Source: an uncultured delta proteobacterium (lineage in GTDB: Bacteria > Desulfobacterota > BSN033 > UBA1163). From it: a stretch of 64,000 nucleotides of DNA. Every line of letters begins with the position of its first letter. Position 1 is the stretch's first letter. The notes below the pieces were generated by a model that worked only from the letters and a program-made list of their open reading frames with translations, had not been told where the DNA came from and ran no database searches. The translations under genes and the position numbers were made by a program. The stretch is from positions 138-64,137 of the forward strand of contig CAWGAV010000020.1 of assembly GCA_963820625.1 (NCBI GenBank). Reading direction: 5' to 3'. This document shows, piece after piece, positions 1 through 64,000 of the stretch.

Positions 1-389
1 CCCTTTTCATGGACCCCTGTCCGTTTGCAACGGCACTCTTCGATTGCCAATTTTAAAGCATCTGTGGCTAGAGTGAAGCAGGGGACTTTTTCTTTGGGTA
101 GTTGGGCGAGGACTTCTTTGGATGTTTCCTCCGAAATCTTCAGGGCCTCATCCAGCGAGGCCCCTTTGATTCGCTCTGTCAAAATAGAACTGGTGGCAAT
201 GGCAGCGCCGCAGCCAAAGGTCTTAAATTTTGCCTCAATAATCTTATCGCCATTGACTTTGATGAACATCTGCATGATGTCCCCGCAAGAGGCATTCCCT
301 ACTGTGCCGACGCCATCCGGATCAGAAATCTCCCCCACATTTCTTGGATTTTGAAAATGTTCCATTAAAAATTTTGGATATTTTGCCAT
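1..389 (-). CDS. iscU: IscU/NifU-type Fe-S cluster scaffold protein (partial; 3' end beyond window start)
   Basis: Absent from the ORF track because it is open at the window edge. My translation from ATG at 389: MAKYPKFLMEHFQNPRNVGEISDPDGVGTVGNASCGDIMQMFIKVNGDKIIEAKFKTFGCGAAIATSSILTE...LPKEKVPCFTLATDALKLAI. This is the typical IscU pattern (NPRNVG, CGD, FGCG). Confidence 0.8.
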   Translation of the reverse strand, partial: MAKYPKFLMEHFQNPRNVGEISDPDGVGTVGNASCGDIMQMFIKVNGDKIIEAKFKTFGCGAAIATSSILTERIKGASLDEALKISEETSKEVLAQLPKEKVPCFTLATDALKLAIEECRCKRTGVHEK

Positions 390-399
390 GTTTCAAACC

Positions 400-1065
400 T
401 CAACGAGGCCGATTCCTTTCCTCTTGATTTTCCAATCGTTTGATTCTTTCCTCTAATTTACTGTGGAGTTGAAGAAGCATCTTCATGATATCAGATAATG
501 GGTCCGGAAGATTTCCATGTTCGAAATCAAGGTCTTCCTTTTCTGGAGTCAGGGATTCTACGATGCGACCCGGGACGCCCACGACTGTCGCACCCGCTGG
601 GACCGGTTTGACTACCACAGAACCGGAACCAATTCTTGCCCCATCGCCAAGGGTGATGGCTCCTAAGATAGTGGAATTGGAGCCAATGATCACACGGTTA
701 CCCAAAGTAGGATGGCGTTTCTTCTTTTCAAGCGTGGTACCGCCCAGGACAACGCCTTTGTAAATCAGGCAGTCGTCACCAATCTCAGTGGTCTCTCCGA
801 TCACCACACCCATTCCATGGTCAATGAAAAGTCGCCTGCCGATTTTTGCACCGGGGTGGATCTCAATTCCTGTGAACCCACGGCTAAAGTGTGAAACCAG
901 ACGGGCAGTCGTAAACCATCTCCTTTGATAGAGGGCATGGGCAATACGGTGGAGCCAGATCGCATGGAGACCTGGATAGCAAAGAAAAATCTCCACAACG
1001 TTTTTCGCTGCGGGATCTCTCTCTTTAATGGTTCGGATATCTTCCTTAAAGCGCTCCCACATCAC
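400..1065 (-). CDS. cysE: serine O-acetyltransferase
   Basis: 221 aa. N-terminal SATase helix region (DPAAKNVVEIFLCYPGLHAIWLHRIAH) plus hexapeptide-repeat left-handed beta-helix (GIEIHPGAKIGRRLFIDHGMGVVIGETTEIGDDCLIYKGVVLGG). Confidence 0.9.
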   Translation of the reverse strand: MMWERFKEDIRTIKERDPAAKNVVEIFLCYPGLHAIWLHRIAHALYQRRWFTTARLVSHFSRGFTGIEIHPGAKIGRRLFIDHGMGVVIGETTEIGDDCLIYKGVVLGGTTLEKKKRHPTLGNRVIIGSNSTILGAITLGDGARIGSGSVVVKPVPAGATVVGVPGRIVESLTPEKEDLDFEHGNLPDPLSDIMKMLLQLHSKLEERIKRLENQEERNRPR

Positions 1066-1208
1066 TTCGTCCTGCTTTCACTAAAAAACAATTTTAACTC
1101 AAAGTTTGAACGAAATACAATGGCGAAGGCAACAAATTTTTCATGTTTTAGACTCCTTTAATAGAATCACAAAGTAATAAAAATTTAAGATTGATCCTAA
1201 AAATCCGC

Positions 1209-1237
1209 TTGACAACTAAACAAATGTATAGTATCTA
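1209..1237 (+). promoter_or_regulatory. sigma70-like promoter of lexA-1 (TTGACA-17 nt-TATCTA), with candidate LexA operator CTAAACAAATGTATAG (1216-1231) in the spacer
   Basis: Hexamers read directly. The 16-nt imperfect palindrome shares the core ACAAATGTA with the palindrome at the lexA-2 promoter. Confidence 0.4.
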
Positions 1238-1401
1238 TTGACATAGGAAATGGTCTGAGGTGAATGGGTGAGGAAGCCGGTTTGGTATCACTGTCAAGAG
1301 GTTAAGGCAACTTTAAAGACCAAATAACATAACCCATTTGACGAAACTGGCATCCTTACCTTTACCATAAGGCTGAAGACCTGGTAATTCAGGCCCAGGA
1401 G

Positions 1402-2073
1402 GTGACTATGGAACTGACATCCCGGCAGAAAGAGATCTTCAACTTCATCAAGGTATTTATCAAAGAGAGAGGTTATCCTCCTTCTGTAAGGGAGATCGGC
1501 GAGCACTTCAATATCTATCCCCGGGCAGCCTTCGACCACCTTAAGGCATTGGAGAAAAAAGGTTATTTGAAGCGGAGGGGTTCGATGTCCAGAGGTCTCG
1601 AGATCCTCGTCTTTCAAGGGTATGAATCGCATGGTTCATACCAGCGGGCCGGACCATATGGGGAACATCTAAAGAAAGAGGGGAGGCTATTGATCCGAGA
1701 GATTCCAGTCTTAGGTAGGGTGGCAGCAGGAAAACCCACCTTAGCTGTGGAACATGTGGAAGGGACGATTCCGCTTCCTACGGAATGGGTGAAAGGGAAA
1801 GAGGTCTTCCTTCTGAAGGTGAAGGGCGACAGTATGTCACCTTATATCCTTCCTGATGACTATGTCATCGTTCGGTCTCAACCCTCGGCAGAGAATGGGG
1901 ATGTGGTGGTGACCCTGGTGGGTGAAGAGGCAACGGTGAAACGGTTTTTCAAAAAGGGGAGGAGAATCGAATTGAAACCAGACAACGAGCGCTGGGAGAC
2001 GATTCAGATTGAGGAGGGGGCAGGAGAAGTTCAAATCCTTGGAAAAGTGATCGGGGTGTTTAGGAAAATTTAA
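1402..2073 (+). CDS. lexA: LexA repressor (paralog 1)
   Basis: N-terminal winged HTH (GYPPSVREIGEHF), Ala-Gly cleavage site (RVAAGKP), and S24 peptidase Ser/Lys (KGDSM ... VKRF). Confidence 0.9.
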   Translation: MTMELTSRQKEIFNFIKVFIKERGYPPSVREIGEHFNIYPRAAFDHLKALEKKGYLKRRGSMSRGLEILVFQGYESHGSYQRAGPYGEHLKKEGRLLIREIPVLGRVAAGKPTLAVEHVEGTIPLPTEWVKGKEVFLLKVKGDSMSPYILPDDYVIVRSQPSAENGDVVVTLVGEEATVKRFFKKGRRIELKPDNERWETIQIEEGAGEVQILGKVIGVFRKI

Positions 2074-2300
2074 ATAATAGTTCGGAGTAATGAGTTCGGA
2101 GTTCGGAGACAATAAGTTCGGGGTGATTACGTAGAAAATAAATTTCTTATCTCTCCATCCTTCATATTGATTCTATCATTCCCGTGCAAACGGGAATCCA
2201 GGCAAAGGATTACAAGGATATGGATTCCTGCTTTTGCAGGAATGACAAAGAGAGCGAGGTAACACTCCGAACTCCCAACTCCCAACTCCGAACTCAAAGC
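2074..2300. repeat. composite intergenic palindrome: GTTCGGAG-type tandem arm (2074-2125), inner REP element, complementary CTCCGAAC-type arm (2262-2300)
   Basis: Left arm is ttcggagtaatgagttcggagttcggag. Right arm is ctccgaactcccaactcccaactccgaactc. ORF 2127..2360(-) is only a translation of this repeat (VIPAKAGIH...). Confidence 0.7.
2176..2247 (+). repeat. REP-like double-hairpin element, copy 1 (cattcccgtgcaaacgggaat ... attcctgcttttgcaggaat)
   Basis: Two adjacent 7-8 bp stem hairpins. Near-identical copy at 2994-3068. Confidence 0.75.
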
Positions 2301-2308
2301 TAAAGACG

Positions 2309-3007
2309 ATGCATTACCCCATAAAACACTCATTCGATGAAATTTTGCTGCAACTGACACAGGTCGGTCTACCTGCTCAACCTATCTCTCTGAGAAAAGT
2401 TCTTTTTTGGGGAGAGAGGGCAGGAGAAATTTCGTCCTATGTGGCGGGATGGTTGGCAGCCAAAGGGATAGAGGTCATCGTATTGGATGGGGCCAATCGT
2501 TTCGATCCTTACATGGTCTCATCTTTCGCAAGAAAGGCATTGATCCCTCCAGAAAGACTTCTCAAAAGAATTCGAATCGCAAGGGCCTTCACTTGCTATC
2601 AGATGGCCATCATGGTCGGGGAGAAATTACACTCCTTGCTCAGTCAGGAGGGAGCGACCCGCCAATCGGAAAACCGATGGGTCATCCTTTTAGGACCGGT
2701 CACCCCGTTTATGGACGAGGATGTATCGGAAAGAGAGGTTCGACCTCTCTTCGAAAGATCTCTGAAAAAGATAGAAGAGATGGTTTTAGGGGGAATTCCT
2801 TTTCTTCTATTCCAACCTTCTGGCTCCTCTGACTCAAAGCGAGCCTATCTTACGAGAAGGCTCTTCCAGTTTTCTAATCTGATCTGGAGGATATCTCTGG
2901 AGGACCAGGAACCACGAGTTGTTCTGGAGAAGGGATTAACAAAATCGCAGATTGCAGATAGCAGATTGAAAAATCCCTGCCTTGACGATTCTGTCATTCC
3001 CGTGTAA
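2309..3007 (+). CDS. ImuA-like / degenerate RecA-fold protein (putative)
   Basis: 232 aa. Alternating strand/helix pattern with a degenerate Walker-A position (WGERAGEISSY) and a Walker-B-like IEVIVLDGANRFDP. Lies between lexA and polB. The last residues (DDSVIPV) come from a REP element. Confidence 0.45.
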   Translation: MHYPIKHSFDEILLQLTQVGLPAQPISLRKVLFWGERAGEISSYVAGWLAAKGIEVIVLDGANRFDPYMVSSFARKALIPPERLLKRIRIARAFTCYQMAIMVGEKLHSLLSQEGATRQSENRWVILLGPVTPFMDEDVSEREVRPLFERSLKKIEEMVLGGIPFLLFQPSGSSDSKRAYLTRRLFQFSNLIWRISLEDQEPRVVLEKGLTKSQIADSRLKNPCLDDSVIPV

Positions 3008-3068
3008 ATGGGAATCTAGATATGAATATTATAAAAAAATATGGATTCCTGCTTCTGCAGGAATGACA
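2994..3068 (+). repeat. REP-like double-hairpin element, copy 2
   Basis: tcattcccgtgtaaatgggaat...ggattcctgcttctgcaggaatgaca. Same family as 2176-2247 and overlaps the stop codon of the preceding ORF. Confidence 0.75.
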
Positions 3069-3178
3069 GAAGAGGCAGGATAAAGAGATCTCGTCGGTAG
3101 TAAATCCGACATTACATTTCTGTCGGAAGATAGAAAAATTTTGCAATTTTCAATTTAAAATTTGCATTTTGCATTGGA

Positions 3179-3445
3179 GTGCCAATGGGAAGAACGGTTC
3201 TTCCTTTTAGCAGGGTTCTGGAACAGGAAGTCCAGGAGTGGAGGAAGTTTCGGAGAGGCCTGAGAAAAGAAGATCAGCAGTTTCTCGACCGGCTCTTTGA
3301 AGAGGCAAGACTTCATGTGCAAGCTGGAGTCTATGCTTCAAGACCCTGGCCTTTTGAGACGATTCTGATCTCTATTCTTCTCGAGCACGAGAAGACTTTG
3401 GTCGATTTGAGATCGAAACTGAGGATATTAGAGGAGAAGGAGTAG
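3179..3445 (+). CDS. hypothetical 88-aa protein in the lexA-polB cassette
   Basis: ORF only, same strand and between cassette genes. No motif recognised. Confidence 0.45.
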   Translation: MPMGRTVLPFSRVLEQEVQEWRKFRRGLRKEDQQFLDRLFEEARLHVQAGVYASRPWPFETILISILLEHEKTLVDLRSKLRILEEKE

Positions 3446-3468
3446 CCGTACCAATTGATACCCTTCTT

Positions 3469-3543
3469 GTCATTCTGAGCGATAGCGAAGAATCTATTGA
3501 CCTCCTGTGAGATTCTTCGTCGCCTATTGCTCCTCAGAATGAC
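3469..3543. repeat. REP-like inverted repeat (gtcattctgagcgatagcgaagaatc ... gattcttcg...cctcagaatgac)
   Basis: Arms read directly. A half copy lies at about 59222-59255. It inflates the 5' end of tracked ORF 3497..5836. Confidence 0.7.
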
Positions 3544-3580
3544 AGTGGGGAGAATCGCTCAATTTAACGGGGAAAAACCC

Positions 3581-5836
3581 ATGGAGATCAGAGGACAGCT
3601 CTTTGATCTTTATCCTCTGGAGTCTTCGATGATCCTGTGGATCAAGGAAGAGGATGGAAGGCTTCGCCGATTCGAAGATCTTTTCAGGCCTCGATTCTAT
3701 ACGCGGGGGAAAAAAAGTGATCTTTTCGATCTCTTCCACTCTCTTCAGAAAGGGCGGCGGGCAGCAGGATACCAGTGGACCAGAAAGAAGGAGCTCTGGA
3801 GTGGCGATGAAGTGGAAGTGATGGAGATCGAGGTTGTAGATTCGGAGCATTATGCCCAACTTCCCCGAATTCTCCCCCAATGGGAGGAGAAGATTACCTT
3901 TTACAATTGCGACATTCCTTTGCCACAGACCTATCTTTATGAAAGAAAAATCTTTCCGACAGGCCGATGCATTGTCGAGGTTGAAGGAAATCGGATCTTT
4001 GAAATTCATCCTGATCCATCCGAGTCTGTGTGGATGAACGATGGAGACATTCCCGACCTCCGGGTCATGGAACTTCACACCAATGGTAACTCTGTGCTTC
4101 TTGGTAGACAGACCCTGAACCGCTCTGGTTCAGGGCTCATACTGAAGTGCGAAGGGTATGGGGTGGAGATGGAGACGATCGATGTTGGAGAAATTGAGAA
4201 GTTTCTCAAACGTTTCGATCCTGATGTGATCCTGAGCGATGATGGGGATGCCTCTCTTTTACCCCTTCTCTTTTCGGCAGAGAAGAGATGGAAGACTTCC
4301 ATCTCCTGGGATCGGGAGCCTTACCCTGTGAAAAGGCAGGTTCATCCGAAAGGTTTTTCTTACTTCTCCTATGGCAGGACCTACTATCGGGCCCCTGCCC
4401 ATATTTTTCTGGGAAGATGGCACATCGATCGTAGAAACTCCTTCATCTATGGAGAATCGGGAATGGAAGGAGTGATCGAACTGGCACGATTGGCTAAAAT
4501 TCCAGTTCAACGGATGGCTCGGACTTCACCAGGAACAGCGATCACCTCGATGCAACTCGACCGGGCCTTTCAGGATGATATCCTCATCCCCTGGAGAAAG
4601 GGGGAACCGGAACGATTCAAGACGGCGTGGGATCTGCTCATTGCGGACAAGGGAGGTCTTGTCTTCCAACCTAAGCTGGGGATCTTTGAAGATGTAGCAG
4701 AGATTGATTTTGCCTCGATGTATCCTACCATGATGGCGATTCACAATATCTCTCCGGAGACCGTACTTTGTGGATGTTGTGAGAACCATAGGGTTCCGGA
4801 GGCTGGTTATACAATCTGTGAAAGACGAAAGGGAATCGTACCTAGAACCCTTAGTCCTATCTTAACGAGAAGAACTTGGCTCAAGAAAATGGCCAAGGAA
4901 GGAGATCCAGATAGAAGAGAAATCTGCAACCGGAAACAGACGGCACTCAAATGGATGCTCGTTACATCCTTTGGATATTTAGGTTATCGGAATGCTCGCT
5001 TTGGAAGAATCGAAGCCCATGAAGCGGTCACTGCCTTTGGGAGGGAAAGCCTCCTTCAAGCCAAGGAGATCTGTGAGGCGGAAGGGTTCGAACTTCTCCA
5101 TGCCATTACCGATTCCCTCTGGATTCGCAAGAAAGGATTCAGAGAGGAAGAGGTTCTTAATCTCTGCGAGAAGATCAGCAAGGCCACAGGGATCACGATG
5201 AGTCTGGAGGGAATTTATCGATGGATGGCTTTTCTCCCCTCAAAAGGGAACCCAGAAAGCCCGGTGGCCAACCGTTATTTCGGACTCTTCCAAAACGGAA
5301 AGATTAAAGCGAGGGGGTTATCCTTTCGGCGAGGCGATATGCCTCCTTTGATTCAAGAGGCTCAGGTTCGAATGATAGGGGTTTTGACAGGGACAAAGAA
5401 TATGGAGGATTTCCGGTCGAAGATCCCTGAGATTTTAGACCTTCTCCTCGAATATAGCCTGAAGTTGAAGGACGGCCAGACGAGGCAAGAGGATTTGGCT
5501 ATCGGGAAGAGAATTTCTCGGGAGCCTAATGCCTATAAAGTGGATAGCCTCACTGCTCTCGCCGCCCAACAGTTGGAAGATGTTGGAATCGAGATCCATC
5601 CCGGAGAGAAGGTTCGGTATGTGATCAAGGATGCCGAATCCAGGGATAAGGCGGAGCGAGTCAGGCCTTTCCCTTTAGTGGGGCCGGATGACACCTACGA
5701 TGTCAAAAAATATCTGGAGATGCTCGTGAAAGCAACCGAGGAGATATTGATCCATGTTGGCTATGATGCAAAACGCCTGTACCCCTTACTCTCCCTCTCC
5801 CCTGAGCGGGAGAGAGGAAGGGTGAGGGAAACTTGA
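3581..5836 (+). CDS. polB: family-B DNA polymerase, archaeal-PolB-like, exonuclease motifs degenerate
   Basis: Motif A is DFASMYPTMMAIHNISPET, motif B is KWMLVTSFGYLGYRNARFG, motif C is LLHAITDSL, and the KxY-like motif is ANRYFGL. Exo I position reads VMELHT (no DxE). Exo II reads DDGDASLL (no NxxxFD). Start moved to ATG 3581 (MEIRGQLFDL) because 3497-3580 is a REP element. The C-terminal tail (LSPERERGRVRET) is REP-derived. Confidence 0.85.
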   Translation: MEIRGQLFDLYPLESSMILWIKEEDGRLRRFEDLFRPRFYTRGKKSDLFDLFHSLQKGRRAAGYQWTRKKELWSGDEVEVMEIEVVDSEHYAQLPRILPQWEEKITFYNCDIPLPQTYLYERKIFPTGRCIVEVEGNRIFEIHPDPSESVWMNDGDIPDLRVMELHTNGNSVLLGRQTLNRSGSGLILKCEGYGVEMETIDVGEIEKFLKRFDPDVILSDDGDASLLPLLFSAEKRWKTSISWDREPYPVKRQVHPKGFSYFSYGRTYYRAPAHIFLGRWHIDRRNSFIYGESGMEGVIELARLAKIPVQRMARTSPGTAITSMQLDRAFQDDILIPWRKGEPERFKTAWDLLIADKGGLVFQPKLGIFEDVAEIDFASMYPTMMAIHNISPETVLCGCCENHRVPEAGYTICERRKGIVPRTLSPILTRRTWLKKMAKEGDPDRREICNRKQTALKWMLVTSFGYLGYRNARFGRIEAHEAVTAFGRESLLQAKEICEAEGFELLHAITDSLWIRKKGFREEEVLNLCEKISKATGITMSLEGIYRWMAFLPSKGNPESPVANRYFGLFQNGKIKARGLSFRRGDMPPLIQEAQVRMIGVLTGTKNMEDFRSKIPEILDLLLEYSLKLKDGQTRQEDLAIGKRISREPNAYKVDSLTALAAQQLEDVGIEIHPGEKVRYVIKDAESRDKAERVRPFPLVGPDDTYDVKKYLEMLVKATEEILIHVGYDAKRLYPLLSLSPERERGRVRET

Positions 5837-6024
5837 AGAATTAAATAGAAAAAGTAGATAAAGTTACCCCTTGTATAGTTAAGTTACTGGAGAATGATTG
5901 AAATCAGATGAATCTGGGTTGAAGATCTGAAGTTTAGCGATAACGCATCAAGTGTGTTATATTGATTCAAACCAATTTGTTTGTCAGAGATTCTGAGCCA
6001 ATCAAATTCTTAGGGGAGGAACCC

Positions 6025-6330
6025 ATGTTTGAGGTTTCGGAAAAGGCGACTGAGATGATCAAGGAGTCCTTCATAGATCAGGAGAAAATCCCATCCATCC
6101 GTGTGGCATTCAACGAGGGTGGCTGAATGGGGCCATCATTGGGCCTGGTTCAGGATGAACCGAGTGAAGATGACGAAGTTTTTACACAAGAAGGTGTCAC
6201 TTATCTTGTTAACAAAGACTTGTCTGAGCAGGTAAAGCCCATTAAGGTGGATTTTATCGATACGCCCAGAGGAGGCGGATTTTTCATTTTCTCCAATCTA
6301 GGGAAAGAATCCGGATCCTGTTGTTGCTAA
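6025..6330 (+). CDS. HesB/IscA-like protein with in-frame UGA (probable selenoprotein)
   Basis: ATG 6025 is preceded by GGAGG. Translation: MFEVSEKATEMIKESF..IRVAFNEGG-[TGA 6124-6126]-MGPSLGLVQDEP...GSCCC. The UGA sits where HesB/IscA proteins have the GGC(S)G cysteine. Tracked ORF 6127..6330 is in the same frame. Hairpin at 6146-6162. Confidence 0.7.
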
Positions 6331-6456
6331 AATGAGGGAGGGGAGAGAGCTTCAAGTTTCAAACGAAAAATTCTTTTCAAAAAGGTACAGCAGCCAAAAA
6401 AAATAGAACAATTTGATCTGCCTGCATCTATCCCCATCATGGAAGTGATCGCAACG

Positions 6457-7455
6457 CTACAACCTCACCAGATTGGCGCCATAAGTCAGGCCAGCTCCGA
6501 AACCGACAAGAATCACAAGATCCCCCGTCTGGAGCTTCCCTTCTCGAAAGGACTCATCAAGAGCGAGGGGAATGGAAGCTGTGGAGTTGTTCCCATACTT
6601 TTCAATCGTAACGATCATCTTATTTTTGACTGCCCCATCGGGAAGTTCGAGTCTGGATTCGAGATCCTCTGCAGCGCTTTTGATGATCCTTGCATTGGCC
6701 TGGTGGGGAATGATTTTTTTAACCTGATTGAGCAAGGCACAAAGCTCTTTTCTGCTGGCCGTCCCATCAGGATCAAGGACCCGCAGGCAGCTTTCCGCCA
6801 TAGCGCCTTTGGCGAAAGCGTAGACCTTTTTACCCTTCATCCACATGAATCGATTGCCATTGTCTTCATTCTTGCGAAGCACAATGGTATCCCGCGATTT
6901 GTATTCACCACCGAGATGGGATCGGATGATCCCTTCTTTAGCCCTCCGCTGTAATATCACGGCTCCTGCTCCGTCTCCAAAGAGGACGCACGTGTTTCTA
7001 TCCTTATAATTGGTGATAGCCGAAAGCTTGTCCGATCCGACCACAGCAACTGTTTTATGTTGCCCTGATTTTACAAATTGTTCTGCTACGGCCAGAGAAT
7101 AATTGAAACCGGTACACCCTGCCTGCAGATCAAAGAAAGGTATGTTTTTATGGAGATTGAGGAGATATGCGATGTGGCCCGCAGCAGAGGGCCACATCGG
7201 ATCAGTGGTATTGGTACCAACCACGAGCATCTCAATTTCTGTAGGGTCGATACGTGCATTTTCAATAGCCCTTTCAAGGGCAAGTCGGCCCATGGTGACG
7301 TTGGTTTCTCCTTCCGCTGCAATCCTTCGCTCACGGATGCCTGTCCTTTCCAAAATCCATTTGTCACTGGTCTCCACCATCTTTTCCAGATCGTGGTTTG
7401 TAAGGACCCTTTCTGGAACATAAGACCCCGTTCCAATAATTCCAACGTGATGCAT
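6457..7455 (-). CDS. fabH: 3-oxoacyl-ACP synthase III (KAS III)
   Basis: GTGSYVPERVLTNHDLEKMVETSDKWILERTGIRERR, active-site AGCTGF, and PHQANARII...YGNNSTASIPLALDE. Confidence 0.85.
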   Translation of the reverse strand: MHHVGIIGTGSYVPERVLTNHDLEKMVETSDKWILERTGIRERRIAAEGETNVTMGRLALERAIENARIDPTEIEMLVVGTNTTDPMWPSAAGHIAYLLNLHKNIPFFDLQAGCTGFNYSLAVAEQFVKSGQHKTVAVVGSDKLSAITNYKDRNTCVLFGDGAGAVILQRRAKEGIIRSHLGGEYKSRDTIVLRKNEDNGNRFMWMKGKKVYAFAKGAMAESCLRVLDPDGTASRKELCALLNQVKKIIPHQANARIIKSAAEDLESRLELPDGAVKNKMIVTIEKYGNNSTASIPLALDESFREGKLQTGDLVILVGFGAGLTYGANLVRL

Positions 7456-7617
7456 ACAAAGCCCCTTTCGGAGTTTTTATGATTAAGGGTAACCTTTTCT
7501 CCAATTTATGGCAATTAAAAAAATAGGGACACTTCCCTTTTTTCTAAAGTCACAATAAAGAGAAGCTATTTCCTAAAGAGAGGAATGAAAAGGTTATCTA
7601 CTTTTAATTAAGTGAAT

Positions 7618-7663
7618 CCCCCAATAGAAAAAGAGCGGTTTTCCTCTCGTTTTCTATTGGGGG
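7618..7663 (-). terminator. 14-bp stem hairpin (CCCCCAATAGAAAA ... TTTTCTATTGGGGG) downstream of 7672..7953
   Basis: Perfect inverted repeat read directly. It has no clean U-tract. Confidence 0.45.
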
Positions 7664-7671
7664 ATGTGTCC

Positions 7672-7953
7672 CTATTTTTTAATATCGTCCTTTATGGATA
7701 AGGCCTTTTCCCTTTTAAGCGCCTCTTTCAATATATATCTGATCGAAGTCAGATGAATCGTTCGATCGATATCGTTTAATTTGGAGGTATAAATCCATCG
7801 GCCCTTATTTAAAGCCTCTTTCACCCTCTCCTGGGTTTCATAGATCACACGGTTGGTGATGACAGAATTCACGATAAATCCTATGATGACCCCCGTGGAG
7901 AGAGAGATCAGTACAAAAATGAGGGCCAGCCATTTTTGTGCAGGTGTTTTCAT
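7672..7953 (-). CDS. small membrane-anchored hypothetical protein
   Basis: 93 aa with one N-terminal TM segment (WLALIFVLISLSTGVIIGFIV). Confidence 0.4.
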   Translation of the reverse strand: MKTPAQKWLALIFVLISLSTGVIIGFIVNSVITNRVIYETQERVKEALNKGRWIYTSKLNDIDRTIHLTSIRYILKEALKREKALSIKDDIKK

Positions 7954-8064
7954 AAAGCAACTTTGTAACAGATGAGAATTAAAAAGTAAAGGGGTGGGGA
8001 GTCTTTTTGTGGTATCTTATGAATAGAATAAAGAAAAGACTTGACGGAATTTTGATCTGAGGTT

Positions 8065-8733
8065 ATGAAGTATGGGCTATGGGAGGTATCCTTGATTTCA
8101 GAGATTACTCAATGGATTATGGAGTTGATGAGGACTCATGGCCAACTCTCGGTCTTCATCGGCGTGATGATTGAACAGATCATCGTCCCCATTCCATCGC
8201 CTCTGATCATCATGGGGGCAGGGGCTATCCTCATTTTACCTGGACTTTCCATTCCTGATGCCTTCCTTCAGATTCTGTGGGTCATCGTCCTCCCCGGTTC
8301 CATTGCGTCCACACTGGGTTCCTATATTGGATACGTGATCAGTTATTATGGAGGGAAAGCCTTGGTCCTTCGGTTCCAGCGTTTTTTGGATGTGGACTGG
8401 GGTCAGATAGAAAGATTGGAGAAGCGATTTCAGGGGAGGAAAGAAGCTTTGAGCATCTTTCTCTCCCGGGCCATTCCCGTCTTCCCGATCTCTTTGGTTT
8501 CCATCTTTGCCGGTCTCCTCAGGATTCCTATCAAACCCTTCACGATTTTCACCTTTTTGGGTTCGATCTTCCGATGTTTTTTCCTAGGTTTTTTTGGATG
8601 GTGGATCGGGGCCACTTACGAAAAAGCAGCGACCCGTTTAGATTCGGTGGAGACGATCGTCTCCATTTTGATGTTGATCGGAATGGCTGTGGCGTTCGGA
8701 TATCTCTATCACAAATTTAGGAGGAAAACTTGA
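8065..8733 (+). CDS. DedA/VTT-domain membrane protein
   Basis: Multi-TM protein with the typical DedA N-terminal pattern (VFIGVMIEQIIVPIPSPLIIMGAG). Confidence 0.75.
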   Translation: MKYGLWEVSLISEITQWIMELMRTHGQLSVFIGVMIEQIIVPIPSPLIIMGAGAILILPGLSIPDAFLQILWVIVLPGSIASTLGSYIGYVISYYGGKALVLRFQRFLDVDWGQIERLEKRFQGRKEALSIFLSRAIPVFPISLVSIFAGLLRIPIKPFTIFTFLGSIFRCFFLGFFGWWIGATYEKAATRLDSVETIVSILMLIGMAVAFGYLYHKFRRKT

Positions 8734-8790
8734 TTTTAAAAAAAATGATTATGAATAATGAATTAAAAGAAGTGGAAAGGAAGATGGTCA

Positions 8791-8979
8791 ATGAGAGCGG
8801 TAGTGGATGAGGAGGCCTGTATCGGATGTGGGCTTTGCGTAGAGACTTGCCAGGAGGTCTTTGAGATGAACGATGATAAGGCCCGTGTCAAAGTAGATGA
8901 GGTTCCTGAGGATGTACGGGAGACTTGTAAAGAGGCTGCTGAAAATTGTCCCGTAGAGGCCATCCAGATGGAAGATTAA
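8791..8979 (+). CDS. small single-cluster ferredoxin
   Basis: 62 aa. CIGCGLCVETC plus a distal ENCP motif. Confidence 0.85.
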   Translation: MRAVVDEEACIGCGLCVETCQEVFEMNDDKARVKVDEVPEDVRETCKEAAENCPVEAIQMED

Positions 8980-9000
8980 GTTTCTCCAACAAGAATAAAA

Positions 9001-9039
9001 AAAGGGGGCACTCCACATAGAATCATGGATGCCCCTTTT
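9001..9039. terminator. bidirectional hairpin between convergent ferredoxin and rpoD genes
   Basis: AAAGGGGGCA ... TGCCCCTTT stem flanked by A/T runs on both sides. Confidence 0.5.
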
Positions 9040-9057
9040 AATTTTCTTCTTAAAAAA

Positions 9058-10362
9058 TTACTCAAAATATTCTTTTACTTCTTTATAGCGTTTGGGGTCT
9101 CTCAATCGATCAAGGGCTTTCGCTTCGATTTGGCGAATTCTCTCTCGGCTGAGACCGAACTGCCTACCGATTTCTTCAAGAGTACATTCCCCGTCTTCTC
9201 CAATACCAAAACGGAGTCGGAGAATCTTTTCCTCTCTCGGAGATAAACCAGATAGGAGCTTCTGGATTTGATGAGTTAAATCTTTTTCCAGCAAGGAATC
9301 ACTAGGTGAAAGGCTCTTGTCATCAGGGATCAGATCTTCAAGAGTACTATCCTCTTCCCCAATAGACATATCCAGAGAGATCGGTTCTTCAATGAGATTG
9401 AGAATTTTCTCCACATCGTGTAGAGGAATTCCACTATCCTTTGATAATTCCTGGGAGGTGGGCTCCCGACCCAACTTCTTTACCTGATCCTTAAAGGATT
9501 TCATCAACTTTCCTTTGATCTCAAAAAGATAGTTGGGAATTCGAATGGTTCTCGATTTCTCTGCAAAGGCTCTTAAAATGGCAGCCCTGATCCACCAGGA
9601 AGCGTAGGTACTGAATTTAAAACCTTTGGTATAATCGAACTTGACCATGGCCTGGATGAGACCAAGATTTCCCTCCTGGATCAAATCCAGGAAAGAAAGC
9701 CCCCGATTGGCATATCGTTTCGCAATACTGACCACCAACCGCAGATTGGCCTGAGTCAATTCATTCTTTGCCTGTTGGAGCTCGAGAAGCGCCTGTTGAT
9801 ATCGGTTCAGCATCTTCTTATAAAGGAGATTTTTCTCCTTCATTTCTGAAGAAGCGGATTTTGATTTTTTCCCATTCTTCCCATTCTTGCCCTTTAATTT
9901 ATATCCTTGCCGGGTATTGGTATGGGTACGTTTACCACCGTTTTTTGGACTCGAAGGGGGATATAATTGGGCTTTCAGACGATTGGTCTTTATCTCGAAG
10001 ATCTTGACTTGACGCTCGCCTTCCTTAATCCTTTTTGCCAATTCGACCTCTTTCTCTGGCGTAAGAAGGGATATTTTTTCAAGGCCCTTTAAATATTCCC
10101 AGGTGATATCCTGAGGTTGAAAAATTATTTCTTCCGTAGGGGCCTGATCTGCTGAAACTTCATCCTCTTCCTCAACGGCTAATTCCGCTTCTTCCGTCGG
10201 AAGCTCAAAATCCTCTATTGTCTCCTCTATTTCACTCTCCACGTAAGATGCGGATTGAATAGGTGGAATAGAGGTTGGAGGTTCAGCAAAAAGGGATGAG
10301 GACTGAACAGGTTCAAGGGTTAAATCCTCTCCTTTTTTACTTGTTGTCTTACTATTTTTCAC
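9058..10362 (-). CDS. rpoD: RNA polymerase sigma-70 family factor (RpoD-like)
   Basis: Regions 2-4 present: [45 protein letters not shown], and [23 protein letters not shown]. Acidic N-terminus. Confidence 0.85.
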
Positions 10363-10760
10363 AGGTATCTACCCCTTTCTTTCTAGAACAAAAAACCCTC
10401 TCCATTCTTAGTCCATGGAAAGGGTGGATTTATTCAATTTTTCTTTTACTAAATAACCCTACCTGGTAGAATGGACCTCCCTATATCTAACACCCATATA
10501 AAGTAATTTAATCAATTCTCAATACTAATATATTCAAAGTAGCAAGTTTTGTCAAGCATTATTTTTATGTAAATTATTTATTATTTTCAGTTAGTTATAA
10601 ATTAGACGGTTAATATTCCTATTTTCATATAGGATTAATTCCGCATTTTTTTGTGAATAGTTAATAAATTCTCCAGGGTTGAAACATTGCTTTGTAACTA
10701 TTTGAAAATTAAAATAAATTCTTCATATGATGGTGGCAGGAAAAAAGTAATGGTTCTTAA

Positions 10761-10882
10761 TTTGACCCGTTCAACGGCACCCAAGCCCTTGGCCTTAGAC
10801 TTCGGCGTGACCTCAGTCGAGCGTTCGGGCCGAAAGCAAGCCCCAGCCGTTAGGCCGGGGAACTCAAGGGTTGACTTTGGGT
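10761..10882 (+). repeat. about 120-nt structured intergenic element, copy A (possible ncRNA or repeat)
   Basis: Shares a 5' block (TTCRACGGCRCCMAA) and a 3' block (AGCAASCCCCRGSCSTTAGRCCGGGGAA..TC.AAGGGTTRA) with 44745-44862. Tracked ORFs on both strands here look spurious. Confidence 0.35.
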
Positions 10883-10953
10883 AGGGCATCTCTTATAAAA
10901 TTTAAATCTGAATAATTAATCCTCCATTCCCTTTTCTAAAAAGGGTTGAAAGA

Positions 10954-11823
10954 ATGCCTATGGGATATGTGGATCTCCACCTTCATACGACCGCTTCTGA
11001 CGGGGTGCTAAGCCCATCAGAGATCGTGAGATATGCAAAAGGGAAAGGGCTTCAGGCGATTGCAATCACTGATCATGATACCATCGAAGGGTGTGAGGAG
11101 GGGTTGGCAGAAGGGGAAAAAATTGGTTTTGAAGTGATCCCGGGAATTGAAATTAGCGCCGAGCATTCACCTGGCTCCATGCATATCTTAGGGTTTTTTC
11201 TCGATATCCATCATCCCCTCCTCAATGAAAGGTTGGCATATCTTCAAAAGGCAAGGGCAGAAAGAAATCCGAAGATTGTGGAAAAGTTGAATCGGTTAGG
11301 AATTGATATAACCTTTGAAGAGGTGGTGAAGGCCTCTGGGGGTGGGCAGGTTGGGCGGCCCCATTTTGCCAATGTGCTTTTGGAAAAGAAGTATGTCAGA
11401 AGTTTTCAGGAAGCTTTCGATCGGTTTCTGAAAAAGGGAGCCCCAGCCTATGTGGACAAATTAAGATTTACATCGAAAGAGGCTCTGCATTTTATCAACG
11501 AAGCCAAAGGGGTGGCAGTGCTTGCTCATCCAAATACCCTCGGGATGAATGGATACTCAGAACTGGAGAAACTTATTCTTAAACTTGTGGAAGAGGGGCT
11601 TAAAGGGATTGAGGTCTATTATCCTGAGCACTCTGCGGCGGAAGTGGCACAATATAAAACCCTTGCCGAAAGATACGGTCTCCTGGCGACAGGGGGGACG
11701 GATTATCATGGAATCGAAAAAAACGCATTGGACATCGGGGTAGGGAAAGGAGAGATGAAGATTCCTTTCTCCATCGTGGAGAATCTCAAGGCAGTTCGAA
11801 ATCGGTCTTTATTGGAGAAGTAA
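10954..11823 (+). CDS. PHP-domain phosphoesterase (TrpH/YciV-like)
   Basis: VDLHLHTTASDGVLSPSEIV...AIAITDHDTIEG and later His/Asp motifs (VLAHP, GGTDYHG). Confidence 0.8.
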   Translation: MPMGYVDLHLHTTASDGVLSPSEIVRYAKGKGLQAIAITDHDTIEGCEEGLAEGEKIGFEVIPGIEISAEHSPGSMHILGFFLDIHHPLLNERLAYLQKARAERNPKIVEKLNRLGIDITFEEVVKASGGGQVGRPHFANVLLEKKYVRSFQEAFDRFLKKGAPAYVDKLRFTSKEALHFINEAKGVAVLAHPNTLGMNGYSELEKLILKLVEEGLKGIEVYYPEHSAAEVAQYKTLAERYGLLATGGTDYHGIEKNALDIGVGKGEMKIPFSIVENLKAVRNRSLLEK

Positions 11824-11827
11824 ATAG

Positions 11828-12241
11828 GTGGTTGTCCTTTTATTGATCGTCACGACTTTACTATGGGGATCGACCCCCATTCTTGAAAAGATAGGTTTGG
11901 CAAAAGTGGACCCCCTGATTGGGGTCACCATTCGAAGCGCCATTGTCACGGCAGGCCTTTTTTTGCTCACCTTTCTATTGGGTAAAGGCAGGGCATTAAT
12001 TGAATTGGATGGGAAGAGCATTTTCCTCTTTGGCGCAAGCGGCATGATGGCAGGTCTTCTCGGTATGTGGACTTATTACACTGCCTTGAAAATGGAGGCC
12101 ACCTCTAAAATCGTTCCCATTGCCGCCTGTTACCCTTTGGTGACCGCCCTTCTGAGTGTTTTGGTTCTCAAAGAAGGAGTAACCCTTCACAGGATCATTG
12201 GTACAGCACTAATCGTCTCAGGAATCTGGCTGGTCAAATAA
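11828..12241 (+). CDS. EamA-domain (DMT superfamily) small membrane protein
   Basis: 137 aa, 4-5 TM segments, EamA-like N-terminus (LLWGSTPILEKIG). Confidence 0.55.
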   Translation: MVVLLLIVTTLLWGSTPILEKIGLAKVDPLIGVTIRSAIVTAGLFLLTFLLGKGRALIELDGKSIFLFGASGMMAGLLGMWTYYTALKMEATSKIVPIAACYPLVTALLSVLVLKEGVTLHRIIGTALIVSGIWLVK

Positions 12242-12250
12242 AGGATGCCA

Positions 12251-12378
12251 CGGAGTCATTGGGTCTTTGAGTCTTTAAATCTCTTAAAGAATTGGACGCA
12301 AAGACGCAAAGACGCTAAGACGCAAAGACGAAATGATAGGTTAATCCAATGACTTAATCACTTAATGACCTAATTATG
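12251..12378. repeat. nested intergenic palindrome built from tandem oligomers (GTCTTTG / CAAAGACG units; GTCATTGG / CCAATGAC outer arms)
   Basis: gagtcattgggtctttgagtcttt ... gacgcaaagacgcaaagacgctaagacgcaaagacg ... ccaatgacttaatcacttaatgacc. Confidence 0.65.
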
Positions 12379-12390
12379 GAGGGAGGGTAT

Positions 12391-12495
12391 ATGAAGAGGC
12401 GAAAAAAAACGAATCGTTTGAAAGCAGCGTTGAAGAGAAAAAATGTTAAGCACTCCTTGAGGAAGTCTAAAGGAGAAAGAAAATATCCAACGTGA
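12391..12495 (+). CDS. possible 34-aa very basic peptide
   Basis: GGAGGGAGG lies 5-6 nt upstream of the ATG. MKRRKKTNRLKAALKRKNVKHSLRKSKGERKYPT. No homology recognised and it could be non-coding. Confidence 0.25.
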   Translation: MKRRKKTNRLKAALKRKNVKHSLRKSKGERKYPT

Positions 12496-12561
12496 TCAGC
12501 AAGGTTAGAGGGGTGAGGTTAGAGGTTGGAGGTAAAAAACATTGTGAGAGGCAGCAGAAAA

Positions 12562-12638
12562 TGTAGCGCCCTCATTTATTGAGGGCGAATTTGTTGAATA
12601 GAATATATATTCCGTCGGCAATGAATGCCGACGCTACA
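12562..12638. repeat. REP family 'TGTAGCG + hairpin' (two units: tgtagcgccctcatttattgagggcg and, inverted, ccgtcggcaatgaatgccgacgctaca)
   Basis: The second unit is the reverse complement of the unit at 18029-18054 (tgtagcgtcggcattcactgccgacg). Confidence 0.7.
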
Positions 12639-12649
12639 ATAGATGAATC

Positions 12650-13984
12650 ATGCCTCACCTTGAATATCCTCGGCTTGTCTTATCAGACCCTGATGGGAAT
12701 ATCTTTGATCATCCCTCTCTGAAACTATCAGGTCGATCTGGAGATCGGTTCCTCCTACCCCATCCATCAGAATTGGTGCCTCTACCTAAAGGGAGTCAAC
12801 TCTTTACTTTGCCCGGAAGGATTCCAATTGGATGGGATGAAGAAAAAAGATCTTTTGTCTCTTCGAGAAAAGTGAATTTGGGGGAGAGAGAGGTGGAATG
12901 TACAGCGGTTGCTGCTTTCCTCCCACCAGGATATATCCGCACTCTTCTCCCTGCAACACAACTGATACCAAAAGCGCCCCCCCTTCCACTTTGGGCTTAT
13001 AGTGCCGTGGGTTGGAAAGACGGGAAATTTTGGGCGCCAGGACTATTCCTTGACACCAATCCTCATTGGAATCCAAAATATTTTGGGAACGATCGCCTTT
13101 TAAAAAGAAAGGTTCAACCGTATCTTAGTAAAAACCCAAAGAATCGCCTCCTTCGACAACTTTCCAGGTGTGCTTTGGAATATCACTGCTTTGCAGCAAA
13201 AAATGTTTTTTTTCGAAGATGGGAATGTCCCTTACCGACTTCCCCTTCGTGCAATGCAGATTGTTTGGGTTGCATTTCCCTTCAACCCTCTGAATGTTGC
13301 CCGGCCTCTCAAGAGAGGATTAATTTTGTTCCGACAGTAAACGAAGTTGTGGGCGTTGCCTTGCCCCATCTGGAAGAAGCAGAGGATGCGGTCGTCAGTT
13401 TTGGTCAGGGCTGTGAGGGAGAACCGTTGATTCAATGGAGGCTTTTGGAAAATTCGATACGCAGGCTTCGAGAAAAGACTGATCGGGGAACGATCAATCT
13501 CAATACCAATGGGAGTTTTCCAGAGCGGTTGACAAAACTGTGTGACGCAGGGCTTGACAGTGTTCGTATCACGCTAAACAGTCCCCATTTAAAATTCTAC
13601 AAACGCTATCACAGACCAAAGGGATATTCCTTCGGGGAAGTGGTGGATTCCTTGATTCAGGCGAAAGGAAAAGGGACCTACACTTCGATTAATCTCCTCG
13701 TCTTCCCAGGGTTCACAGACAGGGAGGAAGAAGTGGAGGGATTGATAGACCTGATCAGGAAAACGAGCCTCGATCTCATCCAGATGCGGAACCTCAACAT
13801 TGATCCAGACCTCTATCTTAAGACCATGGGAAGAGGTGAAGGGGTAGGTATCTCTAAGATGATCGATGTTCTCAAGAAGGAATTCCCTTCTCTCCAATTC
13901 GGTTATTTCAACCGCACCAAAGAATCCTTTTACTCCAGCGGAAGTAATGGAGACCGAATTCGAGGTGCTGAGTTCGGAGTTTAG
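12650..13984 (+). CDS. radical SAM domain protein
   Basis: CX3CX2C motif (CNADCLGC) followed by a TIM-barrel-like region (GQGCEGEPL, NLNTNGS, RITLNS). The C-terminal residues run into a GTTCGGAG repeat. Confidence 0.75.
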   Translation: MPHLEYPRLVLSDPDGNIFDHPSLKLSGRSGDRFLLPHPSELVPLPKGSQLFTLPGRIPIGWDEEKRSFVSSRKVNLGEREVECTAVAAFLPPGYIRTLLPATQLIPKAPPLPLWAYSAVGWKDGKFWAPGLFLDTNPHWNPKYFGNDRLLKRKVQPYLSKNPKNRLLRQLSRCALEYHCFAAKNVFFRRWECPLPTSPSCNADCLGCISLQPSECCPASQERINFVPTVNEVVGVALPHLEEAEDAVVSFGQGCEGEPLIQWRLLENSIRRLREKTDRGTINLNTNGSFPERLTKLCDAGLDSVRITLNSPHLKFYKRYHRPKGYSFGEVVDSLIQAKGKGTYTSINLLVFPGFTDREEEVEGLIDLIRKTSLDLIQMRNLNIDPDLYLKTMGRGEGVGISKMIDVLKKEFPSLQFGYFNRTKESFYSSGSNGDRIRGAEFGV

Positions 13985-14071
13985 CCTGCCTTCGCCGAAG
14001 CGGCTACGCGCAGGCAGGAGTTCGGAGAATTGAAACCATGGACTCCGAACTCCGAACTAATAATTCGGAGC
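13969..14071. repeat. intergenic composite: GAGTTCGGAG units flanking a cctgcc...ggcagg hairpin, then CTCCGAAC units
   Basis: Read directly. Same unit family as 2074-2300 and 29242-29320. Confidence 0.65.
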
Positions 14072-14081
14072 TATTTTAAAG

Positions 14082-14774
14082 ATGGATGAGCGGCAATTTA
14101 GAGAGGGAGTAAAAGCTGCCCTGCCCATCGTTTTAGGGTACCTTCCAGTTGGGGTGGCTTTTGGCTTATTGGCTCGGAAAAATGGGCTCACTACATTCGA
14201 AGTAGGATTGATGAGCCTGCTTGTCTACGCTGGAGCGAGTCAATTCCTTGCTATTGAAATGATTTCCAAGGGGATGACTTGGCTTCCCATCGTCCTCGCC
14301 ACCTTTTTCATCAACCTGAGACATTTTCTCATGAGTTCTAACCTTTCCCTCTATCTTAAAAACACCAGGCTTCCTCTTCTTGGTTTTCTTTCGGCACAAT
14401 TGACAGATGAGTCCTTCGCTGTGGCTATTTCCAATCTCCACAATGTGAAAAATAGACCTTCGTACCTCTTCGGCCTCCAAATCACTTCTCACCTCGCTTG
14501 GGTGACAGGATCTATTGGAGGTGCCTTATTCGGCCCTTTCATCAAAATTTCGGAATATGGCCTTCCCTTTGCCCTTCCGTCTCTCTTCATCTGCCTCCTC
14601 ATGCTTCAACTTAAGAGTTTCCATCATTTTTGGATTATGGTTGTTGCAGGGATTTCCTCTCTATTCTTCAAGTGGGCATTTCCCGGCAATTGGTATATCT
14701 TACTCGTTGCTCTTCTTGCTGCAGGGATAGGGGTGATAAAAGCTCAAGGGTCAAAGCTCAAAGCTGAAAGCTGA
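14082..14774 (+). CDS. azlC: AzlC-family branched-chain amino acid exporter subunit
   Basis: ALPIVLGYLPVGVAFGLLA...YAGASQF pattern, multi-TM, followed by an azlD-like gene. Confidence 0.75.
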   Translation: MDERQFREGVKAALPIVLGYLPVGVAFGLLARKNGLTTFEVGLMSLLVYAGASQFLAIEMISKGMTWLPIVLATFFINLRHFLMSSNLSLYLKNTRLPLLGFLSAQLTDESFAVAISNLHNVKNRPSYLFGLQITSHLAWVTGSIGGALFGPFIKISEYGLPFALPSLFICLLMLQLKSFHHFWIMVVAGISSLFFKWAFPGNWYILLVALLAAGIGVIKAQGSKLKAES

Positions 14775-14803
14775 AATCATGATTAAGAGAAGCAGATAGA
14801 AAT

Positions 14804-15127
14804 ATGAGAGAAGAAATGCTGGCGATTATTGTCGGGATGGCGGTTGTGACCTTTTTACCCCGCTTCCTCCCACTGGCCTTTTTGACCAGGTGGGTCATTC
14901 CTGAAAGGGTTAAAATGGGATTGGGTTATATTCCGATCGCCATTTTGAGTGCGATCGTTTTCCCCATCCTTTTTTTCAATGGAGGGGGAAAGGTTGAAAT
15001 TCAACCTCATTACCTTCTCTCTGCTATTCCTGTTTTTTTCTTTGCCTGGAAGGTGAAGAGCCTTTGGGCTTCGGTCGTCCTGGGAATGTTGATTTATTGG
15101 GGACTTGGCTTGTTATTGGGTTATTGA
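14804..15127 (+). CDS. azlD: AzlD-family small membrane protein
   Basis: 107 aa, 3-4 TM, immediately downstream of azlC (AIIVGMAVVTFLPRFLP). Confidence 0.65.
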   Translation: MREEMLAIIVGMAVVTFLPRFLPLAFLTRWVIPERVKMGLGYIPIAILSAIVFPILFFNGGGKVEIQPHYLLSAIPVFFFAWKVKSLWASVVLGMLIYWGLGLLLGY

Positions 15128-15167
15128 GTCCAAAAGACGCAACGACACTAGGACGCAAAGACGCTTT

Positions 15168-15809
15168 TTAGGTTTTTTCGGCGATGAGGCTTGCCACTGC
15201 CTTCTTTTTTCCACCCTCCCTGAAGATTCCTTCGCGATAGAATAGAATCCGGAAGTTTTTAAAGAGCCTGAGAAGTTCGTTGTGTTTTAAAAAATATTTA
15301 GCCTGTTTGGGCCCTCCTGTCCCGAGCGTCCTGTGCTCAAGGAGGTAAGTCTCGAAAATCACCTTTCCTCCTTTTTTAAGTCCTTTTTTGATCCTCGGGA
15401 TGAGACGACGCTTGAGGAAGTAGAAATTGGCGATGAGGTCGTATCGTTCTTTTTCAATCGGATATTGATCGAGGTCAACGAGAAAGGTATTAATATGAAC
15501 TCCTTTCTCTCTGGCTAATTTTTGAGTTTTCTTCAAACCCCTCTCAGAGATATCCACTGCATCCACTTCAAATCCATTTTGGGCAAGAAAGACTGAGTTT
15601 CTTCCTTCTCCCGTAGCAATATCGAGGGCTTTCCCTTTTGGGAGGAGATGGATATGTTTCTTGAGAAAAGGATTGGGTTCTTTCCCGAGAGCGAATTCTT
15701 TCCTCCCGAATCTCTTGTCCCACCGTTTCCGATCAGCTTTCATAATCCTTCTATTTCTTAAATCATTACCATTGGATTTTACAGCAGTTGGAGGGAAATT
15801 CAAATTCAA
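15168..15809 (-). CDS. class I SAM-dependent methyltransferase (TehB-like)
   Basis: Motif I ALDIATGEGRNSVFLAQNGFEVDAVDIS. The true start is probably the internal Met at about 15743 (MKADRKRWDKRF). Confidence 0.7.
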   Translation of the reverse strand: MNLNFPPTAVKSNGNDLRNRRIMKADRKRWDKRFGRKEFALGKEPNPFLKKHIHLLPKGKALDIATGEGRNSVFLAQNGFEVDAVDISERGLKKTQKLAREKGVHINTFLVDLDQYPIEKERYDLIANFYFLKRRLIPRIKKGLKKGGKVIFETYLLEHRTLGTGGPKQAKYFLKHNELLRLFKNFRILFYREGIFREGGKKKAVASLIAEKT

Positions 15810-15995
15810 AAAAAGAGAGCTTTGAAAAACTACTTTACGCTCTCTTGATTACACAGATTTTTTCTCTATTTTCAATGTATTCCTGTCTGCGCCTGCCTGC
15901 GGTAGGCAGGGCAGGCAGGTCTTATCAGTGTCATCGTTTCCTAATCTATGTAATCAGAGATTGCTGGGCTTTTTCAGAAATCTCAAAAATTCCCC

Positions 15996-16042
15996 TTGAC
16001 AGCGAAAAGAATTGAAGATATAAATAGTCTACAAATGTAGAC
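15996..16042 (+). promoter_or_regulatory. sigma70-like promoter of lexA-2 (TTGACA-17 nt-TATAAA), followed by perfect palindrome GTCTACAAATGTAGAC (16027-16042), a candidate LexA operator
   Basis: Hexamers and the 7-2-7 palindrome were read directly. The palindrome sits just 3' of the -10 element. Confidence 0.5.
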
Positions 16043-16096
16043 CTCTAATAAAGAGGCTCAAAGTTCAAAGCTCAAAGGGGGAAAAAGGAAAATAAA

Positions 16097-16723
16097 ATGG
16101 AAGACAAAAAAGAACTGACTTCAACTCAACAGAGAGTCTTTGATTTTTTGAAGGATTATCTTCGGGAAAAAGGGTTTCCGCCAACGCTTCGTGAAATTGC
16201 TTCTCACTTTGGATTAAAAGGGCCTAAGGCGCCACAAAAAACCCTGAGCATCCTTGAGAGGAAGGGGTACATCCGTAAAGTCCCGGGAGGTTCGAGGGCG
16301 ATTGAAATTTTAAGCTACCCACAGTTCAGTCTTACCCAAATACTTCCAATCCCCATTGTAGGAAGAGTGAAAGCAGGTGAACCCATTCTCGCCATCGAGA
16401 ATATCGAGGGTTACATTAACTTCGATCGGACTCTTGTCTCTTCAGGGGATGTCTTTCTCCTTCGGGTCCAGGGAGAGAGCATGATCGATGCTCACATTCA
16501 GGACGGAGATTTTGCCCTGGTGAAGCCGCAGCCCAATGCAGAAAACGGTGAGATTGTCGTGGCCTTGATCGAAGATGAGGCAACGATCAAGAGGATCTTT
16601 AAAAAGAGGGACTTAATTCGGCTTGAACCAGCCAATCCCAAGATGGAACCCATTGTCGTCAAAAAAGGAGAGAAAAAGGTCATCATTGTTGGAAAGGTAA
16701 TCGGGATTTTTAGAAAACTTTAA
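16097..16723 (+). CDS. lexA: LexA repressor (paralog 2)
   Basis: GFPPTLREIASHF HTH, Ala-Gly site (RVKAGEP), QGESM serine and IKRIF lysine. Confidence 0.9.
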   Translation: MEDKKELTSTQQRVFDFLKDYLREKGFPPTLREIASHFGLKGPKAPQKTLSILERKGYIRKVPGGSRAIEILSYPQFSLTQILPIPIVGRVKAGEPILAIENIEGYINFDRTLVSSGDVFLLRVQGESMIDAHIQDGDFALVKPQPNAENGEIVVALIEDEATIKRIFKKRDLIRLEPANPKMEPIVVKKGEKKVIIVGKVIGIFRKL

Positions 16724-16812
16724 TGGCTGATAGCCAATGGCGAATGGCTTATAGCTAATAGCTTATTGTTAAGTCCTTTATTCCGTTTACCATCAGCCAT
16801 AGGCTATCTGCT
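16724..16812. repeat. intergenic hairpin with tandem-oligomer arms (GGCTGATAGCC / GCTATCAGCC type) between lexA-2 and dinB
   Basis: atggctgatagccaatggcgaatggcttatagctaatagc ... ccatcagccataggctatctgc. Confidence 0.6.
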
Positions 16813-17979
16813 ATGTGCAATTCTATGGACGATCGAATTATACTTCATATAGACATGGATGCTTTTTTTATTTCGGTGGAACAGAGGGATAATCCCGCAC
16901 TAATGGGAAAACCTGCGGCGGTTTGTGGCTCTCTTTCCCGAAGTGTGGTCACTTCAGCCACCTATGAGGCAAGGCCTTTTGGAATTCGAGCAGGGATGTC
17001 GACCCAGGAGGCAAAAGGGCGTTGTCCCCAGTTGATTCTTGTGGAGGGGAACCATTCGAAATATACGGAAACCGCAGCCCGAATTTTTTCTATTCTGAAA
17101 GGACAGACGCCCCTGGTGGAGATCGCCTCCATTGACGAGGCCTATCTCGATATCACCCAATCCCTGCTCCTCTTCCATTCTCCTCTCCTCATTGCCCAAT
17201 CGATCAAAGAACGAATTGGGGGAAGTGAACAATTGACCTGTTCCATCGGAGTGGCTCCGAATAAACTTCTTGCCAAGTTGGGAAGTCGTCTAAAAAAACC
17301 TGATGGTTTGGTGATAATTCCAAAAGAGGAGGTGGAGGAGATATTAAAGGATCTTCCCGTATCGAAACTCAATGGGATTGGTCCAAAGCTTGGAGAGGCG
17401 TTAAATTCGATAAGCATATTTACTTGTGGACAATTGGGAAAGTTTCCGGTTTCTGTTTTAACCAAAAGGTTTGGTGTCATCGGCGAGAGACTCCACGAGA
17501 TGGGTTTGGGATGGGAAGATAGTCCGGTCGTACCTTTTGATGAGGAGGAGGATACCAAATCAATGAGCCACAGCGTCACCCTCGAAGAGGATACCTCTGA
17601 CCCAAATATCCTGAGAAAAGTTTTGCTTCAACTTTCCGAAAAGGTTTCCAGAAGGATGAGGAGGGAAAAGTTCTATGGGAAGAGGATTGCCATTACGGTC
17701 CGTTATTCAGATTTTTTTACCTTCTCAAAACAAAGGACCCTTTCTAAATGGATGAATAGCGGTAATGAAATATTTCAACACGCCTTTGAGATTTTTGAAT
17801 CGATTCCCCATCCAAAACCAATTCGTCTCCTCGGAGTGGGGATTTCTCAATTGAAAAAAGAGTGGTGCCAGTTGGATCTTTTTGAAAGGAAGGATAAAAA
17901 GGAAACCCTTCTCAAAGCAATGGATCGAATCAATGAACGATTCGGAGATTGGACCTTAACCTGGGCAGGGCTTTATTGA
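16813..17979 (+). CDS. dinB: DNA polymerase IV (Y-family)
   Basis: ILHIDMDAFFISVEQRDNP...SIDEAYLDIT...GVAPNKLLAKL...LNGIGPK. Likely start at Met 16825. Confidence 0.9.
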   Translation: MCNSMDDRIILHIDMDAFFISVEQRDNPALMGKPAAVCGSLSRSVVTSATYEARPFGIRAGMSTQEAKGRCPQLILVEGNHSKYTETAARIFSILKGQTPLVEIASIDEAYLDITQSLLLFHSPLLIAQSIKERIGGSEQLTCSIGVAPNKLLAKLGSRLKKPDGLVIIPKEEVEEILKDLPVSKLNGIGPKLGEALNSISIFTCGQLGKFPVSVLTKRFGVIGERLHEMGLGWEDSPVVPFDEEEDTKSMSHSVTLEEDTSDPNILRKVLLQLSEKVSRRMRREKFYGKRIAITVRYSDFFTFSKQRTLSKWMNSGNEIFQHAFEIFESIPHPKPIRLLGVGISQLKKEWCQLDLFERKDKKETLLKAMDRINERFGDWTLTWAGLY

Positions 17980-18028
17980 GTGCGAAATGCAGAGTGCGGA
18001 ATGCGGAATGGGGTGAGATAAAGAACCA

Positions 18029-18054
18029 TGTAGCGTCGGCATTCACTGCCGACG
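18029..18054 (+). repeat. REP unit tgtagcgtcggcattcactgccgacg
   Basis: 8-bp stem hairpin. Inverted copy at 12612-12638. Confidence 0.7.
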
Positions 18055-18178
18055 AATGAGTCTTGCACGGATTTATCTTTACGTTGATTTTTAACACCAT
18101 TTCATATAGAGTGAACCCAAGAAAAAATCATAGGGGTATACTATCTAAAAAGTTCGTCAATATTTACAGATTAGGAAT

Positions 18179-18200
18179 ATATCCGAATCCATTCGGATAT
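18179..18200. promoter_or_regulatory. perfect 10-2-10 palindrome ATATCCGAAT-CC-ATTCGGATAT upstream of the R-M genes (possible operator)
   Basis: Read directly. The 2-nt spacer argues for a protein-binding site rather than an RNA hairpin. Confidence 0.3.
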
Positions 18201-18421
18201 GAACGAATTATCCGCTCATTGCAGGCATTAATGAGGAGATGCATTTGATAGTAAATATCAGAGCAACGGTTCTATTTTTGAAATGCCCATAACGGCAGGT
18301 AACAAAGTGCTTGAGATTAAAAACCTAAAGGCTTTGCCTTTCTGAAGCGCTGAGAAGGTTAGGCGAAACAGTGGCTTTAAGGGGGAAAAGAGCATGAAAT
18401 CCATTATCAATTTCTTGACGG

Positions 18422-19978
18422 GTGTCATCCCCTCATATTATCATCAACCTATACTTGGTAGATGAATTTATGAAACTAACATCAACACATCTGCAAGATA
18501 ACACGCTTTTTCCTCTCAAAGGGAAATTAATTGAACCTATCGGTATCAACCTTGAGAATCAAACACATATTACTACTAAACAGCAGACTGTTTTGGAAAG
18601 GATAAATGCCCTTGATAGCAGATTAACGCAGCACTTTCACAACAAAATCAAGCTCCAACCAGCATTAACACGTCAACTTGTTAGCTTTCAAGCCAACAAA
18701 CATAGGCCAACCTACCGCTGGTATAAATACAAAGAGGCTTTTTCCGCATCTCTCATTGAAATTTTGTTGTCCAAATATGGAATTAGATCTGGCAAGGTAC
18801 TTGATCCATTTGCAGGGAGTGGCACGGCCTTGTTTGCAGCAAGCGATACCGGGATTGATGCTGATGGGATTGAACTGCTTCCTGTCGGGCAACAGATTAT
18901 TCTTGCAAGAAAATGTTTGGAGAAAGAATTTACTACAGATGATTTCGCCACGCTTAAACGTTGGGGGACAGATCGTCCCTGGTCTCAATCAAAAATAAAA
19001 ATACCTCTTTCTAAGTTGCGGATCACTGACGGAGCCTATCCAAAGCAAACGATTGAATTAATCGAACAGTATATGGGGGCCTGGCAGAGCGAAAACAACC
19101 GAGTTCAGTCTGTATTACGATTTGCCTTGTTATGTGTACTGGAGTCAATTAGTTTTACCCGCAAGGATGGGCAGTATCTCCGATGGGATTATCGTTCAGG
19201 TCGCCGGCAGGGGACACAGCCTTTCAACAAAGGAGGGATAATCAATTTCGATAAGGCAATTTGTGCCAAAATTAGTGAGATTTGTCATGATTTAGATGTA
19301 AGTAAGGAACCCAGTCAGCTTTTCTCCTCAAAAGTTCTACAAGGTGACATTCGTCTTTTTTGTGGTTCCTGCCTCGACATAATGCCTACACTGCCTGAGA
19401 ACTTATACGACGCAGTGATGACATCCCCTCCTTATTGTAACCGCTATGACTATACAAGGACATATGCATTAGAGTTAGCCTTACTTGGGATAGGAGAAGA
19501 TGAACTTAGCAGGCTTAGACAAGAAATGTTAAGCTGTACAGTCGAAAATAGGGCCAAGGACTTATTGAAGATCAATCCGGAATGGACAAGCGCGATAGCG
19601 GCTGCAGACAGTCAAGAGTTGTTACAGGTTATCTTGCGTTATCTTGAGGACGAAAAAGCTGAAGGTCGTTTAAACAATAACGGCATTCCCAGAATGATAC
19701 GTGGCTATTTCTATGAAATGGCCTGCATTATTTGTGAGTGTGCTCGTGTTATGAAAGCAAATACCCCCTTATTTATGGTAAATGATAACGTGCGCTATGC
19801 AGGCGCAAGTATTTCAGTTGATATGATCCTTTCTAATATCGCAGAAAAATTGGGATTCAATGTAGAAAACATCCTTGTTTTGCCAAACGGTAAAGGCAAT
19901 AGCAGCCAGCAAATGGGGAGACATGGCCGTGATCCATTAAGAAAGTGTGTTTACGTATGGAGAAAAAATAGTGGCTAA
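18422..19978 (+). CDS. type II DNA methyltransferase (amino-methyltransferase, N6-A or N4-C)
   Basis: AdoMet motif I is [15 protein letters not shown]. Catalytic motif IV is [12 protein letters not shown] about 200 aa downstream (motif I, then target-recognition region, then motif IV). Likely start at ATG 18470 (MKLTSTHL). Confidence 0.8.
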
Positions 19979-20927
19979 AAACAAACCCCACCGCAAGCAC
20001 CTGTCCAGCGGCGACGACCTCATAACTACTTATGAAGAAATTAGAGCCGGTTTTGTCGCGTTAGCCTTAGAAAAAAACCGTAGAGCTACTCCTTTTGTCG
20101 AGCAAGCCCGCTCTTTAAAAGCAGCTGCATCTCAAGTCAAAACTCCTGCGGATTTACTTAATATTGAGAGCATACAACCTGCCCTCTTGACAGCTTCAGG
20201 CGTGTCAGACAAAGCAATGAATTATCTTTTGCCTCAAGACAGGATAGAAGCGATTCAAGGATTGATAGCAAAATACCTTGAACCTGCTGGGCCTGCGTTT
20301 GTTGAAGAATTAGTTTTTAGATTTTTGTTAACGAGGGGAGACACACTTGGGGGTTCAATGCGAAATATAGGCGGGGTCATGGGAGAGCGTAAGCTGACTC
20401 GTGCAACTCTTGCGAATCTTGCACTTGCGGGAATTCCCTATCAATGGCTTCACTCTGACAGTAAAGAGTGGATAATTGGGAAAAATGATGATGCTGATAT
20501 AGAATTATACCTTACTGCGCTTAGTTGGTCATACAAAGGTCGGGGTCGTACCATGATTTATAACCGCAGAGTACCTTTTATAGGCAAAAACATTGATTTA
20601 TGCCTTCTTAATTGTACTCCTCAAAATCTGAATAACGCCTTTACTACACCATCTCGCTACATTGCTCTTGGAGAACTCAAAGGTGGTATTGATCCGGCTG
20701 GAGCAGATGAACACTGGAAAACTGCAAGAACATCCTTAGCCCGTATACGAAAAGCGTTCTCTGATAACAAGTTATCACCCTATATATTTTTTGTTGGTGC
20801 GGCAATTGAAAACAGCATGGCAGAAGAAATCTGGCACCAGTTAGAAGACAGGACATTAAGCAATGCTGCCAATTTGACCAATGCAGATCAAGTTGCATCT
20901 TTGTGTGGATGGTTATGCAGTTTATAA
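19947..20927 (+). CDS. probable type II restriction endonuclease (partner of the methyltransferase)
   Basis: Overlaps the MTase stop and is on the same strand. No housekeeping similarity. Contains a [17 protein letters not shown] segment reminiscent of PD-(D/E)XK-type REase cores. Assignment rests mainly on context. Confidence 0.55.
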
Positions 20928-21183
20928 CGAAACATATTTAAAATAACGCCGCACCGGACAGATAACAACACATTGGCACTCTGGCCCTTCGGGAAACAGC
21001 CGGGCGTTAAGCCGGATTCTATCGACCGTGGCCTGGCTGCTTCGCCAATGCACAACGTTAACCGCTCATTGCAGAGAGAAAAAATGAAGTGATAAAAATA
21101 GAACAACCGCCCAGTTTCGGAGTCCCGTTTCGGGAAACGTTACGTGACTGTATATGTATTTTTTGGAAAATGGGAGGTATGAA

Positions 21184-21393
21184 ATGAATATTGTTTACAA
21201 TGATAAAATGGATCTTCTTTATATCAGATTTGATGACAGAAAGCAGGATGTTATAAACCGGCGAATTTCTGAAGACATTGTTCTGGATATTGGGGAGAAT
21301 GATAGAATTGTGGGTATTGAAATTCTCGATGCCTCAAAGCGTATAACCCTTGATAGAATCCTACCTGTTAAATATGAAGTCTCAAGAACATAA
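21184..21393 (+). CDS. DUF2283-like small protein (antitoxin-like), orphan
   Basis: MNIVYNDKMDLLYIRFDD...DIGENDRIVGIEILDASK matches the DUF2283 pattern. GGGAGG lies upstream of ATG 21184. Confidence 0.6.
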   Translation: MNIVYNDKMDLLYIRFDDRKQDVINRRISEDIVLDIGENDRIVGIEILDASKRITLDRILPVKYEVSRT

Positions 21394-21457
21394 AATTTTG
21401 TATGTACCAGACCAATAAGCTGTTAATCAAAGTCCATCTTCCCCCTGAGAGAATTTA

Positions 21458-24400
21458 TCACCCCCTAACTCCTTTCAGCAATTTTTCAACTTGATATTCG
21501 GATTTCTCTTCGACCTCCTGCCATGTTTGTATGATTGAGTAACACCTTTCTAATTCTGCAACCACGGCATTGACGGGACGGAGAGGATCGGAGCCGATGG
21601 CCAAGGCTGCCACCATCATCAACCACCACAACATCTCCTCGAATGCTTCTTTGTTGAACCACCAAATATCATTGTACTGGTTCACTTTTAAGAATTGTCG
21701 AACCTCACCATCCTTCAACAATGATTCTAAGATCGCATAGGCTTGTTTTTGACCAGATGGTTTCACCTCAAACCATCTTTGGTGACCCGTGAGCAATTTG
21801 ATGCCTGTCAATGAACTCCACATGATGGTTTCCTCCAGCCCTAAATCCTTCAGCACACTCACGATTGTTTTGCCCAGCCCCCATCCATCGATCCAACTAC
21901 GACTCTGTCCTGCGAAGTCCCTTTGATTGACTACCTTACCTAGGGCGTGGACAAATAACCAACTGAAAAGTGTAGCCCAGGTGTATGGCGAATCGGTCAG
22001 TTTCTTATGCAGGTATTCTGCCGCTGCTTTGACTCCTTTGGGTTGGAGTTGTGAGAAGCGGCTGGTAATGATGGGTAGGTACAGGATAGCTTCCAGTTTA
22101 CGCCTTAAATCTCGAGCAATCGTTGCCTCATCTTCTCCCCCCGCGCTGAGCGCTTTAGTTTTCCGGAGGAGGTCGATCGTTTTCTTTTCTATCTCTTCCA
22201 TGAGGTTCTGATCTAATTGAGCCTGTGGTTGGGTGATGCGCGCCTCCATCAAACGACGGAACATATCTGCATTGACTAGCTCCTTTAAAAGCGTCCTGAA
22301 GAGGTTTCAACAACATTTCTTTCAATGACTCTTCAATACTGGGTACGCTACGACCATTTAAAGAGTTGGCTATTTGGGAATAATGATGCCACTGGTTATC
22401 CCGAACTTCTCTAAAATCGATGAACACATGATATTTATAGGCGCCCAGTTCCACATACAACCCTTTTTCACACAATTCCCTGCTGTTACGAATGTACTCC
22501 AAGCCGATCGCATTGTCCCTGAAAATGCAGAAATAGGCTGGATCATCATGCAATCCAAGGCCTTCTCCTAAGTCTTTCTGAATCAATGCACGTTCATCCC
22601 CTTCGCCGGTCTTAACCGAATAGGCAACGGAAGACCGGACCCATCCTCGAGCAGAATCATATTTGTTATGATAGATGACCAGAGCTCGCTCATCCCCGGA
22701 GCGATTGGAGTAGGCGAAAACATTTTCATTGACATAACCCTCTGGAGTGAAAAAATCGTAGAGCAGGAAATCTTTTACATCAGAAAAAAGATGGCGGCGC
22801 TTCATCAGTGGAAAAATCTCTCTTTCATGCCGGTGGATCAATTCCTGGTCAAGCTGTTCATCCCATTTGGCATACCGGTATTCCATCCCATATTTTTCGT
22901 TGAATCCCTCGATCTGACCGTGAGCGAACATGGGGAGTCCGGGCATGGTCACCATCATCGTGCATACGCCGAAATACTTATCTCCCTTTCCGAATTGAGT
23001 CAAAGGCCGTCTCCTCGTCTGGATTACTCATAAAATTGACGAAGCGCTTGAGAACCTCAGGATTGAATTCCAGGGTGTTTTTCATGACGGAACGGTATTT
23101 GGAGTTTTCTTCATCCTTCAGCATATTCATAAAAGCGCTGTTATAAACGCGATGCATCCCCAATGTTCGGACAAAGTACCCCTCCAACAACCAGAAGGCT
23201 TCGGCCAGTAATAATGTATCAGGGGCTTCTTGAGCCACACGGTCTACCACCTGGCGCCAGAATTCTTCGGGCATGAGACGATTGAATTGTTCTCTGGGCA
23301 TAGCCATATTCAGCTCGCGAAGGGATGGCTCCGCCGGTGCCTGGTTCCGGAAACCACAAGCGTTGAAAATGTCTCTTCGTCAGGGTCATGGCAGCATCGA
23401 AACGGATGACAGGAAATTTTCGAGCGACGTGGAGGATCGTTTGAATGACCGCCTCTCTCACTTCAGGGTTAAGGTAGTTCAACTGGGCAGTATCATTCCA
23501 GGGCATACGGGTACCGTCGTTGCCATGATAGATAAACTTTTCATTCCCGTTTCGGCGATCCACCCTTTTGAAGACCACCGCTGCGTCACTCCGGTCGAAA
23601 TAATGATCTTCAAGATGGATTCCTACCTCTCCATGCCAGGACAGGTCAGGTCCACTAAAACGATAAGCAGGGAAAGGACTGTAATCCAGGGAAATGAACC
23701 ACTCCGGATGTTCAATGACCCATCTGGAGTCAATTCCCACATGGTTTGGTACCATATCGCTTGCCATGCGGATGCCCCGCCCCCAGGCCCGGTCTTTTAA
23801 ATTCTGAAAGGCTTCTTCACCTCCGAGGTCGCTTGCGATCTGGTAATCGAACAGGGAATAAGCCGAAGCCACTGCATCGGGATCGCCCAATACCTCCTTG
23901 ATTCTCTTTGATGCAAGACTCCTCTCCCACACACCGATGAGCCACAAGCCGGTAAAACCCCAACGGGATAAGAAGTTCAGTTCTTCATCAGGGATTTGGT
24001 CGAGCCGGTAGATGGAACGCCGATATTTCCTGGAGAGTTGATGGAGCCACACATAAACATTTTTTGCCATGAGCACCAAACTGGGCATCCAATCCAGATC
24101 AAGGCTAAAGCGCTCTGGTTCTTCCCCCATTCCGAGAAATTCATAAACCTCCGCAGGAGCACGACCCCAAAATGCCATTCTCCGCAATTCCGCAATTTCT
24201 TCTTCTTTAATCAGGTCAAGACTGCTGAGAAGTTGCAGGAGATAAGGACCCAGCAAGTAACCCCATTTTACCCGGATGTATTCCAGCTGTCCTGAGAGCG
24301 ATTGGGGAACAGCCAGAGCAGGGCTACGAAGCATGTCCACTAGATTCTGGTGATCAGGACCAAACAAGGGTTGGTTGTCAAAGAATGGATATAGAGCTTC

Positions 24401-25003
24401 AATGATTTGCAAGTAAGACGTATCTTTTTCGAGTGCGGAGTCATCGAACAACTCCATAAAGGGAGAAAAAGCAGGGTCCATGTTGGCCAGCCAGAGCATG
24501 AGCATCTCTTCCAATACAATCAAGCGATGAGGGACATCCGCTGTCTCTCCCTCTAAGTAGGTATCGAATTCCACTTCACGTCGATAGACAGCCACCGCTG
24601 GAAATTCCTCCGCAAATTTCTGGAGGGCCTCATCCATTTTTTGTTTACCCAGCTTTTCATAGAGCCAATTCAGTGCTTGTTGCATCACTTGTGAATTTTT
24701 TTCACCGCGATATAGGCCGATGATGTAATGGAGGATTTCGTCAATCAACCCCATGGCATTGATCTGACCAGCTTTGATGGCTTGATCGGGGAAGTTGACC
24801 AAATCTCTTTTTTCATTCATCCTCTGAGCAAATAATCTTGCGGCATGAAAGTTGGGGACGATGACATTTCCACTAAGGGAAAATAGGGATTGATCAAATT
24901 GGTAGAGGTCCCGTGATTTCCGGGAGATATGAAATTCCATCACCACAGGGTTCTTCTTTTGTGTCATACTGTCAAATATAGGCCATTCCCCTGATGGACT
25001 CAA
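21458..25003 (-). pseudogene. large GH13 alpha-amylase-family protein (about 1180 aa) broken by three +1 frameshifts
   Basis: Four tracked ORFs (23219..25003, 22978..23307, 22155..23003, 21458..22264) join into one protein. GH13 region I is ASDMVPNH, region II is VIRFDAAMTL, region III is LLLAEAFW and region IV is FMSNPDE. Shifts at about 23290, about 23000 (TTT run) and about 22270 (TTTTAAAGG). Confidence 0.8.
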
Positions 25004-25141
25004 GAGAAATTATGGGTCTTCTCTTTGGGTGAATGATAAGGAAGATCATAAAAATGATATCTTGTAGAGCAAAAAGAAAAGGATTATAATTTTTTCAATC
25101 AACAAACAGGAACTAATTTAAGAGAAAAAGGAGGAAGGATT

Positions 25142-25474
25142 ATGCCATTAATTAGAAAAAGGCGAATTTGGTGGGAGCCTGTCCCTGAAGCTACAAGCTA
25201 TGTCATATATGTTAGCAAAGACAGAGACATATTTGAACCCTCCAAATTTTCATGGGAGGCCACCCCTGGAATCATTTCCAAGTTAATCAATGGGAAGGCT
25301 GAGTTGATTATTCCCGATGAGTGGCCCGAGTTTCCGAAAGAACCTGCAACTTACTATATAGGGATTACATCCCAAGACGACGTGGGGAACCAAAGCGACC
25401 CTTTTTTATCTCAGGGGGTATTCAAATTCATTCCCCCACTCCCCCCATCGAATGGCGGGATCGAGAATCTCTGA
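25142..25474 (+). CDS. Fn3-like small domain protein (possibly the N-terminal part of the next ORF)
   Basis: WWEPVPEATSYVIYVS is an Fn3-like signature. The ORF ends just after a C6 run (25441-25446), where the next ORF's frame is already open. Confidence 0.4.
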   Translation: MPLIRKRRIWWEPVPEATSYVIYVSKDRDIFEPSKFSWEATPGIISKLINGKAELIIPDEWPEFPKEPATYYIGITSQDDVGNQSDPFLSQGVFKFIPPLPPSNGGIENL

Positions 25475-26202
25475 TTGAACGGCCTTTTATCATTGAATGG
25501 CTGCGTTATACGAAAAGTGCTCTTGATTCTATCAGAAACTTGACAGAACTTGCCCGGGTGAAATTGAGCGACAGAGAATTCGGTGAGTTTTTTTACCGAT
25601 CTGTCACAAAGGATATCGGGAAAGCCGATCTTTTGCTGGAAGGTTTTCTCAAATATCTCGTGGTCAACACTCCTCTCAAAAAAAAGGATACCATTCACAG
25701 AATGATCGAAGAGGTATTGAAGAAGTACCAAGTTCAATTGGAATCAAAAAAAATCAAATTATCTAAAAATTTTGAAAAGGATCTTCCTGAAACGATCGTT
25801 CCCGATGAACCATTGAGATATATTTTGAATTCCATTCTTCAATACGGAGTGAACTCGGTCACTCCCAATGGATATATGGGATTTTTGACAAAGACATACC
25901 TTTTTAAGGGGGAGGAGCTGACTCAATCTGATTTAAGAAAGGATGGGAGGTATGTCGAGATTGAAATGTTTTTTACAGGTTATAGGAAGGAGAAAGAGCA
26001 ATTTGAGGAAAGTTTAACCTTTCATGAAGAAGAACCATTAGATCTCATATTACGATTGGTTAAGGAGATTGTTCGGAGGAATCAAGGAATCATGCGATTT
26101 GAAACGGATGAAAAGAAGAGAAAGACATTTATTTCCATAAGATTTCCTTCTGAAAGAAGAGAAATTGTCCATTATCAATCCATGAATCAATTTATGAATT
26201 GA
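25321..26202 (+). CDS. histidine-kinase-like ATPase protein with a His-less DHp-like helix
   Basis: IIEWLRYTKSALDSIRNLTELAR resembles an H-box lacking the His. C-terminal HATPase_c-like region: LRYILNSILQYGVNS...VEIEMFFTG...LVKEIVRRNQGIMRF. No canonical start codon near the domain start. Confidence 0.5.
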   Translation: MARVSERTCNLLYRDYIPRRRGEPKRPFFISGGIQIHSPTPPIEWRDRESLIERPFIIEWLRYTKSALDSIRNLTELARVKLSDREFGEFFYRSVTKDIGKADLLLEGFLKYLVVNTPLKKKDTIHRMIEEVLKKYQVQLESKKIKLSKNFEKDLPETIVPDEPLRYILNSILQYGVNSVTPNGYMGFLTKTYLFKGEELTQSDLRKDGRYVEIEMFFTGYRKEKEQFEESLTFHEEEPLDLILRLVKEIVRRNQGIMRFETDEKKRKTFISIRFPSERREIVHYQSMNQFMN

Positions 26203-26226
26203 AATCACCATCATTTTCGTATTCCA

Positions 26227-26457
26227 ATGCTGACTCATTTAAGATTGAGAAAGAAAAAGAAGAGAGCCAATGTTACTTGCCCGATTTGTCATGGAAATAA
26301 CATTGAACTCATCAATGAAAGCGTTGAAGAAGGGTATTGGAAAAAGGAAGAATATTTCTGTTGCGATTGTGAATGCGAATGGGACTGGACGTTTCGGCGC
26401 CCATTTTTGCGCCCCCGTCTAAAGATTAGGTCGCCGAAATGGGTGAGGATAGAGTAA
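26227..26457 (+). CDS. small Cys-rich (zinc-ribbon-like) protein
   Basis: CPICHG ... CCDCEC. 76 aa. Confidence 0.4.
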   Translation: MLTHLRLRKKKKRANVTCPICHGNNIELINESVEEGYWKKEEYFCCDCECEWDWTFRRPFLRPRLKIRSPKWVRIE

Positions 26458-26761
26458 TTTGCCGATAGACGTAAATCATCTCGCACAATTCTTATTGACT
26501 TTCTCGTTCCATATTAGTAGGCTTCTATCAAAACATAAGGTTTGAAAATAATCAAATCCATCAAGACCTTTTGGAGCCGTTTATGAGACGGGATTTTCAG
26601 AAGGTACCCCTATAGAGCCTCCAGAGGAATTATTACATTCCTTTGGAGGCTCTCTTGATTTTATACCTAATCAATCGTGAAGTATCGCAATCAGACTAAA
26701 TAATTTGGTTCGTCTAAGAGAGAGCAGGATCGTTCGGAGCACATGAGCGAGGAGGTGGGCC

Positions 26762-27136
26762 ATGTTTCGCATCAGGAGAGGGAGGGTCTGGGTTGCCATT
26801 TTTTTAGGATTGCTCATTTTCATTCCAATCGCGCAAGCGGAAGAAACTTTTCATGTCATGGGATGCAGTTCTGGGACATTCACAATGCTATCAGAGAGCA
26901 AACCATTGACCGTCTTCAACATTGTGGGAAAGGGCATTGCCAGGGGCATTAGAGGAAGCAAGGTTTTTGATAACATGACTTGGAATTTCGTTGCTGTTCT
27001 TCGGATTTTGGATGGCAATACAGTAGGAATGGGTTATTACAAGTTCACGGACACCGATGGGGACTTTTTTGTCTTAGAGGGTTCTGGCGACACGGTCAAA
27101 GTAAGTTTATCATGCGCGGCAAACCTGTACCCTTAG
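26762..27136 (+). CDS. small secreted hypothetical protein (possibly frameshifted, continuing to 27189)
   Basis: Signal peptide VWVAIFLGLLIFIPIAQA. Overlapping frame 26980..27189 gives a protein-like tail (SKFIMRGKPVPLETEQYWCRIIGTIHLQE). Confidence 0.4.
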   Translation: MFRIRRGRVWVAIFLGLLIFIPIAQAEETFHVMGCSSGTFTMLSESKPLTVFNIVGKGIARGIRGSKVFDNMTWNFVAVLRILDGNTVGMGYYKFTDTDGDFFVLEGSGDTVKVSLSCAANLYP

Positions 27137-27210
27137 AGACAGAACAATATTGGTGCAGGATCATTGGAACCATTCATTTGCAGGAATAGGAATCCAAAAG
27201 CGAATTTAGA

Positions 27211-28023
27211 CTATTTTGTTGATCGCAGGTCATATTCTGACACCTTAACAAATCTAAAACCACGCTTTTTTAATTCCGGGATGGCTTCAATCACCCCCTC
27301 TGCTGTGTCTCCTTCAGGATGGTTCATGTGCATCAATATAATGGACGAGGGAGGAGCATTCCATAACGCCTCCTCTACCTGCTTCTTTGAGTAGGTTGCA
27401 CCCGCATCCCCCCGAACACTAAAATTCACGACTTCAACCCCTAAGGCAGTGGCTATCGCAACACAGATTTCGTCGCAGTAGGATGTACCGGGCCGATAAT
27501 ATTTTGGTTTGTGACCGGTCAGGTTCAGAATTTTTGAGGCATTCAATTCTATTTCATCAAAAATTTCTCCCGCACTCTTTGTCCCTTCTATTCCGTAGAC
27601 AGAGCGACCAATGGCTGAACATGACTTATGGTCCAAACCATGATTTTCAATTTCAAACAGAGGGTTTTTCGACAATTTCTTGAAGATTTCTGCATTGGCA
27701 TCCATCCATCTGCCGCTGATAAATAAAGTGGCAGGTACTTTCTCGGTTTCCAGGTACTTGATCAACCTGGCGTCATAGCCTAAACTCCTTGGGCCACTGC
27801 AGGCGTCGAAAGTCAATGCCAAAACCTTCTGGTTTGTATTGAGTCTGGTTTTCACCCCTCTCACTGTTTCTCCCCATTCCTGCGGGGCCCTACCCCTGAA
27901 TGTTGAGATGATCCTTTCCTTCGTTTGCATTTCTTGGGGCCATCCTGAATCAATGCTCCAAGGGAAAAAGAGAAAAACAAGGATTAGAAATTTCGAAGAC
28001 ATTTTGTATTGATATCTATTCAT
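27211..28023 (-). CDS. polysaccharide deacetylase (NodB homology domain), secreted
   Basis: LALTFDACSG...TLFISGRW...FEIENHGLDH...ILMHMN. N-terminal signal peptide. Confidence 0.85.
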   Translation of the reverse strand: MNRYQYKMSSKFLILVFLFFPWSIDSGWPQEMQTKERIISTFRGRAPQEWGETVRGVKTRLNTNQKVLALTFDACSGPRSLGYDARLIKYLETEKVPATLFISGRWMDANAEIFKKLSKNPLFEIENHGLDHKSCSAIGRSVYGIEGTKSAGEIFDEIELNASKILNLTGHKPKYYRPGTSYCDEICVAIATALGVEVVNFSVRGDAGATYSKKQVEEALWNAPPSSIILMHMNHPEGDTAEGVIEAIPELKKRGFRFVKVSEYDLRSTK

Positions 28024-28423
28024 GTTCCTTTTTTAACCTAAAGCACCCCTGCGGTTCAATCTCCTTCACCTTTACCTTCTCCCCCAACGGGGGAAGGATG
28101 AGAGAGGAATGCAACATCAGGGTTGCCCCTTCGACTGTGCCAAACACTGCTTTTTTGTGCAGAGAGAAAGGCGTGCTCAGGGTCAATTCTGAGCCCTCAG
28201 CCTGAGACTTTGGCGTGAACTCAATCGAACACTCAGGGCAAAGGTACGCCCTGGTCTTTAGGTGGTGGAAGCCGGGGGGTTGACAATCCCATGGTGTTCG
28301 TTCTATTTTAAAAACACCGGGCTTAAGGGCCCGTTTCCTTTATCCCGACAGAGAAGATTATCTATTCGTTGGCCGGGATATCGCCCCATATGAGCATTAA
28401 ACTTAAGTATCCTATAGCTGCTC

Positions 28424-29242
28424 ATGGGGCTCCATAGGAGAGAGATGATCAAGATTGGTACAAGTGGTTTTTCCTTTCCGGATTGGAAGGGACCTGTTTA
28501 TCCTGTAGGCATCCAAGAAAGGGATATGTTACCCTTCTATGAGAAAGAACTGGGGTTTAATGTCGTGGAGGTCAATTTCACTTATTATACTCTCCCCTCT
28601 CAGAAGAGTCTGGCGGCAATGTCCCAAAAGACGTCCAATGGTTTTGAATTTGTTGTGAAGTCTTTTAAGGGGATGACCCATGAAATTTGGGATAAAGAGA
28701 CCGGTTCAAGGATTGATAATCAGGAGGCCTTCAAGAAATTTAAATATAGCCTTGTTCCCTTGATTGAAGAGAAGAAACTCGCTTGTGTCCTGGCGCAGTT
28801 TCCTTACGGATTCTTCCCCAATCGGGAAAATTTAGGTTATCTCCAAAGATTCAAGGAGGAGATAGCAGACATCCCGCTGGTTTTTGAGTTTCGAAACCAG
28901 GCCTGGCTGAAAGAACAAACCTTTCAGTTTCTGGAAAAAAATGGAATTGGATTTTGCATTGTAGACGAACCCAAACTGCCCCAATTAATGCCCTACCTTC
29001 CAAGGGCTACTTCCGAAATTGGTTATTTCCGATTTCATGGAAGAAATTCTAACTGGTTCAACGTTCCTACTTCTGTGAGGTATGACTACCTCTACAGTGA
29101 GAGAGAATTGAAAGAATTCATTCCGGACATCAAGGATATTTCTAAAAAGACGGCCAGGACTTTAATCTTTTTTAATAACTGTCATGCAGGCTCTGCGGCT
29201 AAAAACGCTGCCCAGATGGCCAAGCTGCTCATGGAGCAGTAG
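28424..29242 (+). CDS. DUF72 (UPF0759) family protein
   Basis: IKIGTSGFSFPDWKGPVYP...FYEKELGFNVVEVNFTYY...FEFRNQAW...FRFHGRN. Likely start at Met 28445. Confidence 0.8.
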   Translation: MGLHRREMIKIGTSGFSFPDWKGPVYPVGIQERDMLPFYEKELGFNVVEVNFTYYTLPSQKSLAAMSQKTSNGFEFVVKSFKGMTHEIWDKETGSRIDNQEAFKKFKYSLVPLIEEKKLACVLAQFPYGFFPNRENLGYLQRFKEEIADIPLVFEFRNQAWLKEQTFQFLEKNGIGFCIVDEPKLPQLMPYLPRATSEIGYFRFHGRNSNWFNVPTSVRYDYLYSERELKEFIPDIKDISKKTARTLIFFNNCHAGSAAKNAAQMAKLLMEQ

Positions 29243-29320
29243 TAATGAGTTCGGAGTTCAGAGTTCGGAGTGAAAAAATACTTCAAGGTAAAAAACTCCG
29301 AACTACGAACTCATCACTCC
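29242..29320. repeat. intergenic hairpin with GAGTTCGGAG / CTCCGAAC tandem arms
   Basis: gtaatgagttcggagttcagagttcggagtg ... aactccgaactacgaactcatcactcc. Confidence 0.65.
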
Positions 29321-29344
29321 AAACTTTAAAAAAGGGGAGGTTTT

Positions 29345-29722
29345 GTGATCGAGATCGATTTTAAAAAAGGGGATGGGCTCATTCCGGTCATCATCCAGGA
29401 TGCCTCAACCAATGAAGTCCTGATGTTAGGTTACATGAATCGAGCATCGTGGGAAAAGACGCTGGAAACGAAGAAGGCGTCCTTCTGGTCAAGGTCTCGC
29501 AAAAAAATTTGGGTCAAAGGAGAGACCTCAGGGAATTTTCAGGAAATTAAGGAAATTTATCTTGATTGTGATGGAGATACCCTTCTGCTCAAAGTGGATC
29601 AGATAGGAGGGGCGGCCTGCCATACGGGTTTTCGGAGCTGCTTCCATCAACGATTTAAAAAAGGGGAATGGAAGGTCTCGGGAAAGAGAATCTTTGACCC
29701 GAAGGAGGTATACGGAAAGTGA
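29345..29722 (+). CDS. hisI: phosphoribosyl-AMP cyclohydrolase
   Basis: [22 protein letters not shown]...[18 protein letters not shown]...[22 protein letters not shown]. Confidence 0.9.
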
Positions 29723-30591
29723 ACATGCTGAAGATTGGAATTCCGAAAGGAAGTCTGGAGAATGCCACCATTGAGCTTTTTAGGAAGTCGGGCTGGAAAA
29801 TCTCGGTGAGCTCTCGAAGTTATTTTCCCATCGTGGATGATGATGAGATCCGGTGCACCTTGGTCAGGGCCCAGGAGATGTCGAGGTTTGTGGAGATAGG
29901 GACCCTGGATATGGGGCTGACCGGGAAGGATTGGATTTTGGAAAATGGCTCTGACATCGTGGTCGTTCAGGATTTGATCTACTCCAAGACCAGCGCCTCT
30001 CCTGCGCGGTGGGTTTTGGTCGTAGCCGAAGATTCTCCCATCCATCAATTGAGGGATTTGGAAGGGAAAAAGATCTACACCGAACTCGTCAATTTCACCA
30101 AACGATACTTTGCCGAGCGAAGCATCAAAATCTATGTGGAGTTCTCTTGGGGGGCCACAGAGGGGAAGGTCATTGAAGGATTGTGCGATGCCGTGGTTGA
30201 AGTCACGGAGACCGGGAGCACGTTGCGGGCCAATAAACTCCGTATCGTTGAAGAACTCTTGCAGACCAATACCCAATTGATTGCCAATCGCGAATCCTAT
30301 CAAGATCCATGGAAAAGGGAAAAGATTGAGCAGATCTCGCTTCTTCTTCGGGGAGCCCTCCGAGCAGAGGGAATGGTTGGGCTCAAAATGAACGTCTCGG
30401 CCAATGACCTCAAGAGTGTGATTGAGATTCTTCCCAGCATCACCGCCCCCACGGTTTCTAATCTCTTCCAGACCGATTGGTTTTCTGTGGAGACCATTAT
30501 TTCTGAGAAGGTCGTCCGGGAACTCATTCCGAGATTGCAGAAACGAGGAGCAGTAGGGATCATCGAATATCCCCTCAACAAAGTCATCTGA
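29719..30591 (+). CDS. hisG: ATP phosphoribosyltransferase (long form)
   Basis: [23 protein letters not shown]...DLIYSKT...TGSTLRAN...C-terminal regulatory domain. Start is either GTG 29719 or ATG 29725. Confidence 0.9.
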
Positions 30592-30690
30592 GGTTAAGGT
30601 TTAGGCTAAGGGTGAGAAAAAACCTTAACCTTAACCTTAACCTTAACCTTAACCTTAACCTTAACCTTAACCTTAACCTTAACCTCAGCC
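30592..30690. repeat. near-perfect hexanucleotide microsatellite (AACCTT) x about 11 (30621-30685), preceded by a partly complementary arm (gaggttaaggtttaggctaagggtgag)
   Basis: Read directly. It lies between the convergent hisG and methyltransferase genes. Tracked ORFs 30584..30772 and 30606..30833 are its (RL)n/(KV)n translations. Confidence 0.9.
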
Positions 30691-31977
30691 TCAACCTTTT
30701 TGGAGTAAACTGACCACTTCCATGTGGAAGGTCTGGGGGAACATATCGATGAGGCCGAGCCTTTGGAGGCAATATCCCCTTTCAGAGAAGAGTCGGAGAT
30801 CCCGCGAGAAGGTGGTGGGTTCGCAAGAAACATAAATGATTTTTTGAGGTTTCAATCTGACCACCTGATCTAAGATCGTCTTGCACCCTGTCCTGGGAGG
30901 GTCGAGGATGATGAGATCAGGTTTTTTTCTTTTCCAACTCATCAAAACATCTTCTACCCTTCCTTGAATGAAATCGCAATTTCTGATCCCGTTTCTTTCT
31001 GCATTGAATCGGGCATCCTCTATGGCCATCCTATTCTCTTCGATCCCCAAGGCTTCCTTCGCCGAAGTGGCTAATGGGAGAGTTAGGTTTCCCACGCCGG
31101 CATAGAGGTCGAGGACCCTGGACTCCTTATTCACTTCTGAGAATTGAAGAACGGTTTGAATCAAAGTTTGATTCTGCCCCGGATTGACCTGAAAAAAACT
31201 CCCTGGTGAGATTCGAAACTTGAGATTTCTTTCTTCTCTCTCCTGACCCAAAGGGATTGTAAAGTTCAAAGAAGGGTCACCGGATAAATTTAATCCATCT
31301 TTTCTTGCTATAGCGATACCCCGTAGGATCGGTTGATTCTGAAGAAACTCTCTTGCGAAATACTCGATCCGTTGATCATATGAATGAGGATGAAATAAAA
31401 GCACCCCCCTCTCTTCCTCTTGGGACACATTGATCTCGATCTCTTCCATGGGTAATAAGGCGGCTAATGCCTCTCGAAGTTTTCGGATGATCTGATTCAC
31501 CAGAGGATGTGAGATGGGACAGTGATCGATATCCACAATTTGATGGGACCTTTCTTGGTGGTAGCCCATCGCTTTTCCCTTCACCTTCAGTTGTATCCTA
31601 ACTCGATAGTCATAAGGTTTAGGCGAAGAGGTTACGCTGATGAAAGGGATTTCCTTCAGCCTCCCTATTCTTTGAAGGATCCCCCCTAAAATTTCTTTTT
31701 TTAATTCTCCATGAGTCGAATAGTCGATGTGTTGCCACTGGCAGCCACCACAACTCCCAAAGTATGGACAGGGAGGATTTACTCTCCAAGGAGATGGTTC
31801 GACGACCTGGATTAACCTTCCCATCGAGTATTTCTTCTTCTCTTCTGTCATCTCAATCCATGCCTCATCGCCGGTCACGGTATAGGGGATGAAGACCACT
31901 TTGCCACGGATCCGACCCACTCCATATCCTTTAAAAGCTACGGAATCAATATGGACCTTAACTTTTCCCATTATCAT
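30691..31977 (-). CDS. 23S rRNA (uracil-5)-methyltransferase, RumA/RlmD family
   Basis: N-terminal TRAM-like domain, 4Fe-4S Cys motif CPYFGSCGGCQWQH, and SAM motif VLDLYAGVGNLTLPLA. The C-terminal residues may be repeat-derived. Confidence 0.8.
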   Translation of the reverse strand: MIMGKVKVHIDSVAFKGYGVGRIRGKVVFIPYTVTGDEAWIEMTEEKKKYSMGRLIQVVEPSPWRVNPPCPYFGSCGGCQWQHIDYSTHGELKKEILGGILQRIGRLKEIPFISVTSSPKPYDYRVRIQLKVKGKAMGYHQERSHQIVDIDHCPISHPLVNQIIRKLREALAALLPMEEIEINVSQEEERGVLLFHPHSYDQRIEYFAREFLQNQPILRGIAIARKDGLNLSGDPSLNFTIPLGQEREERNLKFRISPGSFFQVNPGQNQTLIQTVLQFSEVNKESRVLDLYAGVGNLTLPLATSAKEALGIEENRMAIEDARFNAERNGIRNCDFIQGRVEDVLMSWKRKKPDLIILDPPRTGCKTILDQVVRLKPQKIIYVSCEPTTFSRDLRLFSERGYCLQRLGLIDMFPQTFHMEVVSLLQKG

Positions 31978-32105
31978 TTAAAAATAGCATGGAGGGGAGC
32001 GAGATTCAATGGATTCAAGGAGGGGAGGATGGGGCAGAATGGATTGACATCTTATTATGATTTTGTTAATTTTAATCACTTATATAGAGAGGATGACCGG
32101 AGAGG

Positions 32106-32960
32106 ATGACCTGGTTTAAAAAAGGTGAAGAAGAGAAAGAGGGGAAAGAGAAACGAGAGGAGTTGAAACCCTCTGACCAGCTTTGGGTGAAATGCAACTC
32201 TTGCAATGAGATTATCTATCGGAAGGTCATCGAACGGAATCTTCAAGTTTGCCCCAAGTGCAACTACCATTTTCAGATCCCTGCTCGGAGGAGAATCGAT
32301 TGTGTCGCTGACCCTGGGACCTTCATCGAATATGATGCGGGCCTCATCTCTGCCGATCCTTTAGAGTTCAAGGATTCGAAACGATATCCCTCTCGAGTCA
32401 AAGAATCCCAGGAAAAGACCGGACTGAAGGATGCCATCATCTGCGGAGAGGTGAGGATTGAAGGGCAGCCAGCGATGATTGGCATTTTCGAATTTAATTT
32501 TATGGGCGGAAGTTTGGGATCGGTGGTGGGAGAGAAGATCACTCGTCTGATTGAAAGAGCCATTGAAAAGAAAATCGGTGTGGTGATCTTCTGCGCCTCG
32601 GGTGGAGCGAGGATGCAGGAAGGTATTCTCTCCTTGATGCAGATGGCCAAAACCAGTGCAGCCCTGGCTAAACTTCAGCAGGCAAGAATTCCCTATATCT
32701 CGGTGTTGACCGATCCCACCACAGGTGGCGTTTCCGCCAGCATCGCTATGTTGGGTGATATCATCATTGCTGAACCAAAGGCGATGATCGGATTTGCAGG
32801 GCCCAGGGTGATAAGAGATACGATTCGGACAGAGCTCCCGGAGGGATTCCAGCGGGCGGAATATCTTCTCGAACACGGGATGGTTGACCTCATTGTGGAG
32901 CGTAAGGATCTCCAACACACTCTTGCCTCCCTATTAGAAATGCTTAAAACAGAGGGTTAA
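32106..32960 (+). CDS. accD: acetyl-CoA carboxylase carboxyltransferase beta subunit
   Basis: Zinc ribbon CNSCNEIIY...CPKCNYH and the carboxyltransferase domain (GGSLGSVVGEKITR...SGGARMQEG). Confidence 0.9.
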   Translation: MTWFKKGEEEKEGKEKREELKPSDQLWVKCNSCNEIIYRKVIERNLQVCPKCNYHFQIPARRRIDCVADPGTFIEYDAGLISADPLEFKDSKRYPSRVKESQEKTGLKDAIICGEVRIEGQPAMIGIFEFNFMGGSLGSVVGEKITRLIERAIEKKIGVVIFCASGGARMQEGILSLMQMAKTSAALAKLQQARIPYISVLTDPTTGGVSASIAMLGDIIIAEPKAMIGFAGPRVIRDTIRTELPEGFQRAEYLLEHGMVDLIVERKDLQHTLASLLEMLKTEG

Positions 32961-32976
32961 GAGAGAGATTCGATCC

Positions 32977-34269
32977 ATGGGACAAGACCCTTATCAGCAG
33001 TCGCTGGACTATCTTTACCGTCTCGAAAAGTTCGGAATGATCTTTGGACTGACTCAAGTGGAGAAAATCCTCAACGCCATTGGAAATCCCCACAAAGAAA
33101 TTCAGGCCATCCATATCGGGGGGACAAACGGGAAAGGGTCCACGGCGGCAATGATGAGTTCGATCCTGCAGAAAGAGGGCTACCGGGTAGGCCTATACAC
33201 TTCTCCCCATCTCATTCGATTTACTGAAAGGATCAAGGTGAACGGGAAGGAGATCGAGAAAGAAGAGGTGGCCGCCCTGGTAGGATGGATGAGAAAGGAG
33301 ATAGAGGCGGCAGGCATCACCCCTCCCTTCACCTTTTTCGATTTTACCACTGCTATGGCGCTTCACTATTTTAAGCAGAAGTTGGTGGATCTCGCCATTC
33401 TAGAGGTTGGGCTGGGAGGAAGACTCGATTCGACCAATGTGGTTGATCCACTGATCTCCATCATCACCAATATCGCCAAAGACCATGAGGACTATCTGGG
33501 CAGAAGTATCTTGAAGATTGCCAGAGAGAAGGCGGGCATTATTAAGAAGGGAAGGCCCTTGATCACGGCTGCCACGCAACCTCAGGTGCTTCGCCTCTTT
33601 TCAAAGGTCTGTCAAGAAAAAGGCTCCCCCTATTATCGCGTTGGGAAAGATTTTCTATATGTCCGGGCAGAAGATAGGGATTTCGATTATGAAGGTCTCA
33701 ATCGAAAGTTGTGGGGTATTCATCTCAATCTCAAAGGATTTCATCAGGTCATCAATGCGACCACGGCACTTGGTGCGATGGAGGTTTTAGAAGATTTGGG
33801 GTATTGCGTCTCCACGGAGGCGATGGTCGAAGGGGTGAGGGAGGTGGATTGGCCAGGAAGATTGGAGATGGTTTCATCTTCTCCCGGGGTGATCCTCGAC
33901 GGCGCTCACAATCCAGCCGGAGCCTTTGTCCTGAAGGAGTCATTGGAGAAAGAATTCCAATACCAGCATCTCATCCTTCTCATTGGAATCATGAAGGATA
34001 AAGACATCCGGTCCATGCTTCATCTCCTCGCTCCCCTGGCTGATCACATCATCCTCACCAAACCTCATACGGACCGCGCCACTCCTCCCGTGTTGCTCAA
34101 AAAGGCATTGGGACAGAATGGGAAAAAAGCGGAGATTGCAGAAGATCTCAAAGAGGCGATTGAGAGAGGTCTCTCCCTGACCCAAAAAGAAGACCTCCTC
34201 TGCATTACGGGGTCCCTCTATACCGTTGGAGAAGCCAGAGCCTATTTCCAATCCAAGGGAGGATCATGA
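32977..34269 (+). CDS. folC: folylpolyglutamate synthase / dihydrofolate synthase
   Basis: HIGGTNGKGST P-loop, Mur-ligase-type middle domain (EVGLGGRLDSTN) and C-terminal DGAHNP. Confidence 0.9.
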   Translation: MGQDPYQQSLDYLYRLEKFGMIFGLTQVEKILNAIGNPHKEIQAIHIGGTNGKGSTAAMMSSILQKEGYRVGLYTSPHLIRFTERIKVNGKEIEKEEVAALVGWMRKEIEAAGITPPFTFFDFTTAMALHYFKQKLVDLAILEVGLGGRLDSTNVVDPLISIITNIAKDHEDYLGRSILKIAREKAGIIKKGRPLITAATQPQVLRLFSKVCQEKGSPYYRVGKDFLYVRAEDRDFDYEGLNRKLWGIHLNLKGFHQVINATTALGAMEVLEDLGYCVSTEAMVEGVREVDWPGRLEMVSSSPGVILDGAHNPAGAFVLKESLEKEFQYQHLILLIGIMKDKDIRSMLHLLAPLADHIILTKPHTDRATPPVLLKKALGQNGKKAEIAEDLKEAIERGLSLTQKEDLLCITGSLYTVGEARAYFQSKGGS

Positions 34270-36428
34270 GATATCACCGGTTCATTCTGAGTTTCTTCTT
34301 TCTTCTTTTCATCGTCGCCTATTTCTCTCCTCTTCATGCGAAGGTGGGGGAGGGGATCGCGCCGAAAGAGATGAAAGAAGAAGGACCTGTGGACATTGAG
34401 GCCGATGAGCTCATCTACGAAAGGGAGACCCAAACCTATGAGGCCCATGGACAAGTAGAAGTGAATCGAGGAAATTTCTCTCTTAAGGCAGATCATGCCC
34501 AATTGAATATGGCGACCAAGGAATTGGTGGCGTGGGGAAACGTTTTATTAAGAGAGGGAGAAGATGTCATTGAATGTCAACGCCTGGAAGTCAATCTAGA
34601 GACCCGATTAGGAAAGATTCATCAGGCCAAGCTCTTTATCAAGGATCAGAATTTCCATATCACTGGCCAAGAGGCGGAGAAATTAGGGGAGAACCATTAT
34701 CGTATACGAGATGGTTCATTGACGACCTGCGATGCGAAACGGCCACCCTGGAAATTTACGGTGAAGGAATTGGAAGTGAAAGAGATGGCTTTGGGAGGAT
34801 GGGGAATTGCCAAAGGGCCCATCTTCTACCTTGAGGATATTCCGGTTCTCTATTTCCCTTGGGGTGCTTTTCCTGTGAGGCAGGAAAGGCAAACGGGTTT
34901 TCTCATCCCCCAGGCGGGATATTCCAATCAGTATGGTCCTGAATTTAAGACCGGTTTTTATTGGGCGTTTGCAAAAAATATGGATGCCACTTTTTATTTT
35001 GATTGGTTGGGAGACAGAGGATTGAAAGAAGGCCTGGAGTATCGCTATGCCTTCACCCAAGAGACAAAGGGAAAGGCCAACTTCTACTTCATCGATGACC
35101 AGGTCCTCCATAAGAATCGTTATGCCTTCTTCATCGAACACCAACAGAAGTTACCCTATGATTTTTATCTCAAAGGGGATATCAATCATGTGAGCGATCA
35201 TAAATACCTTAAAGATTTTGATGAAGACCTCCCGGAAGGAGCAAAGATTGATTCAAGGAGCTCAAGACAATTGAGATCGGTTCTTTTCGGCGGAAAAAAC
35301 TGGGATCAATTTAGTCTCGTAGCCCAGAGCGCCGTGTACGATGATCTGACCAAGGAGAGCAACGACGAAACCGTTCAGAAGCTTCCGCAGATCCAGTTTT
35401 ATGCACATCCCCAATCCCTGTTTAAAACTCCTTTTTTCTTCGACCTGGCTTCCTCCTATACCAATTTTTGGCGCGAGAAGGGTGTTGAGGCGTACCGGGG
35501 AGACCTCTTCCCAAGAATTTCCTATCCCATGAGGCTTTTCAACGTATTGAAGTTTGAATCGGATGTCGCGCTGAGAGAGACCTTCTACCGGTCCTTCAAT
35601 GATCCTACCGGCAAATTCCAGGGGTGGAAATCGAGAGAGATCCTTGAGGCAAACATGGAGATATCGACCGAATTTTACCGGGTCTACGACGGGGAGATGG
35701 TTTCGAAGATCTCCAACCTTTATAAAGTGGCCAAATGGATGCACACGATTGAACCCACGATCAGCTACAGCTACAACCCTCGGGTAAATCAGAACAGCCT
35801 CCCCATCTTCGATGAGGTAGACCGAATTCCCTATACCAATCAAATCACCTATGGGGTTACCCAACGCCTGGTGGGAAAGGCGGAGGGGACTTCTTCCAGC
35901 GCCATAGAATATGCAAAGTTAAAAATTTTTCAGAATTACAGTCTAGGGGATCCTTTTCTGGATTCAGAAGGGAAGGAGCGATCCTTTTCCAATATCCAGT
36001 CAGAACTCTGGTGGAATTTCGGACCTTACGTCTCAGCCCACTGGGATTCCGAGTTCAACCCTTATCGGGGCACTTTTGATATTTTCAATGCGGGCCTTTA
36101 CCTGAAAGACAAGAGGAATGATGTCTTTTACGTGGACTATCGGTTCACCCGGGACAATGTGAGAGAGATTAATCTGAATACCCGGATCAAAACAGTTCCT
36201 TCTTTATACCTTTATGGTTCCATGCACTATAGTCTTAAGGACCACTGGATGGTGGAAAGCATTTACGGGGCGGAATACCAGACCCAATGCTGGTCAGTGG
36301 GGCTGACCATCGAAAATCTCGGTCGATCTCCGGACGGCACTCAGAAAAAGGAACTGAAATACCAGATCAATTTTAATTTGCTGAATATTGGTTCGGTGGG
36401 ACACAAACCCTATTTTATGAGTTTATAG
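34266..36428 (+). CDS. lptD: LPS-assembly outer-membrane protein LptD (OstA family)
   Basis: Signal peptide, N-terminal OstA-like domain (IEADELIYERETQTYEAHGQVEV), and a large beta-barrel-like Tyr/Phe-rich C-terminal region. Confidence 0.8.
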   Translation: MRYHRFILSFFFLLFIVAYFSPLHAKVGEGIAPKEMKEEGPVDIEADELIYERETQTYEAHGQVEVNRGNFSLKADHAQLNMATKELVAWGNVLLREGEDVIECQRLEVNLETRLGKIHQAKLFIKDQNFHITGQEAEKLGENHYRIRDGSLTTCDAKRPPWKFTVKELEVKEMALGGWGIAKGPIFYLEDIPVLYFPWGAFPVRQERQTGFLIPQAGYSNQYGPEFKTGFYWAFAKNMDATFYFDWLGDRGLKEGLEYRYAFTQETKGKANFYFIDDQVLHKNRYAFFIEHQQKLPYDFYLKGDINHVSDHKYLKDFDEDLPEGAKIDSRSSRQLRSVLFGGKNWDQFSLVAQSAVYDDLTKESNDETVQKLPQIQFYAHPQSLFKTPFFFDLASSYTNFWREKGVEAYRGDLFPRISYPMRLFNVLKFESDVALRETFYRSFNDPTGKFQGWKSREILEANMEISTEFYRVYDGEMVSKISNLYKVAKWMHTIEPTISYSYNPRVNQNSLPIFDEVDRIPYTNQITYGVTQRLVGKAEGTSSSAIEYAKLKIFQNYSLGDPFLDSEGKERSFSNIQSELWWNFGPYVSAHWDSEFNPYRGTFDIFNAGLYLKDKRNDVFYVDYRFTRDNVREINLNTRIKTVPSLYLYGSMHYSLKDHWMVESIYGAEYQTQCWSVGLTIENLGRSPDGTQKKELKYQINFNLLNIGSVGHKPYFMSL

Positions 36429-36452
36429 TTAACATCCCAGGAGGAGTAAAAA

Positions 36453-37181
36453 ATGAAAGGAGTGATTTTGGCGGGAGGTTTAGGAACTCGACTCCACCCA
36501 TTGACAAAGGTGACCAACAAGCACCTTCTTCCTGTCTACGATAAACCGATGATTTATTATCCGATTCAGACCCTGATTAATGCTGGCATCGATGACATCC
36601 TGATTGTCACGGGCGGAAACAATGCCGGAGATTTTTTAAGGTTGTTGGGAAATGGAAAGGAGTTCGGGCTCAAACATATCAACTACACCTACCAAGAAGG
36701 AGAAGGTGGCATTGCGGAAGCCCTTAGGTTGGCAGAGTTCTTCGCTTCAGGGGAGAAGATCTGTGTGGTATTAGGAGACAACATCATTGAGAAAAACATT
36801 CAAAAGGCAGTAGAAAATTTTCGAAAACAAAAAGAAGGTGCCAAGATATTGTTAAAAGAAGTCCCTGATCCAAAGCGGTTTGGAGTCCCCGAGTTGAAGG
36901 GAGATCGGATCGTCCGGATTGAAGAGAAGCCCAAGGAACCCAAATCCCAATATGCCGTGATCGGAATCTATCTTTTTGATCAAGAGGTTTTTAACATCAT
37001 CAAGACCCTCAAGCCCTCTGACCGAGGGGAATTAGAGATCACCGATGTGAACAATCGGTATATTGAAAAAGGGCTGATGACCTGGGATATTTTAAAAGGG
37101 TGGTGGACCGATGCAGGGACTTTTGAGTCCTTGCTTCGCGCAAACCAATTGGTTTCCAAAACAGGTTCCAATAACCTTTAA
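36453..37181 (+). CDS. rfbA: glucose-1-phosphate thymidylyltransferase-type sugar nucleotidyltransferase (short form)
   Basis: MKGVILAGGLGTRLHPLTKVTNKHLLPVYDKPMIYYP. Lies in the dTDP-rhamnose gene cluster. Confidence 0.8.
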   Translation: MKGVILAGGLGTRLHPLTKVTNKHLLPVYDKPMIYYPIQTLINAGIDDILIVTGGNNAGDFLRLLGNGKEFGLKHINYTYQEGEGGIAEALRLAEFFASGEKICVVLGDNIIEKNIQKAVENFRKQKEGAKILLKEVPDPKRFGVPELKGDRIVRIEEKPKEPKSQYAVIGIYLFDQEVFNIIKTLKPSDRGELEITDVNNRYIEKGLMTWDILKGWWTDAGTFESLLRANQLVSKTGSNNL

Positions 37182-37184
37182 TTA

Positions 37185-37440
37185 TTAAAATTCGAAGCAC
37201 GAAATCCCTGCCTGCGCCGAGGCTTCGGTAGGCAGGCGAATTTCGAAACAAGCACGAATTTCCAAAATACAAATGGCCTAAACAAAATCTTTTTGAATTT
37301 TGATATTTGGATTTGGGATTTGTTTCGGATTGATTCCTTCGGAATGCTTCGCGCGATATTCGGATTTCGGATTTTAAGGATGTTTGTTGATTCCGATGAT
37401 GTTGGACTAAGAAAGAGACGATAAGTCTACCGGAGGGGAG
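37185..37440. repeat. cluster of tandem-oligomer hairpins plus a cctgcctgc...gcaggcagg-type palindrome
   Basis: cgaagcacgaaatccctgcctgcgccgaggcttcggtaggcaggcgaatttcgaaac... and tttggatttgggatttgtttcggatt...ttcggatttcggatttt. Confidence 0.6.
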
Positions 37441-37442
37441 CG

Positions 37443-37898
37443 ATGATACACGGGGTGAGGACGAAATTATTGAGGGTGATCCCGGATGAACGGGGAAGGG
37501 TGATGGAGATCCTCAGGGCGGATGATGACCTGTTTCTGAAGTTCGGCCAGGTGTATATCACTACCACCTATCCCCAAGTGGTGAAGGCTTGGCACTACCA
37601 TAAGGTCCAAACCGATCACATCTGTGCCATCGAAGGGATGATCAAACTGGTCCTTTATGATCCGCGAGAAGGTTCTCCGACCAAAGGGGAGATTAACGAG
37701 TTCTTCATTGGAATCCACAACCCTCTGCTGGTTCAAGTGCCCAATGGGATCTATCATGGATGGAAATGCATCAGCGAGGAGGAAGCAATCATACTCAACG
37801 TTCCAACGGAGGTCTACGTTTACGTCGGACCAGATGAATACCGCCTTCCACCCCATGGGAGGGATGTTCCTTATGATTGGTCAAGAAAGGATGGATAA
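37443..37898 (+). CDS. rfbC: dTDP-4-dehydrorhamnose 3,5-epimerase-family cupin
   Basis: 151 aa, RmlC-like cupin pattern (DERGRVMEI...QVYITTTYPQVVKAWHYH...GIYHGW). Cluster context supports it. Confidence 0.7.
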   Translation: MIHGVRTKLLRVIPDERGRVMEILRADDDLFLKFGQVYITTTYPQVVKAWHYHKVQTDHICAIEGMIKLVLYDPREGSPTKGEINEFFIGIHNPLLVQVPNGIYHGWKCISEEEAIILNVPTEVYVYVGPDEYRLPPHGRDVPYDWSRKDG

Positions 37899-38080
37899 TC
37901 AGAAGCACCAAATTCCAAATGTCAAATGACAAACAAATTCCAATGGTCAATATCCAAAATTCCAAACAGAATGGTTTCGGAAATGGGCATCGGGTAGGGG
38001 AGACTTTAACATCCCTTTTAGGCGCTGTGCGCTTTGCGCTGTGCACCATGCCCCATGTAATGGATTGGTCGGGGTGAGAG

Positions 38081-39097
38081 ATGAAAATTTTGGTGACAGG
38101 TGGTTGCGGGTTCATCGGAAGTAACTTCATCCGTTATTTTTTAAAATCCTACCCGGATTATTCTCTGATCAACGTCGATAAATTGACCTACGCCGGAAAT
38201 TTAGAAAACCTTTCCGATCTCTCTCATTCCCCCCGTTACCATTTCATCAGAGGGGACATTGCCGATGCCCCTCGAATGGAAGAATTGATCAGCAAAGGCG
38301 TGGAGGCCATCGTTAACTTCGCCGCTGAATCCCATGTGGACCGGTCCATCGAAGATCCCAGTGCCTTTATGAAAACCAATGTCTTTGGAACCTCCGTCCT
38401 TCTCGAAGCGGTTCGGAAAGTTTTCCCCAAACAGCAGATCCGTTTCCTTCATATCTCCACCGACGAGGTCTACGGCTCCCTGGGCAACACCGGAGCTTTC
38501 ACTGAGGAAACTCCCCTGGCGCCCAATAGCCCTTATTCCGCAAGTAAAACGGCGGCGGATATGTTGGTCAGGGCTTATCATCATACTTATAGGATTCCCG
38601 CCCTCATCACCCGATGTTCCAATAATTATGGGCCTTATCAATTTCCCGAAAAACTGGTTCCATTGATGATTTCGAATGCCATCGAAGATAAGGAGTTACC
38701 CATTTATGGCGATGGGATGCATGTTCGGGATTGGATTTATGTCAAAGATCACTGTCGGGCGTTAGATGTGGTGTTGCACCGAGGCAAAGAAGGGGAGATT
38801 TACAATATAGGGGGGAGGAGTGAGAAGCCAAACTTGACGGTGGCAAAAACTATTTTGGATCGGCTGGGAAAATCCCATTCGCTGATCCGGTTTGTCACCG
38901 ATCGGCCAGGCCATGATCGTCGTTATGCCATTGACTTCTCTAAGATTGAGAGAGAGTTGGGATGGAAACCTTCTGTCTCCTTTGAAGAGGGGATCGGCCT
39001 GACCGTGGAATGGTACCAGACCCATCGGGAATGGTGGAAAAAGATCAAGACGGGGGAGTATTTGGACTATTACAACCGGATGTATAAAGATCGTTAA
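38081..39097 (+). CDS. rfbB: dTDP-glucose 4,6-dehydratase
   Basis: MKILVTGGCGFIGSNF, YSASKTAADML (YxxxK), and DRPGHDRRYAID. Confidence 0.9.
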   Translation: MKILVTGGCGFIGSNFIRYFLKSYPDYSLINVDKLTYAGNLENLSDLSHSPRYHFIRGDIADAPRMEELISKGVEAIVNFAAESHVDRSIEDPSAFMKTNVFGTSVLLEAVRKVFPKQQIRFLHISTDEVYGSLGNTGAFTEETPLAPNSPYSASKTAADMLVRAYHHTYRIPALITRCSNNYGPYQFPEKLVPLMISNAIEDKELPIYGDGMHVRDWIYVKDHCRALDVVLHRGKEGEIYNIGGRSEKPNLTVAKTILDRLGKSHSLIRFVTDRPGHDRRYAIDFSKIERELGWKPSVSFEEGIGLTVEWYQTHREWWKKIKTGEYLDYYNRMYKDR

Positions 39098-39183
39098 AAC
39101 GGAATTGAGAATTGAGGAATTTAGGAATTGAGGAATTAAATTCCTAAATCCCTAAATCCCTAAATTTCTGAATTCCTCAATTG
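39098..39183. repeat. long imperfect hairpin made of GAGGAAT(T) / (A)ATTCCT-type tandem units
   Basis: ggaattgagaattgaggaatttaggaattgaggaatt-aa-attcctaaatccctaaatccctaaatttctgaattcctcaattg. Confidence 0.75.
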
Positions 39184-39195
39184 AAGATAGATGAG

Positions 39196-40087
39196 ATGAA
39201 ACGAATATTATTGGTGATTGGAGCAAAGGGAATGCTGGGAAGAGATCTGATGGGTGTTCTCCATGCCTCTCTTCCCAATGACGAAATCATCGGATGGGAT
39301 ATTGAAGAAATCGATATTCAAAAAGAAGAGGATACCGTCTTTAAAATTGAAAAACTCCGACCAGATATCGTGGTCCATATTGCTGCCTATACGGATGTAG
39401 ATGGGTGTGAATTGGATGAAGAGAAGGCCTTTGCCGTCAATGCAGAGGGAACAAGGCATGTGGCCCTGGCCGCCTCGAGATGCCGGGCAAAAATGGTTTA
39501 TCTGAGCACCGACTATGTCTTTAATGGAAATAAAAGAGAACCCTATTTGGAGAGTGATTCCCCCCATCCCCTGAATGTCTATGGTCGTTCCAAATTGAAG
39601 GGGGAGCAATATGTTCAAGAATGGGTGAAAGATGCCCTGATCATTCGGACCCAATGGCTCTATGGAAGATATGGAAAAAATTTTGTGACCTCGATTCTCC
39701 AACAGGCGAGAGAGAAGAAGAGTTCTTTCCATTGTCAACGATCAGATTGGCTCACCCACTTACACTGCCGATTTGGCTAAAGCCATTTCCGTTCTGATTC
39801 AATTTGACGCCCAGGGGATTTTTCATGTGGCGAACAGTGATCTCTGTACGTGGTATACCTTTGGCCAAGCGATCTTGAAGCTTTCAGGGATGGATAAGGT
39901 GAGGGTGATTCCCATTTCTTCGAAGGAGCTCGGTCGTCCAGCGGTCCGACCTTCTTATTCTGTTCTCAACTGTCAGAAGTTGAAAAAGGAGACCGGTTTG
40001 GCTTTGCGACCATGGTCCGAGGCTCTGAAGGATTACCTTGCTACCTATCGCCTGACAATCGGCAGACCAGGCAGTCAAGGGAGATAA
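39196..40087 (+). pseudogene. rfbD: dTDP-4-dehydrorhamnose reductase interrupted by one frameshift (about 39720)
   Basis: N-terminal part: ILLVIGAKGMLGRDL...YLSTDYVFNG...YGRSKLKGE. After the shift: LSIVNDQIGSPTYTADLAKAI...RPSYSVLNCQKL. Span length mod 3 = 1. May be a sequencing artefact. Confidence 0.8.
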
Positions 40088-40108
40088 GAGGGGAGGAGGG
40101 AGTTGGCG

Positions 40109-41408
40109 ATGAATATCTGTATCGTCGGCACAGGTTATGTGGGATTGGTGACAGGAGCCTGTTTGGCAGAATTTGGGATGAATCTGATTTGCGTGGATAA
40201 CGATCGTCCCAAAGATCGAGCTTCTCCAACAGGGGAAAGTGACCATCCATGAACCAGGGCTTGAAGACCTCGTGGTGAAGAATATGAAGGAGGGAAGGCT
40301 TTCCTTTTCGACGAGCATCGAGGAGGGGGTGACATCGAGTTTGGTGATTTTCATTGCTGTGGGAACGCCTTCTAATGACGATGGTTCTGCCGACCTTAAA
40401 TTTGTGGAAGAAGTGGCCAAAGAGATCGCCCGATACATGGATGGCTATAAGGTGGTGGTGGTGAAATCCACGGTTCCGGTTGGGACCTGTCGTCGGCTGA
40501 AACAACTGATCAAAGACCATCAAGTCCGTCCCACTCCTTTCGATATCGTTTCCAATCCTGAATTTCAGAGGGAGGGATCCGCGATTGAAGATTTCATGCG
40601 GCCGGATCGGGTCACCATCGGTGCAGAAAGCGAACAGGCCATTGCCATCATGAAAGACATTTACAGCGCCCTCTACCTCATTGAGACTCCTTTTGTCATC
40701 ACCTCTTTAGAAACGGCCGAGATGATCAAATATGCAGCGAATGCCTTTTTAGCGACGAAAGTGAGCTTTATCAATGAGGTTGCCAACCTCTGTGAGGTGA
40801 CGGGCGCCGATGTCCATCATGTCGCCAGGGCCATGGGACTGGATGGAAGGATTGGGAAGAAATTTCTCCACCCGGGCCCAGGTTATGGAGGCTCCTGTTT
40901 CCCAAAGGACACCCGGGCCCTTTCGAGGATGGCCCACGAGAGAGGGTATTCGTTCAGAATTCTCGACGCGGTCATCAACGTGAACGACGAACAAAAAAAG
41001 AGGATGATCAGTAAGATCATAGAGAAGGTAGGGGATCTTCGAGGCAAGACCATTGGGATTCTGGGCCTTTCCTTCAAGCCCAATACGAACGACATCCGGG
41101 AATCCTCTTCGATCGTGATCATCCAGGGACTTCTGGACAGGGGGGCCAAAGTAAAGGCCTTTGATCCAGCGGCCATGGAGGAAGCCAAAGCGGTTCTTCC
41201 TGAAATAGAGTATGGGAGGGACGCCTACGATGTGGCGAAGGGAGTGGATGCCTTGGTCCTGGTAACAGAGTGGAATCAATTCCGGCGTTTGGATCTTCAA
41301 CGCATCAAAGGGCTGCTAAAAAACCCAGTCTTCATTGATCTGAGAAATGCCTATGATCCGGATCAGATGAGGCGGTTGGGATTTCATTACAGCGGCGTTG
41401 GAAGGTGA
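40109..41408 (+). pseudogene. ugd: UDP-glucose 6-dehydrogenase interrupted by one frameshift at a CCC run (about 40195-40200)
   Basis: [33 protein letters not shown], then a frame change to [21 protein letters not shown]...GGSCFPKD. Span length mod 3 = 1. Confidence 0.85.
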
Positions 41409-41411
41409 GGG

Positions 41412-42191
41412 TTGGTATTGGCTCGTTCCGAAAAGGACTGGATTTTTGTCTCCGATGCCCATTTCACCGGACGAGACCTTGAATCCATGGGGGCGTTTCT
41501 CAGATTCTTAGATTCAGAGAAAAAGCAGATGGGCCATTTGGTGATTCTGGGCGACCTTTTCGAATTCTTCTTCGGTTTTAAAAATTTTTTCTCAACCGAG
41601 AAGCCTTCTGCCTTTACCGATTACCTTCCCGTGTTCAATAAGATTCAAAGTCTGTATCACGAAGGAATCCGAATTAAATATTTCGAGGGGAATCACGATT
41701 TTTTTCTCCATTCTTTCTTTTCGGACCAATTTGGGATGGAGGTGGACGTGTATCCCAATGGGTATGAAGAAAGGTTGGAAGGAAAAAGAGCTTACATTGC
41801 CCATGGAGATTTATCGAATCCAAAACAGTGGACTTATCGGACCTTCCGAAGGCTTCTCAAAAACGCTGGACTTATCGTCTCATCCATCTTGCAGGTCCCA
41901 GGATCTCTCGATCGAGTTGCCCAAAAGTTAAGTGACATGAGTTATCAAAAATATCATAACGATGATCAATCCACTCCCCCTCCAGCCTTCAAGGCCTTTG
42001 CCCATCAGAAGTTTTTAGAAGGGTTTGACATCGTCATCCTCGGCCACTCTCATTTTCCCGAGGAGGTTGAAGAGGGGATTGATGGAAGGAGATGCCTTTA
42101 TTACAATGTTGGGGATTGGATGGTTCACCGCTCCTTTTTACGTTTCAGCCCACCGGATAGGTTTGAGTTAGATAGATTTTTGGAAAGATAA
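41412..42191 (+). CDS. LpxH-like UDP-2,3-diacylglucosamine pyrophosphatase (calcineurin-like metallophosphoesterase)
   Basis: FVSDAHF...VILGDLFEFFFG...FEGNHDFF...AHGD...LGHSH. Confidence 0.7.
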   Translation: MVLARSEKDWIFVSDAHFTGRDLESMGAFLRFLDSEKKQMGHLVILGDLFEFFFGFKNFFSTEKPSAFTDYLPVFNKIQSLYHEGIRIKYFEGNHDFFLHSFFSDQFGMEVDVYPNGYEERLEGKRAYIAHGDLSNPKQWTYRTFRRLLKNAGLIVSSILQVPGSLDRVAQKLSDMSYQKYHNDDQSTPPPAFKAFAHQKFLEGFDIVILGHSHFPEEVEEGIDGRRCLYYNVGDWMVHRSFLRFSPPDRFELDRFLER

Positions 42192-42220
42192 GGAGGTGGG
42201 GAGATAGGGTGAATAAATTA

Positions 42221-42265
42221 ATTTCGGAATTCGAATTGCGGAATGCGGAATTAAATTCGAAAATC
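42221..42265. repeat. tandem-oligomer element (GCGGAAT / CGGAATT units)
   Basis: atttcggaattcgaattgcggaatgcggaattaaattcgaaaatc. Related units at 17980-18012 and 43079-43110. Confidence 0.6.
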
Positions 42266-42283
42266 AGGACTTTTTAAAGTGGC

Positions 42284-42892
42284 TTGAATATGGCAAATAG
42301 AGCAGTATTTCTCGATCGGGACGGAACCATCAATGAAGAAGTGGGATACGTGAACCATCTCGAACGGTTTAATCTCCTTCCCCGAGTGAGTCAGGCGATT
42401 CGATTGTTAAATCAACATGAATGGAAGGCCGTAGTGATTACCAATCAATCCGGTGTGGCGAGGGGGTATTTCCCGGAATCCTTGATTCATCAGGTTCACC
42501 AAAAGATGCAGGACCTCCTAAAGAGGGAAGGAGCCCATCTCGATGGAATTTATTACTGTCCTCATCATCCTGATGTCGGGGTTCCTCCTTATCGGCAGAA
42601 GTGCCGATGCCGAAAGCCGTCAACGGGATTGATCGAAGAGGCAGTGAAGGAGTTGGATCTTGACACTTCCCAGAGTTACATGGTCGGGGATCGGGGGGTG
42701 GATATCGAATTTGCCCATCAAATTGGAGCCAAAGCGATCTTGGTCCTCACCGGATATGGAAGGGGAGAATGGGAATATTCCAGGGACCAGTGGAAGGTCA
42801 AGCCCGAACACGTGGCTGAAGATCTCTTTGAGGCAGTTCAGTGGATCCTTCATCAGGAACCGAATCGGCCGAATTTAGGAAAAGGAGAATGA
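42284..42892 (+). CDS. gmhB: D-glycero-D-manno-heptose 1,7-bisphosphate phosphatase
   Basis: [22 protein letters not shown], the Zn-binding CPHHP...CRCRKP, and [10 protein letters not shown]. Confidence 0.85.
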
Positions 42893-43077
42893 AGATGCCC
42901 ATCAGCAAAGAACTCTTAGAAATTTTAGCTTGCCCAAAATGTAAAGGAGATATTTTCTTGAATCGAACAGGAGATGGCTTGATCTGCAAAGCCTGTCGCC
43001 TGATCTATCCCATTAAAGATGATATCCCGGTGATGTTGATTGACGAAGCCCTCCCGTACAAGGGAGAAGAGGAATAG
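42889..43077 (+). CDS. Trm112/YcaR (UPF0434) family small protein
   Basis: [14 protein letters not shown]...[23 protein letters not shown] 42889 overlaps the gmhB stop (ATGA) and follows AAAGGAG. Confidence 0.8.
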
Positions 43078-43130
43078 ATAATTTCGGATTTCGGAATGTG
43101 GATTGCGGAGTTAGAGCTTCAATCTAAAAT

Positions 43131-44054
43131 TTGAAATCTGAAATCCAAAATCTAAAAATGATCGCTTATATCATATACTTACTTCTAAGAGTGTTCAGCT
43201 TCTTCATTAATCTTCTCCCCGAGGGTTTCGCCCTCTGGTTGGGAAGGCAATTGGGGAGAATGGTTTTTTATCTGGATCGAGGGCATCGGAAGGTTGCCCT
43301 TGAGAATCTCCACACCGCTTTTGGTGAGGAGAAGCCTGAAAGAGAGATCTATGCGATTGCTCAGAGGACCTTTCAAAACCTGGGGATGATGGTCATCGAG
43401 TTCTTCCGGATTCCCGGATTGGATAGGGAGGATTTTAAGGAAAAAGTGAGTGTGGAGGGACTGGATGAGGCGCTGAGGCTTCTTGAGAAGAAGAAAGGAG
43501 CCCTTCTCCTCATCGGTCATTTCGGGAATTGGGAATTGATGGGTTTGATGTCAAAGGTGATCGGAAATCCAATCATGGTGATTGCCAAACCCATGAAAAA
43601 GAATAAATGGGTGGATCATTTTATCACAAAGATTAGAAGGGCGGCAGGTCTGGAAGTCATTTCCAATGTCAATGCGAGCCGGAAAGTGATGAAGGCGCTT
43701 TCTCAAAATCGGGTGGTTGGAATCTTGATTGATCAGAGGGCGAAACGAAGCGAAGGGATCTGGGCTGACTTTTTCGGGAGAAAAGCACCCACTACCCCTG
43801 GTTTAGCCGTCCTGGCGATGAAGACGGGTGCTCCTGTTTTACCGGTTTTTATGGTTCGGAATGGATTTCAAAAACATCGTCTCCTGATCCAGGAACCGCT
43901 TGAATTGATCCATACCGGTAATATCAAGAAGGATGTGGAAGCCAATACCCAACTCTTCAACCAGACCCTTGAGTCAATGATCCGCCAGTACCCTGATCAA
44001 TGGTTCTGGGTGCATCAGAGATGGGAGAGAAAGAAGAAGGTTCATCATAGGTGA
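43131..44054 (+). CDS. lipid A biosynthesis (LpxL/HtrB-type) lysophospholipid acyltransferase
   Basis: HFGNWELMG catalytic HX4E-like motif, N-terminal TM, and PDQWFWVHQRW tail. Start possibly at Met 43158. Confidence 0.75.
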   Translation: MKSEIQNLKMIAYIIYLLLRVFSFFINLLPEGFALWLGRQLGRMVFYLDRGHRKVALENLHTAFGEEKPEREIYAIAQRTFQNLGMMVIEFFRIPGLDREDFKEKVSVEGLDEALRLLEKKKGALLLIGHFGNWELMGLMSKVIGNPIMVIAKPMKKNKWVDHFITKIRRAAGLEVISNVNASRKVMKALSQNRVVGILIDQRAKRSEGIWADFFGRKAPTTPGLAVLAMKTGAPVLPVFMVRNGFQKHRLLIQEPLELIHTGNIKKDVEANTQLFNQTLESMIRQYPDQWFWVHQRWERKKKVHHR

Positions 44055-44335
44055 AAAACCTTCCCCAGAAAAGAGAAGAGAGTTCTCCAACAAAAAAGCC
44101 GAAGAGTGAGAAGCACACTTACCTTCGTGTTGGGGATAAGGTGTTCCATAAGAAGTTTAAATCCTGGGGAGGTGGGATTGTGATCGAGACATGGTCCTCT
44201 GATTTGCCTGGTGGAATGTGTTTTGTTCGAATCCTCTTCCAGGATGGAAAACAAAGGGTCTTCGATAATAATTTTGATAGCGCCTGCTGCTGTTATTATA
44301 CTGGAATCACCCTCCTCAGCCGCATTGAATTGTGA
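44051..44335 (+). CDS. hypothetical protein (DUF3553-like?)
   Basis: VGDKVFHKKFKSWGGGIVIE resembles the DUF3553 core. Weak call. Confidence 0.35.
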   Translation: MKNLPQKREESSPTKKPKSEKHTYLRVGDKVFHKKFKSWGGGIVIETWSSDLPGGMCFVRILFQDGKQRVFDNNFDSACCCYYTGITLLSRIEL

Positions 44336-44383
44336 AGTTCCTTTTTAAAAGTCCCCATGGTGACTTTCACTATCAGCTGGTCT

Positions 44384-44723
44384 TCACTCCTTCCCTTCAC
44401 TTAAATACTTTCCCAGAAGTTCCCTGGTGTGTTCATCATCGTGACAGTAAACACATAGATTTTCCCAGTTTGATCCATCCGGGGGATTATTCAGGTGATT
44501 TCCATCTTTGTGGTGGACCGTCAGGAGATGCCTTGTTTTTTCATCAAACTCTCTTCCGCATTTGGCACAGATGAGGCCGTGTATCTTGAGTGAACGTTCC
44601 CGATAATCACTTCCCTTGGGACCGGGTTTTTGTAATTTCTTAAGAGTCTCTTCAATGGATTGAGTGGTTTCCTGTCTTTTGAGGTTGTCGTTTGCGATGA
44701 ATTCGATAAGGTCTATCTTTCAT
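44384..44723 (-). pseudogene. YajD-like HNH endonuclease with a frameshift directly after the start codon
   Basis: Not in the ORF track. GAGGTG lies 7 nt upstream of ATG (44723). The HNH frame gives ...ERSLKIHGLICAKCGREFDEKTRHLLTVHHKDGNHLNNPPDGSNWENLCVYCHDDEH. Removing one A from ATGAAAG would give MKIDLIEF... in frame. Length mod 3 = 1. Confidence 0.7.
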
Positions 44724-44744
44724 GAAAGACACCTCGTAAATAAC

Positions 44745-44862
44745 TCTTGGTACTTCGACGGCGCCAAACCACGTCCTTTAGGACGGAGTCAAAAACGCCG
44801 CTCAGTATCAACCCTGAGCAACCCCCGGGCCTTAGACCGGGGAAAGTCGAAGGGTTAATCTT
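44745..44862 (+). repeat. about 120-nt structured intergenic element, copy B
   Basis: Shares 5' and 3' blocks with 10761-10882. Internal hairpins include GTCC-TTTA-GGAC, CTCAG...CTGAG and CCCCGG...CCGGGG. CTTCGAC/GTCGAAG could form a closing helix. Confidence 0.35.
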
Positions 44863-44946
44863 ATTTTGTCACGCTATGCCTGCCCGCCGAACAGGTTCTC
44901 TGGCAGGCGGGCGCCATGTTCTATGCCCTATGCAATTTTATAACTA

Positions 44947-45282
44947 TTAAGGAGAAAGGAGAACCTGGTCTCCGAAACGTTCTAATAAGGCAGTTGAAAG
45001 TGCCTCAACAGCCTTTTGGTCGGTAAACTCCACCATGAGTTCTCCTCCTTCGCCTACGATTAACCGACCATGTTTTTTGACCACCTCAGCCACATCCTTC
45101 GGTTCTACGGTCCACCAGCCACGTGTGCGCAGAAGTAGTTCCTCACCCTTCAGCTCTTGAGGAGTCACCAAATCTATACTACGAAACCATGCCTCCCATC
45201 CGATTTGTGCCGGGGCACGAAGCACAGGGCTTACAGGGTCATGATAGATACGGCAGCGGCCAAACAAACGAAGGCGAATCAT
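44947..45282 (-). CDS. hypothetical protein
   Basis: 111-aa ORF, translationally coupled (ATGA overlap) with 45279..45659. Confidence 0.45.
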   Translation of the reverse strand: MIRLRLFGRCRIYHDPVSPVLRAPAQIGWEAWFRSIDLVTPQELKGEELLLRTRGWWTVEPKDVAEVVKKHGRLIVGEGGELMVEFTDQKAVEALSTALLERFGDQVLLSP

Positions 45283-45659
45283 GGTAGTTTCTCCTGTAGA
45301 AAACGGATGATCTTCTCGTCCCTTGGCAGCAACTCCTTGGGAACTTCAACCCCAACTAAACTCAAAGCCCTTGCCAGACAGTGGATATAGAGGGGAGCGG
45401 CATCTTTCTCATTCATAATCATTCCTTTTCTGACGGCCAGAGGCCAGGCCCGCTCGAAAAGTTCCAGGGCTTGCTTACGGGCACGTCGGAGTCTCTGGTC
45501 GAAAAGGGAGATATTCAGACGCCTCAATAATTCCTGCTGGGCCTCCTCCATAAATGAAAAGACCCGCCGCATACTCTGAACCGAGGGGTCATGGCCCCAT
45601 TCATCCTCAAAAGACATCTTCTTTTTGTTCTGATCGTTTTTATTCATTGACGATGTCAA
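45279..45659 (-). CDS. hypothetical protein
   Basis: 126-aa ORF downstream of the cyclophilin gene on the same strand. Confidence 0.45.
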   Translation of the reverse strand: MTSSMNKNDQNKKKMSFEDEWGHDPSVQSMRRVFSFMEEAQQELLRRLNISLFDQRLRRARKQALELFERAWPLAVRKGMIMNEKDAAPLYIHCLARALSLVGVEVPKELLPRDEKIIRFLQEKLP

Positions 45660-46282
45660 CCGTCATTTCAATTCTATCATTTGGATTATCGTTACCATCT
45701 CTGGGTTGCGATACAATTTTATCCACTGCCTCCATTCCCTTCACCACCTCACCAAACACTGTATATTTTCCATCAAGAAAAGGAGCATCCGCCACACAGA
45801 TAAAAAACTGGGAGCCAGCGCTGTCTGGATGGGCAGACCTTGCCATGGAGAGCGTCCCTCGCCGATGGGGTTTATTGTTAAATTCGGCTTTGATTTGATA
45901 GCCTGGACCTCCCATCCCATGGCTTGATCGGTCAGGATTTTTTGAGTTGGGATCCCCTCCTTGAATGACAAACTTGGGCGACTACTCTGTGAAAAGTCGT
46001 TCCATTGTAAAAACCTTTTTTTGCAAGTTCGATGAAGTTATTCACATGATTGGGTGCCACTTCAGGGAAGAACTTTAAAGTAATATCTCCTAATGTTGTG
46101 TGGATGATCGCTTGTTGTTCGGACATCTTCTTGCCCTCCTCAGACGTGAATATTTTGTATCGCACTTCTTGTGAAAAAGATTGAGACGTGAATAGAGTTA
46201 GGAAAAATACAAAAAATATCAGGATCAGCCAGATTCTTTTTATTTCATCGCCTCTCTGTTTTCTTACTGATTTAAATTCCAA
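45640..46282 (-). pseudogene. cyclophilin-type peptidyl-prolyl isomerase (secreted) interrupted by one frameshift (about 45975)
   Basis: N-terminal part ...LGDITLKFFPEVAPNHVNNFIELAKKGFYNGTTFHRVV. The shifted frame gives PKFVIQGGDPNSKNPDRSSHGMGGPGYQIKAEFN...SMARSAHPDSAGSQFFI. Length mod 3 = 1. Confidence 0.85.
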
Positions 46283-46309
46283 TCGTAAGGTTGGTATCGG
46301 ACTCGAATT

Positions 46310-47085
46310 TTATCTCTGTTCTGTTGTGAGAAAGGTCTTCTTCTCTCCTTCGTCAAGGAAGTTAAGAAGGAGTTCAATCAAAGCGCTGTCACTTCCCCCA
46401 AAATCAGTTTTATACCATTTAAAGATTTTTGAAATGAAGACAATTCCTTCCTGTGGAAGAATCTTTACTTGAGGGCTGTTGACGAAACTCTCGGCAGCGA
46501 GTTGGAGCTGAAAATCAATCTGATCGGCTTCGTAAAAGCCAATAGGCGGGCACGATCGGGCACCGCAGACCAGTGAGAAATGGATTCGTGAATCAAGAGG
46601 AGGATGGCAAACTCCATTCGTGGGTCTTTTTTTCGGAATGGTTTCAGAAGTCCATAAGGGTGTCTACGATTCCCCCGAAGGATACCGTGTTCCATATCAT
46701 TGAGGGAAAAACGAAAGCCCCCAATCTCATACATCACACGATCGAAAAATCCAGAAACCTCCTTGACAGACTTATCGAGACCCAGTTCGATCACACCGTG
46801 AATCACAGCCGTATTATAAATATTAATCCAGAATGCGAGCCTTCGATTCCGTTCCTGAAGGGAACGTAGATCGAACGACTGCAGCCCTTTTGTAAGATCT
46901 TTGTATCGTTCGAACTCCTCAGAGCCACGGATAGCCCTATAATGGACCACGCCTTTCTCGGCGTCGATGAACCGTGCTTTCAGATCAGCCATCGCAAGAG
47001 TTAAGGCGATATCGATGGACTGGTCCAATGAGATTTTAGATGGATCCCCTGCGTTGAGGAGAATCGGTGAGGGATAAATGCTCAC
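46310..47085 (-). pseudogene. DUF547-family protein interrupted by one frameshift (about 46600)
   Basis: Tracked ORF 46465..47085 has LAFWINIYNTAVIHGVIELG. A second frame continues ...DSRIHFSLVCGARSCPPIGFY...FISKIFKWYKTDFGG to TAA 46310. GTG start 47085 overlaps the rhodanese stop (GTGA). Confidence 0.75.
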
Positions 47086-47486
47086 TTCTTTTCTGTTGGG
47101 TAATTGGCCTTAGACCATTCCCACCAGCCACCTTTGAGGGCATAAACCTTCGTGTATCCCATTCCCATCAGCTTTTGTGCCACACTGGCACTGGTCCCTT
47201 CTCGGGGTCAGGCACAGTAGAAAACGAGTGTCTTATCCTTGGGATATTTGTTTGCCCAGGAGTCAAAAGCTTCTGGGTCTTCTCGAACAGCACCCTTAAT
47301 TTTCAAGTCACTATCTGTCCAGTCCCTGCCGTAACGGACATCTATGATAATTAAATCAGGGTTGCCCAGCATTGCCTTGAGTTCATCCTTTGTCATCCTG
47401 GGGGCATCCGCAGATTTGGCAAATGTTGTTAAAACCACAACTGTAAAAAAAATAAATAAGGCGCCTATGAATAATCTCTTTTTCAT
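47082..47486 (-). CDS. secreted single-domain rhodanese with in-frame UGA in the active-site loop (candidate selenoprotein)
   Basis: Tracked ORF 47208..47486 ends ...KDKTLVFYCA-[TGA 47208-47210]. The same frame continues PREGTSASVAQKLMGMGYTKVYALKGGWWEWSKANYPTEKK to TGA 47082. Hairpin GUGCCA-GUG-UGGCAC starts 16 nt 3' of the UGA (47177-47191). Confidence 0.55.
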
Positions 47487-47638
47487 CCTATACCTCCTTG
47501 GGTGAATGACAAAATTCCTTCAAACAAAAAGTTAAATATAACTTAAACTTAACAGACGAGTACCTCAAAATCAATAGGAAGGCGCATAAAAATCGCTTGT
47601 TTAGGTATAGAAATTTTGGTATCTATATAACATTCGAA

Positions 47639-47699
47639 GGTGGAAAGTGGAGGGTAGAGAGTGGAATTTTTTATCCACTATCCACATTCTACTTTCCAC
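47639..47699. repeat. imperfect hairpin with GTGGAAAG-type arms in the divergent promoter region
   Basis: ggtggaaagtggagggtagagagtggaa-tttttt-atccactatccacattctactttccac. Confidence 0.6.
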
Positions 47700-47726
47700 T
47701 TTTAAAATTGAAGGAGGTGGTGGGTA

Positions 47727-48854
47727 ATGATTACAGTCCCAGCCCATAAGGTAAGGCAATTTGGAGTGGAGTTCTATCAAACCTCTTTTACATCTGGCGA
47801 TATCCAGAAGTTGGTTAAATTTGAAGTATTAAATTATCCAGCAGTTGGGGAAGAGGAGAAACGACGAAAAGCTGGAAAAACCTCAGCCATCAACTGGGAG
47901 TTGCTGGAAAAACGGATCGGGAGGAGTGAGGCTGCTTTTCAGAGGCCGATGATTCGGAAGAAGATTCGTGAATTGGTCCAATATTATTTGGATTGTCAGG
48001 AGGCCCGAAATCTGCCTGCCATCCCAGGAGCCGTGATCATGATTACAGAGAAACGGCTCAAATTTTCACCCGCCGGGAAGAATCCCAACTTGGGGATGCT
48101 TCAGATCCCAGAGGAGACTGGAATCCTGAGGTGTCTGGATGGTCAGCACCGGCTGTTAGCCCTCAGCGCTCAAACCGAAAAAGATGTGGAGATTGATGTC
48201 CCGGCCGTTCTCTTCGACAGCCTGGACCCTCGCCAGACCGTAGAACTTTTTGTTACGATCAACGCCAAGCATACACGACTCAATCCCTCCCATCTGATTT
48301 CATTGGCGGGTCGAAGGCTTTATGCCGACCGGTATCAGGCATTGGCTCATGACATCATTCGTGAGCTCAATGAGGAGGAGAGTTCTCCCTTGAGGGGAGA
48401 GATTAAAATATTGGGTGTCGGGAAGGGCAGGGTTTCCCAGGCCTCCCTGGCCGATGAGATGGTGGACCTTTTTAGTAACATCGAGAAACTTGGAGGGAAG
48501 GAGCGATTCAAGGGATTTGAGCAGAACGGAAAACGATTTTTTCTGAATTACTTTAAGGCAATTCTGGCACTCTTCCCAAAGGCTTGGGCAGGTCGAAAAT
48601 ATAGCATTAAAACCGGAGCAGCCCTTCGAGCCTTAATTCGTGTGAGCCCTGATATCATGTCACGATCGAAGGAGTTGAAAAATGATTCCTTCGACTATTT
48701 TGGCATTCGAGAGGCGATCAAACCCTGGGGCGAGAGGATTGGAGAAGGTCGGTTCGAGACGGAAGGAGAGTGGCGGAGGAAATTGGCAGGAGGGACCCGG
48801 GGGACAGTAGAACTTCTCACTCGGGAACTTCGAGATGCCTTAAAGGTTTCTTAA
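47727..48854 (+). CDS. DGQHR-domain (DndB-like, ParB/Srx-fold) protein
   Basis: Literal DGQHR motif (ILRCLDGQHRLLAL), followed by LFVTINAKHTRLNPSHL. 375 aa. Confidence 0.8.
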   Translation: MITVPAHKVRQFGVEFYQTSFTSGDIQKLVKFEVLNYPAVGEEEKRRKAGKTSAINWELLEKRIGRSEAAFQRPMIRKKIRELVQYYLDCQEARNLPAIPGAVIMITEKRLKFSPAGKNPNLGMLQIPEETGILRCLDGQHRLLALSAQTEKDVEIDVPAVLFDSLDPRQTVELFVTINAKHTRLNPSHLISLAGRRLYADRYQALAHDIIRELNEEESSPLRGEIKILGVGKGRVSQASLADEMVDLFSNIEKLGGKERFKGFEQNGKRFFLNYFKAILALFPKAWAGRKYSIKTGAALRALIRVSPDIMSRSKELKNDSFDYFGIREAIKPWGERIGEGRFETEGEWRRKLAGGTRGTVELLTRELRDALKVS

Positions 48855-48976
48855 AAAGACATGCATTTGCGAACGCTACATGATTATAAAAACGTACACG
48901 GATTACGTGACACTCCCGCAGGCAGCCTGCCTGCGGTAGGCAGGGTCACGTTATTTTATTAGAGAGGAGAATGTGG

Positions 48977-50182
48977 ATGAAGCGATATTTCATCATCGGG
49001 AATGGAGTAGCGGGTGCGAGAGCAGCGGTCAAAATCAGGGAGGCGGATCAGAAGGGAGAAATCCGCATTTTTACAGAAGAGGCTTATCCATTTTATTACC
49101 GGGTACGATTTCCAGAGTACGTCGCAGGAGAGGTGACCATTCAGAACCTCACTATCCATACTAAGGAGTGGTATCAAAGCAAGGAAATCTTGATCCATTT
49201 AGAGGAGGGAATTACAGAGGTCAATGCCCCCAAAAAGGAGGTCACCAGTCAGAAAGGAAAAACCTATGCTTATGACCTCCTGCTCATGGCAACCGGTGGT
49301 AATGCCTTTGTACCGCCGATTAAAGGGACGGAGAAGAAAGGCGTCTTCACCCTTCGGACGATGAAAGATGCAATCGGTATGAAGGAGTTTTCAGGTGGGG
49401 TAAAACAGGCGATCCTTGTCGGTGGAGGGCTCGTTGGGTTGGAAACAGGTGGGGCTCTGTTGAGACGGGGAATCAAGGTAGCCGTCATTGAGCATAATCC
49501 CAGGATCCTTCCAAGGCAGATGGATCCTGACGGAGCTAAAATCCTGCAGGGAAAAATGGAGTCAATGGGGTTTTCCTTTTTCCTCAATAGCCAATCTGAA
49601 GAAATGATTGGAAAGGAAACAGTGGAGGGATTGCGCCTTAAGGATGGAAGGACAGTCGAAGGCCAGATGGTCATCATCTCAGCCGGTGTGAAGCCGAATA
49701 TCAAACTGGCCCAAACCATGGGTCTGGAAACAAAGAATGGAATTTTGGTCAATGATCGATTGGAGACGAAAATCGAGGGAATCTTTGCAGCAGGAGATGT
49801 TGCAGAACATCGAGGGCGCGTTTATGGAATCTGGCCAGCTGCTCAGAGACAAGGGGAGACGGCTGGAGTCAATATGTCAGGGGGAAATGTCCTCTACGAA
49901 GGAACAGTGGTTTCGAATACACTGAAGGTAGTGGGAATAGACCTGACTGCTTCAGGGGACATCGATGCTGAAGGGAAATTGGAGAGTGTGGTGAAAAGTG
50001 ATAGGGAGAAGAGCATCTACCGAAAGGTGACTTTTAAAGAGGATAAAATCGTCGGCTGCATCCTCCTTGGGAATATCAAGGGGAATTCCGAAATCCTCAA
50101 CGCCATTGAAAAGCAGGTGAATGTGAAGGCTTTGAAGGGTCTTATTTTAGAGGATGATTTCGATTTTAAAAAGCTGAAATAG
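48977..50182 (+). CDS. FAD-dependent pyridine-nucleotide-disulfide-type oxidoreductase (NADH oxidase / rubredoxin-reductase-like)
   Basis: Two Rossmann motifs (IIGNGVAGARAA; LVGGGLVGLETGGAL) and the AAGD motif (IFAAGDVAE). Confidence 0.8.
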   Translation: MKRYFIIGNGVAGARAAVKIREADQKGEIRIFTEEAYPFYYRVRFPEYVAGEVTIQNLTIHTKEWYQSKEILIHLEEGITEVNAPKKEVTSQKGKTYAYDLLLMATGGNAFVPPIKGTEKKGVFTLRTMKDAIGMKEFSGGVKQAILVGGGLVGLETGGALLRRGIKVAVIEHNPRILPRQMDPDGAKILQGKMESMGFSFFLNSQSEEMIGKETVEGLRLKDGRTVEGQMVIISAGVKPNIKLAQTMGLETKNGILVNDRLETKIEGIFAAGDVAEHRGRVYGIWPAAQRQGETAGVNMSGGNVLYEGTVVSNTLKVVGIDLTASGDIDAEGKLESVVKSDREKSIYRKVTFKEDKIVGCILLGNIKGNSEILNAIEKQVNVKALKGLILEDDFDFKKLK

Positions 50183-50214
50183 ACACTAAGGCTTTTAAGT
50201 GAATTTAGGCCAAT

Positions 50215-50255
50215 AAAAGAATCCACCGAGCTCATTGAGCTCGATGGATTCTTTT
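50215..50255 (+). terminator. Rho-independent terminator
   Basis: AAGAATCCACCGAGCTC-att-GAGCTCGATGGATTCTT followed by TT(GGGG). Confidence 0.65.
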
Positions 50256-50438
50256 GGGGAAAAAGGGTTAATGAGGAGGAAAGAGTTATTTTCTATTCTT
50301 GGCTACTACTATACACTATCAATATTAAAAGAAGATTAAAATAAGATTAAAACTTTCTAATCTCTTACCCCTGCCTGCCGGCAGGCAGGCCCACTTTTTA
50401 CCCTGTTTTGAGTGGGAAGGAGGATGCGGAGGTGGCCT

Positions 50439-50996
50439 ATGGAAGAGGAAAGGAAGCTGACCGAAGAGGAATTTGTTCTCCAGGCGATAAAAAAATTGAG
50501 GAAAGAGCCATACCGTGGCATTCACAGCGTCTACAGTGGCTTTAATGAGGCCTTCAGAAAATATTTCGAGACCAATCCGGTTGAGGCCACTTCCAGATTG
50601 GCTGCTGAGGGAAAGATAGAGATAAGGCCCTTTAAAGGAGGAGCAATGCTTTTTCTTCCTGGAGAGGCTCCGAAAAGACTTTCAGCTGAAGAAATCATTC
50701 AATTGATATTGGAATCTGGGAGCCGATCCCTTTCGGAAGAGGAGTTCGTCATCGAGGGGGTAAAAAAATTAAGAAGAGCACCTTACAAAGGGATCCACAG
50801 CGTCTTCAGCGGGTTCAATGATGCCTTCCGAAAGCATTTCAACAAAGACCCGATCGAACTCACCAGCAAAATGGCCTCAGCGGGAAAGATCGAAATCCTC
50901 CCATTAAGGAGTGGCAAAGGGGTGATGCTCTATCTTCCAGGAGAAGGACCGAGGGGGCGAAAGACCGACGAGGCACTAAAGAAGATTTTAGGATAA
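50439..50996 (+). CDS. hypothetical protein made of two tandem copies of a domain of about 85 aa
   Basis: EEEFVLQAIKKLRKEPYRGIHSVYSGFNEAFRKYF...GKIEIRP versus EEEFVIEGVKKLRRAPYKGIHSVFSGFNDAFRKHF...GKIEILP. Start chosen at the Met after GGAGGTG. Confidence 0.55.
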   Translation: MEEERKLTEEEFVLQAIKKLRKEPYRGIHSVYSGFNEAFRKYFETNPVEATSRLAAEGKIEIRPFKGGAMLFLPGEAPKRLSAEEIIQLILESGSRSLSEEEFVIEGVKKLRRAPYKGIHSVFSGFNDAFRKHFNKDPIELTSKMASAGKIEILPLRSGKGVMLYLPGEGPRGRKTDEALKKILG

Positions 50997-51294
50997 TTTC
51001 GAAAAACCAAACCACAAACCGGTGGAATTGAAATCTGGTTGTGAAAGTTAGATTTGACCTTTGGGAACCTTAAGTTTAGTGTTGATTTCTTCCTGTAATC
51101 CTCGGAGGATCGGATTTCCGATCTATTCAACATTTCAACTGCAAATAGAGTACTCTATTCTCTCTGGGACCTTTGACACTAATCACTCAGCAGGTCAAGA
51201 GAAGTTAGAAAATTCTAATTCTATTTTAATCTTGTTTTAATCCTGATTGTGAATACTGTGGTCTGGAATAAAATTTTAGAGGAAAGGATTCGTG

Positions 51295-51456
51295 ATGGTT
51301 GCCTACGAATTTTATTTTCGTCTCAAAACAAGGGCTGAACAATTGATCGGGATACTACCCGAGAGAAGAAGGGATTCAGAAAGAGTAACTCGGCAGTCAA
51401 TCATGAATTGGATAACGAAGGTTTTATCTGATCATTCAAATGCAGAGTCGAATTAG
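51295..51456 (+). CDS. possible 53-aa protein
   Basis: MVAYEFYFRLKTRAEQLIGILPERRRDSERVTRQSIMNWITKVLSDHSNAESN. Purine-rich stretch upstream. Below the ORF-track length cut-off. Confidence 0.3.
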   Translation: MVAYEFYFRLKTRAEQLIGILPERRRDSERVTRQSIMNWITKVLSDHSNAESN

Positions 51457-51568
51457 ATCTATTTTATTCGGGTAAAATTTTAATCCAGAAATCAATGAAA
51501 GCAACAATTATATGGCGTTTGGGCCAGTCTTATAGGCGAAGTGCAGTAGTGGAAGGGTCACAAACGGC

Positions 51569-51889
51569 ATGAGCTACAGGCCAGAGACTCCATTTGACAA
51601 CATCGAAAGCGCGGAGCAGTTTGTGGAACTGCTGATTGAAGCGATCAATGAATCCAGGCGTGACGTGGATGCGGACATCGCACTATCGGAAAACAATCGC
51701 TCGGAACGTAGCAAGAAAGCCCTCCAGCTTGTCTCCGCCAACCTGGCGAAACTGAGTCAGGCCATGACCACCAGTGGCCGAATTTTGAAACACTTGAGAA
51801 CCTTGCGCCGACTGCTTCTGCAGGAGCGGCAACTCGACAAGACTCCGCAGACTAGAAACGGTAATCGTCAACTAACGCGCTGGTCTTAA
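51569..51889 (+). CDS. hypothetical protein
   Basis: 106-aa helical-looking ORF. The 17-nt motif copy starts 2 nt after its stop. Confidence 0.4.
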   Translation: MSYRPETPFDNIESAEQFVELLIEAINESRRDVDADIALSENNRSERSKKALQLVSANLAKLSQAMTTSGRILKHLRTLRRLLLQERQLDKTPQTRNGNRQLTRWS

Positions 51890-51890
51890 A

Positions 51891-51907
51891 GTGAAGAGTA
51901 ATAGGTG
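51891..51907 (+). repeat. 17-nt motif copy 1 (GTGAAGAGTAATAGGTG)
   Basis: One of four same-strand copies. Flanking AAGTGA...TCACTT can pair. Confidence 0.6.
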
Positions 51908-52156
51908 TATCAAGTAATCCCCTTTTGAACGCTTCCTTCCTGTAATCCTCACTTCCCACAAAATTAAGAAAGGTGTATATTATAAATCGTAATGGATTAT
52001 TTATAACCTTGTCATAATGGCTAAACGATTTTGTTCGAATCCGAGGATGACAGAATTCTTTCATTAGCCGTGGATTATTTTTTCAAATAGACGATTCACA
52101 GGCTATTAAAAACGTCCCTCTGTCTGTTTGGTGAATTTGGCTGGGAGGAAGATTTC

Positions 52157-52666
52157 ATGAAATGTAAGAGTTGTGCAATGTATGAAGGAAAACATCCCGC
52201 ACTTGGCAGCATCATTGTTGATCTTGATGGCGGATGGACCGTAAATCACTATGGGGGATCCGAAGGCTATCTGGGATGGTTAGTACTACAGCCGCGTGCT
52301 CATAAAAAGGAGTTTACAAGACTTTCCAAAAAAGAATTACAGAGCTTGGGAGAGAACATAAAGCGCACTGAGATCTCCTTAAGAAACTATTGGGAGCTCA
52401 AATTCCCAGACGATCTAATTCAACGAGTATATGTTGTCTACTTTTTTGAGTACGATTCTGTATCAGTCAAGCCAAAGGACTATCATCTCCATATTCATCT
52501 GATTCCACGCACCAAGCGCTTGTATCCACTCTTAAAAGAAGGCTCTAAGACGGTGGCTTGGCGAATTTATAAAGTTCACGATGACCCAAGATTTCCTCTG
52601 GAATACAAGAAGAATAAAAGTAATGTTCAGAGACTTATGCAATACTTGAAACACACCTTAAGGTGA
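52157..52666 (+). CDS. HIT-family (histidine triad) protein
   Basis: Histidine triad HLHIHLIPR. N-terminal Cys pair CKSC. Confidence 0.6.
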   Translation: MKCKSCAMYEGKHPALGSIIVDLDGGWTVNHYGGSEGYLGWLVLQPRAHKKEFTRLSKKELQSLGENIKRTEISLRNYWELKFPDDLIQRVYVVYFFEYDSVSVKPKDYHLHIHLIPRTKRLYPLLKEGSKTVAWRIYKVHDDPRFPLEYKKNKSNVQRLMQYLKHTLR

Positions 52667-52908
52667 GCCTATTCTCCGGTGAAGCCACATTTTATTTTTT
52701 CAATCGAAAATCTGTATTCGTTTTTCGAAGAGTAAGGGCAGGAGCAGCAATTACCTTGCCTTTTTAATTTTTAAAACTAACTTCCCGAATTTAAGATTGA
52801 CAAATGCTGAATAAATATATAAATTGCGAATAATAATCATAGAATCAAATAACAATAATCCAGAACATTTTGGCAATATAGCATCACAGAAAAAATAGTT
52901 GAATACCA

Positions 52909-53925
52909 ATGAGTATATACGATTATCGAGACAGACCTGCCTATGAATATAATTTGACCTCTTGGGAATCTTATACCAATCGGAATATATCAAAATGGTG
53001 GACAGAAAAACATGACCATTTGATTGAGCAACTTATTGCAAAATGGCAATGGCACTGGTATTGGGAGGTTGTGGATGCTGTTAAATCGATTACTCCTGAT
53101 GCTGTAATAACCAATTACAATAATGTAATGAAATTTGCAATTACACGATCGAATAACTTGGGGTTGACCAATAAAATACGTAACCCGCAATGGAAGATAT
53201 GCCCACTGTGCGGTCAACGCTTCGTTGAGGACTCGATACCCCACCCGTATACAAAGCATCTCGGAATGGAACATCTTGACTTTTGTGCTCCGTGCTTAAG
53301 TAATGCACTGTTTTACAAAGGTGACCCTAACGCTTCAAAAGATGATGTGCTAAATTATCTTCGAGACTTATCAATCGTTCTGAATGGTGTGCCATCACAA
53401 GAATTTGGGGGATCGGTGAAGGACCTTCTGGAGATGGACACCGAAGAAAAACTTGCTGTTCTTCGAGTTTTGAAAAGAAAGCCAGAAACAAAACGAGTTA
53501 AAAAATTATTTGGTTCATAGTTAAATGCTCTTGTAGAAGCAGGTATTTTGGAAGATGGAACAAGAAGAACAAGTCGTGGGACGCAATGTCTCGCCAGAGA
53601 CGGCCATGTCTGTTTATCTCTTGGTGAGAAGACCATAGATGACCTTCTGTTTGCATGTGGTGTTCCCCATGAGAAGGAGAAGTGCTATCCAAATGAAAAA
53701 TTAAGAACCGATTTTGTTGTTAACGATGTGTTTATAGAATACTTGGGATTTTTTGGGAATCCTGATTATGATGCAAAAACAGAGCATAAAAAAACCATTT
53801 GTAAAGACCACGAAGTGGAATTGATTTTAATATATCCAAGAGATCTTGCCAGTTCAAAAAGGTTAAAAACTAAATTATCTCCAGTTCTTGCGATAAAAAG
53901 CGAAGTATCTTTTGATAAACCATGA
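52909..53925 (+). pseudogene. single gene split by an in-frame TAG (53518-53520). C-terminal part resembles a PD-(D/E)XK nuclease-like domain.
   Basis: ORFs 52909..53520 and 53548..53925 are in the same frame. Read-through gives ...KKLFGS*LNALVEAGILEDGTRRTSRGTQCLARDGHVCLSLGEKTIDDLL...TDFVVNDVFIEYLG. Confidence 0.5.
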
Positions 53926-54067
53926 ACTGGATTGACTCACGAATTCCTATTAAAAAGTATTTGTAAATGAAGTAAACCAAATTCAATTTTCAAAGAACGG
54001 GTAGCGTCCCTGGCTTGTTTATTATTGCTTTCTATCCATAATCTTCAACTTTGGAGATTAGCATAGA

Positions 54068-54084
54068 GTGAAGAGTAGTAGGTG
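54068..54084 (+). repeat. 17-nt motif copy 2 (GTGAAGAGTAGTAGGTG)
   Basis: Flanked by AGAGTGA ... TCACTCT (7-bp potential stem). Confidence 0.6.
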
Positions 54085-54366
54085 CTATCCTCACTCTCTC
54101 ACCCAGCGGGATGGGGATGGAAGTGGTGACAGCACTCATCTCTAAGTTTGGGGGAAAATTTTGTGGGCTGGTTGAATAAAAGACCTAAATAATACGTCAA
54201 AAAACATATCAGATTGCGTCAATAAGTCGCAATGCAGAACCAGATGGAGTAGCATATGTGAAAAAGTATGGAATAGACGGTTGAATATTATCAGGAATTT
54301 TTACGAAGAGGAAAAACGTATCTTGGTTGTCAATGCCTATTTTCTAATTAAAATGGAGGGGAAAAA

Positions 54367-55137
54367 ATGAAGAAGTTACTTTTTGGAACAATGCTTTTGG
54401 CGTTGGTAATTGTAGTTCCTATTCCAACGATGGCACAGGTAGATATACGCATTAGTTTTCCTCTCCCACCACCCATCGTATTTGCCGCACCACCAGAGGT
54501 GATAGTGATACCTGAGACGTATGTCTACGTTGCCCCTGACATTGATGTAGACCTCTATTTCTGGAATGGTTGGTGGTGGCGTCTATGGGAAGGTCGTTGG
54601 TATCGCTCACGTTATTATAACCGGGGCTGGGGTTATTATAACAATGTTCCAAGTTTTTATTTTGATGTAGACCCAGGTTGGAGAGGATACTACAGAGATC
54701 ATAATTGGTACGGGCATCGGTGGAACTATGAACGGATTCCTCACCAACGACTTCAACAGAACTGGAGCAGTTGGGAAAAGAGCAAATATTGGGAAAGGCA
54801 AAGAACTTGGGGTGTCCAGAGCTATCAACCTCGACCACAACAACAGAGACAGGAACTAAGACAACAAAGGCAACAGCAATATCAACAGAGGCCTGAGGTT
54901 CAGCAACACCAGCAACAAAGACGACAGCAACAAAAACAACCCCAGGTTCAGACAACCCTCAAGGTTCAGACAACAGAGAACAACCTCAGGAGTTCAGCAG
55001 CAACAGACAACAACCTCAGGAGAAAGTTCAGCAGCAACAAGACAACAACCTCAGGAGAAAGTTCAGCAGCCGCAAAGACAAGAGCAAAAACCTCAGGTTC
55101 AGCAACCACAACACTCTCAGCCTCAAGGAAAACCTGA
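54367..55137 (+). CDS. secreted Trp/Tyr/Arg-rich protein with Gln-rich repetitive tail
   Basis: Signal peptide LLALVIVVPIPTMAQ. WNGWWWRLWEGRWYRSRYYNRGWGYY region. The tail contains 33-35-nt tandem repeats, so its frame is ambiguous (an alternative frame ends at 55164). Confidence 0.5.
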   Translation: MKKLLFGTMLLALVIVVPIPTMAQVDIRISFPLPPPIVFAAPPEVIVIPETYVYVAPDIDVDLYFWNGWWWRLWEGRWYRSRYYNRGWGYYNNVPSFYFDVDPGWRGYYRDHNWYGHRWNYERIPHQRLQQNWSSWEKSKYWERQRTWGVQSYQPRPQQQRQELRQQRQQQYQQRPEVQQHQQQRRQQQKQPQVQTTLKVQTTENNLRSSAATDNNLRRKFSSNKTTTSGESSAAAKTRAKTSGSATTTLSASRKT

Positions 55138-55257
55138 AGGAGGGGAGGTAGAACATCGAAAGTAGGATGACAAAAAGTTTAAAAAAGTTGCCCTCTATAA
55201 TATCTGTCGGTTAGAACAAGAAAACCCATAATCGCCGACATTCAGGATGATTTTGGA

Positions 55258-55275
55258 ATGAAGAGTAGTAGGATG
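55258..55275 (+). repeat. 17-nt motif copy 3 (ATGAAGAGTAGTAGGATG)
   Basis: Read directly. Confidence 0.5.
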
Positions 55276-55470
55276 TAGAAACAATAATCAAGGGGGACGA
55301 GGCGCAACTGCCTTTTTTGTAGACTCGGAATTACGATATTGCAGAAATTGCGAATCTGCTATATAATCGCTGTTTCCTATGCCTTGACAAAGTTGCGATT
55401 TGATATTCATATATTGGCTTGGGATGCATGATTTCTACCGGTAATTATCGGCTTCCAGGGGTATCCTGGA

Positions 55471-55487
55471 GTGCACAGTAGTAGGTG
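55471..55487 (+). repeat. 17-nt motif copy 4 (GTGCACAGTAGTAGGTG)
   Basis: Read directly. Confidence 0.5.
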
Positions 55488-55563
55488 AAGTCGACATTGC
55501 TGGCCTCACATTGCCCGTCAATTCAAGTCTTGTTTTTCACAATGGCATTTGGATAATGGAGTT

Positions 55564-56103
55564 TTATTGAGATTTGATCAATTCCTGCAAGGCTTCTTCA
55601 TAGACGCTGTGGGTTTTTGAATCGAAGAGAACGAATCGGACAAGTTTAATTTCGGGATGGTCTTTCAAATAATCCATCACAGTCTTTAAGGCGATTCGGG
55701 AAGCCTCCTCCACGGGATACCCATAAATTCCTGTACTGATAGAAGGGAAGGCAATCGAGGAAATTTTGTTCTGGGTGCATAGTTCCAGACTCTTCCGATA
55801 AGCGCTCGACAAAAGTTCAGGATCTTTGGGTGATCCTGAATATCTCGGGCCGACTGCGTGGATCACATATCTGGCCTTGAGATTTCCTCCACCCGTGATC
55901 ACAGCGGAACCTGTCGGGCAACCCTTATACTTTGCTTTTAGCTCTGACATAATAGAATGCCCACCTGCCCCATGGATGGCACCATCCACTCCGCCCCCTC
56001 CTGCCAATGCAGAATTGGCGGCATTACCGATGGCCTCTGTATCCTGCTGGGTGATATCGCCCTGTATGACTTCTAAAGTTGATTGATGAATCGTTGCTTT
56101 CAT
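55564..56103 (-). CDS. macro-domain protein (O-acetyl-ADP-ribose deacetylase / YmdB-like)
   Basis: VIQGDITQQDTEAIGNAANSALAGGGGVDGAIHGAGG...VIHAVGP...IAFPSISTGIYGYP. Confidence 0.9.
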   Translation of the reverse strand: MKATIHQSTLEVIQGDITQQDTEAIGNAANSALAGGGGVDGAIHGAGGHSIMSELKAKYKGCPTGSAVITGGGNLKARYVIHAVGPRYSGSPKDPELLSSAYRKSLELCTQNKISSIAFPSISTGIYGYPVEEASRIALKTVMDYLKDHPEIKLVRFVLFDSKTHSVYEEALQELIKSQ

Positions 56104-56200
56104 CTTTCTTCTCTCCCTTTATTTATTGCATTTAGATTCTGGAGTTATGCATATCAGAAAGAGTTGACTTCGTCAATATTGGAAGTTAAGGTTTTAAGCG

Positions 56201-57478
56201 ATGAAGGCGATGAAACCGATCAACTATGGCTGGGTGATTGTTGGAGTGGGCGTTCTCGTCAAGATGACAGGCTTAGGGTTTGGCCGGTTTGCTTATCCCA
56301 TGCTCATTCCCAATATGAGAGGATCGCTTGGATTCAACTATATCGAGATGGGACTTTTAAGCGGAGCCATCATGTTGGGTTACCTTCTCTTCTCCCTTAT
56401 TGGTGGAATATTGGCAACACGGTTCGGTCCCAAAAGGATTGTGATCATTTCCCTCCTTTGTAGTGCTCTCTCCATGTTCTCCATCAGTAGATTATCCGGC
56501 CTCCTTCCTCTTCTCTTCTTCAGCTTCGCCATGGGAGCAGGGGGTGCAGGGGCTCACATTTCCATGACCACTTTACCCATGGCATGGTTTGGAGAGCGGA
56601 GATTGGGCAGGGCCCTTGGCGTTGTGACAGGTGGAACAGGCCTCGGCATCATTGTCACGGGTCTTCTGCTTCCCTATCTTCTATTCAATTTGGGGAAAGA
56701 GGCGTGGAGACAGTGCTGGCTCCTTCTGGCCTTGATCACTTTTTTGGTGGTGGTGATCGGATGGATATTATTGAGGGAAAAACCGAACCAGATGTCACTT
56801 CTTCCTTCCGGTCCTGATGGAGATGAAAAATCCATTCTCTCTCAAGACAACAAAAATGGACTCAGCCTTAAGGCAATCTTTATCATCTATTTCATCTTTG
56901 GATTTGCTTATAACATCTATGCCACCTATTTTGTCGCTTATATGGTCGAGGAGATTCGACTTTCAGAAAAAACGGCAGGAAATATCTGGGCCCTCTTCGG
57001 TTGGATGTGTATGGGGAGTGGATTGATTTGGGGGTTTATTTCTGACCGTTTGGGAAGACGAAAGGCCCTGCTCTGGAACAACGGGATCATCGCCTTTTCC
57101 GTTCTCCTTCCTCTTCTGTTCCATCAGTCTTTTATCCTCGGCCTTTCTGCCTTTCTTTTTGGAGCGACTTTTTTAGGAACGGTCACTGTCATTGCTGCAT
57201 CGATTGGAGATCAGGTGGTTGAAAAAAGGGCTTCTGTTTATGGATTGGTTACCCTGATCCATGGCATCGGACAGTTTTTAGGGACAATCTCTGGTGGGTA
57301 TTTAAAAGATTTAAGCGGTTCTTTTCAATCGACCCTTATTGTTTCCCTGATTGGTTTTCTCCTCTGCATCCTCCTGACCACCATTACCCCCCACCCTCTC
57401 CCTCCCCCTCAAGGGGGGAGGGAAGTAGGTGGGGGTGAGGTTAGAGGGTTTCGTAAAACGATTTTTTCAAAAACTTAA
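56201..57478 (+). CDS. MFS transporter
   Basis: About 12 TM segments. The C-terminal about 30 aa (PHPLPPPQGGREVGGGEVRGF...) are translated from a REP-like palindrome and overlap the convergent gene. Confidence 0.8.
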   Translation: MKAMKPINYGWVIVGVGVLVKMTGLGFGRFAYPMLIPNMRGSLGFNYIEMGLLSGAIMLGYLLFSLIGGILATRFGPKRIVIISLLCSALSMFSISRLSGLLPLLFFSFAMGAGGAGAHISMTTLPMAWFGERRLGRALGVVTGGTGLGIIVTGLLLPYLLFNLGKEAWRQCWLLLALITFLVVVIGWILLREKPNQMSLLPSGPDGDEKSILSQDNKNGLSLKAIFIIYFIFGFAYNIYATYFVAYMVEEIRLSEKTAGNIWALFGWMCMGSGLIWGFISDRLGRRKALLWNNGIIAFSVLLPLLFHQSFILGLSAFLFGATFLGTVTVIAASIGDQVVEKRASVYGLVTLIHGIGQFLGTISGGYLKDLSGSFQSTLIVSLIGFLLCILLTTITPHPLPPPQGGREVGGGEVRGFRKTIFSKT

Positions 57479-58049
57479 AGGAAGTTACAAATTTATCGAA
57501 GATCTCAAAAGCCGATAGATCATAAGACGCATCCATAGGTCTCCATTGGGTAATATAGAAACCTACGACCCGATCACCCCGTTTGCCGAAGACCACTTTG
57601 GCTCTGACCTTTTCCTTTTTAATTGGATCTTTCCCTTCGACCGTTACCGCTAGTCCTTCTCCACCCACCACCTGGACTTTTTTCTTCTCCAGGATTTGAA
57701 ACTGGAGGATAGCATTAAAAAGGAATCGTTTAAAGAATTCCTTTTCCCTTTTTTCAAACCCTGGGGTACAACCAAAAGGCTCTTCGTCATAAGCAAAGGA
57801 GGTCACAGAAGGATAGCCTCCAGAGTCTGATTTCATAAATCCAAAATTGATATCATTTTCACCCACTTCCACCCGAAGCAATTTCCAGTCCGGAGGTGGG
57901 GGCATAAACTCAAATTCGTCTTCCCAGATGACCGTTCCCTGAGGAGACAATCGATAAGGAACTTTCTTAGGGGGTTCCGTGGTGGCACATCCCGCAAGCC
58001 AAGCCATCACCAACATCGAACATAGAATCGTCAATGCTTTTCTTTTCAT
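57441..58049 (-). CDS. lipoprotein of unknown function
   Basis: Lipobox MAWLAGC. The start overlaps the peroxiredoxin stop (ATGA). Confidence 0.5.
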   Translation of the reverse strand: MKRKALTILCSMLVMAWLAGCATTEPPKKVPYRLSPQGTVIWEDEFEFMPPPPDWKLLRVEVGENDINFGFMKSDSGGYPSVTSFAYDEEPFGCTPGFEKREKEFFKRFLFNAILQFQILEKKKVQVVGGEGLAVTVEGKDPIKKEKVRAKVVFGKRGDRVVGFYITQWRPMDASYDLSAFEIFDKFVTSFKFLKKSFYETL

Positions 58050-58597
58050 GGTTTTCCTCCTTCCTGATTCAATTTTTTGAGAAAGAGGAGAATGTCTTTG
58101 AAGTCGGGCGAGCCGTCCCTCACATAACGAATGATCCCCTTCTTGTCAATGATGACCGTCCGTCTTCCAAAGATAGGATTTCCTTCAGGCTGGATGTCGA
58201 AAGAGACACCCAAAAAGGCAGTCACATTTGAGAGGAGAGGAAAAGTTAAATCCAAGCCTTTTGCCCAATATTTTAAGGTTGTCACATCATCCCGACTGAC
58301 GCCCAGGACCCGGGCGTTGAAGCGCTCATAGAGGTAGAGATTCCTCTGATGGCCCTCCATCTCGCCCGTTCAGACGGGGGTGAAGGCCGCTGGGAAGAAG
58401 GTAATAATTAGATGATGTTTTCCATAATACTCATCTGCATAGTTGATCAACCGGTCGTGGGTAGAGGGCAGGGTAAAATTGAGTGTCTCTCGACCGATTA
58501 ACTCTACTTTTTTTGCGGCTTCGGCATTGGAAAAGAGAAAAAGAAATAGAAAAAATAGTGAGAATAAAATCCATCGATCAAAGGCCTTTTTTCTCAT
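58046..58597 (-). CDS. secreted peroxiredoxin (AhpC/TSA family) with UGA at the peroxidatic Cys position (probable selenoprotein)
   Basis: ORFs 58370..58597 and 58046..58360 are in one frame (552 nt). Translation: ...HHLIITFFPAAFTPV-[TGA 58370-58372]-TGEMEGHQRNLYLYERFNARVLGVSRDD. The canonical motif is FTPVCTxE. Bulged hairpin at 58327-58351. Confidence 0.75.
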
Positions 58598-58724
58598 TCG
58601 CCCCTCCTTTCATTTTTTTTACAATTTTATAATATTCCCTGTGGTTTTGCAATCTTCCTTTTTCTCACAAAAATGGCTTGCCAAAACATATTGAAGAGTG
58701 CTAAGTTGTTTTTGAGGAAATAAG

Positions 58725-59129
58725 ATGATTGCCTTCGATCTTTTCTGTTCAAACGGTCATAAATTTGAGTGCTGGTTCAAGGACAGTGCCTCTTTCGAGG
58801 AACAAAAAGAGGCCGGAATCATCACCTGTCCTATTTGTGACGATCATCAAATAGAAAAGGCCTTTTCTCCTTTTGCAATCAAAAAGGGTGGGGAGAGGGT
58901 GAAAGAGGAGATCGATCCTCATCAAGCACTTCAGTTGGTCCATGATTATTTGAACAAGCATTTTGAGGATGTAGGGGCTGAATTTTACAAAGAGGCTCTC
59001 AAGATTCATTACGGAGAGGCAGAAACAAGGAATATTAAAGGAACCGCCACGACAGAAGAGGAGGTTATCCTAAAAGAAGAAGGGGTCCAATTCTTCAAAG
59101 TTCCCATCATCAAACGTCTGTTGAACTGA
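58725..59129 (+). CDS. DUF1178-family zinc-ribbon protein
   Basis: MIAFDLFCSNGHKFECWFKDSASFEEQKEAGIITCPICD. Confidence 0.7.
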   Translation: MIAFDLFCSNGHKFECWFKDSASFEEQKEAGIITCPICDDHQIEKAFSPFAIKKGGERVKEEIDPHQALQLVHDYLNKHFEDVGAEFYKEALKIHYGEAETRNIKGTATTEEEVILKEEGVQFFKVPIIKRLLN

Positions 59130-59413
59130 ACTCCACCATTAAACAAAGCAAAGAGCATAGCGCTTAGCGCATAGCGAAAAAGATACCCGATAGATTTACA
59201 GGGTGATGAAATAACCTATCTTATCGTTATTCTGAGTAAGGCGAAGAATCTCAACTACTAAAATATCTGGGTTTTACGGTTTTAAAACCAGACTGACTTC
59301 CTGGAATTTGTCATCTCTCATCTCGCAAAATACAAGACCTTTAAATGGGTGACCCTCTCAGCACCTTGAACTCATCCTAAAATCGTCATCAAAAGTATCA
59401 AATTTCGGGTCAG

Positions 59414-60179
59414 CTACATTTGTTTGAAGAGATGAAGGTAGTTGCGGCTTACGGTGAGAAGCTCCGGTCTCTCTTTAAGTTTCAATATTCCCCGTCCTGT
59501 GAGTGAACGACTCACTTTGTCTATCTTGGAAACATTCACGATGGTTCCCCGGTGTATCTGCCAGAATTGACTGGGATCGAGTTCCTGGGCCAATTCTTTA
59601 ATGCTCTTTTTAATAAGGGACTCCCCTTCTTTCGTTATGACCAGAGTGTATTTATCTTCGGCCTTGAAGTAGTCTGCCTCCTCCACGGGTATGAGACGGA
59701 TACTATCTTTATTTTGCGTTTTAATCCAACGGAGGAAATCAGACTCCCCCTCTACCCGGTAACTTGGAAAGGACCTGCTCTACAACCTCAGCCAATCTTG
59801 CAGGTGGTTCAGTGGAAGAATTCAATTGGTTCTTGAGGCGTTGAACGGTCTGAATGAGTCTCTCTTTTGATACAGGTTTGAGGAGATAATCAACCGCCTC
59901 CTTCTCAAAAGCTTCTACCGCATACTGATCGAAGGCAGTGACAAATACGATACGACAGAGACCTGCGATTCTTTTTGCCACCTCCATGCCTGAAAGACCG
60001 GGCATTCTGATATCAAGGAAGGCGATCTGCGGCCGCTTTGATTCCACTAATTCAAGGGTTTCTTTTCCATTTTTGGCCTCGCCGCAAATGATGAGCTCCG
60101 GCCAAATCTCTGACAAAATGGATTTGAGGTAGGTCCTCAACTCTTTTTCATCATCAGCCATGATGGCTTTGTAAATCAT
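59414..60179 (-). pseudogene. LytR/AlgR-family response regulator (REC + LytTR) interrupted by one frameshift at a G5 run (about 59745)
   Basis: REC domain: IMADDEKELR...FLDIRMPGLSG...LLKP. The shifted frame gives ESDFLRWIKTQNKDSIRLIPVEEADYFKAEDKYTLV...IHRGTIVN...VSRNY. Length mod 3 = 1. Confidence 0.85.
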
Positions 60180-61147
60180 TGTTTTGGTACCTCAATGATT
60201 GCCCTTACTCCGTTTGGCTTGTTCTCTTCTATGATGAAACGCCCTTTTTCCCCATAAAGCAATTTAATACGTTCTTTCACGTTTCCTATACCCACTCCGG
60301 TCTTGTGAAGAGAAGAGAATCCACAGCCCGTATCCATGACTTCGATTCTAATGAGGTCTTCTTCTTCCGTAGCCTTTATCATGATTTCTCCTCCCTCCAT
60401 TTTGGGCTCAAGCCCATGTTTTAAGGCATTCTCTACCAGAGGCTGAAGCAGCATAGGCGGGAAGGGATGTTTGGAGACTGCATCAGGAAGCTCGATCTTG
60501 AAATGCAGCCTTTCGCCCATTCTGATTTTTTGAATATTTAGATAAGCTTTGATCATGTCCATTTCCTGATCCAACGTGATGGGATCAGGGAACGTCCTTG
60601 ACAAAGAGGTGCGCAGATAGTGAATTAGGTCCACTAACATGGACTTGCCATTGGCCGGGTCTGTGTCTATCAGGCTCAGGACATTGGAAAGGGTATTGAA
60701 CAGGAAATGGGGCTCGATCTGAGCCTGAAGCAGTCTCAGATTGGCCTCCAGGGCTTCTTTTTCACTAGAAAGACGTTTGATCCTTTCCTGCTGGATCTCC
60801 TCCTTACTGATTCTTAGTCTTGATATAGAGATAAAAAAGTAACTGAAAACACTACCGAAGGTGATGGCCAATATAATGGTCCGAAGAAGACTTTTCTCCG
60901 GTTGCATAAGGGCAATGGAAAAAATTTGCTGAAGGACAAAAGACCCTATTTGAAGGCCGATAAGGGTTCCACCGGCAATACCCATCATGACTATGAAAAC
61001 TAAAGATGCCATTTTCTTTGGTTTGAATATCCAAAGTAAAAACATAATCATCGAGCAGATAGAGATGCCGAAAGATTGAGACACAATTAAATTAATGATA
61101 AAGGACTTTGTCGTGATACCCGTAAAGGTCAAGAAAGCGGCGATCAA
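60176..61147 (-). CDS. LytS/YehU-type sensor histidine kinase
   Basis: Multi-TM N-terminus. His_kinase motif QIEPHFLFNTLSNV. HATPase_c region (LQPLVENALKHG...DTGCG). Confidence 0.85.
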   Translation of the reverse strand: MIAAFLTFTGITTKSFIINLIVSQSFGISICSMIMFLLWIFKPKKMASLVFIVMMGIAGGTLIGLQIGSFVLQQIFSIALMQPEKSLLRTIILAITFGSVFSYFFISISRLRISKEEIQQERIKRLSSEKEALEANLRLLQAQIEPHFLFNTLSNVLSLIDTDPANGKSMLVDLIHYLRTSLSRTFPDPITLDQEMDMIKAYLNIQKIRMGERLHFKIELPDAVSKHPFPPMLLQPLVENALKHGLEPKMEGGEIMIKATEEEDLIRIEVMDTGCGFSSLHKTGVGIGNVKERIKLLYGEKGRFIIEENKPNGVRAIIEVPKQ

Positions 61148-61264
61148 AGTGGATATGATAATTGTATAGAGTAAATCAATTAGAACATTTCTCGCATTGA
61201 TATAATGCGTACCGATATAGATTTCGCCTTTGTTCCATGCTCAGGTCACCCGGTGCTTTCTATA

Positions 61265-62737
61265 TCATAAAGTATACTTTAAACCGATCATCCATTGGTA
61301 ATCAAGGATACTCCCAAACTCTGTATTCTTGCCACCTGCCATGACGGTACCGACGGAAAACAACTCCAGATGGTTACCCAGCGAATATGACACAACTGTT
61401 GTAAATTGACCAGATCCATCATTCAAATTCTGGGTCCAGCGTAAGGTAAGATCGATTTTGTTTTTGATATTATTCTGAGTATACTGGAGCAGTGCATAAT
61501 TCTTTCGCAAGAATCTTAATCCCGTATTGACCGTTTGGCCAAGGGTCTTTTGTCCCAATGCCGATACCAAACCGCCAAGGCTGATCGCTTCTGCTGCCCT
61601 GTGCCTTAAGGAATAGTAACGATCTGTCTCAGCATCACTGTAGCCTGGGCTAGAATAGGTGTATTCCACCGACAAGGTTCCACTTGCTGCAAAAGTGTAG
61701 GAGCCTCCGACTAAGAGAACTGGTTTAATAGTGGAATCGTCTTGATGGAGTTTTTGCATTGAAGCCCCCAAAGGGGAGCTATCCCTCTTGGGGTATAACG
61801 CCTTACTACCTTGAGTAATGACTCCCTCGCCATAGAGCAGGATGGCATCGGAAATAGTCCATCCTCCAAAAAACCCCAATGAGTTCAGGGAATCCTCCCT
61901 ATGCGAGAAGATGATTGAACCATAATTCTGCCGGCCTGTATAATCTATCTTCAAGGCATAAGTCTTTTCAAATGGTGTACCTTGAGGAAAGCCAATCGGA
62001 AAGCCGGATGCGGTCTTGTTACGTCCTTCATCTGTATTGGCGATGAAAGATATCGTCCAGGAACTTCCCGGGATCCAGACCAACCGGCCGAAATCCATGC
62101 CCGGCACTTCCAGGTAGGGGTTACGACGACCATTCTCCTGGAAAAAAGGATTGGAAGGAGAGAAAAGAAAAGAAGGCCCCCATTGCAGGTTTTCGCGGCC
62201 GTAGGATATAAATAGATTCTCACGCACCTTCCATCTTACCAACCACTCATTGATGTACCAATCATCATCCCATTCTGACTCTCCCTTGCGGTACCCTTCT
62301 CGCCAGATGCTATACTCAAGTCTCATTCTGGGTTTAGCACTTAGCTCTAAAGGGTCTATGTTTAAACGCAGATCCGGCCGTATTTCCAGATCAGCCGTGT
62401 AATGCGGAATTTGCAGAAAGTTGTTTCCAGGATTTTGACTTGAATTGGAAGGCTCCTGGATAATACCAAAGGTCAAAATCCGCAAATCCCACGAAAAGTG
62501 CTCGGCCAATGTCTTCTGGATCACGGCAAGGCTTGTAGGACTATCCTCAGCAGCCATTACTATCTCTGACCACCAACCTAAAGCAGACATTAATAAGACA
62601 ACCACTATGAGAAGGCGCCTCTTTACCTGAAAATCCCCCCATCCCCCCTTTACGAAAGGGGGGTGAGGGGGGATTGTTTCTATCCGCTTTTGTGTTTCAT
62701 TGGGATATGAATGTTTCATTAAGAGGTTTGGTCTCAT
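61265..62737 (-). CDS. putative outer-membrane beta-barrel protein (start uncertain)
   Basis: Tyr/Gly/Ser-rich alternating pattern and an internal signal-like segment (LLIVVVLLMSALGWW). The first about 35 codons run through a REP-like palindrome (PPHPPFVKGGWGDF). Confidence 0.4.
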   Translation of the reverse strand: MRPNLLMKHSYPNETQKRIETIPPHPPFVKGGWGDFQVKRRLLIVVVLLMSALGWWSEIVMAAEDSPTSLAVIQKTLAEHFSWDLRILTFGIIQEPSNSSQNPGNNFLQIPHYTADLEIRPDLRLNIDPLELSAKPRMRLEYSIWREGYRKGESEWDDDWYINEWLVRWKVRENLFISYGRENLQWGPSFLFSPSNPFFQENGRRNPYLEVPGMDFGRLVWIPGSSWTISFIANTDEGRNKTASGFPIGFPQGTPFEKTYALKIDYTGRQNYGSIIFSHREDSLNSLGFFGGWTISDAILLYGEGVITQGSKALYPKRDSSPLGASMQKLHQDDSTIKPVLLVGGSYTFAASGTLSVEYTYSSPGYSDAETDRYYSLRHRAAEAISLGGLVSALGQKTLGQTVNTGLRFLRKNYALLQYTQNNIKNKIDLTLRWTQNLNDGSGQFTTVVSYSLGNHLELFSVGTVMAGGKNTEFGSILDYQWMIGLKYTL

Positions 62738-62748
62738 TTCGAAAGACT

Positions 62749-63558
62749 CTATCTCGTCAACAGGTTTAGGTTGAAAATGGAATCCGGAACCTTCTTAATC
62801 GACGCCTTGCGATAGCTCATGGTTGTGACATCCTCTTTTATTATGGCGCTTGTGATAACCATTTTAGAAATGAATTCCCGTGGCCTACCATCGACAGTAA
62901 TGCTATTTTCATATTCAAATGCGGCGGTTTTAAACATCTTTCCTGAAACAGTGTAAAATTCAGCCTTCAGTCCCACCAGCCGCTCTTTGGATATCCAGTA
63001 TTTGATCCGGTCATAAGTCGCTCTGTTATCAACTGCGCTTAAATCAAAGAGATAGCAAGGCTCTTTATTCACTATATCTTCCGAAGTTTGGACGATTTTA
63101 TAATCACCCACATAGTTGGTGGATGCGATGTCACCATTGGCAGCACCGCCCACCAGTTTCTGCCGGGGAGAGATAGGAACCGCTTTGGAGAGGCCCGGTT
63201 TTGCAAACCACATGTTGCGGTCCAGCATCAACAGCTTTTGGCCTTTCACATTGGGTGGGGCCAGAAACTCTGCCAGTGAATTGAAACCACGAGCAGTCAC
63301 CTTGATCGTTCTTTGTTGCTGACGGCCTCCTTCAATGGATTCAATTGCGATTTCCCACTCTACTCCTTCTGCGTTACCCCGAGCCTCATCCGCTTTTCGG
63401 AGGATCTCTTTTGGGCTCAGGTCTGTGGCAGCATGAAGCGGGGGAAGGGAAAACCCCACAAAGGAAACAAGTGTAAAAGCTAACATCATCAAAAATCGTT
63501 TAACGGTTCGGCCATTCATCCTCTTCCTCCTTCCAACGGTCTCACAGGGTTTGTCCAT
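62749..63558 (-). CDS. LolA-like outer-membrane lipoprotein-sorting family protein
   Basis: Signal peptide. Pattern LMLDRNMWFAKPGLSKAVPISPRQKLVGGAANGDIASTNY is typical of this family as I recall it. Confidence 0.5.
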   Translation of the reverse strand: MDKPCETVGRRKRMNGRTVKRFLMMLAFTLVSFVGFSLPPLHAATDLSPKEILRKADEARGNAEGVEWEIAIESIEGGRQQQRTIKVTARGFNSLAEFLAPPNVKGQKLLMLDRNMWFAKPGLSKAVPISPRQKLVGGAANGDIASTNYVGDYKIVQTSEDIVNKEPCYLFDLSAVDNRATYDRIKYWISKERLVGLKAEFYTVSGKMFKTAAFEYENSITVDGRPREFISKMVITSAIIKEDVTTMSYRKASIKKVPDSIFNLNLLTR

Positions 63559-64000
63559 TCCTCCAGTTCATCATCGTTTTGCCAATGAGTTCATCACCCA
63601 TCAATAGAATGGATAGATGATTTTCGTTTTCTACTATTTTGCTTACTGATTTCATTTGTATTTCTTTGTCTGAATAATCTGAGTACTTAACAATTTTTTC
63701 AGGTGCGAATAGTTCATCCTTCTCCCCAATAAAAAGTCCAAAGGGTTTATCAATTTTGCTAAATTGTTTTTGTGGAGCATCAGGGGTCATGGATACGGAC
63801 ATATGACGAGTTATGGATTGAAGCATCAGAGGTTGTGAGGCCAATATCTTCTCTGGGTAATTAAAATAGACTGCCGTTGTATGTCCGAATAAGCGACCGC
63901 CTGAGATTGCAGATAAGATGAAAACCCAATACCTGACAGTCGTAAAGGAACTTCTTATATTTTCCCGGGCAGTTGCAGATTTATATCCAAATTGAGGGGA
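63542..64000 (-). CDS. hypothetical protein, possibly alpha/beta-hydrolase-like (partial; 5' end beyond window end)
   Basis: The frame of ORF 63542..63844 stays open up to position 64000. C-terminal pattern FIGEKDELF...NENHLSIL resembles the Asp/His end of alpha/beta hydrolases. Confidence 0.35.
   Translation of the reverse strand, partial: SPQFGYKSATARENIRSSFTTVRYWVFILSAISGGRLFGHTTAVYFNYPEKILASQPLMLQSITRHMSVSMTPDAPQKQFSKIDKPFGLFIGEKDELFAPEKIVKYSDYSDKEIQMKSVSKIVENENHLSILLMGDELIGKTMMNWRNGQTL

Follow-up and report, generated by a model that had tools for sequence, protein, structure and literature searches.

An in-frame UGA predicted to encode selenocysteine in an exported rhodanese gene of an uncultured delta proteobacterium

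Results

A rhodanese gene continues in frame beyond an internal UGA codon

The rhodanese gene lies on the minus strand of the window (the whole 64-kb stretch of DNA that was analyzed), where direct reading identifies an ATG at 47486..47484 that opens a frame of 92 codons. The product of this first open reading frame (47486..47208, minus strand) ends in KDKTLVFYCA and is followed by an in-frame TGA at 47210..47208. Past this codon, the same frame contains 41 further stop-free codons (PREGTSASVAQKLMGMGYTKVYALKGGWWEWSKANYPTEKK) and runs up to a TGA at 47084..47082, which together with the GTG start codon of the next ORF (47085..47083) forms a GTGA overlap. An earlier note on this DNA had described the stop after TLVFYCA, the 41-codon continuation and the GTGA overlap, and all of these were recovered from the sequence, on the minus strand.

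The complete read-through coding sequence (47082..47486, minus strand) comprises 134 codons, including the putative selenocysteine (Sec) codon, and the terminal TGA. On the basis of its translation and of matches to the Pfam Rhodanese and NCBIfam NF041203 profiles, it is predicted to encode an exported single-domain rhodanese selenoprotein. A Shine-Dalgarno-like AAGGAGG (47493..47499, minus strand) is located 6 nt 5′ of the ATG and presumably functions as such. The true stop codon (47082..47084, minus strand) overlaps the GTG start of a downstream gene that was identified as DUF547 by Pfam.

The read-through product belongs to the rhodanese_LYCAU family

The 92-aa product matches only positions 1–69 of the 102-position Pfam Rhodanese profile (PF00581; E = 1.3e-6), whereas the read-through product matches positions 1–101 (E = 5.8e-15). 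As the profile is completed only by reading through the UGA, the continuation is more than would be expected by chance. The read-through product thus contains the full PF00581 domain, with the catalytic cysteine opening the loop that follows the central β-strand.

The read-through protein also matches NCBIfam NF041203.1 "rhodanese_LYCAU," an equivalog model (cut-off, 115 bits) for a "rhodanese-related (seleno)protein," scoring 195.9 bits with a cysteine at the Sec position and 189.0 bits with an X at this position. The match spans profile positions 4–126 of 126, and the F-Y-C-A-TGA at 47222..47208 (minus strand) corresponds to the (L/F)-Y-C-A-U motif of this family. A rhodanese CxU selenoprotein was first predicted in 2005 (Zhang and Gladyshev, Bioinformatics 21:2580), and selenoproteome reviews list the rhodanese "CxU" form, placing the family under the "predicted" selenoproteins. 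In view of the full-length NF041203 match and of the CxU form in these reviews, the gene is of an already known kind: it is a member of the catalogued rhodanese_LYCAU (CxU) selenoprotein family and is not new to specialists. The earlier note had regarded the Cys-x-Sec arrangement as unusual. This does not hold, as C-x-U is the defining and name-giving motif of the curated NF041203 family.

Besides the (L/F)YCAU motif, in which Sec follows the cysteine at a distance of two residues, the window gene and the NF041203 family share an equal size and hosts among the Deltaproteobacteria/Thermodesulfobacteriota. The window gene differs from the LYCAU motif in having Phe rather than Leu before the tyrosine, as do 25 of 81 homologous gene copies (see below), and in nothing else of substance. 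A UxU variant has been described from the delta-symbionts of Olavius algarvensis (Zhang and Gladyshev, 2007, PMC1976440). It shares the family and the active-site loop with the window gene, and UxU is also found in four relatives of the latter (loci L015, L024, L055, and L084). Unlike the UxU form, the window gene has only one Sec, its first position being occupied by a cysteine codon (TGT). In two deltaproteobacterial Olavius symbionts, rhodanese-related sulfurtransferase was the third most abundant selenoprotein family (PMC1976440), and a further selenoprotein family of rhodanese-related sulfurtransferases, assigned to COG2897, was reported in the Sargasso Sea survey.

The UGA codon is conserved among homologous genes

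By protein search, 1738 relatives were obtained, and the best 120 of these were inspected. Approximately 95 of these 120 are calls of 90–92 aa that end at the same residue as the 92-aa product, with 76–100% identity there, and in full-length database calls the UGA column is occupied by W, C, S, or Q. A scan of genomes, limited to one genome per species, identified 368 relatives, and the best 80 loci, comprising 81 gene copies, were analyzed. The family is widespread among these species-representative genomes; the best 80 loci derive mostly from Thermodesulfobacteriota or "delta proteobacterium" metagenome-assembled genomes, with some from NC10/Methylomirabilota, Nitrospirota, and others, and include the cultured strains Desulfacinum hydrothermale DSM 13146 and D. 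infernum DSM 9756. Their identity to the window protein ranges from 49 to 82%, which rules out that the homologous loci are copies of one contaminating sequence.

The codon at the UGA column is TGA in 78 of the 81 copies, TCA in two (L049 and L076), and TTA in one (L070). The Cys91 column, two codons before it, is TGC or TGT in 77 copies and TGA in three, the remaining copy (L076) being read out of register. Every copy read in register therefore has Cys or Sec at this column, and the Sec column is occasionally occupied by Cys, Ser, Leu, or Gln. Two natural cysteine homologues, P0094 and P0096, carry the sequence C-A-C-P, and the codon is TGT in P0094 (locus L081). The cysteine and serine homologues are continuous proteins of 130–148 aa.

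According to the earlier note, Arg or Trp at this column in the homologues would point to a simple nonsense mutation. Arg was found in none of them; apart from TGA, a few homologues carry Cys, Ser, or Leu. Tryptophan does occur in database entries, but these entries extend beyond the normal EKK end of the protein, past the expected terminal stop. One of them, P0002 (locus L084), was checked at the DNA level. Translated with table 11, it reads VFY*A*PQEG near the active site and TEKK*FYGR* at the end, so that all of these W residues, also the one at the terminal position, correspond to stop codons. From this we infer that Trp at the UGA column reflects a TGA translated with the wrong genetic code, that is, an artifact of gene calling.

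The region downstream of the UGA evolves as coding sequence

The 41 codons following the UGA (47085..47207, minus strand) are predicted to complete the active-site loop and to encode a helix and the strand/helix of the rhodanese fold that contains KVYALKGGWxEW. Over the 38 codons after the TGA, the mean pairwise divergence among 79 TGA-containing copies is 0.23 at the first codon position, 0.22 at the second, and 0.52 at the third. Amino acid identity is 64.5% in these 38 codons vs. 57.4% in the 38 codons before the TGA, and an additional stop codon downstream of the TGA is present in one of the 79 copies only (L025). The divergence pattern, the higher identity, and the intact frame indicate that the post-UGA codons form a translated region under purifying selection. 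The possibility that the downstream part is never translated, raised in the earlier note, is thus countered by its conservation as coding sequence across 79 copies. Together, the comparisons strongly support the interpretation that the UGA is a sense codon and that translation continues through the 41 codons that follow.

A conserved SECIS-like hairpin follows the UGA

The hairpin GUGCCA-GUG-UGGCAC that had been noticed downstream of the UGA is present at 47191..47177 (minus strand). Its stem starts 16 nt past the UGA, and its loop contains an invariant G, 22 nt past the UGA. With its GUGCC(A)/(U)GGCAC stem and NGU-type apical loop, this candidate bacterial SECIS-like element was characterized by base pairing and covariation among the homologues.

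Folding of the single sequence showed that the region after the UGA is no more stable than shuffled sequences (z = 0.08 and -0.59), and folding after the other two in-frame UGAs of the window (described below) was roughly likewise unexceptional (z = -1.66 and -1.44). Given these values after all three UGAs, thermodynamics alone is uninformative, and the significance of the hairpin derives entirely from the comparison of homologues. A search of the whole window at the Rfam gathering thresholds, and of 46900..47600 at E ≤ 10, yielded no SECIS or other relevant family and only two chance matches.

For the analysis of pairing, we used an ungapped alignment of the TGA and the following 54 nt from 79 copies (78 distinct sequences). 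The five core pairs GUGCC/GGCAC are standard pairs in at least 77 of the 78 distinct sequences, and overall pairing is 92.3%. Pair 21–33, which joins the third position of a serine codon to the third position of an alanine codon, is U-A in 59 sequences, C-G in 10, and U-G in nine, with no mismatch. Compensatory synonymous changes occur in the stem, with double changes in four of the six pairs, and none of 500 shuffles attained any of the observed measures. When the 3′ partner is shifted by 1–3 columns, pairing falls from 92% to 26–57%.

The hairpin is also visible in codon usage. The serine codon at +6 is AGY in 76 of 79 copies, against a background of 45% in the same genes, and the alanine codon at +7 is GCC in 77 of 79 (background 46%). 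The alanine codon at +10 is GCA or GCG in 77 of 79 copies and never GCC or GCT, which account for 63% in the background. Although the loop codon varies between Ser, Arg, Gly, and Trp, G is invariant at its second position, and where it specifies Ser it is always AGU.

The hairpin is missing in the cysteine form L081 and in the serine forms L049 and L076. It is still present in L070 (TTA) and L083 (CAA), which are apparently recent non-TGA variants. These data strongly support the view that the hairpin is under selection at the RNA level, as judged from the alignment, and that it occurs with the TGA and not in the diverged cysteine and serine forms.

A stem-loop shortly past the UGA with a conserved G in its apical loop is the arrangement expected of a SECIS, and it is present in the window gene; the expected distance from UGA to hairpin is that reportedly given in the description of bSECISearch. 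The loop of the E. coli fdhF SECIS carries G23-U24. Like SECIS elements of the fdhF type, the hairpin of the window gene is located just 3′ of the UGA inside the coding sequence and appears to be selected at the RNA level. Its conserved loop G (usually GU) falls at nt 26–27 counted from the U of the UGA, compared to G23-U24 in fdhF, which places the loop one codon farther from the UGA. In contrast to the fdhF type, the stem is short (5–6 bp) and no bulged U is evident.

Selenocysteine is the preferred reading of the UGA

We consider it highly probable (approximately 90%) that the UGA at 47210..47208 is the Sec codon of a rhodanese_LYCAU (CxU) selenoprotein gene, and predict that it is read as Sec93. 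The conserved TGA, the coding signature downstream, the covariation in the hairpin, and the cysteine homologues all agree with the Sec reading that the earlier note had proposed. Among these, cysteine homologues at the Sec position and coding conservation past the UGA are general hallmarks of selenoprotein genes. By analogy with bacterial Sec decoding, SelB-GTP-Sec-tRNA(Sec) would bind the hairpin on the translating mRNA and deliver Sec to the UGA. The host clade Thermodesulfobacteriota corresponds to the Deltaproteobacteria that are described as Sec-rich in the literature (PMC1976440). A tRNA scan found no tRNA in the 64-kb window, and hence no tRNA-Sec there, and Pfam searches identified no selA, selB, or selD among the 20 largest ORFs of the window.

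Two other genes of the window also contain a single in-frame TGA, in each case at a known Sec position. One encodes an IscA/HesB protein (6025..6330) with a TGA at 6124..6126, and scores 105.7 bits against NF038090 "IscA_HesB_Se" (cut-off 85). The other encodes an AhpC/TSA protein (58597..58046) with a TGA at 58372..58370 in the motif FTPV-U-TGE. The rhodanese gene had been counted as the third UGA-containing gene of the window, a count that stands, and the two further genes, which are of selenoprotein type as far as their sequences indicate, lend indirect support to the Sec reading.

An alternative is that a standard amino acid is inserted at the UGA, either under a reassigned code (tables 4 and 25; Trp or Gly) or through suppression by a near-cognate tRNA (Trp or Cys). 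The several database entries with Trp at the UGA column would fit this, as would the fact that Sec in the rhodanese CxU family is only "predicted" in reviews. The DNA of P0002/L084, however, identifies the Trp entries as artifacts of gene calling, and TGA is also the true stop of the window gene and of 33 of 82 homologues (the remaining genuine terminal stops being TAA in 27 and TAG in 22), which speaks against a reassigned code. Plain suppression leaves unexplained a conserved hairpin that sits at SECIS distance, is tied to TGA, and is missing in the cysteine and serine forms. The alternation of the column with Cys, a classic Sec signature, and the Sec-rich host clade also argue against a standard amino acid, and we consider such decoding very unlikely. 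Slightly less probable still is genuine termination at the UGA, with the downstream part expressed separately or conserved for regulation. A 33-aa ORF with a GTG start at 47183 does exist in the same frame (47183..47082), but its start lies within the hairpin, and both the loop and the first part of the helix would be missing from its product. The upstream product would end at profile position 69 of 102, without the active-site loop and the C-terminal elements, whereas the natural cysteine and serine homologues are continuous proteins.

The least probable explanation, to which we give hardly any weight, is that the TGA represents a nonsense mutation, a pseudogene, or a sequencing error, and that only the 92-aa fragment or nothing is made. 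The contig does carry errors or pseudogenes, as the adjacent cyclophilin and DUF547 genes are frameshifted in it and intact in relatives. These nearby errors are indels and not substitutions, however, and an error could not account for a TGA in 78 genomes. Neither a nonsense mutation nor a pseudogene fits with TGA being found at the same codon in 78 of 81 copies (about 80 species), or with a downstream frame that is uninterrupted in 78 of 79 copies and better conserved than the upstream part.

The read-through protein is predicted to be exported and to have an enlarged active-site loop

Comparison with the homologues predicts an N-terminal signal peptide of approximately residues 1–25 (47412..47486, minus strand), consisting of MKKR, a hydrophobic core, and AKS|ADAPRM, with a putative cleavage site as marked. 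A strongly hydrophobic N-terminal stretch preceded by basic residues is present in 78 of 80 homologous copies. In many copies, A-x-A-like sites precede the conserved (A/E)D(A/V)PRMTKEEL, and 12 copies, several of the closest relatives among them, have a lipobox-like motif instead. Based on these N-terminal features, the mature protein is most likely periplasmic or lipid-anchored. The product would comprise approximately 110 residues after cleavage of the signal peptide and would be located in the periplasm, and in close relatives it may be lipid-anchored.

An AlphaFold2 model was obtained for the natural Cys-Cys homologue P0094 (mean pLDDT 83.9). In this model, the strand TIVFY is followed by the 8-residue loop C-A-C-P-N-E-A-T and then by a helix, and residues 5–28, the equivalent of the signal peptide, form a lone helix outside the domain. 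The best structural matches of the P0094 model are single-domain rhodaneses such as 3nhv, 2hhg, and YgaP (Foldseek probability 1.0, TM approximately 0.55–0.6). The codon for Cys91 of the window protein (TGT, 47214..47216, minus strand) lies at the end of the region encoding the central β-strand. In phmmer alignments, this residue coincides with the catalytic cysteine of rhodaneses of known structure; examples are the FYC of 6mxv and Cys412 of EanB, which carries the persulfide.

The window protein is predicted to share its fold with canonical single-domain rhodaneses (E. coli GlpE, PspE, and YgaP; 6mxv, 2hhg, 3nhv, and 5hbo), and in both the catalytic cysteine is positioned at the end of the central strand. 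PspE is periplasmic, like the predicted location of the window protein. In contrast to the canonical enzymes, the active-site loop of the window protein (C-A-U-P-x-E-G-T) has 8 residues rather than 6, and a second chalcogen nucleophile (Sec) is predicted at +2. Solved structures are 18–29% identical in sequence, and none of them has the 8-residue loop.

An extended loop is also known from the Cdc25/Acr2-type phosphatases and arsenate reductases of the rhodanese fold, in which the seven-residue loop HCX5R ends in an arginine. The loop of the window protein (C-A-U-P-R-E-G-T-S) has no Arg at C+6 or U+6, and the homologues have T-S there. As no Arg occupies the required loop position, we rejected a phosphatase of the Cdc25/Acr2 type.

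Possible roles of Cys91 and Sec93

Within the enlarged loop, Cys91 may be the canonical persulfide-carrying site, and Sec93, two residues on in the same loop, its partner nucleophile. Sec93 could serve as the acceptor of sulfane sulfur or, alternatively, join Cys91 in a Cys-S-Se-Sec selenenylsulfide. We place about even odds on this division of roles. Alignment from the N-terminal side favors Cys91 as the canonical nucleophile position; counting back from the helix, Sec93 plus five residues would likewise give a loop of canonical length. With such a pair, the protein might function in the cell envelope of sulfur-metabolizing Thermodesulfobacteriota as a relay for sulfur transfer or redox reactions.

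It is conceivable, though rather unlikely, that the Cys-x-Sec in the 8-residue loop of an exported rhodanese supports a chemistry that is not known from any rhodanese. One option would be a reversible Cys-S-Se-Sec selenenylsulfide switch, and another a periplasmic seleno-persulfide relay of sulfur-cycling Thermodesulfobacteriota that acts on polysulfide, elemental sulfur, or selenium. The exported rhodanese CxU family would be a reasonable target for the study of periplasmic sulfur and selenium chemistry.

Genomic context and annotation of the family

Synteny that includes the DUF547 gene is restricted to approximately 10–13 close relatives. As no neighboring gene family is common to all 80 loci, the genomic context offers no clue to function.

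The significance of the locus lies mainly in annotation, as three gene models are corrected: that of the rhodanese and those of the two other selenoprotein-type genes. Taken together, the three genes would mark the source organism as a user of Sec. The rhodanese gene is routinely mis-annotated, since most database entries of the family are truncated calls of 90–92 aa. Some other entries are mistranslated, with Trp at TGA codons.

Variant and atypical copies of the rhodanese gene

In some relatives of the rhodanese gene the Cys codon of the motif is itself replaced by TGA, resulting in the sequence Y-U-x-U. This form was found in three genomes (loci L015, L024, and L055) and in a metagenome contig (L084), in agreement with the UxU form of the Olavius symbionts published in 2007 (PMC1976440). 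Other copies depart from the common arrangement in different ways. The copy of the cultured strain Desulfacinum hydrothermale DSM 13146 (L025) retains the conserved TGA and carries an in-frame TAA 18 codons past it (approximately position 3322–3324 of the locus, …LIGMGF*KVYALKGGW), whereas in D. infernum, its sister species, this codon is CAA (Gln); the D. hydrothermale copy may be a recent pseudogene or reflect a sequence error. One metagenome-assembled genome (L053) encodes two copies in tandem (approximately 3001–3411 and 3450–3860), both with the TGA, of which the second is further diverged (IYCD-U-PDNGTSA).

Public gene calls of the family either end at the Sec codon or read the TGA as Trp (database entries P0002–P0004, P0011, P0032, P0071, P0073, P0085, and P0118, together with approximately 95 further entries). 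Among the best 120 of 1738 matches, these approximately 95 entries stop at the Sec codon with a length of 90–92 aa, and the calls with Trp at times overrun the real stop codon, yielding spurious C-terminal extensions.

Other genes with an in-frame TGA

The IscA/HesB-like gene on the forward strand (positions 6025–6330) contains an in-frame TGA at 6124–6126 (…RVAFNEGG-U-MGPSLG…). Its read-through product scores 105.7 bits against the NCBIfam model NF038090 (IscA_HesB_Se, cut-off 85) and also matches Pfam Fe-S_biosyn. This is probably a second selenoprotein gene, belonging to a known family.

In an AhpC/TSA (peroxiredoxin-like) gene on the reverse strand (58597–58046), the in-frame TGA (58372–58370) occupies the peroxidatic position within FFPAAFTPV-U-TGEMEG. 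Translated through the TGA, the product has a signal-peptide-like N-terminus, spans the complete Pfam AhpC-TSA profile (1–124 of 124) and reached no family cut-off in the NCBIfam search; the gene is similar to known selenoproteins described as Prx-like thiol:disulfide oxidoreductases.

Frameshifted genes downstream of the rhodanese gene

The DUF547 gene (46264–47085, reverse strand), which overlaps the rhodanese stop codon, contains at least two frameshifts. Its Pfam match does not extend past position 84 of the 125-position profile. A separate ORF (46264–46377) encodes the conserved C-terminus, …YQPYDWNLNQ; the homologue at locus L014 is unbroken. The cyclophilin-type peptidyl-prolyl isomerase gene (45640–46282, reverse strand) is likewise divided over two ORFs in different frames, which match positions 4–49 and 74–154 of the Pfam profile, respectively, and its L013 homologue is unbroken. 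This split is a frameshift, reflecting either a pseudogene or an indel error in the assembly.

Additional genes of possible further interest are those for a family-B DNA polymerase of 779 aa (3497–5836, forward strand), a DNA methylase adjoining a BsoBI-type restriction endonuclease with a Pfam E-value of 5.8e-149 (18422–20927, forward strand), and a DndB-like DGQHR protein (47727–48854, forward strand), the last divergent from the rhodanese gene.

Follow-up and report, generated by a model that had tools for sequence, protein, structure and literature searches.

Gene organisation of the locus

The window, that is the whole 64,000-nucleotide stretch of DNA that was analysed, comes from an uncultured delta proteobacterium and contains on its minus strand a short operon of two overlapping genes, one for a peroxiredoxin (prx) and one for a lipoprotein. 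The features of the operon, in the order in which they are read, are as follows.

58624..58652, minus strand: promoter-like sequence, TTGCAA and TAAAAT with a 17-nt spacer (consensus scan, 9 of 12 matches)
58603..58608, minus strand: Shine-Dalgarno sequence AGGAGG, 5 nt before the prx start, read from the sequence
58046..58597, minus strand: predicted selenocysteine peroxiredoxin gene (prx), 183 aa, with start ATG at 58595-58597 and terminal TGA at 58046-58048
58517..58597, minus strand: putative signal peptide, residues 1-27, consisting of MRKKAFDR, a hydrophobic core and SNAEA, with cleavage before the A that follows
58370..58372, minus strand: UGA assigned to Sec76, the peroxidatic position of PxxxTxxU (P69, T73, U76)
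58318..58359, minus strand: hairpin 1, the SECIS candidate, starting 10 nt after the UGA and having an 8-nt loop
58299..58317, minus strand: hairpin 2, ACGCCCGG-GUC-CUGGGCGU, directly after hairpin 1
58163..58165, minus strand: Arg145 codon, encoding the catalytic arginine that peroxiredoxins conserve (FGRRTVIID), invariant and aligned with the Arg of ANRGTFVVD in M. tuberculosis AhpE (MtAhpE)
57441..58049, minus strand: partner lipoprotein gene, 202 aa, with lipobox LAGC (Cys21) and an ATG that overlaps the prx stop

The promoter-like element is a weak candidate, the scan having found one site where 2.2 were expected by chance. The original prediction described two open reading frames (58370..58597 and 58046..58360, minus strand) lying in one frame and parted by a TGA alone, and re-reading of the sequence found no other stop between them. 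Translated with TGA as U, prx yields 183 residues with a single internal TGA (U76) and a terminal TGA. Three sense codons, ACG GGC GAG (TGE), separate the internal TGA from the ATG at 58360, and the junction reads FFPAAFTPV-U-TGEMEGHQRNLYLYERFNARVLGVSRDD. Translation thus confirms the motif FFPAAFTPV-U-TGEMEG...VLGVSRDD that had been reported for the joined protein.

Domain, fold and subfamily of the peroxiredoxin

The Pfam AhpC/TSA family (PF00578) matches residues 34-159 of the prx product over the full profile (positions 1-124 of 124) with an E-value of 2e-21, so that the domain spans the TGA. In a search of PDB sequences the best solved relative was M. tuberculosis AhpE (E 2e-14, 29% identity), with U76 aligned to the AhpE peroxidatic Cys (FFPLAFTGIC-QGE) and R145 to its catalytic Arg. 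No variation occurs at P69, T73, U76 or R145 in an alignment of 61 orthologs. The claim that selenocysteine takes the place of the peroxidatic Cys is upheld by this alignment, by the extent of the domain and by the retention of the TGA in the orthologs.

An AlphaFold2 (AF2) model of the prx product, built on the 61-ortholog alignment, has a pLDDT of 89 and the canonical peroxiredoxin fold; it superposes on peroxiredoxin structures with TM-scores of 0.85-0.88 and an rmsd of about 2 Å. The peroxiredoxin fold is certain. The assignment to an AhpE-like subfamily is tentative, because by fold alone Bcp1 and Bcp4 of Sulfolobus rank equal to AhpE, superposing on the model just as well. Among the NCBIfam models there is none for the prx product. 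The equivalog model for PrxU, NF040737, gave 30.4 bits against a cut-off of 270, and the prx product is therefore not an ortholog of PrxU. PrxU of Eubacterium acidaminophilum had been invoked as a precedent; as evidence that a class of selenocysteine peroxiredoxins is established the precedent holds, whereas as an orthologous relationship it does not.

Conservation of the in-frame UGA codon

Conservation of the TGA was assessed in 24 other genomes of the same family and in a wider scan of one genome per species, which returned 80 loci. An ortholog with exactly one internal TGA is present in 22 of the 24 same-family genomes, at 59-90% identity, and in each of the 20 same-family loci that were excised the TGA is the codon following FTP-x. 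The 80 wider loci come from metagenome-assembled genomes labelled Syntrophaceae, Thermodesulfobacteriota, Geobacteraceae, Desulfuromonadales and Deferrisomatales. The motif was found in 78 of them, every one of which carries TGA at this codon, at protein identities of 53-91%. TGC or TGT was found at the selenocysteine codon in none of these 78 loci, the lone TGC match belonging to a different, neighbouring peroxiredoxin gene. Furthermore, both before and after the TGA the protein sequence of the orthologs is conserved.

Protein databases give a complementary view. A search of 1.84 billion representative sequences returned just three proteins at an E-value of 1e-30, two of which are pieces left by the split at the TGA. 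P0123, the third, is a relative that bears Cys and whose motif, FIANAFGPNC, is degenerate. No close Cys-form ortholog of prx was found in this library, and the next full-length relatives are Cys-peroxiredoxins of 35-40% identity with Cys at the selenocysteine site. A further record, P0004, was considered as a Cys-form ortholog and rejected, having W at the site; in all likelihood the W stands for this same TGA, translated with a different genetic code. Public databases hold the prx family almost wholly as 104-aa C-terminal fragments named 'peroxiredoxin Q/BCP'.

P0123 itself (186 aa, 50% identity) is the sole full-length close relative and has Cys at the selenocysteine position. The Pro and Thr of PxxxTxxC are gone (FIANAFGPNCTDD), whilst the downstream GHQRNLYLYERLN is retained. 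Judged by its sequence, it may be a Sec-to-Cys convert that has lost its peroxidase function.

Two further observations concern individual relatives. The ortholog at L021 and L067, which are the same genome, has an additional TAA in the part encoding the signal peptide, where the frame is also disturbed, but is otherwise intact and retains the TGA; either the copy is decaying or the assembly is wrong. In some relatives (L057:168 region and G001:C18:1901-3493), further genes for Cys-type exported AhpE-like peroxiredoxins, for example with SFVPAAWTPVC-SDQ, lie within a few kb of the operon.

RNA structure downstream of the UGA codon

Folded as a single sequence, a 71-nt segment has -31.7 kcal/mol (z -3.07). 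Hairpin 1 has an apical stem AGAGG/CCUCU, an invariant bulged C and the loop AAUCUCUA. The hairpin originally described, CAU-C-AGAGG/CCUCU-AUG at 58351..58327 and 18 nt after the UGA, is real and proves to be the upper part of this longer structure, so that its extent has been refined. Across 74 distinct sequences 95% of the cells of hairpin 1 are paired. Double changes from G-C to A-U occur at the loop-closing pair 36-45 (9 sequences) and at pair 24-57 (3 sequences), whilst in the middle stem a coupled change of GGC/GAG to GGU/GAC moves the register and keeps the pairing. In hairpin 2 the paired cells amount to 96%, with double changes at 64-78 (16 sequences), 69-73 (21) and 63-79 (1).

Taken together, the two hairpins have six pairs with compensatory changes. 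The observed percentage of pairing and the covariation score were reached by none of 500 shuffles and by no slid control, and six pairs changed on both sides were reached by one of the 500 shuffles. Mean column identity over the 81 nt around the TGA is 91%, although the proteins are just ~55% identical. Synonymous sites around the TGA are nearly frozen; Arg85, for instance, is always encoded by AGG or AGA. Thus the SECIS prediction called for at the outset delivers a stable hairpin close to the UGA, conserved and backed by covariation.

Two other pairing schemes were rejected. A long-range lower stem (columns 11-16 with 63-68), which appears in the minimum-energy fold of the single sequence, was paired in 84% of cells and had 39 unpaired cells at one pair; a separate hairpin 2 was preferred to it, since this is paired in 96% and has three compensatory pairs. 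An alternative hairpin AGAG-GAAU-CUCU, whose loop would begin with G, is broken in the locus L010, and the change of G36-C45 to A36-U45 fits only the hairpin with the 8-nt loop.

Work with E. coli (fdhF) and Moorella indicates that SelB contacts the leading G (GU) of a small apical loop, a rule which may not hold in the present lineage. The loop of hairpin 1, AAYCUYUA across the family, is without a leading G, in contrast to the loops GGA and GUG that follow the UGA in the SelD and rhodanese genes of the same genome. An Rfam scan of the prx region at a permissive E-value returned chance matches only and no SECIS family. Hairpin 1 is therefore a putative binding site of SelB.

Hairpin 2 shows more covariation than hairpin 1, and some of its changes alter the protein, Ala or Thr being encoded at GCC or ACC paired with GGC or GGU. 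It could belong to the SECIS element, cause the ribosome to pause or affect the stability of the mRNA.

Selenocysteine machinery

The genome assembly (2.34 Mb in 35 contigs, 71% complete) encodes SelA, SelB, SelD and tRNA-Sec. A lack of sel genes, named in the original prediction as fatal to it, is thereby excluded. The conserved TGA, the covarying RNA structure, the selenocysteine machinery and the use of TGA elsewhere as a normal stop together indicate that the TGA almost certainly codes for selenocysteine. On the evidence of the sequence, prx is very probably one intact gene for a secreted selenocysteine peroxiredoxin and a genuine selenoprotein gene.

Other selenoprotein genes are present in the same genome. 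SelD is itself a selenoprotein (KKAGU-ASK; G000:C7:41676-42515, plus strand, locus L003), with the hairpin GUCCAGA-GGA-UCUGGAU following its UGA. A second selenoprotein gene in the window, at 47082-47486 on the minus strand, encodes a small exported rhodanese with a UGA two residues past the active-site Cys (FYCAU-PREG) and the hairpin GUGCCA-GUG-UGGCAC ~16 nt after that UGA.

Alternative readings of the UGA codon

In bacteria RF2 competes with the insertion of selenocysteine, which as a rule is inefficient. It is conceivable on this ground that the UGA of prx mainly terminates translation, releasing a short exported peptide of 75 residues, and that the complete enzyme appears only under a rich supply of selenium, in which case the UGA would act as a selenium-sensing switch. 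Translation of the coupled lipoprotein would then also hang on readthrough. Such a role is compatible with prx being a selenoprotein gene. No evidence was found, however, for a function of the N-terminal fragment, and the conserved residues before the UGA are those of normal peroxiredoxin beta-strands; as the main role of the codon, termination is very unlikely.

Equally improbable is that the UGA is decoded as a standard amino acid (Trp, Gly or Cys), whether by a reassigned code or by near-cognate readthrough. The database record P0004 does show W at the site, presumably from a gene caller that used another code table. Against this, TGA ends 340 of the 971 long open frames of the genome (35%), that of prx included, which argues that TGA has not been reassigned. 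Moreover, a UCA anticodon is found on the tRNA-Sec alone, the sel machinery is complete, and at a redox-active position only Cys or Sec would work.

That prx is an ordinary Cys-peroxiredoxin gene broken by a nonsense mutation or by an assembly or sequencing error might be suggested by the splitting of the gene by gene callers, which has left hundreds of entries as 104-aa C-terminal fragments, and by the additional TAA and N-terminal frame problem of the relative L021 (= L067), but this reading is effectively refuted by conservation: the same TGA occurs in 98 independent assemblies with TGC or TGT at the site in none, the protein is strongly conserved on both sides, and so is the downstream RNA structure.

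Predicted export and cysteine content of the peroxiredoxin

With UGA-76 of prx taken to encode selenocysteine, the location and chemistry of the product can be considered. Its N-terminus, judged by eye, consists of MRKKAFDR, the hydrophobic core WILFSLFFLFLFLF and SNAEA before A. A basic and hydrophobic leader is found at the N-terminus of all orthologs examined, so that the signal-like N-terminus noted earlier is a feature of the family, likewise by eye. This leader, common to all orthologs, points to export of the prx product to the cell envelope with cleavage of the signal peptide. In the loci L080, L083, L088, L089, L091, L093 and L106 (Desulfuromonadales and Trichloromonas) the leader ends in a lipobox-like LAC or LSC followed by A/V-P, and in these organisms the enzyme may itself be lipid-anchored.

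The mature part of the protein is without cysteine in 73 of 73 orthologs. The selenocysteine is consequently the sole redox residue, and the enzyme can be described as a '1-Sec' peroxiredoxin that has to be recycled from outside.

The lipoprotein partner and the gene neighbourhood

The start of the partner gene and the stop of prx share the four bases ATGA (58046-58049). Wherever the locus leaves room for it (78 of 80), a homolog of the partner follows prx immediately, and in most of these 78 loci the same 4-base overlap is seen together with a GGAGG within the end of prx. At least 90% of partner orthologs have the lipobox Cys. Translational coupling to a lipoprotein gene, proposed from this single locus, is thus borne out by the overlap and the lipobox seen here and by their conservation across the family; the envelope location suggested at the same time gains support from this coupling and from the conserved signal peptide.

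The partner lipoprotein has no match in Pfam or NCBIfam. Its AF2 model (pLDDT 86) is a predicted alpha-beta sandwich which Foldseek relates, with a probability of 1.0, TM-scores of 0.5-0.6 and 10-17% identity, to PsbP, DcrB, LpqN and EagT6-SciW. Several of these proteins, to which the partner is likened by its predicted fold, are envelope lipoproteins or protein-binding chaperones, and the PsbP/DcrB-type fold typically serves to bind other proteins. We know of no member of this fold that is paired with a peroxiredoxin. From the order of the genes and a structural match with moderate TM-scores, one may speculate that the partner docks or tethers the prx enzyme at the membrane. Cys94 of the partner was considered as a resolving thiol and rejected, since about ten orthologs have no Cys at all beyond the signal-peptide and lipobox region and elsewhere the positions vary; with no conserved internal Cys the partner is not a donor of a resolving thiol.

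Among the 80 loci no third conserved neighbour was found, such as a thioredoxin or a reductant supplier of the CcdA/DsbD type, and DUF1178, MFS and macro-domain neighbours are common to close relatives only. In the window a divergent DUF1178 gene (PF06676, 1e-38) lies at 58725-59129 on the plus strand and encodes a zinc-ribbon-like CxxC...CxxC pattern. DUF1178 adjoins prx in 17 of the 80 loci; because these are limited to the closer Syntrophia relatives, the adjacency probably reflects synteny by descent.

Relation to known peroxiredoxins

Selenocysteine peroxiredoxins with PxxxTxxU form an established family (PMC13188914), known since PrxU (Sohling et al. 2001, as cited in PMC13188914). The family 'Prx, PF00578, TxxU / PxxxTxxU' is included in every catalogue of prokaryotic selenoproteomes, from that of Zhang et al. 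in 2006 (PMC1794560) to a review of 2026 (PMC13188914), and has catalogued members in Syntrophus aciditrophicus, Syntrophobacter fumaroxidans and Geobacter metallireducens (PMC1794560). The likeness of prx to the catalogued proteins, which is one at the level of the family, extends to the AhpC/TSA fold, the peroxidatic UGA, PxxxTxxU, a SECIS hairpin within the coding region and an occurrence in anaerobic Deltaproteobacteria, and no family-defining feature differs. Since selenocysteine peroxiredoxins have been catalogued from 2001-2006 onwards, Syntrophus and Geobacter included, the enzyme class and the recoding mechanism are already known and prx is a further member. Our literature search found no paper singling out an exported, Cys-free, lipoprotein-paired selenocysteine peroxiredoxin, or a selenocysteine AhpE.

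PrxU of E. acidaminophilum is, to our knowledge, the only selenocysteine peroxiredoxin to have been characterised biochemically. It has Sec at the peroxidatic site, as has the prx product, and is a cytoplasmic protein of the Prx1/AhpC type. By contrast, the prx product is predicted to be exported, is smaller and is without cysteine. The best solved relative by sequence, the 1-Cys peroxiredoxin MtAhpE (Rv2238c; PDB 1XVW, 1XXU, 4X0X), shares with the prx product the motif FFPxAFTxxC/U-xGE, the lack of a resolving Cys and a similar size, and superposes on the prx model with a TM-score of 0.87 and an rmsd of 1.9 Å. MtAhpE differs in having Cys instead of Sec and in being cytoplasmic.

The main value of these observations lies in annotation. 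Public gene calls cut prx into pieces of ~75 aa and 104 aa in hundreds of assemblies, with the result that what appears to be an antioxidant enzyme of the cell envelope, widespread among syntrophic and metal-reducing anaerobes, is absent from proteome and selenoproteome counts. Furthermore, a subfamily seen only with Sec, free of Cys, apparently exported and paired with a lipoprotein raises the question of what reduces a periplasmic 1-Sec peroxiredoxin.

Proposed mechanism

These findings suggest the following scheme for a two-gene operon, the first gene of which would encode a secreted selenocysteine peroxiredoxin. SelB carrying Sec-tRNA(Sec) would bind the hairpin that begins 10 nt past UGA-76, so that selenocysteine is inserted instead of termination taking place; the conservation of the UGA, the presence of the hairpin and the sel genes lead us to infer recoding driven by SelB. 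The 183-aa product, bearing what its sequence suggests is a cleavable signal peptide, would then be sent to the cell envelope. There Sec76, in a pocket with Pro69, Thr73 and Arg145, would attack peroxides and be converted to the selenenic acid, as expected from the established mechanism of peroxiredoxins. Like the 1-Cys enzyme AhpE, the Cys-free '1-Sec' enzyme would depend for its recycling on a reductant from outside. The partner lipoprotein, coupled to it in translation and with a predicted protein-binding fold of the PsbP/DcrB type, would most likely, if speculatively, serve to dock or tether the enzyme at the membrane.

A broader proposal, which we consider rather unlikely, is that the pair of selenocysteine peroxiredoxin and PsbP-fold lipoprotein constitutes a thiol-free module for envelope peroxide defence in anaerobic Thermodesulfobacteriota and Desulfuromonadales. 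In such a module the membrane-tethered enzyme would be regenerated by a small reductant from the habitat, for example sulfide, and not by a protein of the thioredoxin type. Selenium would be obligatory, because selenenic acid, unlike sulfenic acid, would survive where the supply of reductant is poor. Sulfide is a candidate reductant by analogy with MtAhpE, with the oxidised form of which it reacts at ~1.4e3 M-1 s-1 (as cited in PMC12697902).
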